Of a stretch of 64,000 nt of DNA, positions 1 through 64,000 are shown piece after piece. Where the stretch lies: NCBI RefSeq assembly GCF_048403405.1, contig NZ_CP183129.1. The stretch is one strand, 5' to 3'. The notes under the pieces were generated by a model. That model ran no database searches. It was not told where the DNA came from and was given only the letters and a program-made list of their open reading frames with translations. Source of the stretch: Escherichia coli (GTDB lineage: Bacteria > Pseudomonadota > Gammaproteobacteria > Enterobacterales > Enterobacteriaceae). The number at the start of each line of letters is the position of its first letter. Positions within the stretch are counted from its first letter, which is position 1. The position numbers and the translations under genes are program-made.

Positions 1-2
1 AT

Positions 3-497
<495 letters not shown>

Positions 498-569
498 GGC
501 CTTCAAGTAGCACTGTCTGTGGAGCCTTTGGGCTTCACAGGCATTGTTCGCCTTTGTTTCATTTATTAA

Positions 570-791
<222 letters not shown>

Positions 792-816
792 GCCGTTAAC
801 GTTTTTAACTTTTTAA

Positions 817-1200
<384 letters not shown>

Positions 1201-1210
1201 GCCAGTTGAA

Positions 1211-1238
1211 AGAGGGAGCTAGTCTCCCTCTTTTCGTT
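1211..1238 (+). terminator. Rho-independent terminator after rplT
   Basis: Inverted repeat AGAGGGAG-CTAGT-CTCCCTCT followed by TTTCGTTTC directly after the rplT stop. Confidence 0.6.
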
Positions 1239-1322
1239 TCAACGCCATCAAAACATTGACTTTTATCGCCGTAGCCTTTTCAATAAAGGTCTTTTGAAAA
1301 GTACCAAAAGGTAACGCAAGCA

Positions 1323-1367
1323 ATGAATGCTGCTATTTTCCGCTTCTTTTTTTACTTTAGCACCTGA
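1323..1367 (+). CDS. pheM: pheST operon leader peptide (14 aa, Phe-rich)
   Basis: ATG AAT GCT GCT ATT TTC CGC TTC TTT TTT TAC TTT AGC ACC TGA encodes [14 protein letters not shown], with 5 Phe codons; lies upstream of pheS and is followed by an attenuator hairpin. Confidence 0.85.
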
Positions 1368-1413
1368 CTCCAGGAGGCTAGCGCGTGAGAAGAGAAACGG
1401 AAAACAGCGCCTG

Positions 1414-1439
1414 AAAGCCTCCCAGTGGAGGCTTTTTTT
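1414..1439 (+). terminator. pheST attenuator terminator
   Basis: GCCTCC-CAGTG-GAGGC followed by TTTTTTT, about 50 nt downstream of the leader peptide stop and about 65 nt upstream of the pheS start. Confidence 0.8.
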
Positions 1440-1463
1440 GTATGCGCGTTTTGAAAAAATTAA

Positions 1464-2489
<1,026 letters not shown>

Positions 2490-2500
2490 GGCAGGAATAG

Positions 2501-4891
<2,391 letters not shown>

Positions 4892-4895
4892 ACCT

Positions 4896-5195
4896 ATGGC
4901 GCTTACAAAAGCTGAAATGTCAGAATATCTGTTTGATAAGCTTGGGCTTAGCAAGCGGGATGCCAAAGAACTGGTTGAACTGTTTTTCGAAGAGATCCGT
5001 CGCGCTCTGGAAAACGGCGAACAGGTGAAACTCTCTGGTTTTGGTAACTTCGATCTGCGTGATAAGAATCAACGCCCGGGACGTAACCCGAAAACGGGCG
5101 AGGATATTCCCATTACAGCACGGCGCGTGGTGACCTTCAGACCCGGGCAGAAGTTAAAAAGCCGGGTCGAAAACGCTTCGCCCAAAGACGAGTAA
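4896..5195 (+). CDS. ihfA: Integration host factor alpha subunit
   Basis: 99 aa [99 protein letters not shown]; 4 nt after the pheT stop. Confidence 0.95.
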
Positions 5196-5207
5196 TCTGA
5201 TCTAACT

Positions 5208-5235
5208 AAAAAGGCCGCTCTGCGGCCTTTTTTCT
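5208..5235 (+). terminator. Rho-independent terminator after ihfA
   Basis: AAAAAGGCCGC-TCTG-CGGCCTTTTTTCTTTTC. Confidence 0.75.
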
Positions 5236-5295
5236 TTTCACTGTCGAAGAGTCACCGTAAAATCAACGCCATGACACTTCAGCAGAACGGATACC

Positions 5296-6276
5296 ATGCT
5301 GACACTTGCCCGCCAACAACAGCGACAAAATATTCGCTGGTTATTATGCCTGTCAGTTTTGATGCTGCTGGCGCTTCTCTTAAGCCTTTGCGCCGGCGAA
5401 CAATGGATCTCGCCAGGTGACTGGTTTACTCCTCGTGGCGAACTGTTCGTCTGGCAAATTCGCCTGCCACGTACGCTGGCTGTATTGCTGGTTGGTGCGG
5501 CGCTGGCTATATCCGGCGCTGTAATGCAGGCGTTGTTTGAAAATCCTCTGGCAGAACCTGGACTACTTGGCGTCTCTAACGGCGCAGGCGTAGGGCTTAT
5601 CGCCGCGGTATTGCTTGGGCAAGGGCAACTCCCCAACTGGGCACTAGGGCTGTGTGCGATTGCTGGCGCGCTTATCATCACTTTAATACTCTTACGTTTC
5701 GCCCGTCGTCATCTTTCGACCAGTCGGTTATTGCTGGCTGGCGTTGCATTAGGGATTATCTGTAGCGCACTAATGACGTGGGCTATCTACTTTTCCACCT
5801 CTGTTGATTTACGTCAGCTGATGTACTGGATGATGGGCGGTTTTGGCGGCGTAGACTGGCGGCAAAGCTGGCTGATGCTGGCATTGATCCCCGTGTTGTT
5901 GTGGATCTGTTGTCAGTCCAGACCGATGAATATGTTAGCACTTGGCGAGATCTCGGCGCGGCAACTGGGTTTACCCCTGTGGTTCTGGCGCAATGTGCTG
6001 GTGGCAGCGACCGGCTGGATGGTTGGCGTCAGTGTGGCGCTGGCGGGTGCTATCGGCTTTATTGGTCTGGTGATCCCCCATATTCTCCGGTTATGTGGTT
6101 TAACCGATCATCGCGTATTACTTCCCGGCTGCGCGCTGGCAGGGGCGAGCGCATTGCTGCTGGCTGATGTTGTAGCGCGCCTGGCATTAGCTGCCGCAGA
6201 GCTGCCTATTGGCGTGGTCACCGCAACGTTGGGTGCGCCGGTGTTTATCTGGTTATTGTTAAAAGCAGGACGTTAG
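5296..6276 (+). CDS. btuC: Vitamin B12 ABC transporter permease
   Basis: 326 aa polytopic membrane protein beginning [29 protein letters not shown]; followed by btuE and btuD. Confidence 0.93.
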
Positions 6277-6338
6277 CCGCAAAAAGACGGTCTATGATTA
6301 AAAGCTAAGATTTTTACTGACCACACCCAGGAGAAACG

Positions 6339-6890
6339 ATGCAAGATTCCATTCTGACGACCGTAGTGAAAGATATCGACGGTGAAGTGACCACGCTGGA
6401 GAAGTACGCCGGTAATGTGCTGTTGATTGTCAATGTCGCCTCAAAGTGTGGCTTAACGCCGCAATATGAACAGTTGGAGAATATTCAGAAAGCCTGGGCC
6501 GATCGTGGTTTTGTGGTGCTGGGATTCCCGTGCAACCAGTTTCTGGAGCAAGAACCGGGTAGCGATGAAGAGATTAAAACTTACTGCACCACTACATGGG
6601 GGGTGACGTTCCCGATGTTCAGTAAGATTGAAGTTAATGGCGAAGGACGTCATCCGCTGTATCAAAAATTGATTGCCGCAGCGCCGACTGCAGTCGCGCC
6701 GGAAGAGAGCGGATTCTATGCCCGTATGGTCAGCAAAGGTCGTGCACCGCTGTACCCTGATGATATTTTATGGAATTTTGAGAAATTTTTAGTTGGCAGG
6801 GACGGATTGGTCATCCAGCGTTTTTCCCCGGATATGACGCCGGAAGATCCCATTGTGATGGAAAGCATTAAACTGGCGTTGGCAAAATAA
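6339..6890 (+). CDS. btuE: Glutathione/thioredoxin peroxidase BtuE
   Basis: 183 aa with the glutathione-peroxidase family motif [21 protein letters not shown]...LGFPCNQF. Confidence 0.92.
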
Positions 6891-7639
6891 TGTCTATTGT
6901 GATGCAGTTACAGGATGTTGCGGAATCTACCCGCCTTGGGCCGCTTTCTGGCGAGGTTCGGGCTGGGGAGATCCTGCATCTGGTGGGGCCGAATGGCGCG
7001 GGTAAGAGTACCTTACTGGCGCGAATGGCCGGAATGACCAGCGGTAAGGGAAGCATTCAGTTCGCGGGGCAACCACTGGAAGCATGGTCCGCAACAAAAC
7101 TCGCGCTGCATCGCGCCTATCTTTCACAACAGCAGACGCCGCCGTTTGCAATGCTGGTCTGGCACTACCTGACACTGCATCAGCACGATAAAACGCGTAC
7201 CGAACTACTGAATGATGTCGCAGGGGCGCTGGCTCTTGATGACAAACTCGGACGTAGCACCAATCAACTTTCCGGCGGCGAATGGCAACGCGTACGTCTT
7301 GCTGCGGTGGTGCTGCAAATCACACCACAAGCCAATCCCGCAGGCCAATTGCTGCTTCTTGATGAGCCGATGAACAGTCTTGATGTTGCGCAACAAAGTG
7401 CATTAGACAAAATTCTGAGCGCGCTGTGTCAGCAAGGACTGGCGATTGTGATGAGCAGTCACGATCTCAACCATACATTGCGTCATGCGCATCGGGCGTG
7501 GTTGCTAAAAGGTGGAAAAATGCTGGCCAGTGGACGCAGGGAAGAGGTGCTCACGCCGCCAAATCTGGCGCAGGCCTATGGGATGAATTTTCGCCGTCTG
7601 GATATCGAAGGTCACAGAATGCTGATTTCGACCATCTGA
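6890..7639 (+). CDS. btuD: Vitamin B12 ABC transporter ATP-binding protein
   Basis: 249 aa; Walker [10 protein letters not shown], signature [12 protein letters not shown], Walker B LLLLDEP; its ATG shares one base with the btuE TAA (TAATG). Confidence 0.93.
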
Positions 7640-7716
7640 TTTCATTAGTATCTTGAAAATCGGGTAATTACGACGCTAAATTAATGCAAGAATAAAAAAC
7701 AGAGGAACCGTACGGA

Positions 7717-8181
7717 ATGCGTTTCTGCCTTATTTTGATCACAGCACTGTTTCTGGCCGGGTGTAGCCACCATAAAGCACCGCCGCCAAATGCCAGACTT
7801 TCTGATTCGATTACCGTTATTGCCGGTTTGAACGACCAGCTACAGAGCTGGCATGGCACGCCGTATCGTTATGGTGGCATGACGCGGCGCGGTGTGGACT
7901 GTTCGGGGTTTGTGGTTGTGACGATGCGCGATCGTTTCGATTTGCAGCTGCCCCGAGAAACTAAAGAACAAGCCTCTATCGGCACGCAAATTGATAAAGA
8001 CGAGTTGCTGCCAGGTGACGTGGTCTTTTTCAAAACGGGCTCCGGACAAAATGGTTTGCATGTAGGTATTTACGATACCAACAACCAATTTATCCACGCC
8101 TCTACCAGCAAGGGAGTGATGCGTTCCTCACTTGATAATGTCTATTGGCAGAAAAATTTCTGGCAGGCGAGACGAATCTAG
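7717..8181 (+). CDS. nlpC: NlpC/P60-family lipoprotein (peptidoglycan endopeptidase family)
   Basis: 154 aa; lipoprotein signal with lipobox LAGC; P60 Cys-peptidase motif DCSGFV. Confidence 0.9.
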   Translation: MRFCLILITALFLAGCSHHKAPPPNARLSDSITVIAGLNDQLQSWHGTPYRYGGMTRRGVDCSGFVVVTMRDRFDLQLPRETKEQASIGTQIDKDELLPGDVVFFKTGSGQNGLHVGIYDTNNQFIHASTSKGVMRSSLDNVYWQKNFWQARRI

Positions 8182-8192
8182 TATGTCGAAAA

Positions 8193-8221
8193 ATTGACGG
8201 CGATGATACATCGCCGTCAAT
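8193..8221 (+). terminator. Hairpin after nlpC (probable terminator)
   Basis: Perfect inverted repeat ATTGACGGCGATG-ATA-CATCGCCGTCAAT followed by a short T tract. Confidence 0.5.
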
Positions 8222-8427
8222 TTACTCCAGAATACGGTAGTATTTTGCAGACAAAAATTCCGTAAATGGATTATTCGTTTATAATCAGGATAATCTAAAA
8301 AAAGGACCCCTGAAAAAGTGGTTAACATGGAACAAATGAAAGTTACTCCTTCTGTAATTGTTATGTCTTATGGCCTCATCCCTTTTAGCCGGATACTGAA
8401 AAACATCCTTCGAGAGGGACGGTTACC

Positions 8428-9141
8428 ATGAAGATTTTTTTGGAGAATCTTTATCATTCTGATTGCTATTTCCTGCCGATAAGAGATAACCAGCAAGACC
8501 TTGTCGGCGTTGAGTTAATTACCCATTTCTCCAGTGAAGATGGTACGGTTCGTATCCCGACGAGTCGGGTTATAGCGCAACTTACCGCGGAGCAACATTG
8601 GCAATTATTTTCAGAGCAGTTGGAATTACTAAAATCATGCCAACACTTTTTTATTCAACATAAACTCTTTGCCTGGCTTAATTTAACGCCACAAGTGGCT
8701 ACATTATTATTAGACAGGGATAATTACGCGGGCGAACTATTAAAATATCCGTTTATTGAACTGTTGATTAATGAGAATTACCCGCATCTCGATGAAGGAA
8801 AAGATAATCGCGATCTTTTGTCCTTATCGCAAATGTATCCCCTTGTGTTAGGTAATTTGGGCGCAGGCAATAGCACAATGAAAGCGGTTTTTGATGGTCT
8901 TTTCACCCGCGTCATGCTGGATAAAAGTTTTATTCAGCAACAAATCACGCATCGCTCCTTCGAACCGTTTATTCGTGCGATCCAGGCGCAAATTTCCCCA
9001 TGTTGCAATTGCATCATCGCGGGGGGCATTGATACGCCAGAAATAATGGCACAGATTACCCCCTTTGATTTCCATGCTCTCCAGGGATGCCTGTGGCCTG
9101 CCGTTCCTGTAAATCAGATAACGACGTTGGTTCAGCGATAA
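8428..9141 (+). CDS. ydiV: EAL-like anti-FlhD4C2 factor YdiV
   Basis: 237 aa beginning MKIFLENLYHSDCYFLPIRDNQQDLVGVELITHFSSEDG; AT-rich gene at the position expected between nlpC and selO. Confidence 0.88.
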   Translation: MKIFLENLYHSDCYFLPIRDNQQDLVGVELITHFSSEDGTVRIPTSRVIAQLTAEQHWQLFSEQLELLKSCQHFFIQHKLFAWLNLTPQVATLLLDRDNYAGELLKYPFIELLINENYPHLDEGKDNRDLLSLSQMYPLVLGNLGAGNSTMKAVFDGLFTRVMLDKSFIQQQITHRSFEPFIRAIQAQISPCCNCIIAGGIDTPEIMAQITPFDFHALQGCLWPAVPVNQITTLVQR

Positions 9142-9164
9142 CCCTCCTGTTTGCTGGTGTTTAA

Positions 9165-10640
<1,476 letters not shown>

Positions 10641-10643
10641 AGG

Positions 10644-10835
10644 CTACTTGGTCAACAGCAGCTTGCCAGCCTGAGTTTTACGGAGCAGATATTCTTGCCC
10701 GTCATGATCGATAATCAGTTTGCCATCCGGACCTAACAGTGTCTGGCTGGTAATTCGCCGGATGGGCTGCGGGGAAGCGGTCTTGTGATTGGCATCCGTT
10801 TCAGGCGTGAGTTTTCTGCTATCCGTATAACGCAT
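10644..10835 (-). CDS. ydiE: HemP-like small protein YdiE
   Basis: 63 aa from the internal ATG ([63 protein letters not shown]) of the 10644..10862 track ORF. Confidence 0.8.
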
Positions 10836-10966
10836 AAAAATTAATAATAATTGATATAACAATGATTCTTATTATCAATATTCTGGCGAACCAGAGCAAG
10901 CAGTAATTTGTTGAGAAGACAACAAGTTGCGCAGAAATGCCCATTCCGTCAGGAATGGGCACGCAT

Positions 10967-12013
10967 TCAGAAGCGGGTATCAACCGCAGAGGCGAGTTTT
11001 TCGACCAGGCGTTCGGTATCTTCCCAGCCCAGACACGGGTCGGTAATGGATTGACCGTAAGTGAGCGGCTGACCGCCGACGATTTTTTGCGTTCCTTCGC
11101 GCAGGAAACTTTCCGCCATAATTCCAGCAATCGCCGTAGAGCCATTGCGGATTTGCTGACAAATATCCTCACAAACTTCTAACTGGCGACGGTGCTGCTT
11201 CTGGCAGTTACCGTGGCTGAAATCCACCACCAGATGTTCAGGCAAATCAAATTCGTGCAGCGTATCGCAGGCTGCGGCGATATCATCGGCATGATAATTC
11301 GGTTTTTTGCCGCCACGCATAATAATGTGGCCATACGGGTTGCCACTGGTCTGATAGATGGTCATCTGACCATTTTTGTCTGGCGAGAGGAACATATGGC
11401 TGGCGCGGGCTGCGCGGATAGCATCCACAGCAATCCGCGTGTTGCCATCGGTACCATTTTTAAAACCTACCGGACAGGAGAGTGCCGAAGCCATTTCACG
11501 GTGGATCTGACTTTCGGTAGTACGTGCGCCAATCGCGCCCCAACTGATTAAATCAGCAATAAACTGACCGGTCACCATATCGAGGAACTCAGTCGCGGTA
11601 GGGACGCCCAGCTCATTTACCTGTAAAAGTAATTTGCGCGCCAGCTCCAGACCGTGATTTACCCGATAGCTGCCGTTTAAATCCGGATCGGAGATTAGCC
11701 CTTTCCAGCCGACAACAGTCCGTGGTTTTTCAAAATAGGTGCGCATTACGATTTCCAGCCGTGACTGGTACTGGTTGCGCAGCGACTGCAGACGGGTGGC
11801 GTACTCCATTGCAGCGGTGAGATCGTGGATCGAGCAGGGGCCAATAATGACCAACAGTCGCTTATCTTCACCATTCAGTATTTTTTCAATTCTGCGGCGG
11901 GAGTCGGTGACATGGGTGGCGACGCCAGGCGTTACGGGATACCGTAGCGCGAGTTCGGCGGGCGTTACCAGGCTCTCAATACGCGCAGTACGGAGTTCGT
12001 CAGTTCTGTTCAT
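10967..12013 (-). CDS. aroH: DAHP synthase, Trp-sensitive isozyme
   Basis: 348 aa beginning MNRTDELRTARIESLVTPAELALRYPVTPGVATHVTDSRRRIEKILNGEDKRLLVIIGPCSIHD. Confidence 0.95.
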   Translation of the reverse strand: MNRTDELRTARIESLVTPAELALRYPVTPGVATHVTDSRRRIEKILNGEDKRLLVIIGPCSIHDLTAAMEYATRLQSLRNQYQSRLEIVMRTYFEKPRTVVGWKGLISDPDLNGSYRVNHGLELARKLLLQVNELGVPTATEFLDMVTGQFIADLISWGAIGARTTESQIHREMASALSCPVGFKNGTDGNTRIAVDAIRAARASHMFLSPDKNGQMTIYQTSGNPYGHIIMRGGKKPNYHADDIAAACDTLHEFDLPEHLVVDFSHGNCQKQHRRQLEVCEDICQQIRNGSTAIAGIMAESFLREGTQKIVGGQPLTYGQSITDPCLGWEDTERLVEKLASAVDTRF

Positions 12014-12154
12014 TACAAGTCTCAGAAATTTGTTGCTTCTACGGCAGGACTACCGGGAAGTGATGCGCATCACGATAAACCAATCGCAGCTGATTTCAAG
12101 TGCGAGGTGTGTCACACCTCGCCGGGTGGTTAGCATGATAACAAAAAAATAAGC

Positions 12155-12176
12155 TAATGCACTAGTTCTCTAGTAC
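12155..12176 (-). promoter_or_regulatory. TrpR operator of the aroH promoter
   Basis: The minus strand reads GTACTAGAGAACTAGTGCATTAGC, a near-palindromic CTAG-containing Trp-repressor box, about 140 to 160 bp upstream of the aroH ATG and overlapping the ppsR stop codon. Confidence 0.75.
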
Positions 12177-13003
12177 ATTCGGCGGCTAAGGCCCATGATA
12201 TCGAGGATCTTGGTGGCAATCTCTTCTACCGAATAATTGGTACTGTTAATCCACGGGATCTGATTTTTACGGTACAACGCTTCCACTTCCGCGACTTCCA
12301 TCCTGCACTGACGAAGCGAGGCATAGCGACTGTTCTCCCGACGTTCCTCGCGAATCGCCGCCAGACGTTCCGGGTCGATAGTCAGGCCGAACAATTTATG
12401 CTGAAGCGGTTTGAGCGACGCGGGTAGCACCAGATTATCCATATCGTCGGCAATAAAGGGGTAGTTTGCCGCGCGGATACCAAATTGCATTGCCAGATAC
12501 AGACTGGTGGGGGTTTTACCACAGCGAGAAACACCGAGCAGGATCACCTGAGCCTGATCCAGATTGCGCAACGAAATGCCGTCATCGTGGGCGAGGGTGT
12601 AATCAATCGCCGCAATGCGCGCATCATATTTATTGAGATTATTAGGGTTAAGGCCATGGGTACGATGAGCAATCGGCGTGGGATCCAGTTTCATCTCTTG
12701 TTGTAGCGGGGCAACCAGCGCCTGAACGATATCCTGGCAAAAGCCCTCACTTTGCAAGATGATGGCGCGAATCTCCGGCAACACGATGGAGTAGAAGACC
12801 AGCGGGCGCACACCTGTCTGGTGATAAATTGCGTCAATCTGATCCTTCACTGCCCGTGCACGGCTCTCATTTTCGACAAACGGCAGCGTAATGCTGCTGA
12901 TAGTGACGGGAAATTGTGACATTACTGCGTGTCCTAATACCTCCGCAGTTATTGCCGTACCATCAGAAATATAAAAAACGTGGCGATCAACAGCATTATC
13001 CAT
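12170..13003 (-). CDS. ppsR: PEP synthetase regulatory protein (bifunctional kinase/pyrophosphorylase)
   Basis: 277 aa, [33 protein letters not shown]...; divergent from ppsA. Confidence 0.93.
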
Positions 13004-13334
13004 TTTGTTCTTCCCGTGATGCAGACATAATTCTATGAAAGCATAAATTAAAAACGCACAGAAGCGTAGAACGTTATGTCTGGTTTATAAATGAACCTTC
13101 AATTTTATTTTTTATGAAAACAGCATTTCATTTTTATGGTTTCGTTTATACCGATGGTTTATGTGGAAATTGTCTAAGAGAGCAGATTTGCGCAACGCTG
13201 GGATCAGTCTTAAAAAGTAAAAAAATATATTTGCTTGAACGATTCACCGTTTTTTTCATCCGGTTAAATATGCAAAGATAAATGCGCAGAAATGTGTTTC
13301 TCAAACCGTTCATTTATCACAAAAGGATTGTTCG

Positions 13335-15713
13335 ATGTCCAACAATGGCTCGTCACCGCTGGTGCTTTGGTATAACCAACTCGGCATGAATGATGTAGAC
13401 AGGGTTGGGGGCAAAAATGCCTCCCTGGGTGAAATGATTACTAACCTTTCCGGAATGGGTGTTTCCGTTCCGAATGGTTTCGCCACAACCGCCGACGCGT
13501 TTAACCAGTTTCTGGACCAAAGCGGCGTAAACCAGCGCATTTATGAACTGCTGGATAAAACGGATATTGACGATGTTACCCAGCTTGCGAAAGCGGGCGC
13601 GCAAATCCGCCAGTGGATTATCGACACTCCCTTCCAGCCTGAGCTGGAAAACGCCATCCGCGAAGCCTATGCACAGCTTTCCGCCGATGACGAAAACGCC
13701 TCGTTTGCGGTGCGTTCCTCCGCTACTGCAGAAGATATGCCGGACGCTTCTTTTGCCGGTCAGCAGGAAACTTTCCTCAACGTTCAGGGTTTTGACGCCG
13801 TTCTCGTGGCAGTGAAACATGTATTTGCTTCTCTGTTTAACGATCGCGCCATCTCTTATCGTGTGCACCAGGGTTACGATCACCGTGGCGTGGCGCTCTC
13901 CGCCGGTGTTCAGCGGATGGTGCGCTCCGACCTCGCATCTTCTGGCGTGATGTTCTCCATTGATACCGAATCCGGCTTTGACCAGGTGGTGTTTATCACT
14001 TCCGCATGGGGCCTTGGTGAAATGGTCGTGCAGGGTGCGGTTAACCCGGATGAGTTTTACGTGCACAAACCGACACTGGCGGCGAATCGCCCGGCTATCG
14101 TGCGCCGCACCATGGGGTCGAAAAAAATCCGCATGGTTTACGCGCCGACCCAGGAGCACGGCAAGCAGGTTAAAATCGAAGACGTACCGCAGGAACAGCG
14201 TGACATCTTCTCGCTGACCAACGAAGAAGTGCAGGAACTGGCAAAACAGGCCGTACAAATTGAGAAACACTACGGTCGCCCAATGGATATTGAGTGGGCG
14301 AAAGATGGCCACAGCGGCAAACTGTTCATTGTGCAGGCGCGTCCGGAAACCGTGCGCTCACGCGGTCAGGTCATGGAGCGTTATACGCTGCATTCACAGG
14401 GTAAGATTATCGCCGAAGGCCGTGCTATCGGTCATCGCATCGGCGCGGGTCCGGTGAAAGTCATCCATGACATCAGCGAAATGAACCGCATCGAACCTGG
14501 CGACGTGCTGGTTACTGACATGACTGACCCGGACTGGGAACCGATCATGAAGAAGGCATCTGCCATCGTCACCAATCGTGGCGGTCGTACCTGTCACGCG
14601 GCGATCATCGCTCGTGAACTCGGCATTCCGGCGGTAGTGGGCTGTGGTGATGCAACAGAACGGATGAAAGACGGTGAGAACGTCACTGTTTCTTGTGCCG
14701 AAGGTGATACCGGTTATGTCTATGCGGAGTTGCTGGAATTTAGCGTGAAAAGCTCCAGCGTAGAAACGATGCCTGATCTGCCGTTGAAGGTGATGATGAA
14801 CGTCGGTAACCCGGATCGTGCCTTTGACTTCGCCTGCCTGCCAAATGAAGGCGTAGGTCTGGCGCGCCTGGAATTTATCATCAACCGCATGATTGGCGTC
14901 CACCCACGCGCACTGCTTGAGTTTGACGATCAGGAACCGCAGTTGCAAAACGAAATCCGCGAGATGATGAAAGGTTTTGATTCTCCGCGTGAATTTTACG
15001 TTGGGCGTTTGACTGAAGGGATCGCGACGCTGGGGGCCGCGTTTTATCCGAAGCGCGTCATTGTCCGTCTCTCTGATTTTAAATCGAACGAATATGCCAA
15101 CCTGGTCGGTGGTGAGCGTTACGAACCAGATGAAGAGAACCCGATGCTCGGCTTCCGTGGCGCGGGCCGCTATGTTTCCGACAGCTTCCGCGACTGCTTC
15201 GCGCTGGAGTGTGAAGCAGTGAAACGTGTGCGCAACGACATGGGGCTGACCAATGTTGAGATCATGATCCCGTTCGTGCGTACCGTAGATCAGGCGAAAG
15301 CGGTGGTTGAGGAACTGGCGCGTCAGGGGCTGAAGCGTGGTGAGAACGGGCTGAAAATCATCATGATGTGTGAGATTCCGTCCAACGCCTTGCTGGCAGA
15401 GCAGTTCCTCGAATATTTCGACGGCTTCTCAATTGGCTCAAACGACATGACACAGCTGGCGCTCGGTCTGGACCGTGACTCCGGAGTGGTGTCTGAACTG
15501 TTCGATGAGCGCAACGATGCGGTGAAAGCACTGCTGTCGATGGCGATTCGTGCCGCGAAGAAACAGGGCAAATATGTCGGGATTTGCGGTCAGGGTCCAT
15601 CCGACCACGAAGACTTTGCTGCATGGTTGATGGAAGAGGGGATCGATAGCCTGTCTCTGAACCCGGACACCGTGGTGCAAACCTGGTTAAGCCTGGCTGA
15701 ACTGAAGAAATAA
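13335..15713 (+). CDS. ppsA: Phosphoenolpyruvate synthase
   Basis: 792 aa, [34 protein letters not shown]; PEP-utilising enzyme phosphohistidine motif [13 protein letters not shown]. Confidence 0.96.
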
Positions 15714-15721
15714 AATAAATA

Positions 15722-15747
15722 CCCGGCGGCGTTTTGTCGCCGGGTTT
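15722..15747. terminator. Hairpin between convergent ppsA and fadK
   Basis: CCCGGCGGCG-TTTTGT-CGCCGGG followed by TTTATG; could serve either strand. Confidence 0.55.
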
Positions 15748-15769
15748 ATGTGATCCCCGAAGATGAAAC

Positions 15770-17470
15770 TTATTCAATCTCTTCACAGACATCCTGAGTT
15801 AATCGCCGCATAATATCTTTCCTTAACAAAAACTTTTGTATTTTACCTGAGACAGTGCGCGGTAGTTTTTCGATTACCACGATATGTTCAGGATATTTAT
15901 ATTTCGCGATCCGTTTACGGCTAAAAAAAGCCACCACCTCTTCCAGCGATAATGAATGATGCGGCGCTTTAAGCACGACATAAGCGCATGAGCGTTCACC
16001 TAAACGTTCATCGGGCATCGCAACCACACAGGCATCGTGAATTTTAGGATGCTGCAATAAAATATCTTCTACTTCACGGCTGCTAATATTTTCGCCGCCG
16101 CGGACAATAATATCTTTCTTGCGCCCGGTTATTTTTATATAGCCAGCCTCATCCATGCGGCAGAGATCGCCGCTGTAATACCAGCCTTCTTCATCCAGCG
16201 CACGGGCGGTTAATTCAGGTTCATCAAAATACCCCATAAACACATTGGGGCCACGCGAGGCTTCTTCACCTTCGCAACCTGGCGGTAAGGTCTTGCGTGC
16301 GTCATCGACCACTTTAATCTCAACTCCTGCGACAGCGTAACCATCGGTATGCATAAAGCGCGACAAAGGATCATCGAGATTCACCACTGCGTGCGGCGAA
16401 CTTTCTGTGGAACCATAAACACTTAATAATTTAATGCCGCGCTGCTGGCATTCACGCGCCACTTTTTTGGGGATTGTGGTACCGCCGCAAAGAAAGAAAC
16501 GCAGCGCTGAAAGGTCAGCGGGCTGTTTCTCCAGTAAATTCAAAAGATCATAGACAAACGGCGTTGCGCCGAGCATACAGGTGCAACGCTGCTGCTCAAG
16601 CAGCGCGAGACACGCAGCAGGAGTGAAAATATCTAACAACACGCTGCGAGCACCAATTAAAAATGGTGCCGTTACGCCATGCAGAAAGCCCGTTGCATGA
16701 CCAAGTGGCGCAGGCATCATAAAGACATCCTGCCAGGTCAGATTCAACCGCGCGCAATAAGCCCGCTCACTGGCGAGAATATTGTTATGCGTTAGCATCA
16801 CGCCCTTTGGCAGACCCTCGGTTCCGGAGGTAAACAGCACCGCGGCTAATTCATCGCCGTGGACCGTTATCGCCGTGGTCAGAGGAGTATTGTCGGCGAT
16901 AATCTGACTTAATGAGAGAGCAGAGGTGGCGGGAGCCAGTTTGTCCACGCCGACAATTTGTTGTAGTTGTGGAAGCTGATTTTGCAGCGGCAAGATTAAA
17001 TCTACCGGACGCGTTTGTTTAAACAACGTCGGTGCAAAGAACATTTTTGCCTGACACTTATTGAGCACCCACACCAGTTCTGCTTCTCGCCAGGAAGGCA
17101 ACAGCGGCACGGAAACCGCACCGATTTTCAGGCAGGCAAGATAGATAACGGTAAATTCACACCAGCCAGGCAGTTGAAATGCGATGCGATCGCCTGATTC
17201 AATACCCTTCGCTAACATCCAGTTTGCCAGACAGCTCGCGGCGTGATCGAGCGCGCTATAGGTGTACGATGCACCATGATTATCGACCACGGCAATTTTG
17301 TCTGGCATCGCACGAGCGGTCTGCTGCCAGTAATCGGCCAGCGAAGCATCGCCCCATAGCCCTTGCTGACGATACGCCGCACGACGTTGTTCGTTAAACG
17401 TTAATGTCACTTTCATTTTGGACTCTCGAAACAGAGCATCAGGCCCGAGATGCGGGCCTGTGGGATGCAT
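15770..17470 (-). CDS. fadK: Short-chain acyl-CoA synthetase (anaerobic)
   Basis: 566 aa AMP-binding-family ORF (TSGTEGLPKGV); an alternative start at 17416 (MKVTLTFNEQ) has an upstream GAGAG. Confidence 0.88.
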   Translation of the reverse strand: MHPTGPHLGPDALFRESKMKVTLTFNEQRRAAYRQQGLWGDASLADYWQQTARAMPDKIAVVDNHGASYTYSALDHAASCLANWMLAKGIESGDRIAFQLPGWCEFTVIYLACLKIGAVSVPLLPSWREAELVWVLNKCQAKMFFAPTLFKQTRPVDLILPLQNQLPQLQQIVGVDKLAPATSALSLSQIIADNTPLTTAITVHGDELAAVLFTSGTEGLPKGVMLTHNNILASERAYCARLNLTWQDVFMMPAPLGHATGFLHGVTAPFLIGARSVLLDIFTPAACLALLEQQRCTCMLGATPFVYDLLNLLEKQPADLSALRFFLCGGTTIPKKVARECQQRGIKLLSVYGSTESSPHAVVNLDDPLSRFMHTDGYAVAGVEIKVVDDARKTLPPGCEGEEASRGPNVFMGYFDEPELTARALDEEGWYYSGDLCRMDEAGYIKITGRKKDIIVRGGENISSREVEDILLQHPKIHDACVVAMPDERLGERSCAYVVLKAPHHSLSLEEVVAFFSRKRIAKYKYPEHIVVIEKLPRTVSGKIQKFLLRKDIMRRLTQDVCEEIE

Positions 17471-17472
17471 GA

Positions 17473-17766
17473 TTAGCCGTAGCGAAAATCAATACCGAAG
17501 GTGCCTGCGGGATATTGCCACTGTTCGAGAATAGTGTTACCGCACAGCACCCGACAGGTGCCGCACTCCAGACAACCGGCAGAATCAAAATGAATGTTGC
17601 CGGCATCATCCTGCTTATAAAGTCCGGCAGGGCAGGCTTTCATTAATTTACGGAATTCATTGATATCGGGATTTGCCGCCAAAATGATATGCGGGTGGCC
17701 CTCATCAACATGGAATTTATTGACGCCTAATTTGATGTCGACGTTAACCGTAGCGTTCTGGCTCAT
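17473..17766 (-). CDS. ydiT: FixX-like ferredoxin
   Basis: 97 aa with Cys cluster CPAGLY...CLECGTCRVLC; its start overlaps the ydiS stop (ATGA). Confidence 0.9.
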   Translation of the reverse strand: MSQNATVNVDIKLGVNKFHVDEGHPHIILAANPDINEFRKLMKACPAGLYKQDDAGNIHFDSAGCLECGTCRVLCGNTILEQWQYPAGTFGIDFRYG

Positions 17767-19052
17767 AGCGCGGTTGCTCCCTTAATGCCATCTTTCAGCA
17801 AGTTGATCAGCCCAATTTTCTTCGCGTGTCCCATGATCATTTTGCGTACCGGCTGGTTTGGTTTGCCGTCAATGGTGAACATCTCGTTCATGATGTCGGC
17901 TACCATTCGTGGGTATTGGCTAAACAGGCGCGGGTTTTCCATCAGCGCCGGGATCTTGCGAAAATGCTGCATATCACGCATGACGCAGCTTTGTTCCAGC
18001 TCACGTTTGTATTGCGCAAGACTGCTGGCGGAGAAATCCGCGCGTTCTTTGGCGGCGATCACCGTTGTGGCGGCAGCCTGAGCCGATGCAATGGCTAAAT
18101 CCATGCCGCGGACCGTAAAACCCAAATTCAGGCAGAAGCCTGCGGCGTCACCGACGATCATCACGCCATCGTTAACCAGCTGCGGCACCATTGCCAGACC
18201 GCCCTCCGGCACCATATGCGCGGAGTATTCAAGCAGTTTGCCGCCGCTAATCAGCGGGCGAATGGCGGGGTGTTGTTTAAAATCTTCCAGCATTTGCGGC
18301 ACACTTTTTTGCGCATGGGCGATATCACCCAATCCACAAACCAGCCCCAACGATACGGAATCCTTGTTGGTATAGAGGAATCCGCCACCCATCAGGCCGT
18401 CAGAAGGGGAACCGGCAAACAGCCAGGCGGCACCTTCCTCGCCCGTAATATTAAAGCGATCGTTGATCTGTTCTGGTGTGAGGCCAATAACCTCTTTAAC
18501 ACCAACAGCGTAATGATGCGGATCGGAAGCGGGAACCATTCCCAGCGAGCGGCCAAGCATCGAGTTAACGCCATCAGCCAGAATCACCACATTCGCTTCA
18601 AGAACATCATCCCCGGCCTGAACGCCAGTGACCTTGTTTCCTTCACGAACCAGCGCATCGACACGAACGCCCGGGATAAACTGCGCGCCAGCCTGCTCGG
18701 CTTGTTCCATCAACCACGGGTCCAGACGATTACGCAATACGGTATAAGACGCGTGTTGCGGAACATCTGGTTGCTCGCGGTGAAAGTCGAGGGTAACGGC
18801 GCTTTCTTCGGTTAAGAAGGAGATTTTCTCGCGAGTGACCTTGCGTTCTACCGGCGCTGATGCTGCAAAGCCTGGAATAATCGCTTCAAGTGTGTGGGCA
18901 TAAAGACGCCCGCCGGTCATGTTTTTACATCCGGCACTGTCGCCGCGTTCTATCACCAGGACATCCAGCCCGGCTCGCGCCATGACCAGTGCGGCAACGC
19001 TACCGGCAACGCCCGCACCGACCACAATGGCATCAAATTTGTCATCCGACAT
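17763..19052 (-). CDS. ydiS: FixC-like ETF:quinone oxidoreductase flavoprotein
   Basis: 429 aa with N-terminal FAD-binding GxGxxG (MSDDKFDAIVVGAGVAGSVAA). Confidence 0.9.
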   Translation of the reverse strand: MSDDKFDAIVVGAGVAGSVAALVMARAGLDVLVIERGDSAGCKNMTGGRLYAHTLEAIIPGFAASAPVERKVTREKISFLTEESAVTLDFHREQPDVPQHASYTVLRNRLDPWLMEQAEQAGAQFIPGVRVDALVREGNKVTGVQAGDDVLEANVVILADGVNSMLGRSLGMVPASDPHHYAVGVKEVIGLTPEQINDRFNITGEEGAAWLFAGSPSDGLMGGGFLYTNKDSVSLGLVCGLGDIAHAQKSVPQMLEDFKQHPAIRPLISGGKLLEYSAHMVPEGGLAMVPQLVNDGVMIVGDAAGFCLNLGFTVRGMDLAIASAQAAATTVIAAKERADFSASSLAQYKRELEQSCVMRDMQHFRKIPALMENPRLFSQYPRMVADIMNEMFTIDGKPNQPVRKMIMGHAKKIGLINLLKDGIKGATAL

Positions 19053-19107
19053 GCGTTATGCTCCCTTCCCGCTGCGTTTACAGCGGGAGATGTGGTTGAA
19101 AGGGGAA

Positions 19108-20046
19108 TTAGCGGCTCAACTGGCTAATCAGGGCAGGGACGACTTTGTAGATATCGCCCACCAGACCGTAGTCGGCATAGTTGAAGATTGGCGCATTTTT
19201 ATCTTTATTGATGGCGACAATCACTTTTGCGCCGTTGCCGCCAACCATATGCTGGATCTGCCCGGAAATCCCCAGCGTCAGGTAGAGATCGGATTTCAGC
19301 AACACGCCGGAGACACCGATATAACGTTCACGCTCCATCCAGTTCTCGCCTTCGGCAATTGGACGTGAACAGCCGACTTCAGCATTCAGCACCGCCGCCA
19401 GTTCGTGGACCATTTTCAGGTCATCCTGCGCCGCCAGACCACGACCGACGCCAACCACACGTTTTGCTTTGCTCAGGTCCACGCTGCTTGCGGCTTTCGC
19501 ACGGCGTTCGCGACAGAGAATTTCATGACGCGGAGCAACATAAGGTACCGTTTCTGTCGGGCACTGATGAGCGGTATCACTGGTGCACGGTTCCTGAACA
19601 CCGGGTGCAAGGGTAATGATCGCCAGCGGGCTGTTGATCTTTTCCTGTGCGAACGCTAACCCGCCATACATCCGGTGTTCGGCGCAAATGTGACCATCGA
19701 CAATATCCACCGCAGTGGCATCGTTCACCAGCGCCGCATTCAGTTGCACACTTAACCGTGCTGCCAGAGCTTTACCACGTTTCGTCGCGGCCAGCAGCAA
19801 CATAGAAGGGTGTTTATCTTTCAGCAGGGCAGCAATGCTTTCGGCGTAATTTTCAGTACGTTGCAGCGCATCATTTTGCTCAAGAACATAAATACATTTT
19901 GGACCATAAGGCATAACTGCCTGCGCCTGGTCGGTATTTTGTACAATGGCATACACCTGTTGGCCCCATTGCTGCGCGCCGCCAAACAGTTCAGCATAAC
20001 GTTCAGGATTATCGCTAAAGACCCAGACGCTGTTTAATTGACTCAT
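19108..20046 (-). CDS. ydiR: Electron transfer flavoprotein alpha subunit (FixB-like)
   Basis: 312 aa, ETF-alpha family; downstream of ydiQ in the same operon. Confidence 0.9.
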   Translation of the reverse strand: MSQLNSVWVFSDNPERYAELFGGAQQWGQQVYAIVQNTDQAQAVMPYGPKCIYVLEQNDALQRTENYAESIAALLKDKHPSMLLLAATKRGKALAARLSVQLNAALVNDATAVDIVDGHICAEHRMYGGLAFAQEKINSPLAIITLAPGVQEPCTSDTAHQCPTETVPYVAPRHEILCRERRAKAASSVDLSKAKRVVGVGRGLAAQDDLKMVHELAAVLNAEVGCSRPIAEGENWMERERYIGVSGVLLKSDLYLTLGISGQIQHMVGGNGAKVIVAINKDKNAPIFNYADYGLVGDIYKVVPALISQLSR

Positions 20047-20065
20047 CGTTTCTTCTCCGTAGGCT

Positions 20066-20830
20066 TCAGTTCAGGGCTTTCTTCAGATGTTCCGCCAGCT
20101 CGGCAATGGCCTCCGGCGAATCGTTATCGAGAATGATGTGCTTACGTTCTGTTTGCGGCGGTACGCGAATGCCGGTCAGTTCAGCAAGCGGCGCGCTCTG
20201 GCTCCAGCCAATGTCACTTGCCTGCCACTGATTTACCGGTTTTTTACCCGCGCCGAGAATGGCTTTCATCGAAGGAATGCGTGGCATGTTAATATCGGAG
20301 GTGACGCAGAGCACGGCTGGAACAGAGAGCTCAATAACTTCAACATCATCTTCAAGCGTGCGTTCAATCACCAGTGTATTGCCCTGACGCTGAATAGCAC
20401 TCACTGCATTAATCACCGGAAGTTGCAGAATTTCTCCGACCAGCAAGCCAACCTGCTGGGCATAAAGGTCGCCGGAACCTTCACCAAAGATCAGTAAATC
20501 GAAGCCGATTTTTTCAACTGCTGCCGCCAGCGCCTTTGCGGTATCGAGAGGCAGTGCATGTTCAAGTTGCGCATCCTGCACCAAATACAGGCTATGCGGC
20601 CCGCGGGATAGCACGTCTTTACGCACTTTCGAGTTCTGCAACAATGAGCCGCCAATGGTCAGCGCGGCTATCTCATCGTCATCTGTTGCAATCTGGCTTG
20701 CAGCTTCAATGGCATTGAGATCGAACTGGCTGATTTTGGCGTCGGCATTGTCGAAATTCAGGGTATATTCTGGAGTGACAACAATGTCCTGTTCTTCAGG
20801 CACCAGCTTAAAGCAGGTTATTATTTTCAT
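20066..20830 (-). CDS. ydiQ: Electron transfer flavoprotein beta subunit (FixA-like)
   Basis: 254 aa from the internal ATG (MKIITCFKLVPEEQD) with AGGAGA 7 nt upstream; the 287-aa track ORF is an N-terminal over-extension. Confidence 0.9.
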   Translation of the reverse strand: MKIITCFKLVPEEQDIVVTPEYTLNFDNADAKISQFDLNAIEAASQIATDDDEIAALTIGGSLLQNSKVRKDVLSRGPHSLYLVQDAQLEHALPLDTAKALAAAVEKIGFDLLIFGEGSGDLYAQQVGLLVGEILQLPVINAVSAIQRQGNTLVIERTLEDDVEVIELSVPAVLCVTSDINMPRIPSMKAILGAGKKPVNQWQASDIGWSQSAPLAELTGIRVPPQTERKHIILDNDSPEAIAELAEHLKKALN

Positions 20831-21145
20831 GATTTCTCCTGTGAGTCGCATACGGAACCATCTCCGATGGAAGGTAAAAATGGCCTGAAAATAGTGTGCG
20901 ATAGCAGGGCGGGGTTTTCGACGGAGCAAGCTGTTTTCCTTGCCAACAATCTTGCAAAAAAAATGCGATCGCTAAAACAAAAGTGCAATTTGCGGCAATA
21001 TAGTTATTCCATGACCGTACAATCTTGCATTCAGTGTAAATAATCTTGTTTAGCTCTCGCTAAACGCGGTTGTATAACCGCAATACACGCCGTATTTTAT
21101 CCGGCATATATTGTTTTTGCTTGCTCATGGAATAGGGAGGTTGTC

Positions 21146-22057
21146 ATGTATCAACGCTGTTTTGATAACGCCAGCGAAACGCTGTTTGTTGCCGGTAAAA
21201 CGCCACGGCTTTCACGTTTTGCATTTAGCGATGATCCAAAATGGGAGTCCGGACATCACGTTCATGACAATGAAACCGAGTTGATTTACGTCAAGAAAGG
21301 GGTAGCAAGGTTTACCATCGATTCTTCGTTATATGTCGCGCACGCCGATGACATTGTGGTGATAGAACGTGGCAGGCTGCATGCGGTGGCCTCTGACGTT
21401 AACGATCCGGCAACGACGTGTACCTGTGCGCTGTACGGCTTTCAGTTTCAGGGGGCTGAGGAAAATCAGCTACTGCAACCGCATTCTTGCCCGGTAATTG
21501 CCGCAGGGCCGGGAAAAGAAGTCATTAAAACCTTATTTAATGAGCTAAGTGTGATTTTGCCGCAAAGTAAAAATAGCCAAACATCTTCGTTATGGGACGC
21601 CTTTGCCTATACGTTAGCAATTCTTTACTATGAAAACTTTAAAAATGCTTATCGTTCGGAGCAGGGATATATTAAAAAAGATGTTCTGATAAAAGATATT
21701 CTTTTCTATCTGAATAATAACTATCGCGAAAAAATCACTTTAGAGCAGTTATCGAAAAAGTTTCGTGCCAGCGTCAGTTATATTTGCCATGAATTTACCA
21801 AAGAGTATCGTATTTCCCCTATTAACTATGTTATTCAACGGCGTATGACGGAAGCGAAATGGTCACTCACTAATACTGAATTATCACAGGCAGAGATCTC
21901 CTGGCGTGTGGGTTATGAAAATGTCGATCACTTTGCCAAACTGTTTTTGCGCCATGTCGGCTGTTCGCCCAGCGATTACCGCAGGCAATTTAAAAACTGT
22001 TTTGCGGAACAAGAAATCTTATCTGAATTTCCTCAACCGGTAAGTCTTGCCGGATAA
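21146..22057 (+). CDS. ydiP: AraC-family transcriptional regulator
   Basis: 303 aa; C-terminal AraC-type HTH region; divergent from ydiQ. Confidence 0.88.
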   Translation: MYQRCFDNASETLFVAGKTPRLSRFAFSDDPKWESGHHVHDNETELIYVKKGVARFTIDSSLYVAHADDIVVIERGRLHAVASDVNDPATTCTCALYGFQFQGAEENQLLQPHSCPVIAAGPGKEVIKTLFNELSVILPQSKNSQTSSLWDAFAYTLAILYYENFKNAYRSEQGYIKKDVLIKDILFYLNNNYREKITLEQLSKKFRASVSYICHEFTKEYRISPINYVIQRRMTEAKWSLTNTELSQAEISWRVGYENVDHFAKLFLRHVGCSPSDYRRQFKNCFAEQEILSEFPQPVSLAG

Positions 22058-22099
22058 ATCTGGCGGCGCAGTTTGTTAAGAAGCTGCGCCGCCTGCAGA

Positions 22100-23251
22100 T
22101 TATTTGTTCTGATAATCTTTCAGGATCTGCCGACCCGCTACGTAAATCATAATTTCGTCTGTACCGCCGCCGATACGTTCACAACGGACATCACGCCAGA
22201 AGCGAGAGACGCGCGCCTCATCGGTATAGCCCAGACCGCCCATGATTTGAATCGCATCATCAATAACTTCCATTGCGGTACGTGCGCAGTACAGTTTTGC
22301 CAGCGCCGCGCTGGTGCGCAGTGACTGATGCTGATCGGCTTGCCATGCCACTTTCAACACCATGTTGCGCATGTTGTCGATCTTAATCGCCATCAGCGCC
22401 AGTTTTTCCTGGATCATCTGGTTATGACCAATGGGCTTACCAAAAGCGATACGTTGGTTGGCATAGCGGGCGGCATCTTCAAAGGCACACTCGGCAAAGC
22501 CGGTGCTGCGCGCGGCGTTGATCAGGCGCTCCATCTCAAAGTTGTACATCACATTGAGGAAACCCATTCCTTCTTCGCCCACCATGTCGCTCTCTTCAAC
22601 TTCCACGTTGTCGAGATAGACTTCGCAGGTGCTGAGCATATGCCAGCCGATTTTATGCAGCGGGTTAATCTTAATGCCGGGCTTACTGGAGTCGACCCAC
22701 CACAGGGTGAAGGCTTTTTTGGGATCTTTCGGTTCTGGATCGCGCGCCAGCACCAGCATATACGGGTACTCTTTCGCGCCGGTAATAAAGGTTTTCTGGC
22801 CGTTGATGTAAACCTTGCCGTTTTTACGCGTGTAAGTGGTGGTGGCGCTGTTGTTATCTGAGCCTGCGCCTGGTTCCGTCAATGCCAGGGCATAGGCGGG
22901 ATCACCCGTTTCCAGGGTGCTCTCTGCCGTTTTACGTAGCTGCTCTGCAGAACCGAAACGGCGCATACTGTGAATACATTGACCGTTGGTGATCAAAAAT
23001 GCCGGGGCACCGCATTTTGACACTTCCATCAGCGCCAGCATTTGGGTGACGTAATCCGCAGGGATACCACCAAATTCTTCCGGCACGCCAAGCATGGAAA
23101 TACCGTTATCCGCCAGTGCCCGCATAAATTCACGCGGGTATGTCCCGTTTTGATCGCAGGTGCGGAAATACTCTTCCGGAAAGTTAGTCGTAATCAGTTC
23201 GCGAATACTGGCCAGCAGCAGTTCTTGTTCTTCAGTTAAAGAAAAATCCAT
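22100..23251 (-). CDS. ydiO: Acyl-CoA dehydrogenase family protein
   Basis: 383 aa from the internal ATG (MDFSLTEEQELL) with AGGAG upstream; acyl-CoA dehydrogenase family. Confidence 0.9.
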   Translation of the reverse strand: MDFSLTEEQELLLASIRELITTNFPEEYFRTCDQNGTYPREFMRALADNGISMLGVPEEFGGIPADYVTQMLALMEVSKCGAPAFLITNGQCIHSMRRFGSAEQLRKTAESTLETGDPAYALALTEPGAGSDNNSATTTYTRKNGKVYINGQKTFITGAKEYPYMLVLARDPEPKDPKKAFTLWWVDSSKPGIKINPLHKIGWHMLSTCEVYLDNVEVEESDMVGEEGMGFLNVMYNFEMERLINAARSTGFAECAFEDAARYANQRIAFGKPIGHNQMIQEKLALMAIKIDNMRNMVLKVAWQADQHQSLRTSAALAKLYCARTAMEVIDDAIQIMGGLGYTDEARVSRFWRDVRCERIGGGTDEIMIYVAGRQILKDYQNK

Positions 23252-23264
23252 CGTGATACTCCTG

Positions 23265-24860
23265 TTAATGAGCCGCTTCAGGCAGGACAAAACCCATCGC
23301 CGCATCGATAAATAATCTTTCGTCCATCAGTTTGAGTTCTGGCGAAATCGCTGGGGTGAAATCCATTTTGTCGAGAATATCTTTTTGTAAATCGACGCCA
23401 GGGGCGATTTCGATTAAATGCAGGCCGTCTTCTTTCAGCGTGAATACTGCGCGCTCAGTGATATAACGAACATCCAGCCCTCGCTCGAGAGCGATTTTTC
23501 CGCTGAAAGTAATTTCCGGTAGTTCCCGAATAAATTTCTTCACCCATCCTTCCTGGACGATATTTAATTTGCCGTCGGTAATTTCTGTTTTTAAACTGCC
23601 CGCAGTTAATGTGCCGCAGAAAACGATTTTCTTCGAAGTGGCACTGATATCAATAAATCCACCGGTGCCCATGATTTTACCATTGAATTTATGCACGCCG
23701 ACGTTACCGTGCTGGTCGACTTCAGCAAAACTCAAATAACAAACATCCAGACCGCCACCGTGATAAAAATCAAACTGGGACGTCATATCCAGAATGGCAC
23801 GGGTATTCACGTTCGCGCCAAAGGCGATCCCCTGTGAAGTAATTCCGCCAATCGGACCTGTTTCTACCGTCAGAATAAAGTCATCAGCACAACCTTCTTC
23901 TCGGGCGACCAGGCCAATGCCGTCAGCAATACCGACGCCGACATTCCCCACCGCGCCTTTACGCATTTCGAATAATGCGCGCCGTGCAACTAATTTACGT
24001 TGGTTTAGGGGCAGGCTAAGTTTGGTGCTGTCATCAAGGGTGAAGTCACCAGAAATAAAGCGGTTAACCGGCGCACCGCCATACAGTTGGGTTTGATCCG
24101 GATCGACCACCACAATATCCACCAGATAACCCGGAATACGGACAGATTTAGGATGCAGCGTGGCTTTCTTAACCATTTTCTGCACCTGCATCATCACAAT
24201 ACCGCCGTTATTGTGCACCGCCTGGGCAATAACCAATGCGTCGAGATACATCACCTCATCTTCAAAAGTGGCGTAGCCTTCGCTGTCGCAGGTGGTAGCG
24301 CGAATGAAGGCGATATCTGGCGCAATCGCTTTGTAATAGAGATATTCTTGGTTATCAAACTCGACCAGTTTAATCAGGTCTTCTTTAGTGACTTCATTCA
24401 GTTTGCCGCCTTGCTGGCGTGGATCAACAAATGTCCCGATGCCAATATCACTAATAATACCAGGCTGGTGGGCTGCGGCGGCGCGTAAGGTTTGTGTAAG
24501 TACACCTTGTGGATAGTTATAAGCAATAATTTTATTTTGTTCTGCGAGATCAGAAATACGCGGCGATTGTCCCCAGTGACCGCATAATGCCCATTTCACC
24601 AGACCTTCTTGTGCCAGCGGACTAATACCACGGTCGGCGCGATCGCCAAGCCCTGTTGGACTAATAATCGATAAATTACGTGGTGTTTGAGTCTGTTTAT
24701 ATTTATCAGCAAGAGCAGTAATTAACGTGGTGGCTTCCAGAATACCGCCGCCAGCGCCTAACACACAAAGTGTTGCTTCGTCGGGAATATAATTCACCGC
24801 TTCCTGTGCCGACAGGACCGGCACTCGTCCATTAATACGAGGTGGTTTTACAGGTTTCAT
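23265..24860 (-). CDS. ydiF: Acyl-CoA:acetate CoA-transferase (fused alpha/beta subunits)
   Basis: 531 aa, MKPVKPPRINGRVPVLSAQEAVNYIPDEATLCVLGAGGG. Confidence 0.9.
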   Translation of the reverse strand: MKPVKPPRINGRVPVLSAQEAVNYIPDEATLCVLGAGGGILEATTLITALADKYKQTQTPRNLSIISPTGLGDRADRGISPLAQEGLVKWALCGHWGQSPRISDLAEQNKIIAYNYPQGVLTQTLRAAAAHQPGIISDIGIGTFVDPRQQGGKLNEVTKEDLIKLVEFDNQEYLYYKAIAPDIAFIRATTCDSEGYATFEDEVMYLDALVIAQAVHNNGGIVMMQVQKMVKKATLHPKSVRIPGYLVDIVVVDPDQTQLYGGAPVNRFISGDFTLDDSTKLSLPLNQRKLVARRALFEMRKGAVGNVGVGIADGIGLVAREEGCADDFILTVETGPIGGITSQGIAFGANVNTRAILDMTSQFDFYHGGGLDVCYLSFAEVDQHGNVGVHKFNGKIMGTGGFIDISATSKKIVFCGTLTAGSLKTEITDGKLNIVQEGWVKKFIRELPEITFSGKIALERGLDVRYITERAVFTLKEDGLHLIEIAPGVDLQKDILDKMDFTPAISPELKLMDERLFIDAAMGFVLPEAAH

Positions 24861-25004
24861 TGTTAATTCCTGATTCAGATGTGATTTTCCCTACGCCAGA
24901 TGGAGAATTAGCGCACAGAGACTCACGAAATATTTTTATTAAATACGGTTAAATATATTTTTTTAGTTCGGCGGGGGAGGATGTTCCCGCCGAAATATTA
25001 TTGC

Positions 25005-25763
25005 TTATGCCTGATGTAAAATAGTTAATACTGTGCGCAAATCATTTACCGAGATTTGCCCTGGTGCAGAGGCCTTTTTTACCGCACCAAAAGTTGCCGC
25101 CGAGCCAAATACTTCACCAGCCAGACGAGAAATTACGCCAGTTTTTGCCATTGACATCGTGATGATTGGACGATCGGCATACTGCTCCTGCATCTCCAGG
25201 GTCGCGGCAAGCAACGTCAGCACATCGCTGGTACTTTGCGGCATCAGCGCAATCTTAGGAATATCGGCGTCGAAGGACTGCATTTTGCGCAGACGGGCAA
25301 TGATTTCTTCGGCTTCCGGCGTTTTATGGAAGTCATGGTTGGACATGACAACTTTCACATCATGCGCGTGGGCGTAGGCGACGGTTTCTTTAACCTGATC
25401 ATCGCCGGTAAATAACTCCAGATCGATCATATCAACCAGGCCGCTGTCGATGGCTGCACGATTGAGTGCAATATAAGCCTCGGTGGAAATCGCCTGCTCG
25501 CCGCCTTCTTTGGCACTGCGGAAGGTAAACAGCAGCGGTTTTTCTGGCATGGTTTCACGGAGAATTTTTGCCGCCGCCATGACAGAATCCACATTGGAGA
25601 GGTCGGCATAGTGGTCAACACGCCATTCCAGAATATCAAAGTCCGCTTCACGATAGGCGAGAGCTTCAGATTTCACGCTGGCGATATCTTTCGCCATCAG
25701 CGAGACGATGATTTTAGGTGCGCCCGTACCAATGACGAGATCTTTTACAGTTACGGTTTTCAT
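25005..25763 (-). CDS. aroD: 3-dehydroquinate dehydratase, type I
   Basis: 252 aa, [52 protein letters not shown]. Confidence 0.95.
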
Positions 25764-25793
25764 TTTTTACCCTTTCTGCACGCGGTCAGCCTG

Positions 25794-26660
25794 TCAGGCA
25801 CCGAACCCCATGACCTGTTTAACATATTCCAGAGGGAAATCTTTGCCAGTCCATAACGTGAACTGTTCAGCCCCTTGCCACAACAACATGCCGTATCCAT
25901 CAATCGTTTTGCAACCAGCTTGTTGCGCCTGCTGCAATAACTTCGTCATATGCGGGTTATACACGCATTCAGTGACCAGAAGTCCCGGATGTAACAGACT
26001 GATATCATTAACCAATGATTCATTCTCAAGGGGTTTCATACCCACTTTTGTGCCATTGGTTAAAATGTCGGCGGAAGCCAGGGCTTCAGCAAAGGCTTGC
26101 TGATCGGCGAGATCGGTAACCGTGACGACACAATCGGTGTTTTCGTTAACCCGCTGCGCGAAGGCGAGGGCTTTATCGAAGAACTCATCCCGACGGTTAA
26201 AGAGTTTAATTTCTTTTAAACCTTCAATTGCCCCCTGCGCGCCAATCGCCGTTGAGGCACCTCCGGCCCCTAACAGCACCATCGTTTTGCCTTTGATATC
26301 AAAACCGCTCTCTTTAATGGCGCGAATATGGCCCGTGCCGTCGGTGTTATAGCCACGCAGATAGCCATCATCATTAACGATGGTGTTGATGGCACCCACC
26401 AGTTTGGCCGCTGGCGTTAATTCATCAACATATTCACACGCCAGTTGTTTGTTCGGCATTGATACACCAGTTCCGCGCATTTTGAGGGCTTTTAATCCTT
26501 CAATTGCTCCGGGAAAACTATCGTTATCCACTTCAAAAGCCATATAGGTAAATGGCAATCCCGCTTTTTCTAAGGCTTTATTCTGCATTTCAGGCGATAA
26601 ACTGTGGCGGATGGGATATGCCATCAGCCCAATCAATTCGTATTTTGCGGTAACATCCAT
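25794..26660 (-). CDS. ydiB: Quinate/shikimate dehydrogenase
   Basis: 288 aa, [35 protein letters not shown]; AroE paralogue family. Confidence 0.93.
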
Positions 26661-26671
26661 AATTAACTCCT

Positions 26672-27937
26672 TTAACCTCTATGCTTAATTGTGTTTAACC
26701 GGGTGCTAAATTTACGCTCGCCAAACCGCACATCATTTTCAGGAATAATGAAAACGCGGTAATAGCGGATAAAGACAATAATTGCGGTAATCAGGGCCAG
26801 CAGCGCGAAAGTAAAATCGAGAGCAATGATATATTGCAGGCCGATGTTCGACAGATAACCGGTAATCAGCGGAATAACAAAATTAGCCAGTCCACCCATC
26901 ATCATATATATACTGGTGACTTTGGCTTTGCTTTTTGGGAAAAACTCTGACATGACCGAAACGCCGAGCTGTAAAATGCCGCCAGCTGCTGAGAAACCGA
27001 TAACAAAGGCTCCGGCATTACACACCAATGGAGAAGGGTACAGGTAGATAATGGCAGCTGTTATTGTTGCCAGTGCAGAGTTAAATACATTAGCCCAGAT
27101 GGGCCGGACCATTTTTTTCAGCAGTGCGGCAAAAATAAAGACACAGACCAACGAGCCCATACTGTAATAAGAGATGGTTTTTAATGCCTCAGCTTCTGAC
27201 ATACCAGCAAAAGCCATCGCATATTTGGGCATCCACACCACAATCACATAAAAGGTCGAGAATGCGGCTACACCGAACAGTACTGATGAAACACCTTCCA
27301 GCCAGACTAACGGTTTGCTGTTCATTTGCGGTAATTCATTAGCTACGCTGGCGTCCACCAACTGGCTGGGGAATTTGCTTTTCAACAGCATCAGTGTGAT
27401 CAGTACAAACAGAATACCCGGAATAATCAGCCCATAGCCGTACCAGATGTTATTGAGCAACATATAGCTCACCAGCATTGGGTAGAACATTTGCCCGAAT
27501 GACACCATCGCTTTAACCAGTATGACCGCCGAACCAGAGGCTTTCGGAAAGCATTCCATGAGCGCGGGGTAGCCACCCGTATCCAGCGCTGAGTTAGCGA
27601 TACCTACGCACACTGCCAGACAGTAGGCGAGAGTTAAATTCGGGCAAGCGGGAATACCAAAGAAGAATAGCAGATACATTATTACTGCCATTAATATCAC
27701 CGCCCGACGACCAAACTTATCGGAGATCACACCGAAGAATAAAATACTGATCAATCGCCCCAAACCGATACCGGAAATTAAATAGGCAATGCCCGCGTTG
27801 TCAGTGGAAAACTTTTCTGCCAGAGATGACATATTTTGGGCAAGCGTAATAACACTAATGCCGTGCAGGAAATAGCTGAAGTAAATACAAAGAACAGCCA
27901 GGATAAATGGCGTGCTGAAAGCCTTATTTTGAGACAT
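26672..27937 (-). CDS. ydiN: MFS transporter
   Basis: 421 aa from the ATG at 27937 ([11 protein letters not shown]), with AGGAG 8 nt upstream; the track ORF begins two codons earlier at a GTG. Confidence 0.88.
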
Positions 27938-28163
27938 TTTCACAGCTCCTTGCTGAAAGATAATTTCGTTACCGTACGTATTGTTCTCCGACGGTTCACA
28001 TAATTACTATACTGAAGATGATTTTCCCTGGGTACATGGCATAAAGTTTATGTTTCCAGGAATATTGCATGTCATAGTTTGTTTTTTATCGCGATTTTCG
28101 TTAGTTGGCGCAGAAAGAGTTATTTATCCGTAAGATCTTGCATGACCTGAAAAGAATATTGCA

Positions 28164-29378
28164 TTACCCACCCGGAGCGACATTTTCCTTTAGCGAGTGA
28201 TGCCGCGTTTCTTTGCGGCTGCGTAAGCCGATAAACAGTGCCAGTAAAAAGCCGATGGCAGCGATGGCGGTATCGAACCACATAATATCGGCAATACTTC
28301 TTTGGGACAGATGAGCCGTAATCAACGGAATAGTAAAGGTCGCAATACTGCCCGCACTGTAATAGATCCCTGTAGCTTTACCTTTAGCGTAGGGGAAACG
28401 TTCAGCCATTAATGTCAGGCCAATTTGCACAACACCTCCAGCAGAGGTAAAACCAATGACAAAAGCAAATATTATCACCACATAAAATGTGGGATGCAGG
28501 CAGACGGTAAACAGAGCAGTAAATGAGATAAAGGTGTACAGCATGAGTAATGTTGTTGCTCGAACGGTATTACGAATGAGTGGAGCGGTAATAAATACAC
28601 AAAGCAGCGAACCCACGGTGTAGATACTGAGTAGTTTGATCGACATAGTGTATGACATGCCTGCAACAAATTGTCCGTACTGTGCCAGCCACTGGCTAAC
28701 CAGATAAAACGTTGCCATTGAGATATAGCCATATAAGGTATAACTGGCTAAATCGATTATTGAGCAGCGATGTTCCGTAGAGCTGGTGGTTTTCTTTATG
28801 ACAGGTAAGCGACGACCCGGATGGGGTGGGAACGTACAACGGTATAAAAACAGAGCGTTAATAAACATAATGCCTGCGGCAATCATAAAGGACCAACCGA
28901 ACCACAGTTCAGCCCACACTAACAGGCTAATGATTAGCGGTAATAAAAATTGCCCGCTGGAAACAAATGCTTTAATTAAAATATTGGCTGTACCCGGTGA
29001 GCGTGGAAAAGCTTCCATCAAACTGGGATAGGTGCCTGCATCGAGAAAACTGTTTGCCATTCCCGCCAGAAAGCCAAAAACATAAGCGATAATGATGTTA
29101 TTGGTGTGCAGGATGCCAAAAAAGAAGGCCATATAGCAACACATCCCGAGCATGATAAAAGGGCGGCGACCAAAGCGATCGGATAATAATCCTGCAAAAA
29201 GCAAGACACTTAATCGACCAATACCCAGCGATGAGATAACTATTGAGACGCCTGCGGCATTAGTCTGCCAAAGCGTCTCCAGCGAGGCCATATTCAGGCT
29301 CATCAAAATGACGCCCATACCATGCACCAGGTAATTAAAATACAACCCCAGTGCGGTAGGGAAATAGGGATTTTTCAT
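28164..29378 (-). CDS. ydiM: MFS transporter
   Basis: 404 aa polytopic membrane protein, MKNPYFPTALGLYFNYLVHGMGVILMSLNM. Confidence 0.88.
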   Translation of the reverse strand: MKNPYFPTALGLYFNYLVHGMGVILMSLNMASLETLWQTNAAGVSIVISSLGIGRLSVLLFAGLLSDRFGRRPFIMLGMCCYMAFFFGILHTNNIIIAYVFGFLAGMANSFLDAGTYPSLMEAFPRSPGTANILIKAFVSSGQFLLPLIISLLVWAELWFGWSFMIAAGIMFINALFLYRCTFPPHPGRRLPVIKKTTSSTEHRCSIIDLASYTLYGYISMATFYLVSQWLAQYGQFVAGMSYTMSIKLLSIYTVGSLLCVFITAPLIRNTVRATTLLMLYTFISFTALFTVCLHPTFYVVIIFAFVIGFTSAGGVVQIGLTLMAERFPYAKGKATGIYYSAGSIATFTIPLITAHLSQRSIADIMWFDTAIAAIGFLLALFIGLRSRKETRHHSLKENVAPGG

Positions 29379-29476
29379 AGGTTCTACTTAGCAAAGGTGC
29401 TTTAAAAAGTGAAGCGATGTTGTGTCAGCATCCGTTCATTATTGTTGTAACAACGACAATTCCTTTCTTTGGAAAA

Positions 29477-29832
29477 TTAACAAAGGCGCTCCAGATCGTG
29501 TGCATATAATTCAGCGGCTACCGATTGATAGATCTTCCAGTCAATAAAATTGCCATCAGGGTAGACTTGTTGAAACGCGGTTAAGTCGGGGAAAAAACGC
29601 ATGGTGTTGTTGCCGATGCGGTTATTTATTTTCTCTATGATGGCATGAAGATGTTTTTTCTTTGCTGACGCATAGCCAACAGTTGCTCGACTACACGATC
29701 AGGAATGGCGTATTTGCCATTTTCCCACTGACGCCAGCTTTCACTGTCACCGGTCTGGGCAATCCAGGTCGCGCATTCATCAATAGTCATGGCAAAAATA
29801 TGGCGGAGTGCCTGGAGTTCATAAGCGTTCAT
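29477..29832 (-). pseudogene. ydiL: ydiL (DUF1870-family protein), apparently frameshifted in this sequence
   Basis: Translation from the ATG at 29832 (MNAYELQALRHIFAMTIDEC...) hits a stop after 74 codons; restoring one base in the T6 run at 29653..29658 gives an uninterrupted 118-aa ORF ending at 29477, the length I recall for K-12 YdiL. Confidence 0.65.
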
Positions 29833-29971
29833 CGTGTAATGGCTGCATGAAATAAACAATAAAATATAAATAACATTATCAGCCTGCTGACGGCTTGAAG
29901 AGAGTCACAGTATCTTGTGCAACATTATTGGAAAGCGTGAGGGGCGAGGTAGCGAAGCGGAAAAATGTTAA

Positions 29972-30075
29972 AAAAAAGCCCATCGTGGGAGATGGGCAAA
30001 GACTACACACAGCAATTCGTTGTTTCACTCAGGGGATTTCCATGCTTATAAATCAATATGTTGATTTATAACCGT
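29972..30075 (-). ncRNA. rprA: RprA small regulatory RNA (rpoS translational activator)
   Basis: The minus strand reads ACGGTTATAAATCAACATATTGATTTATAAGCATGGAAATCCCCTGAGTGAAACAACGAATTGCTGTGTGTAGTCTTTGCCCATCTCCCACGATGGGCTTTTTTT, matching the RprA sequence I recall, with an intrinsic terminator at its 3' end. Confidence 0.85.
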
Positions 30076-30260
30076 GAGCTAATAGTAGGCATACGGACTT
30101 TTTGCGTCGATCAGATTCGTCTCATTAGTTTAAAAACTGTAAAGAATTTGCGACAGGTACTACCAGCTGAATGGCGGTAAGCAGGAAAATATGGGGAAGA
30201 GCAAGCAAATATCAATTAGCAGGGGTTAACAATCAGGCGGCAGAGCCGCCTGATGAGAAA

Positions 30261-31373
30261 TTACTTATTCGGTTTCTCGATTTCGCCAAGTTCTTCGAGA
30301 ACTTCTTCCGGTTGGTCAGTCGGCGGTGGGACTTCTTCCACCCACGCGGCAAAAAGACGCCAGGAAACGGCTAACAGAACCGGACCAATAAACAGGCCGA
30401 TCATCCCGAAAGCAATCAAACCACCAATAACGCCAGAGAGAATCAGGATCAGCGGTAAATCGGCACCCATGCGAATTAACATTGGGCGGATGACGTTATC
30501 CAGCGTGCCAACCACACCGCTCCACACTAACAATACCGTTCCCCAGGTGGTATCGCCAGTCCAGTAGAGCCAGATAATCGCCGGAATCAGTACCGGCAAC
30601 GGTCCAAGCTGGACAAGGCAGGAGAGGATCATTAACACCGTGAGCAAAGTTGCATAAGGTACGCCGGATACGGCGAGGCCGATACCGCCAAGCACTGCCT
30701 GTACTAACGCTGTCACCACAACACCCAGCGCCACCGCGCGGATAGCTTGTGCCGCCAGCAGCACGGCGGCATCTCCACGAACGCCTGCCAGACGGGTTGC
30801 AAAATGGCGAATGCCTTGCGCCACTTGTTCACCGCGCCAGTACAGCAGGGCGCTGAAGAGAAGCATCAGCGCACAATGCACCATAAAGCGCCCGATATGC
30901 GCCGCCTGCCCAACGAACCAGGTGGTGGTGGTGCCAATATAAGGACGGACTTTTGCCATGATCGCCGTCCCCCCCATATCCAGCAAGTTGTGCCAGCCTG
31001 CATACAGCTTCGCGCCAATCACCGGAATGGTATTAAGCCACGCCAGATCGGGTAACGTCATGTCACCGCTGGAAATGGCTTTAATTAGCGGGCCGCTGCC
31101 GTCGACGATACTGTTAACCAGCAAGGCAATAGGGATGATAAACACCATCACTAATAACAGCGTCATCACCAGAACGGCGAGAGACCGGCGACCAAACATG
31201 ATCTTTTGCAAACGTAACAATACCGGCCAGGTGGCGATAACCACCGTACCAGCCCATGCAAAGCCGAGAATAAAGGGTTGTACAATCCACAGACATGCCA
31301 CAATCATGATGGCTAAAAAGAGCACCGAAAGCAGAATTTGTGCGACATTCCTGGGCTGACGAACATTTACCAT
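30261..31373 (-). CDS. ydiK: AI-2E/PerM-family inner membrane transporter
   Basis: 370 aa polytopic membrane protein beginning MVNVRQPRNVAQILLSVLFLAIMIVACLWIVQPF. Confidence 0.88.
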   Translation of the reverse strand: MVNVRQPRNVAQILLSVLFLAIMIVACLWIVQPFILGFAWAGTVVIATWPVLLRLQKIMFGRRSLAVLVMTLLLVMVFIIPIALLVNSIVDGSGPLIKAISSGDMTLPDLAWLNTIPVIGAKLYAGWHNLLDMGGTAIMAKVRPYIGTTTTWFVGQAAHIGRFMVHCALMLLFSALLYWRGEQVAQGIRHFATRLAGVRGDAAVLLAAQAIRAVALGVVVTALVQAVLGGIGLAVSGVPYATLLTVLMILSCLVQLGPLPVLIPAIIWLYWTGDTTWGTVLLVWSGVVGTLDNVIRPMLIRMGADLPLILILSGVIGGLIAFGMIGLFIGPVLLAVSWRLFAAWVEEVPPPTDQPEEVLEELGEIEKPNK

Positions 31374-31524
31374 AACTACTTTTCACCTTTTTTGTGCGTC
31401 AAATCGTCGACGCGACGTGAACACGCGAAACTCACCTGCATAATGATGAGCAATTTCAGCGGTTTTTAACAGGCCGATTCTGCCCTTAATTCTGATGGGC
31501 GTGTTAGAAAAAAATGTGGTACAA

Positions 31525-31655
31525 CAACTCAGGCAACACGCAAACGATTTACTCGTCGTATTTCAAGTTGCATGTGCTGCGGCTACGTTCGTTCACCCCA
31601 GTCACTTACTATTGTAAGCTCCTGGAGTTCACTCGCTTGCCGCCTTCCTGCAACT
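31525..31655. repeat. ERIC (intergenic repeat unit) element
   Basis: ACTCGTCGTATTTCAAGTTGCATGTGCTGCGGCTACGTTCGTTCACCCCAGTCACTTACTATTGTAAGCTCCTGGAGTTCAC is the reverse complement of the ERIC consensus core (AAGTAAGTGACTGGGGTGA...); boundaries approximate. Confidence 0.7.
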
Positions 31656-31761
31656 CGAAATCCATAGAGTAAATAAACATCACCTTTCAGTGCGCTATTG
31701 CAGCCGCCTGAAAGAATAGTGTATCGACCTACATCACAGACCGCAGGAAAGGGTCAATATA

Positions 31762-34700
31762 ATGATTCCACAGATTTCCCAGGCACCCGGCGTCGTTCAA
31801 CTGGTGCTTAATTTTTTGCAAGAGCTGGAGCAACAGGGGTTTACCGGAGATACGGCGACAAGTTATGCCGTTCGTCTGACAATGTCGACCGACAACAGTA
31901 TTTACCAACTTCTCCCCGATGCGGTGGTATTTCCGCGTTCAACCGCAGATGTGGCGCTGATCGCCCGTCTTGCGGCGCAGGAACGCTATTCATCGCTGAT
32001 CTTTACCCCCCGCGGCGGCGGCACCGGCACTAACGGTCAGGCGCTCAACCAGGGGATTATTGTTGATATGTCCCGCCATATGAACCGCATCATCGAAATT
32101 AACCCTGAAGAGGGCTGGGTGCGCGTTGAGGCCGGGGTGATAAAAGATCAACTCAATCAGTACCTGAAACCGTTCGGCTACTTTTTTGCGCCGGAACTTT
32201 CGACCAGCAACCGGGCAACGCTCGGTGGGATGATCAATACCGATGCATCCGGTCAGGGATCGCTGGTCTATGGCAAAACGTCAGATCACGTACTTGGCGT
32301 ACGCGCGGTGTTGTTGGGGGGCGATATTCTCGATACGCAACCTTTACCCGTCGAACTGGCAGAAACGCTGGGTAAAACCAATACCGCAATCGGGCGAATT
32401 TATAACACGGTTTATCAACGTTGCCGTCAGCAACGCCAGTTAATCATCGACAACTTCCCCAAACTTAACCGCTTTCTTACCGGTTACGATCTGCGTCATG
32501 TCTTTAACGATGAGATGACCGAGTTCGACCTGACGCGCATTCTGACGGGTTCAGAAGGGACGCTGGCCTTTATTACCGAAGCGCGGCTGGATATTACGCC
32601 CTTGCCTAAAGTGCGCCGTCTGGTGAACGTCAAATATGACTCTTTTGACTCCGCGCTGCGTAACGCGTCGTTTATGGTTGAGGCGCGGGCGCTTTCGGTA
32701 GAGACGGTAGACTCAAAAGTGCTGAATCTGGCGCGGGAAGATATTGTCTGGCATTCCGTCAGCGAGTTGATTACCGATGTGCCTGACAAAGAAATGCTCG
32801 GGCTGAACATTGTGGAATTTGCTGGTGATGATGAGGCGCTGATTGACGAGCGAGTAAATGCACTCTGTGCGCGGCTGGATGAACTTATCGCCAGTCAGCA
32901 AGCAGGTGTGATCGGCTGGCAGGTATGCAGTGAGCTGGCAGGTGTTGAGCGTATTTATGCGATGCGCAAAAAAGCTGTCGGCCTGCTCGGTAATGCCAAA
33001 GGAGCAGCCAAGCCAATTCCGTTTGCTGAGGATACCTGCGTACCGCCGGAACATCTGGCCGATTATATTGCTGAATTTCGCGCGCTGCTCGACAGCCACG
33101 GCTTAAGCTACGGTATGTTCGGTCACGTCGACGCAGGTGTCTTGCACGTCCGTCCTGCGCTGGATATGTGCGATCCGCAACGAGATTTTGATGAAGCAAA
33201 TCTCTGATGATGTAGTGGCGCTTACCGCGAAATACGGTGGTTTGTTGTGGGGCGAACACGGCAAAGGTTTTCGCGCCGAATACAGCCCGGCGTTTTTTGG
33301 TGAGGAACTTTTTGCAGAACTGCGTAAAGTGAAAGCGGCATTTGACCCGCATAACCGACTCAACCCTGGGAAGATTTGCCCGCCAGAAGGTCTTGATGCG
33401 CCGATGATGAAAGTGGACGCGGTGAAGCGCGGTACATTCGATCGACAGATCCCCATTGCGGTACGCCAGCAGTGGCGTGGTGCAATGGAGTGTAACGGCA
33501 ACGGTTTATGCTTCAACTTTGATGCTCGTAGTCCGATGTGTCCGTCGATGAAGATCACCCAGAACCGGATTCATTCACCGAAAGGGCGCGCTACGCTGGT
33601 ACGTGAATGGCTGCGTTTGTTGGCGGATCGCGGCGTTGACCCACTCAAACTGGAACAAGAACTGCCTGAATCCGGCGTCAGTTTGCGGACGTTAATTGCC
33701 CGCACGCGCAATAGCTGGCATGCGAATAAAGGCGAATATGACTTCTCACACGAAGTCAAAGAGTCGATGTCGGGCTGTCTGGCCTGTAAAGCGTGTTCGA
33801 CTCAGTGCCCCATCAAAATTGATGTGCCGGAGTTTCGCTCTCGTTTCCTGCAACTCTATCACACCCGTTATTTACGCCCGCTGCGCGACCACCTCGTCGC
33901 TACGGTTGAGAGTTACGCACCGCTGATGGCACGCGCGCCGAAAACCTTTAACTTCTTCATTAACCAGCCGCTGGTGCGCAAACTCTCGGAAAAACATATC
34001 GGCATGGTTGATTTGCCGCTGCTGTCGGTCCCCTCGCTACAACAACAAATGGTGGGGCATCGCTCGGCAAACATGACGCTGGAACAGCTTGAAGCTCTCA
34101 ATGCAGAGCAGAAAGCGCGCACGGTGCTGGTGGTGCAGGACCCCTTTACCAGCTATTACGATGCGCAAGTTGTGGCGGATTTTGTCCGTCTGGTCGAAAA
34201 ATTAGGTTTCCAGCCTGTGTTACTGCCATTTTCGCCAAATGGCAAAGCCCAGCATATCAAAGGCTTTCTTAATCGTTTTGCGAAGACGGCGAAAAAGACG
34301 GCGGATTTCCTCAACCGTATGGCGAAGCTGGGGATGCCAATGGTGGGCGTCGATCCGGCGCTGGTACTTTGTTATCGCGATGAATATAAACTGGCACTGG
34401 GCGAAGAACGTGGCGAGTTTAACGTCTTACTGGCGAATGAATGGCTGGCAAGCGCACTTGAGTCACAGCCAGTGGCTACAGTCAGCGGTGAATCATGGTA
34501 TTTATTTGGTCACTGTACCGAAGTTACCGCCTTGCCGGGCGCGCCAGCACAATGGGCCGCGATATTTGCCCGTTTTGGCGCGAAACTGGAAAATGTCAGC
34601 GTGGGTTGCTGCGGCATGGCAGGGACTTACGGACATGAAGCGAAAAACCATAAAAATTCGCTCGGGATCTATGAGTTATCCTGGCATCAGGCGATGCAGC

Positions 34701-34816
34701 GACTGCCGCGTAATCGCTGTCTGGCGACCGGATATTCCTGCCGTAGCCAGGTAAAACGAGTTGAAGGCACGGGGGTACGCCATCCTGTGCAGGCTTTACT
34801 GGAGATTATTAAATGA
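31762..34816 (+). pseudogene. ydiJ: ydiJ (FAD-linked oxidoreductase with C-terminal Cys-rich domain), reading frame interrupted
   Basis: The gene is split into ORF 31762..33207 (481 aa, FAD-binding PCMH-type domain, ending ...GHVDAGVLHVRPALDMCDPQRDFDEANL) and ORF 33137..34816 (559 aa, in the +1 frame, continuing ...EILMKQISDDVVALTAKYGGLLWGEHGKG); together they make the roughly 1018-aa protein I recall for K-12 YdiJ. Confidence 0.7.
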
Positions 34817-35223
34817 TATGGAAACGAAAAATCACCCTGGAAGCACTGAATGCCATGGGTGAAGGAAACATGGTGGGGTTGCTGGATATTCGCTTTGAAC
34901 ATATTGGTGATGACACCCTTGAAGCGACAATGCCAGTAGACTCGCGGACAAAGCAGCCTTTCGGGTTGCTGCATGGAGGGGCATCCGTGGTACTGGCCGA
35001 AAGTATCGGTTCCGTTGCCGGTTATTTATGTACTGAAGGTGAGCAAAAAGTGGTTGGCCTGGAAATCAATGCTAACCACGTCCGCTCGGCACGAGAAGGG
35101 CGGGTGCGCGGCGTATGTAAACCGTTGCATCTCGGTTCGCGTCACCAGGTCTGGCAGATTGAAATCTTCGATGAGAAAGGGCGTTTGTGCTGTTCGTCAC
35201 GATTGACGACCGCCATTTTGTGA
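34813..35223 (+). CDS. menI: 1,4-dihydroxy-2-naphthoyl-CoA hydrolase (hotdog-fold thioesterase)
   Basis: 136 aa, MIWKRKITLEALNAMGEGNMVGLLDIRFEHIGDD...; its ATG overlaps the ydiJ stop (ATGA). Confidence 0.9.
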   Translation: MIWKRKITLEALNAMGEGNMVGLLDIRFEHIGDDTLEATMPVDSRTKQPFGLLHGGASVVLAESIGSVAGYLCTEGEQKVVGLEINANHVRSAREGRVRGVCKPLHLGSRHQVWQIEIFDEKGRLCCSSRLTTAIL

Positions 35224-35322
35224 CGTTGTCACCAGAAAAGTGTGACGCATATTGCTTTTGGTCATTATCTGCACAGTAAACGGTGGTATACTGTGCAGGT
35301 CTTGTCTAAAAGCGAGGATGCT

Positions 35323-35511
35323 ATGTCTACTCAACTTGATCCCACCCAGCTGGCCATTGAATTTTTACGCCGTGACCAGAGCAATCTTTCACCTGCCCAA
35401 TATCTCAAACGTCTGAAACAACTAGAACTTGAATTTGCTGACCTGCTTACTCTCTCTTCTGCTGAATTAAAAGAAGAAATCTACTTTGCCTGGCGTCTGG
35501 GCGTGCATTGA
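35323..35511 (+). CDS. ydiH: Small uncharacterized protein YdiH
   Basis: 62 aa from the internal ATG (MSTQLDPTQLAIEFLRRDQSNLSPAQYLKRLKQLELEFADLLTLSSAELKEEIYFAWRLGVH) with GAGGA upstream; the track ORF is an over-extension. Confidence 0.8.
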   Translation: MSTQLDPTQLAIEFLRRDQSNLSPAQYLKRLKQLELEFADLLTLSSAELKEEIYFAWRLGVH

Positions 35512-35703
35512 TTCTGACTTAATGCCGCAATTTCGCCAAATCGACCTGGATTAACCTCCGTCCAGGTTCGATAACCTTCTTAATACTGCTTATCTACCCG
35601 CCTGATATTGTTCAAAAATAATACTAATCGCAGTTTGTGTTAAAACGGCGGGTTAGCTTTATGAGATTATTCTTATCGCCCCTTCAAGAGCTAAGCCACT
35701 GAG

Positions 35704-35772
35704 AGTGCCGGAGATAAGCGCCGGATGGGGTAGAAACCCTTAAGCCTGTGTCGCACAGACTTAAGGGTTTTC
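35704..35772 (+). ncRNA. rydB: Probable small RNA RydB (boundaries approximate)
   Basis: A strong intrinsic terminator on the plus strand (CCCTTAAGCCTGTG-TCG-CACAGACTTAAGGG followed by TTTTCTTATTT) sits about 230 nt after ydiH, too far to be the ydiH terminator, at the place where K-12 has rydB between ydiH and sufA; the 5' end is a guess from the known ~68 nt length. Confidence 0.4.
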
Positions 35773-35864
35773 TTATTTCTGAACGCTGCACTTTTTTACC
35801 TATCTCTTAAATAGTCATTTTCAATACAACTTTTTCTTTTTCATCACGGCCTTAATGCTCCTTA

Positions 35865-35880
35865 GATAATAATCATTATC
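35865..35880. promoter_or_regulatory. Fur-box-like sequence, distal, upstream of the suf operon
   Basis: GATAATAATCATTATC is a near-perfect match to the Fur consensus GATAATGATAATCATTATC; about 195 bp upstream of the sufA ATG. Confidence 0.5.
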
Positions 35881-35997
35881 TAACAATGAGATACCTAATT
35901 CTTAGCGTGCCTGTTAACCCACACATCAGGGTCTATGCTTATTAAAAGCAGGAAAAAAGCATGTTTTACGGTAAAGCCCCTGCGTTTGCTGGGTTGA

Positions 35998-36016
35998 ACT
36001 GATAATCATTATCACT
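35998..36016 (+). promoter_or_regulatory. Fur box at the sufA promoter
   Basis: CTGATAATCATTATCACTA lies just upstream of a TGTTATACG -10-like element, about 45 to 60 bp before the sufA ATG; the suf operon is known to be Fur-repressed. Confidence 0.65.
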
Positions 36017-36059
36017 AACATGCTGTTATACGCTGAAAGCGATGAAGTGAGGTAAATCG

Positions 36060-36428
36060 ATGGACATGCATTCAGGAACCTTTAATCCACAGGATTTCGC
36101 CTGGCAGGGCTTAACGCTGACACCCGCAGCCGCTGTCCACATCCGCGAGCTGGTGGCAAAGCAGCCGGGTATGGTCGGCGTGCGCTTAGGCGTGAAGCAA
36201 ACGGGCTGCGCGGGCTTTGGCTATGTGCTCGACAGTGTTAGCGAGCCGGACAAAGACGATCTGCTGTTTGAACACGACGGCGCGAAGCTGTTTGTCCCGC
36301 TGCAAGCGATGCCGTTTATTGATGGCACGGAAGTCGATTTCGTTCGTGAAGGACTTAATCAGATATTCAAATTTCACAACCCTAAAGCCCAGAATGAATG
36401 TGGCTGTGGCGAAAGCTTTGGGGTATAG
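36060..36428 (+). CDS. sufA: Fe-S cluster A-type carrier protein
   Basis: 122 aa, [37 protein letters not shown]..., with the C-terminal CGCGESF motif. Confidence 0.95.
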
Positions 36429-36436
36429 GCGGTACT

Positions 36437-37924
36437 ATGTCTCGTAATACTGAAGCAACTGACGATGTCAAAACCTGGACCGGCGGACCGCTGAATTATA
36501 AAGAAGGATTCTTCACCCAGTTAGCCACCGATGAGCTGGCAAAGGGGATAAACGAAGAGGTGGTGCGCGCAATTTCGGCGAAGCGTAATGAGCCGGAGTG
36601 GATGCTGGAGTTTCGTCTCAACGCCTATCGCGCATGGCTGGAGATGGAAGAACCGCACTGGTTGAAAGCGCACTACGACAAGCTGAATTATCAGGATTAC
36701 AGCTACTACTCAGCACCATCGTGCGGTAATTGTGACGACAACTGCGCGTCTGAACCCGGCGCGGTGCAGCAAACTGGCGCGAACGCCTTTTTAAGTAAAG
36801 AGGTGGAGGCGGCGTTTGAGCAGTTGGGCGTTCCCGTGCGGGAAGGCAAAGAGGTGGCGGTGGATGCCATTTTCGACTCCGTTTCGGTTGCCACCACTTA
36901 TCGCGAAAAACTGGCGGAGCAGGGAATTATTTTCTGTTCCTTTGGCGAGGCGATCCACGATCACCCGGAACTGGTGCGTAAATATCTCGGCACCGTGGTG
37001 CCGGGGAATGACAACTTCTTTGCCGCACTTAATGCGGCGGTAGCCTCTGACGGTACGTTTATTTATGTGCCTAAAGGCGTGCGCTGCCCGATGGAACTTT
37101 CCACCTATTTTCGTATTAACGCGGAAAAAACCGGGCAGTTTGAGCGCACCATTCTGGTGGCCGACGAAGACAGCTACGTCAGCTACATTGAAGGCTGTTC
37201 CGCTCCGGTGCGTGACAGCTATCAGTTACACGCGGCGGTGGTGGAAGTCATCATCCATAAAAACGCCGAGGTGAAATATTCCACGGTACAAAACTGGTTC
37301 CCTGGCGATAACAACACCGGCGGTATTCTCAACTTCGTCACCAAGCGTGCTTTGTGCGAAGGCGAAAACAGCAAAATGTCATGGACGCAATCAGAAACCG
37401 GGTCAGCGATTACGTGGAAATATCCCAGCTGCATTTTGCGCGGCGATAACTCCATTGGTGAGTTTTACTCAGTGGCACTGACCAGCGGTCATCAGCAAGC
37501 GGATACCGGCACCAAGATGATCCACATCGGTAAAAACACCAAATCGACCATTATCTCGAAAGGGATCTCTGCCGGACATAGTCAGAACAGTTATCGCGGC
37601 TTAGTGAAAATCATGCCGACGGCAACCAATGCGCGCAATTTCACTCAGTGCGACTCAATGCTGATTGGCGCTAATTGTGGGGCGCATACCTTCCCGTATG
37701 TCGAATGTCGCAATAACAGCGCACAACTGGAGCACGAGGCAACGACATCACGTATTGGTGAAGATCAACTGTTTTACTGCCTGCAACGCGGGATCAGCGA
37801 AGAAGACGCCATCTCGATGATTGTTAACGGTTTCTGCAAAGACGTGTTCTCAGAACTGCCGCTGGAATTTGCCGTTGAAGCACAAAAACTCCTCGCCATC
37901 AGTCTTGAACACAGCGTCGGATAA
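36437..37924 (+). CDS. sufB: Fe-S cluster assembly scaffold protein SufB
   Basis: 495 aa from the internal ATG ([26 protein letters not shown]); the track ORF is an over-extension. Confidence 0.95.
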
Positions 37925-37933
37925 GGAATAAAC

Positions 37934-38680
37934 ATGTTAAGTATTAAAGATTTACACGTCAGCGTGGAAGATAAAGCTATCCTGCGTGGATTAAGCCTCG
38001 ACGTTCGTCCCGGCGAAGTTCACGCCATTATGGGGCCAAACGGTTCGGGCAAAAGTACCTTATCGGCAACGCTTGCCGGGCGAGAAGATTATGAAGTGAC
38101 GGGCGGCGCGGTTGAGTTCAAAGGCAAAGATTTGCTTGCGCTGTCGCCGGAAGATCGTGCAGGTGAAGGCATCTTTATGGCCTTCCAGTATCCGGTGGAA
38201 ATTCCCGGCGTCAGTAACCAGTTTTTCCTGCAAACGGCACTTAATGCGGTGCGCAGCTATCGCGGCCAGGAAACGCTCGACCGCTTTGATTTTCAGGATT
38301 TGATGGAAGAGAAAATCGCTCTCCTGAAGATGCCGGAAGATTTATTAACCCGTTCGGTAAACGTTGGTTTTTCCGGCGGCGAGAAAAAGCGCAACGATAT
38401 TTTGCAAATGGCGGTGCTGGAACCGGAGTTATGTATTCTTGATGAGTCGGACTCCGGGCTGGATATTGACGCATTAAAAGTGGTTGCCGATGGCGTGAAC
38501 TCGCTGCGTGACGGCAAGCGTTCATTCATCATTGTTACGCACTACCAACGCATTCTCGACTACATCAAGCCTGATTACGTCCATGTGCTGTATCAGGGAC
38601 GAATTGTGAAATCCGGCGATTTCACGTTGGTCAAACAACTGGAGGAGCAGGGTTATGGCTGGCTTACCGAACAGCAGTAA
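37934..38680 (+). CDS. sufC: Fe-S cluster assembly ATPase SufC
   Basis: 248 aa; Walker A GPNGSGKST and ABC-type signature FSGGEKKRNDIL. Confidence 0.95.
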   Translation: MLSIKDLHVSVEDKAILRGLSLDVRPGEVHAIMGPNGSGKSTLSATLAGREDYEVTGGAVEFKGKDLLALSPEDRAGEGIFMAFQYPVEIPGVSNQFFLQTALNAVRSYRGQETLDRFDFQDLMEEKIALLKMPEDLLTRSVNVGFSGGEKKRNDILQMAVLEPELCILDESDSGLDIDALKVVADGVNSLRDGKRSFIIVTHYQRILDYIKPDYVHVLYQGRIVKSGDFTLVKQLEEQGYGWLTEQQ

Positions 38681-39926
38681 CGCGCTGCAACAGTGGCATC
38701 ACTTGTTTGAAGCCGAGGGTGCAAAACGCTCCCCGCAAGCACAGCAGCATTTACAACAATTGCTGCGTACCGGACTGCCGACACGGAAACATGAAAACTG
38801 GAAATATACGCCGCTGGAAGGGCTGACCAATAGCCAGTTTGTCTGCATTGCGGGAGAGATATCCCCACAGCAGCGAGATGCCTTAGCGTTAACGTTAGAC
38901 GCTGTGCGGCTGGTATTTGTCGATGGACGTTACGTGTCAGCACTGAGCGATGCAACTGAAGGCAGCGGATATGAAGTGAGCATTAACGACGACCGTCAGG
39001 GGTTACCCGACGCTATTCAGGCGGAAGTGTTTCTGCATTTGACGGAAAGCCTGGCGCATAGCGTGACGCATATCGCCGTGAAGCGCGGTCAACGGCCGGT
39101 AAAGCCATTGCTGTTAATGCATATCACCCAGGGCGTGGCAGGTGAAGAGGTCAACACTGCCCATTACCGACATCATCTGGATCTGGCGGAAGGTGCCGAA
39201 GCAACGGTGATCGAACATTTTGTCAGCCTTAATGATGCTCGTCACTTCACCGGCGCACGGTTCACTATCAACGTCGCAGCGAACGCCCACTTGCAGCATA
39301 TCAAGCTGGCGTTTGAAAACCCGGTCAGTCACCACTTTGCCCATAACGATTTGTTGCTGGCTGACGATGCCACCGCATTTAGCCACAGTTTCCTGCTGGG
39401 TGGCGCAGTGTTACGACACAACACCAGTACGCAACTCAATGGCGAAAACAGCACGCTGCGGATCAATAGCCTGGCGATGCCGGTGAAAAACGAGGTGTGT
39501 GATACCCGTACCTGGCTGGAACACAATAAAGGTTTTTGTAACAGTCGACAGTTGCATAAAACTATCGTCAGCGACAAAGGCCGCGCGGTATTTAACGGTT
39601 TGATCAACGTCGCGCAGCACGCCATCAAAACGGATGGTCAGATGACCAACAATAATCTGCTGATGGGCAAACTGGCGGAAGTGGATACGAAACCGCAGCT
39701 GGAAATCTATGCAGATGATGTGAAATGCAGCCACGGCGCGACGGTGGGACGTATTGATGACGAACAGATGTTTTATCTGCGCTCGCGCGGGATCAATCAG
39801 CAGGATGCCCAGCAGATGATCATCTACGCCTTTGCTGCTGAACTGACGGAAGCACTGCGTGATGAGGGGCTTAAACAGCAGGTGCTGGCCCGAATCGGTC
39901 AACGACTGCCAGGAGGTGCAAGATGA
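38655..39926 (+). CDS. sufD: Fe-S cluster assembly protein SufD
   Basis: 423 aa, [37 protein letters not shown]; overlaps the sufC 3' end by 26 nt. Confidence 0.93.
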
Positions 39927-41143
39927 CTTTTTCCGTCGACAAAGTGCGGGCCGACTTTCCGGTGCTTTCTCGTGAGGTAAACGGTTTGCCGCTGGCTTAT
40001 CTCGACAGTGCCGCCAGTGCGCAGAAACCAAGCCAGGTGATTGACGCCGAGGCTGAGTTTTATCGTCACGGCTACGCGGCGGTGCATCGCGGTATTCATA
40101 CCTTAAGCGCCCAGGCGACCGAGAAAATGGAGAACGTGCGCAAGCGGGCATCGCTGTTTATTAATGCCCGTTCGGCGGAAGAGCTGGTGTTCGTCCGCGG
40201 CACGACGGAAGGGATCAATCTGGTCACCAATAGCTGGGGCAACAGCAATGTGCGGGCGGGCGATAACATCATCATCAGTCAGATGGAGCACCACGCTAAC
40301 ATTGTCCCCTGGCAGATGCTTTGTGCACGCGTTGGCGCAGAGCTGCGTGTGATCCCGCTCAACCCCGACGGTACGCTGCAACTGGAGACGCTGCCTACGC
40401 TGTTTGATGAGAAAACTCGTCTGCTGGCAATTACCCATGTCTCCAACGTGCTTGGGACAGAAAATCCGCTGGTGGAGATGATCACGCTTGCGCACCAGCA
40501 TGGCGCAAAAGTACTGGTGGATGGCGCTCAGGCGGTGATGCATCATCCGGTGGACGTTCAGGCGCTGGATTGCGATTTTTACGTGTTCTCCGGGCATAAA
40601 CTGTATGGCCCTACTGGGATTGGCATTCTTTATGTCAAAGAAGCCTTGCTACAGGAGATGCCGCCGTGGGAAGGGGGCGGTTCTATGATCGCCACCGTCA
40701 GCCTGAGTGAAGGCACTACCTGGACCAAAGCACCGTGGCGGTTTGAAGCCGGTACACCCAATACCGGGGGCATCATTGGTCTTGGCGCGGCGCTGGAGTA
40801 TGTTTCGGCGCTGGGGCTTAATAACATAGCCGAGTATGAACAGAATCTGATGCACTACGCGCTATCACAGCTGGAATCTGTACCGGATCTCACTCTCTAT
40901 GGCCCGCAGAACAGGCTTGGCGTTATTGCTTTTAATCTCGGTAAACACCACGCCTATGATGTTGGCAGTTTTCTCGATAACTACGGCATTGCTGTGCGTA
41001 CCGGACATCACTGCGCAATGCCATTGATGGCCTATTACAACGTTCCTGCTATGTGTCGGGCGTCGCTGGCCATGTATAACACCCATGAAGAAGTGGATCG
41101 TCTGGTGACCGGCCTGCAACGTATTCACCGTTTGCTGGGATAA
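39923..41143 (+). CDS. sufS: Cysteine desulfurase SufS (PLP-dependent)
   Basis: 406 aa, [36 protein letters not shown]; PLP-lysine region [15 protein letters not shown]; ATGA overlap with the sufD stop. Confidence 0.95.
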
Positions 41144-41155
41144 CAGGGAGGCACT

Positions 41156-41572
41156 ATGGCTTTATTGCCGGATAAAGAAAAATTGCTGCGTAATTTTTTA
41201 CGCTGCGCCAACTGGGAAGAGAAATATCTCTACATTATTGAGCTGGGCCAGCGTCTGCCAGAATTACGCGACGAAGACCGAAGCCCACAAAATAGCATTC
41301 AGGGCTGCCAGAGTCAGGTGTGGATTGTCATGCGCCAGAATGCGCAGGGAATTATTGAATTGCAGGGTGACAGCGATGCGGCGATTGTGAAAGGGCTTAT
41401 TGCGGTCGTCTTTATTCTCTACGATCAGATGACGCCGCAGGATATTGTCAATTTCGATGTGCGTCCGTGGTTTGAAAAAATGGCGCTGACCCAACATCTC
41501 ACCCCATCTCGTTCACAAGGTCTGGAAGCGATGATTCGCGCAATTCGCGCCAAAGCCGCTGCACTTAGCTAA
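41156..41572 (+). CDS. sufE: Cysteine desulfuration (sulfur acceptor) protein SufE
   Basis: 138 aa, [35 protein letters not shown]...GCQSQVWI. Confidence 0.95.
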
Positions 41573-41720
41573 ACTAAAGGGACAGCTTTCATCCGGTTGG
41601 CTCACATTGCCGGATGGTCAATGTTTACACTGACCTGCACAGGAGTGTTTTGGTTTCAGGTGAACATAAGTACCATCCGACGTTTCAGCGTGAGTCTCCG
41701 GCAAATACAGGAGGTTTACA

Positions 41721-42725
41721 ATGAAACGCGCGTCTTTGCTTACACTCACGCTTATCGGCGCTTTTAGCGCCATCCAGGCTGCCTGGGCGGTTGATTATCC
41801 GCTACCTCCAACCGGAAGCCGACTGGTTGGGCAAAATCAAACGTATACGGTGCAAGAAGGGGATAAAAACCTTCAGGCTATTGCCCGTCGTTTTGATACT
41901 GCGGCAATGTTGATCCTTGAAGCCAATAACACTATCGCCCCGGTGCCAAAACCTGGTACGACGATAACTATTCCTTCGCAACTGTTATTACCTGATGCGC
42001 CGCGTCAGGGGATTATCGTTAACCTGGCAGAGCTGCGCCTTTATTATTATCCGCCGGGAGAAAATATCGTGCAGGTCTATCCGATAGGTATTGGTTTGCA
42101 GGGGCTGGAAACGCCAGTGATGGAAACGCGTGTGGGGCAGAAAATCCCTAACCCAACCTGGACGCCTACGGCGGGCATTCGTCAGCGTTCGCTGGAGCGT
42201 GGCATTAAATTACCGCCAGTCGTTCCTGCCGGGCCAAATAACCCACTAGGACGTTACGCACTGCGCCTCGCGCATGGTAATGGCGAATACCTCATTCATG
42301 GCACCAGTGCGCCGGACAGCGTCGGTTTGCGCGTCAGTTCGGGCTGTATTCGCATGAATGCGCCGGATATTAAAGCCTTATTCTCCAGCGTGCGGACGGG
42401 AACGCCGGTGAAAGTGATCAACGAACCGGTGAAATATTCCGTGGAACCGAACGGGACGCGTTATGTTGAAGTACATCGACCACTATCGGCAGAAGAACAG
42501 CAGAACGTTCAGACAATGCCATACACACTGCCAGCAGGCTTTACGCAATTTAAAGACAATAAGGGTGTAGATCAGAAATTAGTCGATAAAGCGTTGTATC
42601 GTCGGGCAGGGTATCCGGTTGCGGTGAGCAGTGGAGCAACTCCCGCAGCCAGCAATGCGCCTTCAGTAGAGTCAGCGCAGAATGGTGAACCAGAGCAAGG
42701 GAATATGTTACGCGCGACGCAGTAG
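41721..42725 (+). CDS. ldtE: L,D-transpeptidase with LysM domain (YnhG)
   Basis: 334 aa; signal peptide; YkuD catalytic motif [20 protein letters not shown]. Confidence 0.9.
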
Positions 42726-42740
42726 CGGTAAATGGCAGGC

Positions 42741-42774
42741 AAAAAAAATGGCGCACAATGTGCGCCATTTTTCA
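42741..42774. terminator. Bidirectional terminator shared by convergent ldtE and lpp
   Basis: AAAAAAAATGGCGCACA-ATG-TGCGCCATTTTTCAC: a perfect hairpin flanked by an A tract on one side and a T tract on the other. Confidence 0.8.
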
Positions 42775-42788
42775 CTTCACAGGTACTA

Positions 42789-43037
<249 letters not shown>

Positions 43038-43279
43038 CTAGATTGAGTTAATCTCCATGTAGCGTTACAAGTATTACACAAAGTTTTTTATGTTGAGAAT
43101 ATTTTTTTGATGGGAAGGCACTTATTTTTGATCGTTCGCTCAAAGAAGCATCGAACGCTGGGTTTTAGATAAAAAAATTGAGAGAAAACAGGATGCTTCC
43201 ATCGGATTCATCTTAGATAAAGTGAGATTATATAGTGAAATCCGATTTGATTTTTTATTGCTTCTGGTTATCGATTAAA

Positions 43280-43308
43280 TAAAAAAAGCGCCCATAAGGG
43301 CGCTTCGA
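43280..43308 (-). terminator. Rho-independent terminator after pykF
   Basis: On the minus strand, AAGCGCCC-TTAT-GGGCGCTT followed by TTTTTTTAT, just after the pykF stop. Confidence 0.75.
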
Positions 43309-43335
43309 TATACAAATTAATTCACAAAAGCAATA

Positions 43336-44748
43336 TTACAGGACGTGAACAGATGCGGTGTTAGTAGTGCCGCTCGGTACCAGTGCACCAGAAACCATAA
43401 CTACGACGTCACCTTTGTGTGCCAGACCGCTCTGCAGAGCCAGTTCTTTACCCAGACGGTAGAAATCATCAGTAGAAGTGATCTCTTTAACCAGCTGCGG
43501 CACAACGCCTTTGCTCAGTACCAACTGATGAGCCGTTTTTTCGTTGGTGGTCAGTGCCAGGATGGTGGCATCCGGGAAGTATTTACGTACTGCGCGAGCA
43601 GATTTACCGCCCTGGGTAGCAACCACGATCAGCGGGGCATCCAGTTTTTCAGCAGTTTCAACGGCACCACGGCATACCGCTTCGGTAATGCGCAGTTTAC
43701 GGTTGTCATTGTTGAACTCGAGACGGCTGTTCATCACGCGGTCGGTACGTTCGCAGATGGTCGCCATGATAGAAACCGCTTCCAGCGGGTATTTACCTTT
43801 TGCGGATTCACCAGACAGCATCACTGCGTCAGTACCGTCGAGGATGGCGTTTGCAACGTCACCGGCTTCTGCGCGAGTCGGGCGTGGGTTTTTGATCATG
43901 GAATCCAGCATCTGGGTCGCAGTGATAACGACTTTACGTGCACGGATACATTTTTCGATCATCATCTTCTGGGCGAAGATAACTTCTTCTACCGGGATTT
44001 CTACACCCAGGTCGCCACGCGCAACCATGATGCCGTCAGAGGCTTCGAGGATTTCGTCGAAGTTGTTGAGGCCTTCCTGGTTTTCGATTTTGGAGATGAT
44101 GTGGATGTTTTCGCCGCCGTGCGCTTTCAGGTGCTCACGGATTTCGATAACGTCAGAACGCTTACGAATAAAGGAAGCAGCGACAAAGTCTACGCCTTGT
44201 TCGCAACCAAAGATCAGGTCCTGTTTGTCTTTTTCAGCCAGTGCTGGCAGGGCAATGGAAACGCCAGGCAGGTTCACACCTTTGTTTTCACCCAGGTCGC
44301 CGTTGTTCAGCACTTTACAGATAACTTTGTTACCTTCAATGGCAGTAACTTCCATACCGATCAGACCATCGTCAACCAGTACGGTGTTGCCAACAGACAG
44401 GTCAGTAGTGAAACCTTCATACGTTACCGCAACCATTTCGCTGTTGCCGATAACAGATTTATCAGTGGTGAAAGTAAAGGTCTGACCCGCTTTCAGAGAA
44501 ACGTCGTTACCGCCTTCCAGTTTCATGGTGCGGATTTCCGGACCTTTGGTATCAAGCAGGATAGCGGCGGTTTTACCAGTTTTGCTCATCACGTTGCGCA
44601 GATTCTGAATGCGCTGACCGTGTTCTGCATAGTCACCATGAGAGAAGTTCAGACGCATAACGTTCATGCCAGCGTCCAGCATTTTAGCTAACATCTCTTC
44701 AGATTCGGTTTTCGGTCCGATGGTGCAAACAATTTTGGTCTTTTTCAT
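43336..44748 (-). CDS. pykF: Pyruvate kinase I (fructose-1,6-bisphosphate activated)
   Basis: 470 aa from the internal ATG ([40 protein letters not shown]); the 542-aa track ORF is an upstream over-extension. Confidence 0.96.
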
Positions 44749-45304
44749 GACAGTCTTAGTCTTTAAGTTGAGAAGGATGGGAGAAACTTGCTTTCTGGGC
44801 GCACTGCCGGAAAGCGAATCCGGTATTACGAAAGTGGTGGTGCCTCGCTCTAAGGATAGGTGACATCGAAAAAGCGTGCAGAGGAATGTGTGCTTGTGTC
44901 TCAGCCCAACGTGAGTGCCTGTTTTTGAGTCGTTGAGTTCTACAGTCCAAAGTGCTGAAACCATTCAAGAGTCAATTGGCGCGCATTATACGCTGAAATT
45001 AATCCAAAAGGAAAACAAAAACAGCGTTTCAAAAAATATACAACTTGTAAGACAATAAATTGTTATCAAAGATTTAACGTTCCAGGGAAAAGGTTACGCA
45101 AAAACTTCGCTGTTTGCGCAACGTCTGGTGCCGGGGTTGTCACTGTGAAGATAAGTGAAAGTTCATCCGGTGTATAAATACATCATCGCTCAATTGCTAC
45201 AGTTAAAATAATTTATCGCGTTATTTGTCTGATTTTGTTTGATTTTTGTCTAATTGGTTAGATTGATATATGCTGATAGTTGGCATGATAAATAGGTATA
45301 AAGA

Positions 45305-45514
45305 ATGGGAAATCGGACAAAAGAGGATGAACTGTACCGAGAAATGTGCAGAGTTGTCGGTAAAGTTGTGCTGGAAATGCGCGATCTGGGGCAGGAACCA
45401 AAGCATATTGTTATCGCAGGCGTATTACGTACAGCATTAGCCAATAAACGCATTCAGCGCAGTGAGCTGGAAAAGCAGGCGATGGAAACCGTCATTAACG
45501 CACTGGTAAAATGA
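45305..45514 (+). CDS. ydhZ: Small protein YdhZ (reported as fumarase D)
   Basis: 69 aa, MGNRTKEDELYREMCRVVGKVVLEMRDLGQEPKHIVIAGVLRTALANKRIQRSELEKQAMETVINALVK; followed by a hairpin CAGGATGAGGCGATAAGCTTCATCCTGA. Confidence 0.8.
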   Translation: MGNRTKEDELYREMCRVVGKVVLEMRDLGQEPKHIVIAGVLRTALANKRIQRSELEKQAMETVINALVK

Positions 45515-45754
45515 CCATTCAGGATGAGGCGATAAGCTTCATCCTGATATTCTTGCTTCAGTTGCGGTCCAGTTAATCATTCTAAATAACAACTGCTGAA
45601 ATTATACGAATTTCGGTATGTATTTTAATTTATAGCGATAATGTTATTTTTATTTTCTGCAATGAACGTCACAAATAATTGTCGCTTAAGTTAAATTTAT
45701 TTCAAATGATAATAAATATCAGTTCACTTATAATTTCTTGCTTTGTAATTTTAA

Positions 45755-45768
45755 TTGATAACGATCAA
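45755..45768. promoter_or_regulatory. Consensus FNR site upstream of ydhY
   Basis: TTGATAACGATCAA is a perfect TTGAT-N4-ATCAA FNR box in the AT-rich region about 200 bp upstream of the ydhY ATG; the ydhYVWXUT operon is known to be FNR-activated. Confidence 0.7.
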
Positions 45769-45969
45769 TGTTAAGGGCTCAGAATAATCACATTATTTTT
45801 TCTCCTAACCATAAAGGATTAGTTTATCGGCGTTAAATCTTTTCTCATACACTATCGGGTTAGGGAAAATATCTGGTGTTGGGGACAGAGTCAGCAGCGT
45901 ATTAGTTGAATGCTTAATATCAGGCTGCTGAATTGTCAGCACTGTGTTTGCGAAGAGGATGCGAAATAA

Positions 45970-48719
<2,750 letters not shown>

Positions 48720-48722
48720 GGA

Positions 48723-49370
48723 ATGGGTGAGATGAACCATCAGGATGAATTGCCGTTAGCGGAAGTCAGCGAAATTGACGAGGCGAAGCGGCAATGGTTG
48801 CAGGGGATGCGTCACCCCGTTGATACGGTAACCGAACCAGAACCTGCTGAAATCCTGGCAGAGTTCATTCGTCAGCATTCTGCGGCTGGGCAGCTGGTGG
48901 CGCGCGCCGTGTTTCTCTCGCCACCCTATTCGGTTGCCGAAGAGGAACTGTCAGTTTTGCTGGAAAGTATTAAGCAGAACGGAGACCACGCGGATATCGC
49001 TTGTTTGACGGGAAGCCAGGATGATTACTATTACTCAACTCAGGCCATGAGTGAAAACTACGCGGCGATGTCTTTGCAAGTTGTGGAGCAGGACATTTGT
49101 CGCGCCATTGCACACGCCGTTCGTTTTGAGTGCCAGACGTATCCTCGTCCTTACAAAGTCGCCATGCTGATGCAAGCGCCATATTACTTCCAGGAAGCGC
49201 AGATCGAATCCGCGATCGCCGCGATGGATATTGCACCTGAATATGCTGATATACGGCAGGTGGAGTCATCGACGGCGGTGTTGTACTTGTTTAGCGAGCG
49301 ATTTATGACCTATGGCAAGGCGTATGGTTTATGCGAATGGTTCGAGGTAGAGCAGTTTCAGAACCCCTGA
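48723..49370 (+). CDS. ydhW: Uncharacterized protein YdhW
   Basis: 215 aa ORF directly downstream of ydhV; no recognisable motif. Confidence 0.8.
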   Translation: MGEMNHQDELPLAEVSEIDEAKRQWLQGMRHPVDTVTEPEPAEILAEFIRQHSAAGQLVARAVFLSPPYSVAEEELSVLLESIKQNGDHADIACLTGSQDDYYYSTQAMSENYAAMSLQVVEQDICRAIAHAVRFECQTYPRPYKVAMLMQAPYYFQEAQIESAIAAMDIAPEYADIRQVESSTAVLYLFSERFMTYGKAYGLCEWFEVEQFQNP

Positions 49371-49433
49371 AATTTCAGGGAGATGTCATGGATAGGGTGG
49401 ACAGTTGCAGCCACTGCATTAGGGGATAATCAG

Positions 49434-50102
49434 ATGTCCTTCACTCGACGCAAATTTGTTCTGGGGATGGGAACAGTAATCTTTTTTACTGGTTCTGCGT
49501 CTTCTCTGTTAGCGAACACGAGGCAAGAAAAGGAAGTTCGGTATGCCATGATTCATGACGAGTCACGGTGCAATGGCTGTAATATTTGCGCCCGCGCATG
49601 CCGTAAAACTAACCACGTCCCCGCTCAGGGAAGCCGTTTATCGATAGCACACATTCCAGTCACCGATAACGACAACGAAACGCAGTATCACTATTTTCGC
49701 CAGTCATGCCAGCACTGTGAAGATGCTCCTTGCATCGACGTATGCCCGACAGGGGCGTCGTGGCGTGATGAGCAGGGGATCGTGCGGGTAGAAAAATCGC
49801 AGTGCATCGGCTGCAGTTATTGCATTGGCGCTTGTCCTTACCAGGTTCGCTACCTTAACCCTGTCACTAAAGTGGCAGATAAATGTGATTTCTGCGCTGA
49901 GTCCCGACTGGCAAAAGGCTTTCCGCCCATTTGCGTCAGCGCCTGTCCGGAACACGCATTGATCTTTGGTCGCGAAGATAGCCCAGAAATTCAAGCGTGG
50001 TTGCAAGAAAATAAATATTATCAATATCAGCTACCTGGTGCCGGGAAACCGCATCTGTATCGCCGATTCGGTCAACATTTGATTAAAAAGGAAAATGTAT
50101 GA
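49434..50102 (+). CDS. ydhX: Tat-signal 4Fe-4S ferredoxin-like protein
   Basis: 222 aa from the internal ATG; twin-arginine leader MSFTRRKFVLGMGTVIFFTGSASSLLA; several CxxCxxCxxxCP motifs. Confidence 0.88.
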   Translation: MSFTRRKFVLGMGTVIFFTGSASSLLANTRQEKEVRYAMIHDESRCNGCNICARACRKTNHVPAQGSRLSIAHIPVTDNDNETQYHYFRQSCQHCEDAPCIDVCPTGASWRDEQGIVRVEKSQCIGCSYCIGACPYQVRYLNPVTKVADKCDFCAESRLAKGFPPICVSACPEHALIFGREDSPEIQAWLQENKYYQYQLPGAGKPHLYRRFGQHLIKKENV

Positions 50103-50884
50103 ACCCGTCGCAACATGCTGAACAGTTTCAGAGCCAGTTGGCGAACTATGTGCCACAATTCACTCCCGAATTTTGGCCGGTGTGGTTGATCATTGCCGGA
50201 CTATTGCTGGTTGGGATGTGGTTGGTGCTGGGGCTGCATGCCTTGCTTCGTGCTCGTGGCGTGAAGAAATCAGCCACCGATCATGGTGAGAAGATTTATC
50301 TTTACAGCAAAGCGGTCAGATTATGGCACTGGTCGAATGCGTTACTCTTTGTATTGTTGTTGGCAAGTGGGCTGATAAATCACTTTGCGCTGGTGGGCGC
50401 AACTGCGGTTAAAAGTCTGGTTGCGTTGCATGAAGTTTGCGGATTTTTGTTACTGGCATGCTGGCTCGGCTTTGTTCTGATCAATGCCGTTGGGGGTAAT
50501 GGTCACCACTATCGCATTCGTCGTCAGGGTTGGCTGGAGCGAGCGGCAAAACAAACGCGATTTTATTTGTTTGGCATTATGCAGGGGGAAGAACATCCTT
50601 TCCCGGCAACAACCCAGTCTAAATTTAATCCCTTACAGCAGGTCGCCTATGTTGGTGTCATGTATGGATTGCTGCCGTTGTTACTATTGACGGGGCTGCT
50701 GTGTCTCTATCCGCAAGCCGTGGGAGATGTGTTTCCTGGCGTAAGATACTGGTTATTGCAGGCGCATTTTGCTCTGGCATTTATAAGCCTCTTTTTTATC
50801 TTCGGTCATCTTTATCTTTGCACCACGGGGCGTACGCCACACGAAACCTTTAAAAGCATGGTCGATGGCTATCACCGGCACTAA
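50099..50884 (+). CDS. ydhU: PhsC-like cytochrome b membrane anchor
   Basis: 261 aa, several hydrophobic helices with conserved His; ATGA overlap with the ydhX stop. Confidence 0.85.
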   Translation: MNPSQHAEQFQSQLANYVPQFTPEFWPVWLIIAGLLLVGMWLVLGLHALLRARGVKKSATDHGEKIYLYSKAVRLWHWSNALLFVLLLASGLINHFALVGATAVKSLVALHEVCGFLLLACWLGFVLINAVGGNGHHYRIRRQGWLERAAKQTRFYLFGIMQGEEHPFPATTQSKFNPLQQVAYVGVMYGLLPLLLLTGLLCLYPQAVGDVFPGVRYWLLQAHFALAFISLFFIFGHLYLCTTGRTPHETFKSMVDGYHRH

Positions 50885-50887
50885 CGA

Positions 50888-51700
50888 ATGATCATTACAC
50901 GAGCAGACCTGCGAGAATGGCGTATCGGAGCGGTGATGTATCGCTGGTTCCTGCGCCATTTCCCACGCGGCGGTAGTTATGCCGATATTCATCATGCACT
51001 GATTGAGGAAGGATATACGGACTGGGCGGAGAGTCTGGTTGAGTATGCGTGGAAAAAATGGCTGGCGGATGAAAACTTCGCGCATCAGGAAGTTTCTTCT
51101 ATGCAAAAACTGGCCACAGATCCCGGAGAGAGAGCATTTTGCAGTCAGTTTGCCCGTAGCGACGATCATGCTCGCATCGGCTGTTGTGAGGATAATGCCA
51201 GAATCGCAACCGCTGGGTATGCCGCGCAAATTGCCAGTATGGGTTATAGCGTGCGGATTGGAAGTGTCGGCTTTAACAGTCACATTGGCAGCTCCGGTGA
51301 ACGCGCACGGGTTGCTGTAACCGGTAATTCTTCGCGGATAAGCAGCGCTGGAGATAGTAGTCGGATTGCGAATACCGGAATGCGAGTACGCGTTTGTACA
51401 TTGGGTGAACGGTGTCATGTCGCCAGTAATGGTGACCTGGTGCAAATCGCCAGCTTTGGCGCAAACGCCAGAATTGCCAACAGCGGCGACAATGTACACA
51501 TCATTGCCAGCGGTGAAAATTCAACGGTAGTGAGCACGGGCGTGGTCGACTCAATTATTCTCGGGCCAGGAGGAAGCGCCGCACTGGCATATCATGACGG
51601 CGAAAGAGTTCGCTTCGCCGTCGCCATTGAAGGTGAAAACAATATTCGAGCCGGAGTCCGCTATCGTCTTAATGAACAGCATCAGTTTGTTGAGTGCTGA
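50888..51700 (+). CDS. ydhT: Uncharacterized protein YdhT (internally repetitive)
   Basis: 270 aa; the central region carries tandem ~10-11-residue repeats of the type RI(A/G)S.G.N. Confidence 0.8.
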   Translation: MIITRADLREWRIGAVMYRWFLRHFPRGGSYADIHHALIEEGYTDWAESLVEYAWKKWLADENFAHQEVSSMQKLATDPGERAFCSQFARSDDHARIGCCEDNARIATAGYAAQIASMGYSVRIGSVGFNSHIGSSGERARVAVTGNSSRISSAGDSSRIANTGMRVRVCTLGERCHVASNGDLVQIASFGANARIANSGDNVHIIASGENSTVVSTGVVDSIILGPGGSAALAYHDGERVRFAVAIEGENNIRAGVRYRLNEQHQFVEC

Positions 51701-51711
51701 TAGCTTTACCT

Positions 51712-53316
51712 TTAATCAAACGAAAGACGCCTACGTGCACGGGAGGCAGGTTTTACGACAGCCCGAGCCATCGCCTCACCAATTTCTGCACATGCCGTAA
51801 GTCCCTGAACGAAAGGCTGGTCGTGCATTAACCAGGGCAACGCGCCGAACGCTACGCGCCCACGAATATCTTCGGGTTGCTGTAACGTATAATCTTCGCC
51901 AACATCAGGGATTTCATCCCCTGTTTTCTGTAATTGTTCGCGTAGTCCAGGGAAAGGAATATCTTTCACTTTAAGCGGACGCTGCCCACGGGCATCAATA
52001 AAAACGTCAAACGAGTAGCTGTTGTCTTCCGTTTTCAGGACGGTGCGCGACTCATTAATTTCCATTTCGTAGTCTTCACCGAGGGCGAGTATATGAATGA
52101 TTCCCGCTTCACGTAAGGCCAGCAGCCGACGAATAGACTCTGAAGGGATTGCCGCATAATTATCTATGAAAACTCGGGCAAGGCCTTTACTGAACCGTTT
52201 ATGGTCGTGTTCATTCAGATGTGGAACAATTTCCTGTACTGCTTCATGCAGGCGCAGAATGACATAACGCCAGGGAACAGTATGTTTTTCTCGTTTATTG
52301 CGTTCGACTTCCTGGAGATTTTTTTCTGCCCAGTCGAATGGGTCGCGTTGTTTGCGCTCGGCAAACCAGGCTTGAGCAAAGGAATCGACATTCAGGCTCT
52401 CTAAGGCTATGCGTTGGCTCCAGCCTGGATCAGCAAACTTGATTTCCTCTACTATCAATCTAAATACCCGATCCAAAAGACCATATTCGCCTTTTTGAAT
52501 CTCAGCATTTAATGCCTGATCAGTGACGATGTGTAAGGGCTCGTAGGGAATAGGGCAATAGAAATCGGCTTCGGGTAAAATACCTGTGCGCGACATTAAC
52601 GTAATATTTAGCTTTTCACTTGCGTTATCGCGGTGAAAAATGACGTGTTGTTTATCATCTTCAATGAACGAACCATGCTGAATAGCCACTGCCATTGCCG
52701 CATCCAGTCCGCTCAAGGATGTTCCCATAATACCCACGTTACACGCATCGACCTTTGCTTCCATCAGGCCTGACCACGGGCTGGGAAAGTACGTTCTGGT
52801 TACTTTTTCTTCATCAGGCCAGACGTGACCCGTGGCGATCACTGCTAAATCAAACGTCTCGCTGGGTAAATCCTGATTTGTAGCGAGCATGACGCCAGCA
52901 TTTGTAATTTGCAGATCGGTAACCTGGCATGATTCATAAACAGCCACCGCAAATTTTTGCTGTCGTGCCTGGTCTACTAATCGTAAAAATTGATCGCGGA
53001 AATATTCGCCCAGCAGAATTCGCGGTAAAAACTGACGATCGTGCAAGGTTTCTTTTTTGACGCCATAACGCTGGAGATGGCTGGCTTCTTGCTTTTGTAG
53101 CCATTCGAGATACGTACAATAAATCGGCGGTATTTCAATACTGGCAATATTTGCCAGCATCAGTTTTGAGTTTTCCTCATCACTGTATGGCATCCCGACA
53201 CCGGCTTCATCAGCCTGCTCGAAGATAGAAATAGAAAGTGGAGTTTGTTGCTGTAGAAGCGAGAATAAGGTGTAGATCCCCGTAGGCCCGGCACCCACAA
53301 TAGCAATTTTTTTCAT
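51712..53316 (-). CDS. ydhS: FAD/NAD(P)-binding protein YdhS
   Basis: 534 aa with N-terminal Rossmann motif MKKIAIVGAGPTGIYT. Confidence 0.85.
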   Translation of the reverse strand: MKKIAIVGAGPTGIYTLFSLLQQQTPLSISIFEQADEAGVGMPYSDEENSKLMLANIASIEIPPIYCTYLEWLQKQEASHLQRYGVKKETLHDRQFLPRILLGEYFRDQFLRLVDQARQQKFAVAVYESCQVTDLQITNAGVMLATNQDLPSETFDLAVIATGHVWPDEEKVTRTYFPSPWSGLMEAKVDACNVGIMGTSLSGLDAAMAVAIQHGSFIEDDKQHVIFHRDNASEKLNITLMSRTGILPEADFYCPIPYEPLHIVTDQALNAEIQKGEYGLLDRVFRLIVEEIKFADPGWSQRIALESLNVDSFAQAWFAERKQRDPFDWAEKNLQEVERNKREKHTVPWRYVILRLHEAVQEIVPHLNEHDHKRFSKGLARVFIDNYAAIPSESIRRLLALREAGIIHILALGEDYEMEINESRTVLKTEDNSYSFDVFIDARGQRPLKVKDIPFPGLREQLQKTGDEIPDVGEDYTLQQPEDIRGRVAFGALPWLMHDQPFVQGLTACAEIGEAMARAVVKPASRARRRLSFD

Positions 53317-53441
53317 TGTTACTTACCTGTACGCATTCTTTCGAATTTAGTGTTATCAGATAAGTTTGGTTGAGATTTTTAGAATTTGAGAAATTTCAGA
53401 CAGGGATGAAAAGGGCGCTAACCGCCCTTGATTAAATTCTG

Positions 53442-53747
53442 TCAGGCGAGTTTTGCCTGATTGATTTGACTAAGTGGCTCATTGACATCGAAAACTTTGG
53501 CGACAACTTCCTCAACGCCGAGATTTTTCAGTCGGGCAGTATGTTTTTCCAGATAGGCAAGGGCGCTTTTTTCATCAGTAAAAAGGTAGATCCCACCGGC
53601 TTCGTGGTTCTTTTCACTTTCTGTCCATACCTTCCACAGAAAACCAGGTTCCTGATTAATCGACTCAGCAAGCGGTTTAAGCTGCTCAGCCATTGCGTCG
53701 CCAAATGGGCCATTGAAAGAAAAATGAAGTTGTAACAAAGTTGCCAT
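53442..53747 (-). CDS. ydhR: Putative monooxygenase YdhR (Dabb-like)
   Basis: 101 aa, [56 protein letters not shown]. Confidence 0.85.
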
Positions 53748-53855
53748 AGCGATTCTCCTTCTGATAACGCATACGAAGACAGTGTAAATCTTTTAACGTA
53801 TTGGATACAGAGAAGAAACAGAGGGAAAAAAGGAGAAGACCAGATTAAGAAAATC

Positions 53856-53932
53856 TGGTGCGTCCGAGTGGACTCGAACCACCGACCCCCACCATGTCAA
53901 GGTGGTGCTCTAACCAACTGAGCTACGGACGC
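53856..53932 (-). tRNA. valW: tRNA-Val (anticodon GAC)
   Basis: The minus strand reads GCGTCCGTAGCTCAGTTGGTTAGAGCACCACCTTGACATGGTGGGGGTCGGTGGTTCGAGTCCACTCGGACGCACCA: a cloverleaf with a GAC anticodon and encoded CCA. Which copy is valV and which is valW is inferred from K-12 order. Confidence 0.9.
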
Positions 53933-53936
53933 AGGA

Positions 53937-54013
53937 TGGTGCGTTCAATTGGACTCGAACCAACGACCCCCACCATGTCAAGGTGGTGCTCTAACCAACT
54001 GAGCTATGAACGC
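53937..54013 (-). tRNA. valV: tRNA-Val (anticodon GAC)
   Basis: The minus strand reads GCGTTCATAGCTCAGTTGGTTAGAGCACCACCTTGACATGGTGGGGGTCGTTGGTTCGAGTCCAATTGAACGCACCA: same anticodon arm as the neighbour, different acceptor and T stems, 4 nt spacer. Confidence 0.9.
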
Positions 54014-54321
54014 AACGTTGTAGGTGACAACGGGGACGAATATTAGCGGCAGAGTGGGAAGGTGGCAAGAGGCAAAACGTAATTTTCTGCGCTATTTCGA
54101 CCGTTTGCAGAGCTTTTAAGCAAATTGGCTATATTTTGTTGATTTGCAAGGGCGATTTTTATTCAGGATCGCATTTACATCTGACACAACCCAATAATCT
54201 GTGTATCAGAGTTTAAACAGAGTTGTTTGCCACCATCTCAAAATCTGTCGTGGATAAATCCTCCGTAGCCTTTACACTTAGGTAGCAATAAAGGCACACA
54301 GATGCAGCAAAGGAATAAATC

Positions 54322-55578
54322 ATGGGATCTGATGCGAAAAACTTGATGAGCGACGGGAACGTGCAAATTGTTAAGACCGGCGAGGTCATTGGCGTGACGC
54401 AACTTACTGCAGGTGAGTTAATTGTTGAAGCTGGCGGAAGAGCCGAAAATACCGTGGTCACGGGGGCTGGCTGGTTGAAAGTGGCAACCGGTGGGATCGC
54501 CAAATGCACACAGTACGGCAACAATGGCACGCTATCGGTCAGCGACGGTGCCATTGCCACAGATATTGTTCAGTCCGAGGGAGGCGCAATTAGTCTCTCT
54601 ACGCTCGCTACGGTTAATGGCCGCCATCCCGAAGGTGAATTCAGCGTTGATAAAGGTTATGCCTGCGGTTTGTTGCTGGAAAATGGCGGTAACCTGCGTG
54701 TACTGGAAGGCCATCGCGCGGAAAAAATTATTCTCGATCAAGAGGGTGGCCTGTTGGTCAATGGGACAACCTCAGCGGTCGTGGTAGATGAAGGTGGTGA
54801 ATTGTTGGTGTATCCAGGTGGGGAAGCCAGCAATTGTGAGATTAATCAGGGCGGCGTTTTTATGCTGGCGGGGAAAGCCAGTGATACGTTGCTTGCTGGT
54901 GGCACCATGAATAATCTCGGTGGTGAAGACTCTGACACTATTGTTGAGAATGGAGGCATCTATCGTCTGGGTACGGATGGTCTTCAGCTCTACAGTTCCG
55001 GTAAGACGCAAAACCTGTCCGTTAATGTGGGGGGGCGGGCTGAAGTGCATGCCGGTACGCTGGAAAATGCGGTAATACAAGGTGGGACAGTCATCCTGTT
55101 GTCACCCACCAGCGCGGACGAAAATTTTGTCGTAGAGGAAGATCGCGCACCGGTTGAACTGACCGGTAGTGTTGCATTACTGGACGGCGCTTCAATGATT
55201 ATTGGCTATGGCGCAGATCTGCAACAATCAACGATTACTGTACAGCAGGGCGGTGTATTGATTCTCGACGGCAGTACGGTAAAAGGTGACAGTGTCACTT
55301 TCAGTGTTGGTAACATCAATCTCAATGGCGGAAAACTGTGGCTAATCACTGGTGCGGCAACGCATGTGCAACTGAAAGTGAAACGCCTGCGCGGAGAGGG
55401 AGCGATTTGCCTGCAAACCAGTGCGAAAGAAATTTCACCTGACTTCATCAATGTGAAAGGGGAAGTTACTGGTGATATACACGTTGAGATAACAGATGCC
55501 AGTCGGCAAACTCTGTGTAACGCACTGAAACTACAGCCAGACGAAGACGGGATTGGCGCAACGCTCCAGCCTGCGTAA
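54322..55578 (+). CDS. ydhQ: Autotransporter-passenger-like repeat protein YdhQ (no signal peptide, no beta-barrel)
   Basis: 418 aa, Gly/Thr/Asn-rich with ~19-residue beta-helix-type repeats (e.g. GGxxxNTVVxxGG, EINQGGVFML, VIQGGTVILL). Confidence 0.85.
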   Translation: MGSDAKNLMSDGNVQIVKTGEVIGVTQLTAGELIVEAGGRAENTVVTGAGWLKVATGGIAKCTQYGNNGTLSVSDGAIATDIVQSEGGAISLSTLATVNGRHPEGEFSVDKGYACGLLLENGGNLRVLEGHRAEKIILDQEGGLLVNGTTSAVVVDEGGELLVYPGGEASNCEINQGGVFMLAGKASDTLLAGGTMNNLGGEDSDTIVENGGIYRLGTDGLQLYSSGKTQNLSVNVGGRAEVHAGTLENAVIQGGTVILLSPTSADENFVVEEDRAPVELTGSVALLDGASMIIGYGADLQQSTITVQQGGVLILDGSTVKGDSVTFSVGNINLNGGKLWLITGAATHVQLKVKRLRGEGAICLQTSAKEISPDFINVKGEVTGDIHVEITDASRQTLCNALKLQPDEDGIGATLQPA

Positions 55579-55586
55579 AAACACAG

Positions 55587-55618
55587 GCGCAACCCGTGAA
55601 GGTTGCGCCTTGTCTTTA
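55587..55618 (+). terminator. Terminator after ydhQ, between convergent ydhQ and mdtK
   Basis: GGCGCAACC-CGTGAA-GGTTGCGCC followed by TTGTCTTT. Confidence 0.7.
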
Positions 55619-57013
<1,395 letters not shown>

Positions 57014-57206
57014 TTATATGAGAGACTAAAAAGCCGCCTGAATGGGCAGCAAAAAGAAGAAGCAGGGGAAATTCAGTCTATTGTAGCGAGGATTTATTAA
57101 TTCTCCAGTGAAAAAATAGTCATTCTTACCCCTTCACTGGTAAGGGCGTTTGCCACCTGCTATTGTGCTGAACAGAATGTCTTAACTGATTTCAGGAGTT
57201 GTAAGT

Positions 57207-57848
57207 ATGTTTACGGGGATTGTACAGGGCACCGCAAAACTGGTGTCGATTGACGAGAAACCAAATTTTCGTACGCATGTGGTGGAGTTACCCGACCACA
57301 TGCTGGACGGCCTGGAAACAGGTGCTTCCGTGGCGCATAACGGTTGCTGCCTGACCGTGACGGAAATTAACGGCAACCATGTCAGTTTTGACCTGATGAA
57401 AGAAACGTTACGCATTACCAATCTTGGCGATTTAAAAGTGGGGGATTGGGTAAACGTTGAGCGTGCGGCGAAATTCAGTGATGAAATTGGCGGACACTTA
57501 ATGTCAGGTCATATTATGACCACCGCTGAAGTGGCGAAAATATTAACCTCGGAAAATAATCGCCAGATCTGGTTTAAAGTCCAGGATAGTCAGTTGATGA
57601 AATATATCCTGTACAAAGGATTTATTGGCATCGACGGTATTAGCCTGACCGTCGGCGAAGTCACGCCAACGCGTTTTTGCGTCCATTTAATTCCGGAAAC
57701 TCTGGAACGCACGACTCTTGGGAAGAAAAAACTCGGCGCACGCGTCAACATTGAAATTGATCCACAAACTCAGGCAGTGGTAGATACGGTAGAACGTGTG
57801 CTGGCGGCACGAGAAAATGCCATGAATCAACCAGGTACAGAAGCCTGA
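57207..57848 (+). CDS. ribC: Riboflavin synthase (alpha chain)
   Basis: 213 aa, [57 protein letters not shown]. Confidence 0.95.
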
Positions 57849-57854
57849 TCTGAA

Positions 57855-57880
57855 ATCGCCCCCGGAGAGGGGGCGATAGA
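57855..57880. terminator. Bidirectional terminator between convergent ribC and cfa
   Basis: ATCGCCCCC-GGAGA-GGGGGCGAT, a perfect hairpin within the 39-bp gap between the two stop codons. Confidence 0.75.
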
Positions 57881-57887
57881 ATAGCCT

Positions 57888-59036
57888 TTAGCGAGCGACT
57901 CGAAGGCCGTTTTCAACACCGCGTGAGAACACGACCTGCCAGAGCTGAATATCACGGGCGCGGAAAGCACCTGCACAGGCATTCAGATAATAGGTAAACA
58001 TTCGTTTAAAGCGTTCACTGTAGTTATCCGCAATTTCTGGCCATGCGGCGAGGAATCGTTCATACCACGCCATCAACGTAGTATCGTAATCAGCACCGAA
58101 GTTATGCCAGTCTTCCATCACGAAGTGGGGTTCGCTGGATTGAGCAATCTGGCGTACAGAGGGCAGGCAACCGTTCGGAAAAATATATTTATTAATCCAG
58201 GGATCAACATTCAGATCGGTTTTTTTCGAACCGATAGTATGGAGCAGGAATATACCTTCCGGTTTCAAATTACGATCCACCACCGCAAAATAGGTATCGT
58301 AATTTTTCGGTCCGACGTGCTCGAACATCCCCACAGAAACAATACGATCAAACTGGTCGTTCAGGTCACGATAATCTTGCAGCAAAATGGTGACATCCAG
58401 GCCTTCACAGCGTTCCTGAGCCATTTTTTGCTGTTCGGCAGAAATGGTGACGCCGACCACGCTTACGTCATAGTTAGATGCCATGTAGTGCGCCAGTCCG
58501 CCCCAGCCGCAGCCAATATCCAGTACGCGCATCCCTGGTTTTAACTGCAATTTTTCACAAATCATTTTGAGCTTCGCCTGCTGGGCAGATTCCAGATTAT
58601 CGGCATCTTTCCAGTAAGCGCAGGAATATTGCATGAAGGGATCAAGCATGCGGCTGAACAAGTCATTACCCAAATCGTAATGCTCCTTGCCGACTATCCA
58701 GGCACGTTTTTTACTCTGCAGATTGAAGAGACGAGCGCTGGCAATACGCAGCGTGTCTTTGAAATGATGGGGGAGTTGGTTCTCGAGACCTGCGCGTAAG
58801 ACTTTGCTAAAAAACATATCCAGTCGGTCACATTCCCACCAGCCATCCATATAACTTTCGCCTAACCCCAAAGAGCCTTCTTGCAGAACGCGTTTAAAAA
58901 AATCGGGGTTTTTCACACGAATATCCGCCGGGGCAGAACCGTTAATGGCTATACCGGCACGGCTAAGTAATTCGTTGGCGATACGGTACCAGTTGTCATC
59001 CGGTACACTGACTTCTTCTATACACGATGAACTCAT
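57888..59036 (-). CDS. cfa: Cyclopropane-fatty-acyl-phospholipid synthase
   Basis: 382 aa; SAM-methyltransferase motif VLDIGCGWGGLA. Confidence 0.95.
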   Translation of the reverse strand: MSSSCIEEVSVPDDNWYRIANELLSRAGIAINGSAPADIRVKNPDFFKRVLQEGSLGLGESYMDGWWECDRLDMFFSKVLRAGLENQLPHHFKDTLRIASARLFNLQSKKRAWIVGKEHYDLGNDLFSRMLDPFMQYSCAYWKDADNLESAQQAKLKMICEKLQLKPGMRVLDIGCGWGGLAHYMASNYDVSVVGVTISAEQQKMAQERCEGLDVTILLQDYRDLNDQFDRIVSVGMFEHVGPKNYDTYFAVVDRNLKPEGIFLLHTIGSKKTDLNVDPWINKYIFPNGCLPSVRQIAQSSEPHFVMEDWHNFGADYDTTLMAWYERFLAAWPEIADNYSERFKRMFTYYLNACAGAFRARDIQLWQVVFSRGVENGLRVAR

Positions 59037-59326
59037 AGTTTCTCCATCACTGGTCGGTGATCAGAACCTTAAAACAGCGTAGACGCTTTTTGGGCTTTGT
59101 GAGAAATCTCGCAGAAAAAACCGCGAGTCTATAATCCGACGTAGAACAGAGGGAAAGGAGGAACCTTTGCCGAAATGACCATCCATAGTGAGTCGGGAAC
59201 GATCCTGTCCCCGTAAAAACATAATATTTATCGTAGCTTTAACAACTCGAAATTAGTATAGGCCGCTAATTTCAATCATACAACAAAATTTTGTTAGCAG
59301 CCTAAGTATAAGTATATCGATATAGA

Positions 59327-60538
59327 TCAGTGTGATTCGCTATGAGCGACTTCGGCATTGCCATGATTCTGGCAGCCAACTTCTTCACAACGTTGCATCA
59401 TGTAACCCAGCGCGACCAGCACTACTGTTGATAACATCACGCTGGTGGTGGTGAGCAATGGCGTGCTGATACTGATCAGCCAGGAAACTACCAGACTTGC
59501 GAGGAAGCACAGACCCAGTTGCAGAGTGTTCTGCAACGCTGCGGCGCGACCGGTTGCATGTGGGAAGGGACGCAGCGCCTGGGCGACAACAATAGGGTAG
59601 ATCGCGCCATTGGCAATCGCCATCACACAGAATGGGATCAGGATTTCGACCAGCGACACATGGCTAATGAAGCCCGCAGCCCAGGTCGCAATGACGCTGA
59701 CAGCAAACAGCACCAGCAACCACGGTAATAACTGCTTGCCTTGCCATTTCTGCAGTGCGGCGCGACAGCCATAACCACCAATCAGAAACGCGATAGTTTG
59801 CGGGACATAACTTAAACCAATAACTGCCGGGCTGTAGCCCATTTCACTAAGGATGAACGGTGAACCGGTCAGCCATGCAAAAAAACTGGCTGAACAGGCT
59901 GCATATATCAGCACGTTGCCGCGATAGGTTTTAGAACGTAGCAGGTCGGTAAAGGTCAGACCATCCTGACTATTGTTACGGGCTTTCGTCGTGGGTTTGA
60001 GCCAGAAAATAGGCAGAATCAGCACCACGGTAATGGCAAACAGGGTGGCGAAAATCGCCTGCCAGGAAAAATGGACCAGCAGCCAGCTTCCTAACAGGGG
60101 AGCCAGTGCCGGAGACAGACCCACCAGCGGCATGATGGTCGCAAAAATACGGTTGACTTTCTGTGAAGGATAATAATCTGTCACTAATGCTTGCCAGATA
60201 ACCGCCGCGGCGCAGACCCCCACAGCCTGTACAAAACGCAATACCAGCAGCGTAGCGGCGTTTTCTACCCACAGCATCCCCAGACTACCTAACGCAAAAA
60301 TTGTCAGGCCGATTAATAACACCGGTTTACGACCATAACGGTCGGAGAGTGGCCCCCACAGAAGCTGGGCTGCGGCAAAACCGGCAAGGAACAGACTAAG
60401 GCTGGCACTGACAGCAGACGCAGGCGTTTGCAGGTCGGCCTGTATGGCGGCGAAAGCAGGCAGATACATATCGGTTGCCAGAAAACCGAGTACGCTCAAA
60501 CCCGCCAGCCAGACTAAAAATCTTTTCCCAGGTTGCAT
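59327..60538 (-). CDS. ydhC: MFS transporter YdhC (reported purine nucleoside transporter PunC)
   Basis: 403 aa, 12-TM-like, [36 protein letters not shown]; divergent from ydhB. Confidence 0.88.
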
Positions 60539-60650
60539 GTATATTCTCTAAATCTCTCAATTAAACACCGCCGCAAAGTGTAGGGAGTGAAATTAGTGTT
60601 GTGAAACGGTAATATTTGATGACTGGTTTCAAAAATTTTGCAGGCAGACT

Positions 60651-61583
60651 ATGTGGTCAGAATATTCACTCGAAGTTGTTGATGCGGTAGCGCGTAATGG
60701 TAGTTTTAGCGCTGCGGCACAGGAGCTGCATCGCGTTCCTTCTGCGGTCAGCTATACCGTGCGTCAGCTGGAAGAGTGGCTGGCGGTACCGCTCTTTGAA
60801 CGACGGCACCGTGATGTGGAGCTGACCGCTGCTGGAGCGTGGTTTCTCAAAGAAGGGCGCTCTGTTGTCAAAAAAATGCAGATCACCCGCCAGCAATGTC
60901 AGCAGATAGCGAACGGCTGGCGCGGTCAGTTAGCTATCGCAGTGGATAATATTGTCAGGCCAGAACGTACACGGCAGATGATCGTTGATTTTTATCGCCA
61001 TTTTGACGACGTCGAACTTCTGGTCTTTCAGGAAGTGTTTAACGGTGTCTGGGATGCGCTTTCCGATGGGCGCGTGGAACTGGCGATTGGCGCAACACGC
61101 GCGATTCCGGTAGGCGGTCGTTATGCCTTCCGGGATATGGGGATGCTAAGCTGGAGTTGCGTTGTTGCCAGCCACCACCCGCTGGCGTTGATGGATGGCC
61201 CGTTCAGCGATGATACGTTGCGCAACTGGCCGTCGTTGGTGCGCGAAGACACCTCGCGAACGCTACCTAAACGTATTACCTGGTTGCTGGATAACCAAAA
61301 AAGAGTTGTCGTGCCTGACTGGGAATCATCGGCAACCTGTATCTCGGCAGGATTATGCATAGGGATGGTGCCAACACATTTCGCCAAACCGTGGCTTAAT
61401 GAGGGGAAGTGGGTGGCATTAGAACTGGAAAACCCCTTTCCGGATTCGGCATGTTGTCTGACATGGCAGCAAAATGATATGTCGCCTGCGTTAACCTGGC
61501 TGCTTGAGTATCTCGGCGATAGTGAGACGCTGAATAAGGAGTGGCTGCGGGAGCCGGAAGAGACTCCCGCAACGGGTGATTAA
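60651..61583 (+). CDS. ydhB: LysR-family transcriptional regulator YdhB (PunR)
   Basis: 310 aa with N-terminal LysR-type HTH ([44 protein letters not shown]); its 3' end overlaps the purR stop by 4 nt (convergent). Confidence 0.88.
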
Positions 61584-62605
61584 CGACGATAGTCGCGGAA
61601 CGGGCCGTCAGCCACGGAGCGGCGTTCAATCAAGCGCGGATGCACTTCAATGGACTGCGGTTCTTCACGTTTGTTGACGATACGATCCAACAGCATGTTG
61701 AACGCTGTTTCACCCAGCGAATCTTTTGGCTGGTGGATCGTGGTCAGCGCCGGCGTAAAATAGCGGGCGTTGCGCACGTTATCATAACCGATCAGCGAAA
61801 CATCCTGCGGGACGCGCAGACCCATTTCATCAGCAGCACAAAGTGCGCCCATTGCCATGATATCGCCACCACAGAAGACGGCAGTAGGGCGATGCGGCTG
61901 CGACAGTATTTGCTGCATGGCGCGATAACCAGATTCGGGTTCAAAGTCACCCTGAACAATCCAGCTTTCCGGCACCTTGATCATCGCTTCTTCCATCGCC
62001 TTCATAAAACCGGCAAGGCGGCCTGCGCCGGTGTTACGTTCCAGCGGGCCGGGGATGACGCCGATTTCGCGGTGACCGCGTTCAATCAGATAACGCCCGG
62101 CCATGTAGCCGCCTTCGAACGCGTTATCAATGACCGCATCGGTGAAGTCAGCTTTTGCTTCACCCCAGTCCATCACCACCATTGGGATATGGCGATACTC
62201 TTCCAGCATCGCCAGCAACGGCTCTGGGTACTCAGAACACATCACCAGCAGACCATCGACGCGTTTTTGCGCCATCATCGACAGATAAGCCCGCTGTTTC
62301 TCAAGATTGTTCCACGCATTACCCAGAATCAGGGTGTAACCTTTCTGGAAGCAATTTTTTTCAACCGCTTCAATGATCTCGGCAAAATAGGCCGCTTCGC
62401 TGCTGGTCGCCAGCAAACCGATAGACTTGGTGTGGTTAACCTTCAGGCTACGCGCCACCGCGCTAGGGGAGTAGTGTAATTCTTTAATCGCTGCCCACAC
62501 GGCGTTGCGCGTTTCTTCAGCGACGAAACGTGTTTTGTTGATTACGTGTGACACAGTTGTAGTGGAAACGTTTGCTCGTTTCGCTACATCTTTTATTGTT
62601 GCCAT
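61580..62605 (-). CDS. purR: Purine repressor (LacI family)
   Basis: 341 aa, [57 protein letters not shown]. Confidence 0.96.
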
Positions 62606-62649
62606 TCCATTTCACTCCAGACCCTAACTTCAGCTCCTGCAAAATCGCA

Positions 62650-62665
62650 AGGTAAACGTTTGCCT
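62650..62665 (-). promoter_or_regulatory. PUR box (PurR autoregulatory operator) in the purR leader
   Basis: The minus strand reads AGGCAAACGTTTACCT, a 16-bp near-palindrome with the CAAACGTTT core, about 45 bp upstream of the purR ATG. Confidence 0.65.
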
Positions 62666-62904
62666 TTACACACCTTACGCACAACAAAAGTGTTGCGGTA
62701 CGCCGGAAAAACGACACGGAGCGTCAGGAAGGGGTCAATGGCCAGTACGCAAATAGTGTAAGCGTGGAATTTTGGCCGATCTTGACGAAAAGGGGAAGTG
62801 GTAAAAACACTTATCATTATAAATGACGGGAGATTTTTTCATCACAGTGTGTAAAAATGCGTAATATCACTTTTTGTGTGGTAATAAAAAAGGAGAAAAC
62901 TTGA

Positions 62905-62994
62905 TGAGCACCGACCTTAAATTTTCACTGGTAACAACGATTATCGTCCTCGGTTTGATCGTAGCCGTGGGTTTGACTGCCGCGCTGCACTGAT
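62905..62994 (+). CDS. ynhF: Small membrane protein YnhF (29 aa)
   Basis: ATG AGC ACC GAC ... CTG CAC TGA encodes MSTDLKFSLVTTIIVLGLIVAVGLTAALH, a single hydrophobic helix, with AAGGAGA 8 nt upstream. Confidence 0.8.
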
Positions 62995-63158
62995 TTCCTC
63001 TCGAGGGAGCGCGTTCTCCCTCGCATCTCCTTCCTGTTTGTTAGCAAAATGGCAAAAGTGTTTTCTCTTTTTGTTATTTTCATTTTTTTGTGATTGCTGT
63101 CATGCTTTCGCCACTTTAATGAATATCGCGTAATGACGCGAAGAGGTGGAGATAAGGC

Positions 63159-64000
63159 ATGAAAATTAACTATCCGTTGCTGGCGCTGGCGATTGGCGCG
63201 TTTGGTATCGGGACAACGGAGTTCTCGCCAATGGGCTTGTTGCCCGTCATTGCGCGCGGTGTGGATGTCTCGATTCCCGCTGCCGGAATGTTAATCAGTG
63301 CCTATGCAGTTGGCGTAATGGTTGGCGCGCCGCTGATGACGCTTCTACTTTCTCATCGTGCCCGCCGCAGTGCGTTGATTTTCCTGATGGCAATTTTCAC
63401 GCTCGGCAACGTACTTTCCGCCATCGCGCCGGATTATATGACCCTGATGCTTTCACGCATTTTGACCAGCCTGAATCACGGAGCATTTTTTGGTTTGGGT
63501 TCAGTCGTGGCCGCAAGCGTGGTGCCAAAACATAAACAGGCCAGCGCAGTTGCCACTATGTTTATGGGGTTAACCCTGGCAAATATCGGTGGCGTGCCGG
63601 CGGCGACCTGGTTGGGTGAAACCATCGGCTGGCGGATGTCATTTCTGGCAACGGCGGGGCTGGGAGTGATTTCAATGGTAAGTCTGTTCTTCTCATTACC
63701 TAAAGGTGGTGCAGGGGCACGACCTGAAGTGAAAAAAGAGCTGGCGGTATTAATGCGTCCGCAGGTGCTGTCTGCATTGCTGACGACGGTACTGGGAGCT
63801 GGTGCAATGTTTACTCTCTACACCTATATCTCTCCGGTACTACAAAGTATTACCCACGCAACACCAGTGTTCGTCACGGCAATGCTGGTGCTGATTGGTG
63901 TCGGATTCTCTATCGGTAACTATCTCGGCGGCAAACTGGCAGATCGTTCAGTTAACGGCACGTTGAAAGGCTTTTTGTTGTTGTTGATGGTGATTATGCT
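63159..64000 (+). CDS. ydhP: MFS transporter YdhP, 3'-truncated by the window edge
   Basis: ATG at 63159 preceded by GAGGTGGAG; translates MKINYPLLALAIGAFGIGTTEFSPMGLLPVIARGVDVSIPAAGMLISAYAVGVMVGAPLMTLL... and stays open to the window end. Confidence 0.88.
   Translation, partial: MKINYPLLALAIGAFGIGTTEFSPMGLLPVIARGVDVSIPAAGMLISAYAVGVMVGAPLMTLLLSHRARRSALIFLMAIFTLGNVLSAIAPDYMTLMLSRILTSLNHGAFFGLGSVVAASVVPKHKQASAVATMFMGLTLANIGGVPAATWLGETIGWRMSFLATAGLGVISMVSLFFSLPKGGAGARPEVKKELAVLMRPQVLSALLTTVLGAGAMFTLYTYISPVLQSITHATPVFVTAMLVLIGVGFSIGNYLGGKLADRSVNGTLKGFLLLLMVIM

Follow-up and report, generated by a model that had tools for sequence, protein, structure and literature searches.

Reading frames at the ydiJ locus

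The window analysed here is a stretch of 64,000 nt from Escherichia coli (RefSeq assembly GCF_048403405.1, contig NZ_CP183129.1). Within it, ydiJ occupies the orthologous position, with ydiK and menI as its neighbours, and is 99.9% identical to the annotated ydiJ of six genomes. DNA identity and alignments to Pfam and PDB made the identity of the gene unambiguous, and its RefSeq annotation is D-2-hydroxyglutarate dehydrogenase. The product would be an FAD- and Fe-S-containing enzyme that turns D-2-hydroxyglutarate (D-2-HG) made by SerA back into 2-oxoglutarate. In E. coli the enzyme forms homotetramers from 110-kDa subunits and is specific for D-2-HG, and the ydiJ knockout accumulates, in g/L amounts, D-2-HG arising from a side activity of SerA (Samsonov et al. 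2022, PMC9504171).

In the window the gene does not form one reading frame. ORF1, the 5' fragment, has the C-terminus ...GHVDAGVLHVRPALDMCDPQ followed by RDFDEANL and a stop codon, and ORF2 (33137..34816, +1 frame) reads ...EILMKQISDDVVALTAKYGGLLWGEHGKG. The earlier note on this DNA, made from the letters alone, had described the first ORF as ending 8 codons after a conserved segment, and RDFDEANL corresponds to those 8 out-of-frame codons. As written, translation would depart from the correct frame after Gln473, add 8 wrong residues and halt at the premature stop codon (33205-33207). The remaining 544 codons would then be out of frame, and a functional enzyme would not be encoded. The only conceivable restart codon is the ATG at 33191, which is preceded by a weak Shine-Dalgarno-like triplet alone (GAG, 33182-33184).

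The domain structure of the protein was examined in relation to the break. Intact YdiJ contains FAD_binding_4 at residues 52-192, FAD-oxidase_C at residues 281-539 and a 4Fe-4S dicluster domain at residues 577-687 (Pfam). In the window, FAD-oxidase_C is cut at about profile position 182 of 248: positions 1-181 were found in ORF1 and positions 184-248 in ORF2. The 4Fe-4S dicluster domain (Fer4_8; CLACKACSTQC) is present in ORF2, out of frame with the N-terminal half. Alignment to solved homologues placed the predicted ligands His455 and His462 in ORF1, and Glu499 and His500 in ORF2. The expected uninterrupted frame of about 1018 codons is therefore broken at codon 474, and FAD_binding_4 and FAD-oxidase_C, with the H-x6-H and EH motifs, do not lie together on one chain. 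Because the cut falls inside FAD-oxidase_C and separates the active-site ligands, ydiJ as written in the window is predicted to encode no functional D-2-HG dehydrogenase.

Table 1. Position of the ydiJ reading frames, the ydiJ lesion and the other private differences. Positions are those of the window.
Feature	Position	Strand	Description
C>G substitution in nlpC	8020	+	inner (methylated) C of Dcm motif, CCTGG>CGTGG; NlpC L102V; nlpC at 7717..8181
Shortened T run in ydiL	29654..29659	-	T6, against T7 in all relatives; ydiL frameshift, 65 aa instead of 118; ydiL at 29477..29832
C>T substitution in ydiK	31349	-	C>T on + strand, directly 5' of Dcm CCTGG; YdiK D9N; ydiK at 30261..31373
ydiJ, whole (D-2-hydroxyglutarate dehydrogenase)	31762..34816	+	between ydiK (divergent) and menI; gene order as in annotated relatives
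ORF1, 5' fragment of ydiJ	31762..33207	+	481 aa; FAD_binding_4, and FAD-oxidase_C up to profile position ~181 of 248
Dam site GATC	33172..33175	.	6 nt upstream of deletion point
Deletion junction	33181..33182	+	ydiJ nt 1421-1422 missing, the 2nd and 3rd bases of codon Gln474
3' part of ydiJ	33182..34816	+	+1 frame; open frame can be extended back to GTG 33137; carries the final ~65 FAD-oxidase_C profile positions, a 4Fe-4S dicluster domain (CLACKACSTQC) and the C-terminal region
In-frame ATG of the 3' part	33191..33193	+	Met478 of intact YdiJ; 12 nt upstream of premature stop; read from sequence
Premature TGA closing the 5' fragment	33205..33207	+	follows the 8 out-of-frame codons of ORF1

The ydiJ lesion is a two-nucleotide deletion

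Alignments to K-12 and seven other genomes showed that ydiJ lacks the dinucleotide AA between window positions 33181 and 33182, which changes CAACAAGAG to CAACGAG. The same 2-nt gap was seen against MS 69-1, TUM14771, SK1144, GN02461, 4621, TUM1226, OX030728 and K-12. Placement of the gap was unambiguous in the junction alignments to MS 69-1, TUM14771 and SK1144, in a global alignment of the whole gene and in the comparison with K-12 MG1655. The gene measures 3055 nt in the window versus 3057 nt (1018 codons) in K-12 MG1655 and the six nearest relatives.

Re-insertion of AA gave a 1018-aa translation that matches WP_000613035.1 of the six nearest relatives in every residue. Relative to K-12 YdiJ, 12 of the 1018 residues are substituted. 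At the DNA level the window ydiJ was 100% identical to the MS 69-1 allele except for the gap, with no other change in 3055 nt, and the 6 kb around the gene were identical to the intact-allele sequence. Comparison of the 3055 nt with the intact allele revealed no secondary decay in the form of extra stops, indels or excess substitutions. Relative to intact orthologues, ydiJ in the window carries a disabling lesion. As nothing else distinguishes the two halves from the intact allele, they represent one gene with one lesion. The absence of any secondary decay suggests that the deletion, if real, is extremely recent.

These results agree with the earlier note, which had proposed a single ydiJ gene read as two overlapping ORFs through a frameshift; the alignments, the relatives and Pfam all bear this out. 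Both ORFs were found at the coordinates it had given, 31762..33207 and 33137..34816 (+1 frame), and the actual point of the shift, 33181/33182, falls inside the interval of 33170..33200 to which it had been assigned. A 2-nt loss and a 1-nt gain had both been considered, and the gene lengths (3055 vs 3057 nt) uphold the loss and eliminate the gain. The alignment to K-12 MG1655 that had been suggested as a check was run, and it placed the 2-nt gap at ydiJ nt 1421-1422.

Distribution of the deletion

The locus was compared by megablast with 5,426 complete E. coli RefSeq genomes, a set from which the source assembly was absent: none of its members matched the ydiJ or the ydiL junction at 100%. The ydiJ region (31762..34816) matched in 5,423 of the 5,426 genomes. 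Six matched at 99.9% identity, and in each of these the region was 3,057 bases long. An intact 1018-aa ydiJ CDS was annotated in all six of these nearest relatives. The lineage of the window is rare in E. coli: identity of at least 99% at ydiJ was reached by only 6 of the 5,426 complete RefSeq genomes, and the best of the others stood at 98.6%.

A 161-nt query across the ydiJ junction deletion gave no exact match in the approximately 5,420 matching complete genomes, the best match being 161/163. The exact ORF1 product and the exact ORF2 product, the latter with both possible starts, were not found among approximately 15 billion proteins. JGI metagenomes, scanned for the exact junction pattern, gave 0 hits, which says no more than that the junction was not seen there. 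The AA deletion is private to this assembly. The earlier note had also entertained two ORFs separately conserved in related strains; a single 1018-codon CDS was found in every relative examined.

Other differences private to the window

To place the ydiJ deletion in context, the whole window was compared with MS 69-1 (NZ_CP146675.1). The two sequences were collinear and 99.992% identical over 62.8 kb, with four differences; comparison with five further sisters showed each of them to be private to the window. Three of these lie outside ydiJ, in nlpC, ydiL and ydiK (Table 1). Both private SNPs fall within CCWGG motifs extended by 1 nt on each side, a context that makes up 1.7% of aligned bases (P ~3e-4). 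The relatives' own 4 SNP sites were not near a Dcm motif in any case. Both private indels drop A/T bases and both break genes (ydiJ and ydiL), a frequency of about 3 per 100 kb. The sisters showed 0-2 SNPs each versus the group consensus over 29 kb, and 0 indels in 6 x 29 kb. Deamination of 5-methylcytosine driven by Dcm was rejected as a poor fit to the two SNPs: it should turn the inner C into T, but one SNP changes the inner C to G and the other, a C>T, lies one base beyond the motif.

At the ydiL run, T7 was present in all six sisters and in all top-matching complete genomes with the same haplotype. In the public protein collection, 211 contigs carry the exact 65-aa YdiL product, and this A/T run therefore looks like a recurrent hot spot for slippage or sequencing error. 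The NlpC L102V protein is on record on one contig only (XPL98313.1 / WP_418511097.1). On that contig the accession numbers of NlpC and YdiK differ by 19, although 20 CDS would be expected, a spacing that fits annotation of ydiL there as a product-less pseudogene.

The YdiK D9N protein was also found in an unrelated lineage, on the read-based Logan contig ERR13116100_46 (ydiK at L011 10001-11113). This ERR13116100 contig matches the window base for base over 29729..31847, and its flanks are about 1% different; the shared stretch could be a locally conserved segment or a recombination tract. Given the occurrence of YdiK D9N in an unrelated lineage, the SNP may be real, having arisen repeatedly or been acquired by recombination. 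ERR13116100_46 carries YdiK D9N together with intact ydiJ and ydiL. It was rejected as a read-out of the present strain, as it comes from a different lineage (98.97% identity, 214 mismatches).

The only structural difference from MS 69-1 in 64 kb was an insertion of IS200C (tnpA WP_000526135.1) in that strain (L004 4505-5215). It lies between rplT and pheM, upstream of the pheST leader, and is cleanly absent at window position ~1238. Two adjacent copies of about 78 nt, 92% identical, at 53856-54014 of the window correspond to tandem tRNA-Val genes annotated in MS 69-1 and are ordinary.

Origin of the ydiJ deletion

The loss of AA from ydiJ is best explained as an assembly artefact, and we hold with moderate confidence that it is a nanopore-type long-read consensus error left by incomplete polishing. 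In nanopore consensus sequences of Enterobacteriaceae, about 70% of errors are at Dcm motifs, followed by errors in homopolymer length (PMC6591954). In E. coli, 93-98% of the SNVs discordant between nanopore and Illumina are at Dcm sites, and almost all of these are nanopore-only calls (PMC6703438). The differences private to this assembly show the same preference for Dcm motifs and homopolymers and the same bias to A/T deletion: 2 of 2 SNPs are at CCTGG +/-1 and one indel is T7>T6. The AA loss would belong to the same error class as these three. Several findings weigh against an artefact. Most of the published Dcm errors affect other positions of the motif than those in the window, the private events are a small sample (n=4), and YdiK D9N, one of the two 'Dcm' substitutions, is also present in an unrelated read-based assembly. 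The AA loss itself lacks a canonical error context, since it involves no homopolymer of at least 3 bases and no methylation motif and its distance from a GATC is unremarkable. It is 6 nt downstream of this GATC, and 7.6% of window bases are within 8 nt of a GATC, so the proximity is not significant on its own; as context for a basecalling error linked to methylation, the GATC is weak and circumstantial. As a consensus error is most likely, the living strain probably has an intact ydiJ.

It is possible, though we are doubtful, that a spontaneous and very recent 2-bp deletion inactivated ydiJ in the lineage of this strain. The product would then be a 481-aa flavoprotein fragment, probably unstable, and D-2-HG would go unoxidised and be accumulated or excreted. 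The deletion is unambiguous in the deposited sequence, the AA context in CAACAAGAG is not classic for a sequencing error, and the complete lack of secondary decay suits a very recent event as well as it suits an error. Strain-private frameshifts are common among E. coli isolates, which also counts in favour of a genuine loss. Furthermore, ydiJ is dispensable in the laboratory, where the knockout is viable and merely accumulates D-2-HG, so that a real null allele would be viable (PMC9504171). However, the three other private differences are all in error-prone contexts, and 'ordinary' private SNPs, present in its sisters, are missing from the window. At a divergence of only ~3e-5 per site, two private frameshifts within 64 kb are also more than is seen in the six sisters, which had no indels over the length compared. 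The allele has no independent sighting in the approximately 5,420 genomes, the 15-billion-protein collection or the JGI metagenomes. Phase variation was rejected as a source of the deletion because there is no simple-sequence repeat at the site and the loss of 2 nt does not correspond to a repeat unit of CAA-CAA. The earlier note had left the choice between genuine pseudogenisation and an assembly indel, and this alternative stands: the error-like private companions tilt it towards an assembly indel without settling it.

We also considered whether the split could be functional, with separate halves that reassemble, the second being initiated at ATG 33191 by coupling to the stop at 33205, or with a +1 ribosomal frameshift between 33182 and 33207. 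The ATG 12 nt upstream of the premature stop permits coupling in principle, and +1 is the direction that a rescuing ribosomal shift needs. Nevertheless, this is very unlikely. The arrangement was present in none of the approximately 5,420 genomes, nor in the otherwise identical sisters, and has therefore not been shaped by selection. The cut in FAD-oxidase_C (~182/248) parts His455/His462 from Glu499/His500, and ATG 33191 has only the weak GAG before it. Inspection of 33182-33207 showed that AAT CTC TGA T has no +1 re-pairing codon, and that the stretch contains neither a prfB-like slippery codon nor an AGGGGG-like upstream Shine-Dalgarno stimulator. A programmed prfB-like +1 frameshift, missing both of these elements and absent from every other genome, was rejected. 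It is extremely improbable that the deletion is real, that both YdiJ halves are made and that they form an active two-piece D-2-HG dehydrogenase; if true, this would be natural fragment complementation across a cut within the FAD-oxidase_C domain. The polarity of the change could in theory be reversed, with the window form ancestral and a 2-nt insertion elsewhere joining two genes. This reading was discarded entirely: K-12, distant lineages and all other E. coli have the 3057-nt form, and one continuous Pfam domain runs across the junction and aligns unbroken to solved homologues. The restriction of the deletion to one assembly excludes reversed polarity, and also a split gene that is conserved or a frameshift that is programmed.

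Significance

The break in ydiJ is a private frameshift of an ordinary sort, in a gene that is well known, and is more likely artefact than biology. If the deletion is real, one isolate would be without D-2-HG dehydrogenase and would be expected to excrete D-2-HG; this would be a minor phenotype, at the level of the strain, of a dispensable gene. The observation carries little weight for biology, and its practical value is in quality control. Two private frameshifts (ydiJ, ydiL) together with two private Dcm-site substitutions suggest that the source assembly contains a few residual consensus errors per 100 kb. With such errors, the 'pseudogenes' and private SNPs of the assembly are unfit for inference of gene loss or outbreaks without read-level confirmation.

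Comparison with known systems

Enterobacteriaceae assemblies made from Oxford Nanopore long reads only contain substitutions at Dcm CCWGG sites, shortened homopolymers and A/T deletions, at a few per 100 kb, and the window is alike. Unlike those errors, the AA deletion is outside homopolymers of at least 3 bases and outside methylation motifs.

Among intact proteins, the closest comparison is WP_000613035.1 (MS 69-1, TUM14771, GN02461, 4621, TUM1226 and isolate 68, which is OX030728), from which the window differs by the AA deletion only. YdiJ of E. coli K-12 (b1687, NP_416202.1) lies at the same locus (ydiK / ydiJ-menI-ydiH-suf), has the same length once the 2 nt are repaired, and shares FAD_binding_4, FAD-oxidase_C and the 4Fe-4S dicluster domain with the window gene. 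Unlike K-12 YdiJ, the window copy lacks nt 1421-1422, is present as two ORFs and, on this sequence, could not yield the 110-kDa subunit.

The H-x6-H and EH motifs of YdiJ align with those of human D-2-HGDH and of VAO/PCMH-family 2-hydroxy-acid dehydrogenases (PDB 6lpn, 8jdc, 7qh2 and 9qgz). In the 6lpn alignment, His455, His462, Glu499 and His500 of YdiJ correspond to His434, His441, Glu475 and His476 of human D-2-HGDH. These four human residues bind Zn2+ and substrate, and mutation of any one of them abolished or strongly lowered activity (PMC7801405). Compared with these enzymes, YdiJ has an additional Fe-S/C-terminal extension of about 480 aa. In the window, the two halves of the YdiJ active site sit in different frames.

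Follow-up and report, generated by a model that had tools for sequence, protein, structure and literature searches.

The window, by which we mean the whole stretch of 64,000 nucleotides analysed, comes from an Escherichia coli genome (contig NZ_CP183129.1) and carries the genes ydiJ-menI-ydiH-rydB-sufABCDSE in this order; from ydiJ to sufB, all are on the plus strand, as judged from the open reading frames and the K-12 annotation. The ATG of sufA is at position 36060. The ydiH-sufA spacer is nearly identical to its K-12 counterpart and has no insertions or deletions relative to it, and hence position x of the window corresponds to 1764386 + (36060 - x) in the K-12 genome NC_000913.3. We found the 571 bases around the spacer in 5421 of the 5426 complete E. 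coli genomes. The comparative analysis covered 80 sufA loci of Enterobacteriaceae.

The anatomy of this spacer, i.e. RydB with its terminator followed by the OxyR, IHF, IscR and Fur region of sufA, is already known. Our analysis is a check of a known locus, and it confirmed RydB, the terminator and a single conserved Fur operator of sufA. The first-pass annotation had noted two Fur-box-like sites and a terminator in this interval, and all three are present in the sequence where they were claimed to be.

RydB and its terminator

The core of RydB occupies 35678..35738 on the plus strand, between ydiH and sufA, and adjoins ydiH, which is on the same strand. It matches the Rfam family RF00118 (aliases tpe7 and IS082) with 81.6 bits and E = 3.6e-19, well over the gathering score of 50, at the same position and on the same strand as the known RNA. 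Our homology search of the 80 sufA loci detected RydB in Escherichia, Citrobacter, Salmonella, Leclercia and Silvania, among others, and the outer stem of the core has compensatory changes from CG to UA.

A putative extended -10 promoter of RydB is found at 35662..35670 on the plus strand, with TG at 35662-63 and the hexamer GATTAT at 35665-70. Across 26 RydB-bearing loci of several genera, the TG and the positions 2 (A) and 6 (T) of the hexamer never change, in contrast to the bases between them. In the pattern TG-n-GAnnAT it is the diagnostic positions of an extended -10 that are constant, with variable bases right next to them. This conservation would place the transcription start of RydB at about 35675-35678, where the Rfam model begins.

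We also observed a marbox-like 20-mer, ATCGCAGTTTGTGTTAAAAC, at 35627..35646, with its end 18 bp before the -10 of RydB. Two blocks within it, GCA and TGTTAAA, are conserved in different genera. The 20-mer fits the marbox consensus, but the consensus matches in the window are not above chance (11 observed versus 18.6 expected), and we keep it as a lead only. RydB has been reported to be SoxR-dependent after paraquat (PMC2064960).

The intrinsic terminator spans 35733..35778 on the plus strand. Its GC-containing hairpin (35733..35771) consists of 12+5 pairs flanking one C.A mismatch, and the T-tract TTTTCTTATTT comes directly after it at 35768..35778. The hairpin has a folding energy of -21.4 kcal/mol with z = -5.5, and none of 200 shuffled sequences is as stable. 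Among 24 sequences the pairing is kept through two-sided changes at 11 of 16 stem pairs. A simple terminator scanner called nothing in 35200..36300, which we attribute to the C.A mismatch splitting the stem. We consider this "no terminator" result a false negative, overruled by the folding and the covariation. With a hairpin and a T-tract lying directly 3' of the Rfam match and a structure conserved among relatives, the earlier suggestion of a plus-strand terminator consistent with RydB is well founded.

Similarity extends through the hairpin in most of the RydB-bearing loci. At four loci, one of them that of C. koseri, the same place is taken by a hairpin whose sequence is unrelated. In Salmonella and several Citrobacter, RydB and the hairpin are found together though they lie 0.8-2.3 kb from sufA. 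The comparison indicates that the RydB core and the hairpin are inherited as one unit across genera, independently of sufA.

Both the Rfam model and the K-12 annotation of rydB, which is equivalent to 35666..35733 (68 nt), stop at the foot of the hairpin, whereas the comparative evidence favours a terminated RNA of ~100 nt. From the extended -10 and the hairpin we predict a primary transcript of this length, covering ~35676..35776. The prediction agrees with the Salmonella rydB annotation of 105 nt (PMC2515195) and with PMC12306157, where rydB is listed as having a rho-independent terminator. In K-12, the extent given for RydB in the database (68 nt) probably leaves out the terminator. A RydB species of ~60 nt has been reported, which might be processed from a precursor of ~100 nt. 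The RydB gene would consist of its own extended -10 promoter, a conserved structured core and an end at the strong terminator at ~35774-35778. The terminator may also insulate the sufA control region from upstream transcription.

The distance between the two units differs among the genera. In Escherichia and in C. amalonaticus or C. sedlakii the terminator of RydB is adjacent to the sufA OxyR site; Salmonella and several Citrobacter (loci L016, L017, L019, L020 and L025) have 0.4-2 kb of extra DNA between the two.

The sufA promoter and its known operators

The core promoter of sufA lies at 35994..36028 on the plus strand. We read its hexamers from the sequence as TTGAAC (-35, 35994-99) and TAACAT (-10, 36016-21). 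Table S6 of PMC10219339 lists the Fur site of sufA as AACTGATAATCATTATCACTA and gives its centre as -53 relative to the start codon and -21 relative to the start site. This puts the start site at A36028, 32 nt upstream of the ATG.

The proximal Fur operator TGATAATCATTATCA at 36000..36014 (-28..-14 relative to the start site) overlaps the core promoter and fills the spacer between -35 and -10. It matches all 14 specified positions of the 7-1-7 Fur motif and 15-16 of the 19 positions of the 19-bp consensus, and scores 20.0 bits on the weight matrix described below. Of the 80 loci, 79 have a Fur-box match ~60 bp (49-63) ahead of the start of sufA. The proximal operator is also the sufA Fur site listed in PMC2189734 (Table 4) and PMC10219339 (Table S6). 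The promoter-proximal Fur box reported by the first-pass annotation is real, as judged from its perfect 7-1-7 match and its conservation in nearly all of the loci.

Two minor observations concern this part of the spacer. In Intestinirhabdus alba (L057) the only perfect Fur box is at about -158, counted from the matched start of sufA, and thereby ~100 bp upstream of its place at all other loci; an insertion could explain this, as could a different start codon. In the window, an 11-nt inverted repeat, AAAAGCATGTT at 35955..35965 and AACATGCTGTT at 36017..36027, brackets the sufA core promoter together with the IscR site and the Fur box.

The coordinates of three elements at sufA, ORE-I, ORE-II and ORE-III, reportedly come from Lee et al. 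2004. We take the intervals -236..-197, -156..-127 and -56..-35 to be 35792..35831, 35872..35901 and 35972..35993, respectively. The three blocks of the spacer that are conserved best fall on these intervals, which supports the coordinates. The OxyR site ORE-I (35792..35831) holds the block CTATnnnnnAAATAGnCATT..ATACA, conserved across genera, with a diversity of 0.028 within Escherichia, and the IscR site ORE-III (35972..35993) holds the conserved block GCCCCTGC...GGGTTG, with a diversity of 0.039. The sufA region of K-12 is the same in these respects, having its Fur box centred at -21 and its conserved blocks exactly on the three ORE intervals.

In the published architecture ORE-I is the element of OxyR, ORE-II that of IHF, and ORE-III that of both IscR and Fur (PMC8300815; PMC7229158). 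The sufA control region thus has OxyR far upstream, an IHF site whose bend brings OxyR to the promoter, IscR at -56..-35 and one Fur operator between -35 and -10.

The distal box

The second Fur-box-like sequence, GATAATAATCATTATC, is at 35865..35880 (-163..-148), i.e. 195..180 bp upstream of the sufA ATG. It is present as the first-pass annotation stated, which had described a second near-consensus site ~195 bp upstream of sufA and had remarked that it would not place the known Fur operator there. The latter remark holds: the listed sufA site is centred 53 bp before the ATG (-53).

When matches to the consensus are simply counted, the distal box has 12 of 14 positions of the 7-1-7 motif and 14 of 19 positions of the 19-mer. 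One 12-mer, ATAATCATTATC, is identical in the two boxes, which are 133 bp apart. A search with the 19-mer consensus allowing at most 3 mismatches returned the proximal site only, and we therefore turned to the 7-1-7 motif and from there to a weight matrix. The matrix was built from 18 ChIP-supported sites of PMC10219339 (Table S6) with sufA left out. On this matrix the distal box scores 10.8 bits with the T allele of the window and 9.1 bits with the C allele of K-12. When the training sites are scored by leave-one-out, 17 of the 18 fall between 13.2 and 24.0 bits, and the distal box is below this range.

The matrix recovers the published Fur clusters of ydhY (-255; 45704..45724, 20.8 bits) and ydiE (10854..10880, 19.6/15.7 bits), whose coordinates match Table 4 of Chen et al. 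2007 (PMC2189734), so it behaves sensibly. Further matches are at 8439..8459 (15.2 bits), 1901..1921 (14.1 bits) and 21637..21657 (13.1 bits). The significance of the distal match depends on the model. When the 208-bp region is dinucleotide-shuffled, the consensus count is reached by chance with P ~0.003, versus P = 0.056 for shuffles of this region reaching 10.8 bits on the matrix.

Compared with the classical Fur boxes of iron-uptake promoters (fhuA, fepA, cirA, entC and others), the distal box has the same ATAATCATTATC core. It has neither their flanking G and C nor their outer AT(T) positions, which contribute to the score of genuine sites, and it is 150 bp upstream of the start site, while the classical boxes sit over the promoter.

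Among the 80 Enterobacteriaceae loci the distal box is present only in Escherichia, where 4 of its 16 columns are variable and the mean pairwise difference is 0.095. The diversity within Escherichia is 0.017-0.039 for the known operators and 0.074 for the unassigned downstream DNA. These values suggest that the distal box evolves about as fast as neutral spacer. Each Escherichia lineage has its own, different weakening change in the box; the orthologues in E. albertii and E. whittamii score 5.9 and 4.9 bits on the matrix, respectively.

Position 35873, a core position of the left half-site, is T/C polymorphic, and K-12 has the weaker C. Among the 5426 complete E. coli genomes, 2118 have the T allele and 3262 the C allele as exact 45-mers (~39% versus ~60%). 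The T allele appears to be ancestral in Escherichia, which suggests that a near-perfect box once existed.

The distal box as a probable arm of the IHF site

Our analysis suggests that the distal box belongs to the IHF site next to it. The predicted IHF core TAACAATGAGATA is at 35881..35893 on the plus strand, inside ORE-II (35872..35901, -156..-127) and 119 bp upstream of the start of the Fur box, and directly abuts the distal box. The E. coli core is degenerate, matching 7 of the 9 specified positions of WATCAANNNNTTR, and its diversity is 0.022. Scanning the upstream regions we found WATCAANNNNTTR in 69 of 81, of which 45 are perfect and 24 have one mismatch within the scanned stretch. In most of the relatives the core is exactly 119 bp upstream of the start of the Fur box.

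The stretch 35860..35880, which contains the distal box, is 76% A+T and lies 5' of the IHF core, where an AT-rich tract is expected. An IHF site generally takes up ~30-35 bp, of which an AT-rich 5' arm is part. Of the two halves of the distal box, the right one, CATTAT, is kept beside the IHF core in all the Enterobacteriaceae genera examined, and the left one, GATAATA, is found in Escherichia only. The right half is thus a conserved IHF flank with an Escherichia-only left half attached to it, and we therefore consider the distal box most likely the AT-rich 5' arm of the IHF site known at ORE-II.

IHF binding at ORE-II itself is stated in PMC8300815; we infer that the occupancy extends over the arm that contains the distal box. 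The likeness of the box to a Fur box would be largely incidental. We also considered the distal box as a duplicate of the proximal operator. This was not adopted, as the two boxes have no more than the 12-mer in common and CATTAT in the distal one is ancestrally part of the IHF flank. Taken as a whole, the interval consists of two adjacent known units, the RydB gene and the sufA control region, and the distal box is probably an arm of the IHF site of the latter.

Could Fur bind at the distal box?

The distal box could also be a genuine second Fur operator of low affinity, where iron-loaded Fur displaces IHF and blocks the OxyR-dependent activation loop. Such an operator would add a lock against activation to the promoter-occluding proximal site, and would be stronger in strains with the T allele than in K-12. 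We consider this unlikely. Its appeal comes from the 12/14 and 14/19 matches, which are improbable by chance under consensus counting and make the box as good as many functional Fur boxes on that count, and from the repetition of the exact 12-mer of the proximal operator. The box directly adjoins the IHF core, and an overlapping weak site of 4.8 bits is 3 bp away. A 3-bp spacing has been reported for overlapping Fur sites in clusters (Chen et al., PMC2189734).

Against these points, its 10.8 bits are fewer than those of 17 of the 18 ChIP-supported sites and about half of those of the proximal box. The conservation of the box ends with Escherichia, where every lineage has degraded it in another way, and its diversity is at the level of the spacer. 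At -163..-148 it does not overlap the sufA core promoter, and E. coli Fur sites cluster tightly on core promoters (Chen et al., PMC2189734). It is absent from the 42 strong clusters of the same study, in which the Fur sites predicted from the consensus only at exbD and ygaC failed to bind. The ChIP-seq study has one Fur peak at sufA, with 2.83-fold enrichment (PMC10219339). Its Table S6, which gives the best-scoring site per gene only, and Table 4 of PMC2189734 each have one site or cluster for sufA. Our literature search for a second Fur operator at sufA found none.

The proposal of the first-pass annotation that the distal site may be an additional Fur operator is therefore not supported by our data, given that the site has about half the bits of the proximal one, is specific to Escherichia, is polymorphic in its core, is conserved like spacer and abuts an IHF core, inside the expected reach of an IHF site. 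Fur may possibly bind the distal box with low affinity, more strongly in T-allele strains.

A more elaborate version, which we regard as a long shot, combines the two functions: the 5' arm of the IHF site evolved in Escherichia into a low-affinity Fur operator, so that Fur and IHF compete and Fur vetoes the activation by OxyR, tuned by T or C at 35873. If this is true, the 35873 polymorphism would be a natural regulatory variant in the stress control of Fe-S cluster assembly, tuning the veto between lineages.

Other readings of the distal box

The distal box might have no protein-binding role at all, being neutral AT-rich spacer, with IHF contacting only its core and the DNA 3' of the core. 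The diversity of the box (0.095) indeed resembles that of the unassigned downstream DNA (0.074), and 5.6% of the shuffles reach its matrix score. This reading seems improbable to us in view of the right half CATTAT, conserved beside the IHF core across genera, and of the established extent of IHF sites, which takes in the AT-rich 5' arm.

The first-pass annotation had offered another promoter as the second possible role of the distal site. A candidate predicted in silico, ATCACG-16-GATAAT, is at 35843..35870 on the plus strand, with its -10 at the left end of the distal box. The distal box would then mark an upstream sufA promoter, ATCAC(A/G)-16-GATAAT, that starts near 35877, gives a long leader and is repressed by Fur. 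This is the least probable of the readings, and we give it little weight. In K-12 a SELEX peak of RpoD holoenzyme is found in the sufA/rydB spacer, and ATCACA-16-GATAAT was assigned to it (Shimada et al., PMC3946193); yet the assignment is in silico, within a broad peak that also covers the known sufA promoter, and the single sufA start site in Table S6 of PMC10219339 is 32 nt upstream of the ATG. The -35 of the window, ATCACG, matches 3 of 6 positions and is weaker than ATCACA of K-12, and our promoter scan of the window called nothing at 35843..35870. Critical bases of the -10 are altered in E. albertii (GATAAG) and E. whittamii (GGTAAT), and the other genera have no such element. The idea of another promoter is thus weakly supported, by the in-silico assignment only, and is weakened further by the changed -10 in relatives and the weaker -35 in this strain.

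Returning to the distal box as an arm of the IHF site, we note that the sufA region of this strain differs from that of K-12 by a G instead of A at 35848 and a T instead of C at 35873, the latter raising the matrix score of the box from 9.1 to 10.8 bits. As the polymorphism at 35873 is common, results obtained on sufA in K-12 might not transfer exactly to other strains, if the box has any function.

What the first reader, a model, noticed from the sequence alone, without database searches (positions are those of the whole stretch)
53856..54013. Tandem tRNA-Val(GAC) genes with divergent acceptor and T stems
Two 77-nt tRNA-Val genes separated by 4 nt share identical anticodon arms but differ at several acceptor-stem and T-stem positions, i.e. 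they are isoacceptor variants rather than a recent exact duplication.
Basis: seen in the sequence. Interest (0 to 1): 0.15.

Follow-up and report, generated by a model that had tools for sequence, protein, structure and literature searches.

The report
E. coli valV–valW valine tRNA genes
These are the two long-known tandem valine tRNA genes of E. coli (valV and valW, encoding tRNA-Val2B and tRNA-Val2A); they are real, correctly described and ordinary.

Summary
ARAGORN and Rfam both call two 77-nt tRNA-Val(GAC) genes at 53937-54013 and 53856-53932, on the minus strand, 4 nt apart. They are 100% identical to E. coli K-12 valV (upstream) and valW (downstream), and lie in the usual ydhQ / valV valW / ydhR setting.

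The six differences are three compensatory base-pair swaps: 5:68 U-A/C-G, 7:66 A-U/G-C and 50:64 U-A/G-C. Positions 8-50 are identical. The products are the classical tRNA-Val2B (valV) and tRNA-Val2A (valW). Both have been isolated as mature RNAs.

The operon's promoter, start sites and RNase P-dependent processing are published for this exact sequence.

Published EF-Tu data predict no affinity difference between the two.

Side observations:
- A hairpin covering the CCA end of valW is conserved across genera. The literature says there is no structure there.
- Rare unequal-crossover chimeras exist, with one or three genes.
- An Rfam "HPnc0260" hit here is probably spurious.

Verdict: already known, low interest.

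The parts
53937..54013 (-). valV, tRNA-Val(GAC), = tRNA-Val2B; first gene of the operon; A/U-richer acceptor and T stems (U5-A68, A7-U66, U50-A64)
   Evidence: ARAGORN. Rfam tRNA 70.1 bits. 100% identical to K-12 valV b1665. The 3' part equals the complement of the Val2B probe of PMC1851638.
53933..53936 (-). 4-nt intergenic spacer UCCU; RNase P cuts at its 3' side (the 5' end of valW)
   Evidence: Sequence. The same UCCU spacer is described in PMC2190699.
53856..53932 (-). valW, tRNA-Val(GAC), = tRNA-Val2A; second gene; G/C-richer stems (C5-G68, G7-C66, G50-C64)
   Evidence: ARAGORN. Rfam tRNA 69.6 bits. 100% identical to K-12 valW b1666. Matches the Val2A probe of PMC1851638.
54040..54068 (-). 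sigma-70 promoter of the operon: -35 TTGCCA (54068..54063), 17-nt spacer, -10 TAATAT (54045..54040), followed by the G+C-rich discriminator TCGTCCCC
   Evidence: Consensus scan. It matches the -35 (5/6) and -10 (4/6) promoter placed by primer extension in PMC2190699. The -10 and discriminator are almost invariant across genera.
54014..54033 (-). 5' leader (about 19-20 nt) from the mapped start sites (two C residues) to the mature 5' end of valV; holds a small hairpin CGUUGU-CACCU-ACAACG; removed by RNase P
   Evidence: Start sites 18/19 nt upstream of valV in PMC2190699. Hairpin in the fold of the primary transcript. Partial covariation in relatives.
53839..53859 (-). hairpin ACCAGAUU-UUCUU-AAUCUGGU whose 5' arm starts at the discriminator base and CCA end of valW
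   Evidence: Terminator-like scan. Fold -12.3 kcal/mol, z = -3.9. Hairpins at the same place, with compensatory changes, in Citrobacter, Enterobacter, Lelliottia, Pseudescherichia and others. Function not shown.
53803..53838 (-). pyrimidine-rich, G-poor trailer (CUUCUCCUUUUUUCCCUCUGUUUCUUCUCUGUAUCC) between valW and ydhR; candidate termination region
   Evidence: Sequence. PMC2190699 reports that ydhR is not co-transcribed and proposes Rho-dependent termination. Similar C/U-rich trailers in other genera.

Best explanation
This is the valV-valW operon of E. coli. It consists of two tandem genes for the GUC/GUU-reading valine tRNA (anticodon GAC).

How it works:
- A sigma-70 promoter with a G+C-rich discriminator, typical of stable-RNA promoters, makes one dicistronic transcript.
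- RNase P cuts at the 5' end of each tRNA. This both separates the two tRNAs across the 4-nt UCCU spacer and creates their mature 5' ends.
- 3' exonucleases trim back to the encoded CCA.
- Both tRNAs are charged by valyl-tRNA synthetase.

The two genes differ by three compensatory base-pair substitutions: two in the acceptor stem and one in the T stem. These give the classical species tRNA-Val2B (valV) and tRNA-Val2A (valW).

The split is old. The same two sequences are kept side by side across many Enterobacteriaceae genera. The differences lie outside the known recognition elements, so they are most likely selectively near-neutral compensatory changes. Each was then frozen by the strong purifying selection that acts on any tRNA.

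Shown: identity, structure, conservation, and (from the literature, for this exact sequence) the promoter and processing. Inferred: neutrality of the differences and the age of the split.
For: - Two tRNA-Val(GAC) calls.
- 100% identity to K-12 valV and valW and to their flanks.
- Same gene order ydhQ / tRNA tRNA / ydhR.
- The locus is present in 5,425 of 5,426 complete E. coli genomes.
- All six differences are compensatory. Across 14 distinct relatives, 100% of cloverleaf cells are paired and 6 pairs change on both sides; 0 of 500 shuffles reach this.
- The predicted promoter matches the primer-extension promoter. RNase P dependence, the UCCU spacer and the lack of co-transcription with ydhR are published (PMC2190699; PMC4176162).
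- Val2A and Val2B were isolated separately with probes that match valW and valV (PMC1851638). Both carry acp3U47 (PMC6895100).
- The exact V+W pair occurs in 57 of 120 sampled loci, from at least 17 named genera, with spacers of 3-18 nt.
- At pair 50:64, U-A and G-C both have a mean ddG of 0.0 kcal/mol for EF-Tu binding (PMC3239215 table 2).
- A35, C36 and A73 are present in both genes. These are the main ValRS identity elements as I recall them from the Horowitz and Tamura work; I did not check that in the library.
Against: - Nothing contradicts the identification.
- Neutrality of the differences is not shown. The computed cloverleaf energies differ by about 5 kcal/mol (valV -26.2, valW -31.3), which could matter under heat or stress.
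Frequencies are therefore not representative.
- Termination is unsettled. The literature says Rho-dependent with no structure, yet a conserved hairpin is present.
Confidence: 0.95

Rival explanations
1. The two isodecoders are functionally specialised. For example, they could differ in thermal stability, turnover under stress, susceptibility to tRNA-targeting toxins or phage nucleases, or RNase P processing order. On this reading the heterotypic pair is kept by selection for having both.
For: The exact V+W pair is kept in many genera although the spacer and flanks change. Erwiniaceae also keep a second, A/U-rich acceptor-stem variant next to the W type (X-W-X arrays). The cloverleaf stability of valV and valW differs by about 5 kcal/mol.
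Against: Serratia, Rahnella, Xenorhabdus and Photorhabdus have only W-type copies (WW or WWW), so one type suffices. EF-Tu affinity is predicted to be equal. The differences avoid the anticodon, the discriminator base and all loops. The papers read here report no functional difference.
Confidence: 0.15
2. A recent tandem duplication in which one copy is drifting towards a pseudogene.
For: The genes are in tandem, and a 43-nt core is identical.
Against: Every change is compensated, and both genes fold into perfect 21-pair cloverleaves with near-equal Infernal scores. Both sequences are identical in distant genera. Both mature RNAs have been purified.
Confidence: 0.01
3. The plus strand here encodes an antisense small RNA of the Rfam family HPnc0260, overlapping the 3' end of valW and the ydhR 5' region.
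For: Rfam RF02194 matches 53731-53894 (+) over its full length at 112 bits, against a gathering score of 59.
Against: The last 40 or so positions of the model are simply the reverse complement of a tRNA T arm and acceptor end. They also hit the antisense of valV at 36.6 bits. Without the tRNA part the score is 44 bits, below gathering. No promoter-like site was found on the + strand in 53600-54400. The family was defined in Helicobacter pylori next to ureA (PMC5385501).
Confidence: 0.03

Closest known systems
E. coli K-12 valV (b1665) and valW (b1666), tRNA-Val2B and tRNA-Val2A
   Same: The sequence of both genes, the spacer, the promoter, the leader and most of the trailer is identical, and the neighbours are the same (ydhQ, ydhR).
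   Different: In the compared stretch outside the flanking coding sequence, the only difference is a run of six T in the window against five in K-12, in the trailer downstream of valW.
RNase P-dependent polycistronic tRNA operons (valV valW, leuQPV, secG leuU; Mohanty and Kushner)
   Same: This locus is the founding example. It has a short, non-A/U-rich spacer and is separated by RNase P rather than RNase E.
   Different: None in sequence. Processing was not and cannot be tested here.
Homotypic tRNA-Val(GAC) arrays of other Enterobacterales (W-W or W-W-W in Serratia, Rahnella, Xenorhabdus, Photorhabdus; five copies of a near-W type in a Proteus)
   Same: Same tRNA, in tandem arrays. The W-type sequence is identical to E. 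coli valW, except in Proteus, whose copies differ from valW at one base pair (7:66 A-U).
   Different: All copies in an array are alike and the spacers are longer (20-30 nt). E. coli and its relatives have a heterotypic V-W pair with a short spacer.
Canonical intrinsic terminators after tRNA operons
   Same: There is a hairpin just after the last tRNA. In Citrobacter and Pseudescherichia it is followed directly by a U-run.
   Different: In E. coli the stem has only 3 G-C pairs of 8, includes the CCA end itself, and the U-run starts 7 nt after the stem. The published view is Rho-dependent termination.

Membership tests
Bacterial elongator tRNA (Rfam RF00005) | Score above the family's gathering threshold | tested here: met
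   70.1 and 69.6 bits against 29.
Bacterial elongator tRNA (Rfam RF00005) | Cloverleaf with 7/4/5/5-bp stems, a 7-nt anticodon loop and a T loop TTCGAGT | tested here: met
   ARAGORN drawings. 21 of 21 pairs are standard in both genes and in 14 relatives.
tRNA-Val(GAC), E. coli valV/valW (Val2B/Val2A) | Anticodon GAC at positions 34-36 | tested here: met
   ARAGORN. The K-12 annotation says tRNA-Val(GAC).
tRNA-Val(GAC), E. coli valV/valW (Val2B/Val2A) | Sequence identity to the reference genes and the same neighbours | tested here: met
   100% identity over both genes and the spacer. ydhQ and ydhR flank the pair.
tRNA-Val(GAC), E. coli valV/valW (Val2B/Val2A) | ValRS identity elements A35, C36 and A73 (recalled from the literature) and actual charging with valine | not testable with these tools
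   The three bases are present in both genes. Charging is established only by the classical literature on Val2A/2B, which was not re-tested here.
RNase P-dependent dicistronic tRNA operon | Single promoter, short spacer without an A/U-rich RNase E site, U at -1 of each tRNA | tested here: met
   Promoter. Spacer UCCU and U at -1 before both genes. Same description in PMC2190699.
RNase P-dependent dicistronic tRNA operon | Separation of the two tRNAs depends on RNase P and not on RNase E | not testable with these tools
   Shown experimentally for the identical K-12 sequence (PMC2190699; PMC4176162).
Rfam HPnc0260 antisense RNA (RF02194) | Score above gathering that does not rest on an overlapping tRNA gene | tested here: not met
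   112 bits with the tRNA part, but 44 bits without it, below the gathering score of 59.
Rfam HPnc0260 antisense RNA (RF02194) | A promoter and transcript on the plus strand | tested here: inconclusive
   No promoter-like site on the + strand in a simple scan. No expression data were available.
Intrinsic (Rho-independent) terminator | G+C-rich stem followed at once by a U-run | tested here: inconclusive
   The scan lists the E. coli site (8 pairs, 3 G-C), but its tail is CUUCUCCUUU. Relatives have 10-13-bp stems, some followed directly by a U-run.

The most novel reading that the evidence does not exclude
The heterotypic V-W pair may be actively stabilised. The compensatory differences sit at both ends of the molecule, around a 43-nt identical core. 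Any crossover or partial gene conversion between the copies therefore produces a tRNA with a mismatched acceptor stem. This is what is seen in the rare one-gene (E. coli EC7518 and Q65) and three-gene (Intestinirhabdus) recombinants. Selection against such chimeras would protect the two-gene array from collapse and from homogenisation, and/or the two isodecoders have distinct roles. A second, smaller novelty: the conserved hairpin that sequesters the CCA end of valW may be a real terminator or 3'-processing element that the literature missed.
Probability: 0.2. Interest if true: 0.3.

Novelty: already known. Interest (0 to 1): 0.08.

Why it matters
It matters little as a discovery. These genes were sequenced as RNAs in the early 1970s (from memory) and are fully annotated. 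The side results give modest leads. One is a well-conserved example of a heterotypic isodecoder pair, with natural recombinant chimeras. The other is a conserved hairpin at the 3' end of valW that disagrees with the published statement that no structure exists there. That could refine the model of how this much-used RNase P model transcript ends.

Tried and rejected
1. Identity bands from BLAST on the 158-nt pair. 2,044 genomes fell in the '95-99%' band. Reading one of them (H28) showed both genes and the spacer to be exact. The band is an artefact of joining off-diagonal pieces of a repeated query, so I give no count of exact copies per genome.

2. A hand-written regular expression for the tRNA failed. 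It was replaced by ARAGORN on all loci.

3. The idea that the T-stem difference tunes EF-Tu affinity. Pair 50:64 is one of the three specificity pairs, but U-A and G-C both average 0.0 kcal/mol, so I rejected it.

4. The HPnc0260 antisense RNA. I rejected it as probably an artefact of a model that ends in antisense-tRNA sequence.

5. The 'second place per genome' in the BLAST output is not a second locus. The one-gene strains show a single place.

6. No metagenome, viral or protein searches were run, because the identity was settled by the E. coli and species-representative collections.

Full report
**Observation**

ARAGORN finds only two tRNA genes in the 64-kb window. Both are tRNA-Val with anticodon GAC, at 53856-53932 and 53937-54013, on the minus strand. 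The Rfam tRNA model scores them 69.6 and 70.1 bits against a gathering score of 29. Read on the coding strand, each gene is 77 nt with an encoded CCA, and the spacer is TCCT.

The pairwise alignment shows six differences, at gene positions 5, 7, 51, 65, 67 and 69. On the ARAGORN cloverleaves these are three base pairs, each Watson-Crick in both genes:
- acceptor 5:68, U-A upstream and C-G downstream;
- acceptor 7:66, A-U upstream and G-C downstream;
- T stem 50:64, U-A upstream and G-C downstream.

Positions 8-50 (D arm, anticodon arm, variable loop) are identical. It did not say that the genes are on the minus strand.

**Identity**

A 601-nt stretch around the genes matches E. coli chromosomes at 100%. 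5,425 of 5,426 complete genomes have the locus, annotated 'tRNA-Val (x2)' next to ydhR.

In K-12 MG1655 the genes are valV (b1665) and valW (b1666), both annotated tRNA-Val(GAC), between ydhQ and ydhR. Aligned with K-12, the two genes, the spacer, the 135 nt upstream that were compared and almost all of the trailer are identical. The only difference outside coding sequence is T6 in the window against T5 in K-12, downstream of valW. The upstream gene (54013..53937) is valV and the downstream one (53932..53856) is valW.

In window coordinates, ydhR is at 53442-53747 (-) and ydhQ at 54322-55578 (+), by transfer.

The affinity-purification probes of Miyauchi et al. settle the naming. The Val2A probe is the complement of the valW 3' part and the Val2B probe is the complement of the valV 3' part (PMC1851638). 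So valW encodes tRNA-Val2A and valV encodes tRNA-Val2B, and both exist as separate mature RNAs. Both carry acp3U47 (PMC6895100). Other papers list Val2A and Val2B as the products of valV and valW (PMC3378859).

**How the locus works**

The consensus scan finds one promoter on the coding strand: TTGCCA, 17 nt, TAATAT, at 54068..54040. It is followed by the G+C-rich discriminator TCGTCCCC.

Mohanty and Kushner mapped two start sites at C residues 18/19 nt upstream of valV. They noted a sigma-70 promoter with 5/6 and 4/6 matches, which is this one (PMC2190699). They also showed the following:
- the dicistronic transcript is separated by RNase P at the 5' ends of both tRNAs, independently of RNase E;
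- the UCCU spacer has no A/U-rich RNase E site;
- PNPase and RNase II remove the 3' trailer;
- ydhR is not co-transcribed (confirmed in PMC4176162).

Both genes have U at -1. From memory, this suits RNase P. These steps are shown in the literature for this exact sequence. I did not and could not re-test them.

**Age and maintenance of the two variants**

I scanned one genome per species for tandem pairs of this tRNA, leaving the six variable positions and the spacer free. ARAGORN on all loci and classification gave these results:

| Array type | Loci | Where |
|---|---|---|
| Exact V then exact W | 57 | at least 17 named genera, including Escherichia, Citrobacter, Enterobacter, Lelliottia, Kosakonia, Cedecea, Mangrovibacter, Shimwellia, Siccibacter, Silvania, Phytobacter, Superficieibacter, Pseudescherichia and Tenebrionibacter |
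| W-type only (WW or WWW) | 19 | Serratia, Rahnella, Xenorhabdus, Photorhabdus and a few others |
| X-W-X | 11 | Erwiniaceae (Erwinia, Pantoea, Tatumella, Mixta, Rosenbergiella) and one unnamed Enterobacteriaceae genome bin |

- In the V-W loci the spacer is 3-18 nt, and the flanks differ between genera.
- In the X-W-X arrays, X shares U5-A68 with V but has U7-A66.
- Over 14 distinct sequences, every cloverleaf cell is a standard pair and six pairs change on both sides. No shuffle of 500 reaches this.

I conclude that W is the widespread form. The V form arose before the radiation of the Enterobacteriaceae genera sampled, and both have been held unchanged since.

There are two caveats. The pattern demanded near-V/W sequences, and the sample is truncated, so proportions are not representative. 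Salmonella and Klebsiella, among others, simply did not appear in it.

**Do the differences matter?**

Pair 50:64 is one of the three T-stem pairs that set EF-Tu affinity. In the compiled measurements, U-A and G-C at 50:64 both average 0.0 kcal/mol (PMC3239215 table 2). Both genes share G49-U65 and U51-A63. No EF-Tu difference is therefore predicted.

The differences avoid the anticodon and the discriminator base A73. From memory, these are the main ValRS identity elements.

The computed cloverleaf energies differ: -26.2 kcal/mol for valV and -31.3 for valW. This is the only measurable contrast I found. Neutral compensatory divergence is the best reading. Specialisation is not excluded.

**Recombinants**

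One E. coli hit carried a single gene. It is the valV 5' half joined to the valW 3' half. This gives U5-G68 and an A7xC66 mismatch. A search with that junction found it in two complete genomes of 5,426, EC7518 and Q65. Their chromosome sizes and locus coordinates are nearly the same.

Intestinirhabdus alba has the reciprocal product: V, then a W5'/V3' chimera (C5xA68 mismatch, G7-U66), then W, with two 4-nt spacers.

These look like the two outcomes of unequal crossing-over in the identical core. The chimeric cloverleaves are weakened or are no longer the minimum-energy fold. Assembly error is not excluded.

**Hairpin at the 3' end of valW**

The scan and the fold show ACCAGAUU-UUCUU-AAUCUGGU at 53859..53839, with -12.3 kcal/mol in context and z = -3.9. 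The primary-transcript fold keeps it next to two cloverleaves.

In 24 distinct sequences from relatives, a hairpin starts at the same place. It is often longer, GCACCA plus 5-6 nt pairing with a downstream ...UGGUGC, at -14 to -18.5 kcal/mol. The two positions just after the CCA covary: U-A, A-U, G-C and G-U at one, and U-A and A-U at the next.

In Citrobacter and Pseudescherichia a U-run follows directly. In E. coli it starts 7 nt later. The 2007 paper states that the downstream sequence has no predicted structure and infers Rho-dependent termination, with the data not shown.

The loci were chosen for having a hairpin, and few independent lineages are involved. The covariation is therefore suggestive only.

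**Rfam HPnc0260 hit**

RF02194 matches 53731-53894 on the plus strand at 112 bits. The 3' end of the model is the reverse complement of a tRNA T arm and acceptor strand. The same part hits the antisense of valV at 36.6 bits. Without the tRNA part the score is 44 bits, below the gathering score of 59.

No plus-strand promoter-like site was found. The family was defined for a Helicobacter pylori transcript next to ureA (PMC5385501). I treat the hit as an artefact.

**Verdict**

The finding is real, exactly as described and correctly interpreted, and it is already known in detail. Interest is low. The conserved CCA-end hairpin and the natural chimeras are the only items that might repay a small follow-up.

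Noticed in passing
window 53839-53859 (-); relatives L003, L007-L010, L018, L022, L024, L027, L032, L033, L036, L047, L052, L058, L075, L084, L087, L089, L090, L105, L114, L117: A hairpin whose 5' arm begins in the discriminator base and CCA end of valW. It is conserved in position across several genera, with compensatory changes just after the CCA. Some relatives have a U-run directly after it. The published account of this operon says there is no structure and proposes Rho-dependent termination.
   Followed up: partly
L124 402-478 (E. coli Q65, NZ_CP180222.1) and NZ_CP085183.1 (EC7518): Two of 5,426 complete E. coli genomes have a single chimeric gene in place of the pair: the valV 5' half plus the valW 3' half, giving U5-G68 and an A7xC66 mismatch. 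This looks like the deletion product of unequal crossing-over. It would be the only tRNA-Val(GAC) gene at the locus.
   Followed up: partly
L105 (Intestinirhabdus alba, NZ_WMJZ01000032.1): A three-gene array: V, a W5'/V3' chimera (C5xA68 mismatch, G7-U66), then W, with 4-nt spacers. This is the reciprocal (duplication) product of the same kind of crossover.
   Followed up: partly
window 53731-53894 (+): An Rfam RF02194 'HPnc0260 antisense RNA' hit at 112 bits overlaps the valW 3' end, the intergenic region and the ydhR start. The score depends on the antisense-tRNA end of the model (44 bits without it). It is probably a database artefact that could mislead automatic annotation.
   Followed up: yes
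window 54015-54031 (-): A small hairpin, CGUUGU-CACCU-ACAACG, in the 5' leader just before valV. The stem is GCUGU/ACAGC in two relatives (L028, L100), which hints at conservation.
   Followed up: no
window about 53821-53826 (-): The T-run downstream of valW is six T here and five T in K-12 MG1655 and in strain 2014C-3655. This is a length polymorphism in the trailer.
   Followed up: no
L043, L068, L077, L086 (Cedecea and 'Enterobacter' sp.): Besides the V-W pair, an extra exact copy of the V-type gene lies 1.5-4.1 kb further along the locus, on the same strand.
   Followed up: no
window 1317-1441 (+), 5137-5295 (+), 29968-30075 (-), 35678-35738 (+), 62606-62996 (+): Other Rfam hits above gathering in the window: Phe leader, STnc540, RprA, RydB and STnc550. 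All are known enterobacterial RNAs, as expected for this part of the E. coli chromosome.
   Followed up: no
search output: For a query that is itself a tandem repeat, the '95-99%' identity band of the similarity search is an artefact of joining off-diagonal pieces. The loci checked were exact.
   Followed up: yes

Follow-up and report, generated by a model that had tools for sequence, protein, structure and literature searches.

The gene ydhQ of Escherichia coli lies between a pair of tRNA genes and mdtK, in a stretch of 64,000 nucleotides (assembly GCF_048403405.1, contig NZ_CP183129.1) that was analysed at its full length and is hereafter called the window. Its product is annotated there as an "AIDA repeat-containing protein" and is 99% identical to the YdhQ protein of E. 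coli K-12 (b1664), which is described as a 'putative adhesin-related protein'. The upstream neighbours are two tRNA-Val(GAC) genes (valVW; 53856-54013, minus strand), and the downstream neighbour is the convergent gene mdtK (55619-56992, minus strand), with 40 bp between it and the stop codon of ydhQ. The features of the locus are collected in Table 1. A tblastn search of positions 53001-57500, in any frame, with seven signal-/barrel-bearing relatives gave nothing significant outside the ydhQ frame, so that no decayed ends of the gene lie in its flanks, and the same program run with four barrel domains against the entire window gave no barrel homologue. A scan for the sigma-70 consensus recovered the valVW promoter as the only one and found none for ydhQ; likewise, Rfam gave no match inside the gene or its leader, and PADLOC gave no defence-system match.

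Table 1. Features of the ydhQ locus (positions in the window)
Feature	Position	Strand	Basis or remark
valVW promoter region, common to other genera	54014..54100	-	-35 TTGCCA, -10 TAATAT at 54040-54068
Candidate sigma-32 promoter, TTTAAA-N13-CACCATCT	54212..54238	+	Sigma-32-like motif, compared with TTGAAA-N13-14-CCCCATnT
Shine-Dalgarno AAGGA (54310-54314) and in-frame TAA (54316-54318)	54310..54318	+	Sequence; block conserved in alignment A2
ydhQ coding sequence	54322..55578	+	418 aa plus stop; reading frame intact
Beta-helix of AIDA-type strand-loop-strand repeats, ~aa 16-300	54367..55221	+	Pfam AIDA, four stretches, E 2.7e-28
Acidic loop PTSADENFVVEEDR, aa 262-275	55105..55146	+	Predicted disordered; most constrained segment
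Truncated pertactin-type autochaperone domain, aa 329-403	55306..55530	+	Pfam PF03212 positions 1-78 of 121, E 5.6e-06
Novel C-terminal tail, 26 residues, aa 393-418	55498..55575	+	Two modelled strands, pLDDT ~88-90
Bidirectional terminator hairpin	55585..55610		Between the stop codons of ydhQ and mdtK; terminator-like sites on both strands

According to the translation of the reading frame, the N-terminal residues of YdhQ are MGSDAKNLMSDGNVQ, and MGSDAKNL is the conserved N-terminus in the protein alignment (A1). An in-frame TAA is found two codons 5' of the ATG in all seven of the Escherichia loci checked, which excludes a longer N-terminus in these loci; in a deeper lineage (L012) the closest in-frame stop is located 13 codons 5' of the start. 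Regarding export by the Sec pathway, the maximum 12-residue hydropathy within the first 50 amino acids is 1.12, compared with at least 2.06 in six signal-bearing relatives, and SignalP 6.0 is negative for the protein (PMC13101318). At E ≤ 1, Pfam finds neither the beta-barrel PF03797 nor ESPR in YdhQ.

The repeat region is also matched by TIGR04415 and by the Ag43 and AIDA-I profiles of NCBIfam, the matches to the Ag43, AIDA-I and BafA profiles being partial and sub-threshold. The NCBIfam equivalog NF007409 (PRK09945) is matched over positions 1-418 of 418 with 935.9 bits, at a cut-off of 830; this is the family of YdhQ itself, from which it shows no differences, and its name is merely 'hypothetical protein'. 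The tail shows no detectable similarity to the remaining autochaperone domain of five relatives (z ≤ 1.5). In composition, the protein is acidic (pI 4.46), with 15.6% glycine, 7.9% threonine and 5.5% asparagine, and contains five scattered cysteines (1.2%, vs a median of 0.49% in 100 long homologues). An earlier description made from the letters alone, here called the sequence-only reading, had proposed a 418-residue protein of passenger-like repeats, lacking both a signal peptide and a C-terminal barrel and set between tRNA-Val genes and mdtK with no partner transporter adjacent, all of which agrees with the present results; its statement that the repeats are rich in Gly, Asn and Thr stands for glycine, threonine and asparagine being moderate only.

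The AlphaFold2 model of YdhQ, built from a 10-sequence alignment, is all-beta (mean pLDDT 85, pTM 0.75). It contains no barrel, its only helix is three residues long, and pLDDT falls below 50 at residues 263-274, in the acidic loop. The best matches of this model in the PDB, as given by Foldseek, are the Ag43 passengers 7koh, 7kob, 7ko9 and 4kh3 (E 6e-12 to 2e-10) and TibA (4q1q); scores are far lower for the passengers of other autotransporters and for beta-helical lyases and tailspikes. A sequence search of the PDB agrees, returning Ag43 (7ko9, 7koh, 4kh3) and TibA (4q1q). When 1.84 billion representatives were searched exhaustively with phmmer, the closest autotransporter-like relative of full length (P0026) was 38% identical, and the comparison with full-length homologues revealed no intact full-length orthologue. 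This relative comprises 1534 amino acids, with an ESPR, 11 AIDA stretches and an AC_1 domain. Residues 2-392 of YdhQ are collinear with residues 72-486 of a barrel-bearing autotransporter (P0100), which continues beyond the aligned part with a complete Pertactin domain and then the beta-barrel. This collinearity, together with the fold matches, indicates that YdhQ descends from the passenger of a self-associating autotransporter, of which it represents an internal-to-C-terminal stretch. Judged from the alignments, its truncation points are located about 70 residues after the start and about two thirds into the autochaperone domain. Many giant proteins without a hydrophobic N-terminus also carry AIDA-type repeats, as seen among 112 long homologues under a crude classification by signal peptide and barrel whose sensitivity is too low for quantitative use.

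The distribution of the gene was followed through loci, orthologous and outgroup, that were found by exact-protein look-ups. The 2-kb ydhQ region is found in 5425 of the 5426 complete E. coli genomes and, with at least 80% coverage and an annotated ydhQ, in 5419 of the 5426; in one strain the gene is split by ISEcp1. Orthologues of 418 amino acids occur in Shigella, E. ruysiae, E. marmotae, E. albertii and Escherichia sp. E4742, and the orthologue of the deeper lineage has 419 amino acids and is 72% identical. The location between valVW and mdtK is common to the window, K-12, E. albertii, E. marmotae, Escherichia sp. E4742 and two further Escherichia loci, and the five longer Escherichia loci agree in the order ydhR, two tRNA-Val genes, ydhQ, mdtK, ribC, cfa. 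On the short contigs of the deeper lineage, ydhQ has mdtK downstream and the valVW promoter region upstream, nothing further being visible. In Salmonella, Enterobacter and Pseudenterobacter, the junction of mdtK and the tRNA-Val genes lacks ydhQ, and tblastn finds no remains of the gene there: mdtK is followed by 150-410 bp and then by two tRNA-Val genes, with a different hairpin at the position of the ydhQ-mdtK terminator. Only 54014 to ~54100-54149, on the valVW promoter side, is common to these three genera, and the promoter region, which forms the left boundary of the inserted segment, is 85-86% identical to their spacers. The lack of ydhQ in three outgroup genera makes the segment, of about 1.5 kb, lineage-specific. 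This cassette consists of the passenger fragment alone, with its own leader and terminator, and among the genera examined it is found in Escherichia and one deeper lineage.

The coding sequence of ydhQ is maintained at 418-419 amino acids by purifying selection. The dN/dS values calculated by the method of Nei and Gojobori are 0.07-0.125 for ydhQ, 0.07 for ydhR and 0.017 for mdtK and cfa, and the value of about 0.1 for ydhQ holds at synonymous divergences from 0.1 to 2.8. This corresponds to a constraint several-fold weaker than that of the neighbouring housekeeping genes. The excess of synonymous changes is significant both against K-12 (Fisher p 1e-12) and against E. albertii (2e-64). Every segment of the gene is constrained, including the novel tail (dN/dS 0.125), and the acidic loop, which hardly varies in alignment A1, is the region with the smallest dN/dS (0.033). 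Over codons 1-20 pS amounts to 0.25, vs about 0.6 elsewhere, a reduction in synonymous change that is expected at a genuine translation start. The dN/dS values, taken together with the constant length, exclude a neutrally decaying pseudogene.

The expression of ydhQ has been linked to the heat-shock response. The gene is included in a list of the RpoH regulon (PMC2710865), is co-listed with the sigma-32 genes ycjFX, yciS and yhdN (PMC2868799), and is one of the sigma-32 sites known from earlier reports that ChIP-chip recovered again, its signal being 1.4 (PMC2996942, Table 2). The candidate promoter upstream of the gene is the sole match to its motif in the window, where 0.02 would be expected, with a pattern that was chosen post hoc after seeing the site. 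The motif is identical in K-12; across species its -10 element is partly conserved and its -35 element poorly so. The ATG of the K-12 gene is located at position 1746127 of NC_000913.3. If the ChIP coordinate, 1744259, is in U00096.2 numbering (an offset of about 1976 bp), it would lie about 108 bp upstream of this ATG, on the motif; the resolution of ChIP-chip is too coarse to place the sigma-32 site there. Other regulators have been associated with the gene as well: ydhQ has been computationally predicted to be a CsrA target (PMC5389547), and a FlhDC site was obtained by SELEX in the ydhQ-valV spacer (PMC9962212), the sequence of which corresponds to positions 54064-54105 of the window. At the protein level, YdhQ has been detected by mass spectrometry (PMC6561319), recovered among 17 unannotated proteins in a screen for RNA binding (OOPS; PMC11066096) and co-purified with EF-Tu (PMC2672614). 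The EF-Tu and OOPS results were obtained by high-throughput screening and may be non-specific.

Taken together, these results point to a cytoplasmic role for YdhQ. The protein has lost the signal and the pore of its relatives, yet it is kept by selection and is listed in the heat-shock regulon, and for these reasons it most likely works inside the cell. We consider it probable (roughly 0.7) that YdhQ is an exapted passenger fragment, that is, a cytoplasmic, heat-shock-regulated beta-helix retained by selection. The product of ydhQ would be a stand-alone right-handed beta-helix derived from a type Va passenger of the Ag43/AIDA-I/TibA type. Judged from its anatomy, the type V pathway would be closed to it and the protein would stay in the cytoplasm, where it may serve as a binding scaffold during heat or protein-folding stress, with the face of the beta-helix and the strongly conserved acidic loop as putative binding surfaces. 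A more specific form of the exaptation, in which a heat-shock-induced beta-helix binds a cytosolic partner through its repeat face and the acidic loop PTSADENFVVEEDR, is put forward only tentatively. Examples of such a partner would be the translation machinery or RNA, at which the EF-Tu and OOPS data hint, and unfolded or nascent beta-helical proteins. The sequence-only reading had offered two explanations, a remnant of an adhesin and a protein with an intracellular role, and each found support: the former in the collinearity of YdhQ with an internal-to-C-terminal stretch of Ag43/AIDA-type passengers, the latter in the constant length, the dN/dS of about 0.1, the sigma-32 listing, the proteomics and a reporter fusion that, when no signal peptide is added, stays in the cytosol (PMC13101318).

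Alternatively, YdhQ could still be a surface or extracellular adhesin that leaves the cell by a non-classical route and aids early adhesion and biofilm formation. The routes proposed in this case are the barrel of another autotransporter acting in trans, vesicles, and lysis; to our knowledge, export of passengers in trans is not an established mechanism, which counts against this explanation. In its favour, the fold of YdhQ is that of self-associating adhesins, one study cites from earlier work a requirement for ydhQ in early adhesion and itself reports a few positively selected sites in the gene, as is usual for surface proteins (PMC9110714), and YDHQ appears among the COG3468 gene names in a table of extracellular-vesicle protein clusters (PMC10458587). 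A recent study, in which the protein is termed a 'leaderless autotransporter', also reported surface display of YdhQ once a signal peptide had been added, and used it as a surface-display anchor (PMC13101318, 2026). This display activity sits uneasily with a protein that has no barrel at all, and without the added signal peptide the reporter-YdhQ fusion in that study was cytosolic and fluorescent (PMC13101318). An adhesin would, moreover, lack an export route, given that YdhQ has neither signal peptide nor barrel and that the window contains no barrel gene. The five scattered cysteines also speak against it, as does the listing in the sigma-32 regulon, whose members are typically proteostasis genes of the cytoplasm and inner membrane (PMC2710865, PMC2996942). 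The data behind an adhesin are second-hand or indirect, and we regard it as unlikely.

It could also be argued that ydhQ is a functionless relic of a broken autotransporter gene, whose persistence reflects only the short time elapsed or the use of its DNA by the neighbours as a spacer, as the mdtK terminator or as the region upstream of valVW. E. coli K-12 has other broken autotransporter genes, a fact that counts for such a reading. The knockout shows no obvious phenotype in the laboratory, and the delta-ydhQ strain serves as a neutral control and the locus as a landing or integration site (PMC6962156; bioRxiv 10.1101/2023.03.28.534373); the rare natural disruption by ISEcp1 fits the same idea. 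Against it, the reading frame has remained intact at 418-419 amino acids in all lineages across synonymous divergences of 0.7-2.8, the outgroups manage without this DNA, and the product is seen by mass spectrometry (PMC6561319, PMC11066096). The selection data, with dN/dS of about 0.1, p values down to 1e-64 and protein-level constraint on the start, the tail and the disordered loop, contradict a relic, which is strongly disfavoured and in our opinion very improbable. An error in the annotated start, with an upstream or alternative start supplying a signal peptide, is an idea suggested only by the atypical form that autotransporter signal peptides may take (ESPR), and no support for it was found. 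Its probability is negligible, as the in-frame TAA upstream of the ATG in all seven loci refutes it, and the conserved block of Shine-Dalgarno sequence and ATG, the conserved N-terminus and the low synonymous change behind it speak against it too, as do the SignalP 6.0 result (PMC13101318) and the lack of a signal-peptide remnant upstream in any frame.

The ydhQ gene, its AIDA repeats, the missing signal peptide and the membership in the sigma-32 regulon are already known from databases and papers. The present work adds that neither export part is present, even as a remnant, maps the truncation points, and describes an insertion, specific to the lineage, that separates mdtK from the valVW promoter, as well as a uniform purifying selection that extends to the tail and the acidic loop. 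The gene is routinely labelled 'adhesin-related' or 'autotransporter', and the missing export parts, the restricted distribution, the purifying selection and the heat-shock listing argue against these labels as functional descriptions. If YdhQ is indeed an exapted cytoplasmic passenger fragment, it would be a clean case of a domain from a secretion system given an intracellular use, and stress experiments that treat ydhQ as a 'neutral' site of integration would call for caution. If, in addition, it proved to bind a cytosolic partner, YdhQ would be the founder of a class of 'domesticated passengers'.

Compared with known systems, YdhQ retains only part of the architecture of a type Va autotransporter. 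It shares the beta-helical passenger, with its AIDA repeats and a model close to Ag43 and TibA, and differs in having neither the Sec signal (with or without ESPR) nor the 12-stranded barrel PF03797 that follows an alpha-helical linker. The autochaperone domain is incomplete, as YdhQ covers positions 1-78 of the 121 of PF03212 (AC_1); its residues 329-403 form long paired strands in the model, at pLDDT above 90, and roughly the final third of the domain gives way to the 26-residue tail without detectable similarity. In autotransporters this domain starts the folding of the passenger outside the cell, a role that is inapplicable to YdhQ. YcgV, likewise termed a 'leaderless autotransporter', has been placed with YdhQ among the autotransporter-like proteins of E. 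coli for which no signal peptide is predicted reliably; YcgV, with 955 amino acids, keeps its translocation domain, whereas YdhQ is without any barrel, and cytoplasmic reporter fluorescence was obtained with YdhQ fusions only, not with YcgV (PMC13101318).

The self-associating autotransporters (SAAT), represented by Ag43, AIDA-I and TibA, have in common with YdhQ the strand-loop-strand repeats and the three-stranded beta-helix. YdhQ does not reach their curated equivalog cut-off of 1200, scoring 91 bits with the Ag43/Cah profile and 54.5 bits with that of AIDA-I. With AIDA-I and TibA the protein shares the AIDA Pfam family and the TIGR04415 heptosylation-target repeat, and residues 55-350 of TibA (4q1q) align with YdhQ at a target-normalised TM of 0.76; unlike YdhQ, these two adhesins are complete type Va autotransporters that undergo export and glycosylation. 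Ag43 (Flu) possesses a Sec signal, a full autochaperone domain, a linker, a 12-stranded barrel and surface display, none of which occurs in YdhQ, and the two proteins are about 18% identical in the structural alignment, YdhQ being the one listed as sigma-32 regulated. The alpha-domain of Ag43 (4kh3, 7ko9, 7koh, 7kob) is at the same time, among solved structures, the best match of YdhQ both in sequence (E 3e-25 to 9e-22) and in fold (E 6e-12), and the stretch of the NCBIfam auto_Ag43 profile that matches YdhQ comprises positions 249-443.

The majority of the long YdhQ homologues recovered by the phmmer search (P0032-P0174) are giant AIDA-type repeat proteins of 1-6 kaa. In these proteins the repeats begin at the very N-terminus (e.g., MAYIISSG...) and a hydrophobic N-terminus is absent, which suggests that the AIDA-type repeat is not restricted to type V secretion. 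Recurrent tails are found at the C-termini of many of them, for example ...FEESGKGLLASL or ...WQNIAKLA, and these may be a sorting signal. A rare natural knockout of ydhQ itself is found in E. coli AR_0013 (NZ_CP032204.1), in which an ISEcp1 insertion has split the gene into two pseudogene halves (positions 3622-6539 of locus L011).

The junction at the tRNA-Val(GAC) pair beside mdtK is variable. For instance, in Salmonella (locus L008, 9514-17362) the pair is directly followed by type III secretion genes (Bac_export, SsaP/SsaO, and FHIPEP), apparently those of SPI-2, while in Enterobacter (locus L009, 9528-17374) it is followed by HSP20, GlgS, and type VI secretion genes. The approximately 140 nt upstream of valV (window 54014-54150), comprising the valVW promoter and an AT-rich upstream region, are near-invariant across Escherichia in the spacer alignment and far better conserved than the adjoining ydhQ leader. 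The first 75 nt upstream of valV retain 85-86% identity in Salmonella and Enterobacter, the corresponding length in Pseudenterobacter being about 111 nt. A FlhDC site has been reported in the ydhQ/valV spacer by genomic SELEX (PMC9962212). This site corresponds to window 54064-54105 and overlaps the -35 element of the valVW promoter (54063-54068); therefore, it may concern the expression of the tRNA genes rather than that of ydhQ.

An Rfam antisense RNA match scores 112 bits against a gathering score of 59 (E 1.3e-15), and is antisense to the start of ydhR and to the 3′ part of the adjoining tRNA-Val.

Features located in the window
Feature	Position	Strand	Evidence
RF02194 HPnc0260, "bacterial antisense RNA"	53731-53894	+	full-length Rfam match
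YdhQ acidic loop PTSADENFVVEEDR	55105-55146 (aa 262-275)	+	pLDDT and dN/dS

Within YdhQ, the acidic loop is predicted to be disordered (pLDDT <50), yet it is under the strongest constraint in the protein (dN/dS 0.033). It is also longer than the corresponding stretch of the barrel-bearing autotransporter relative P0100.
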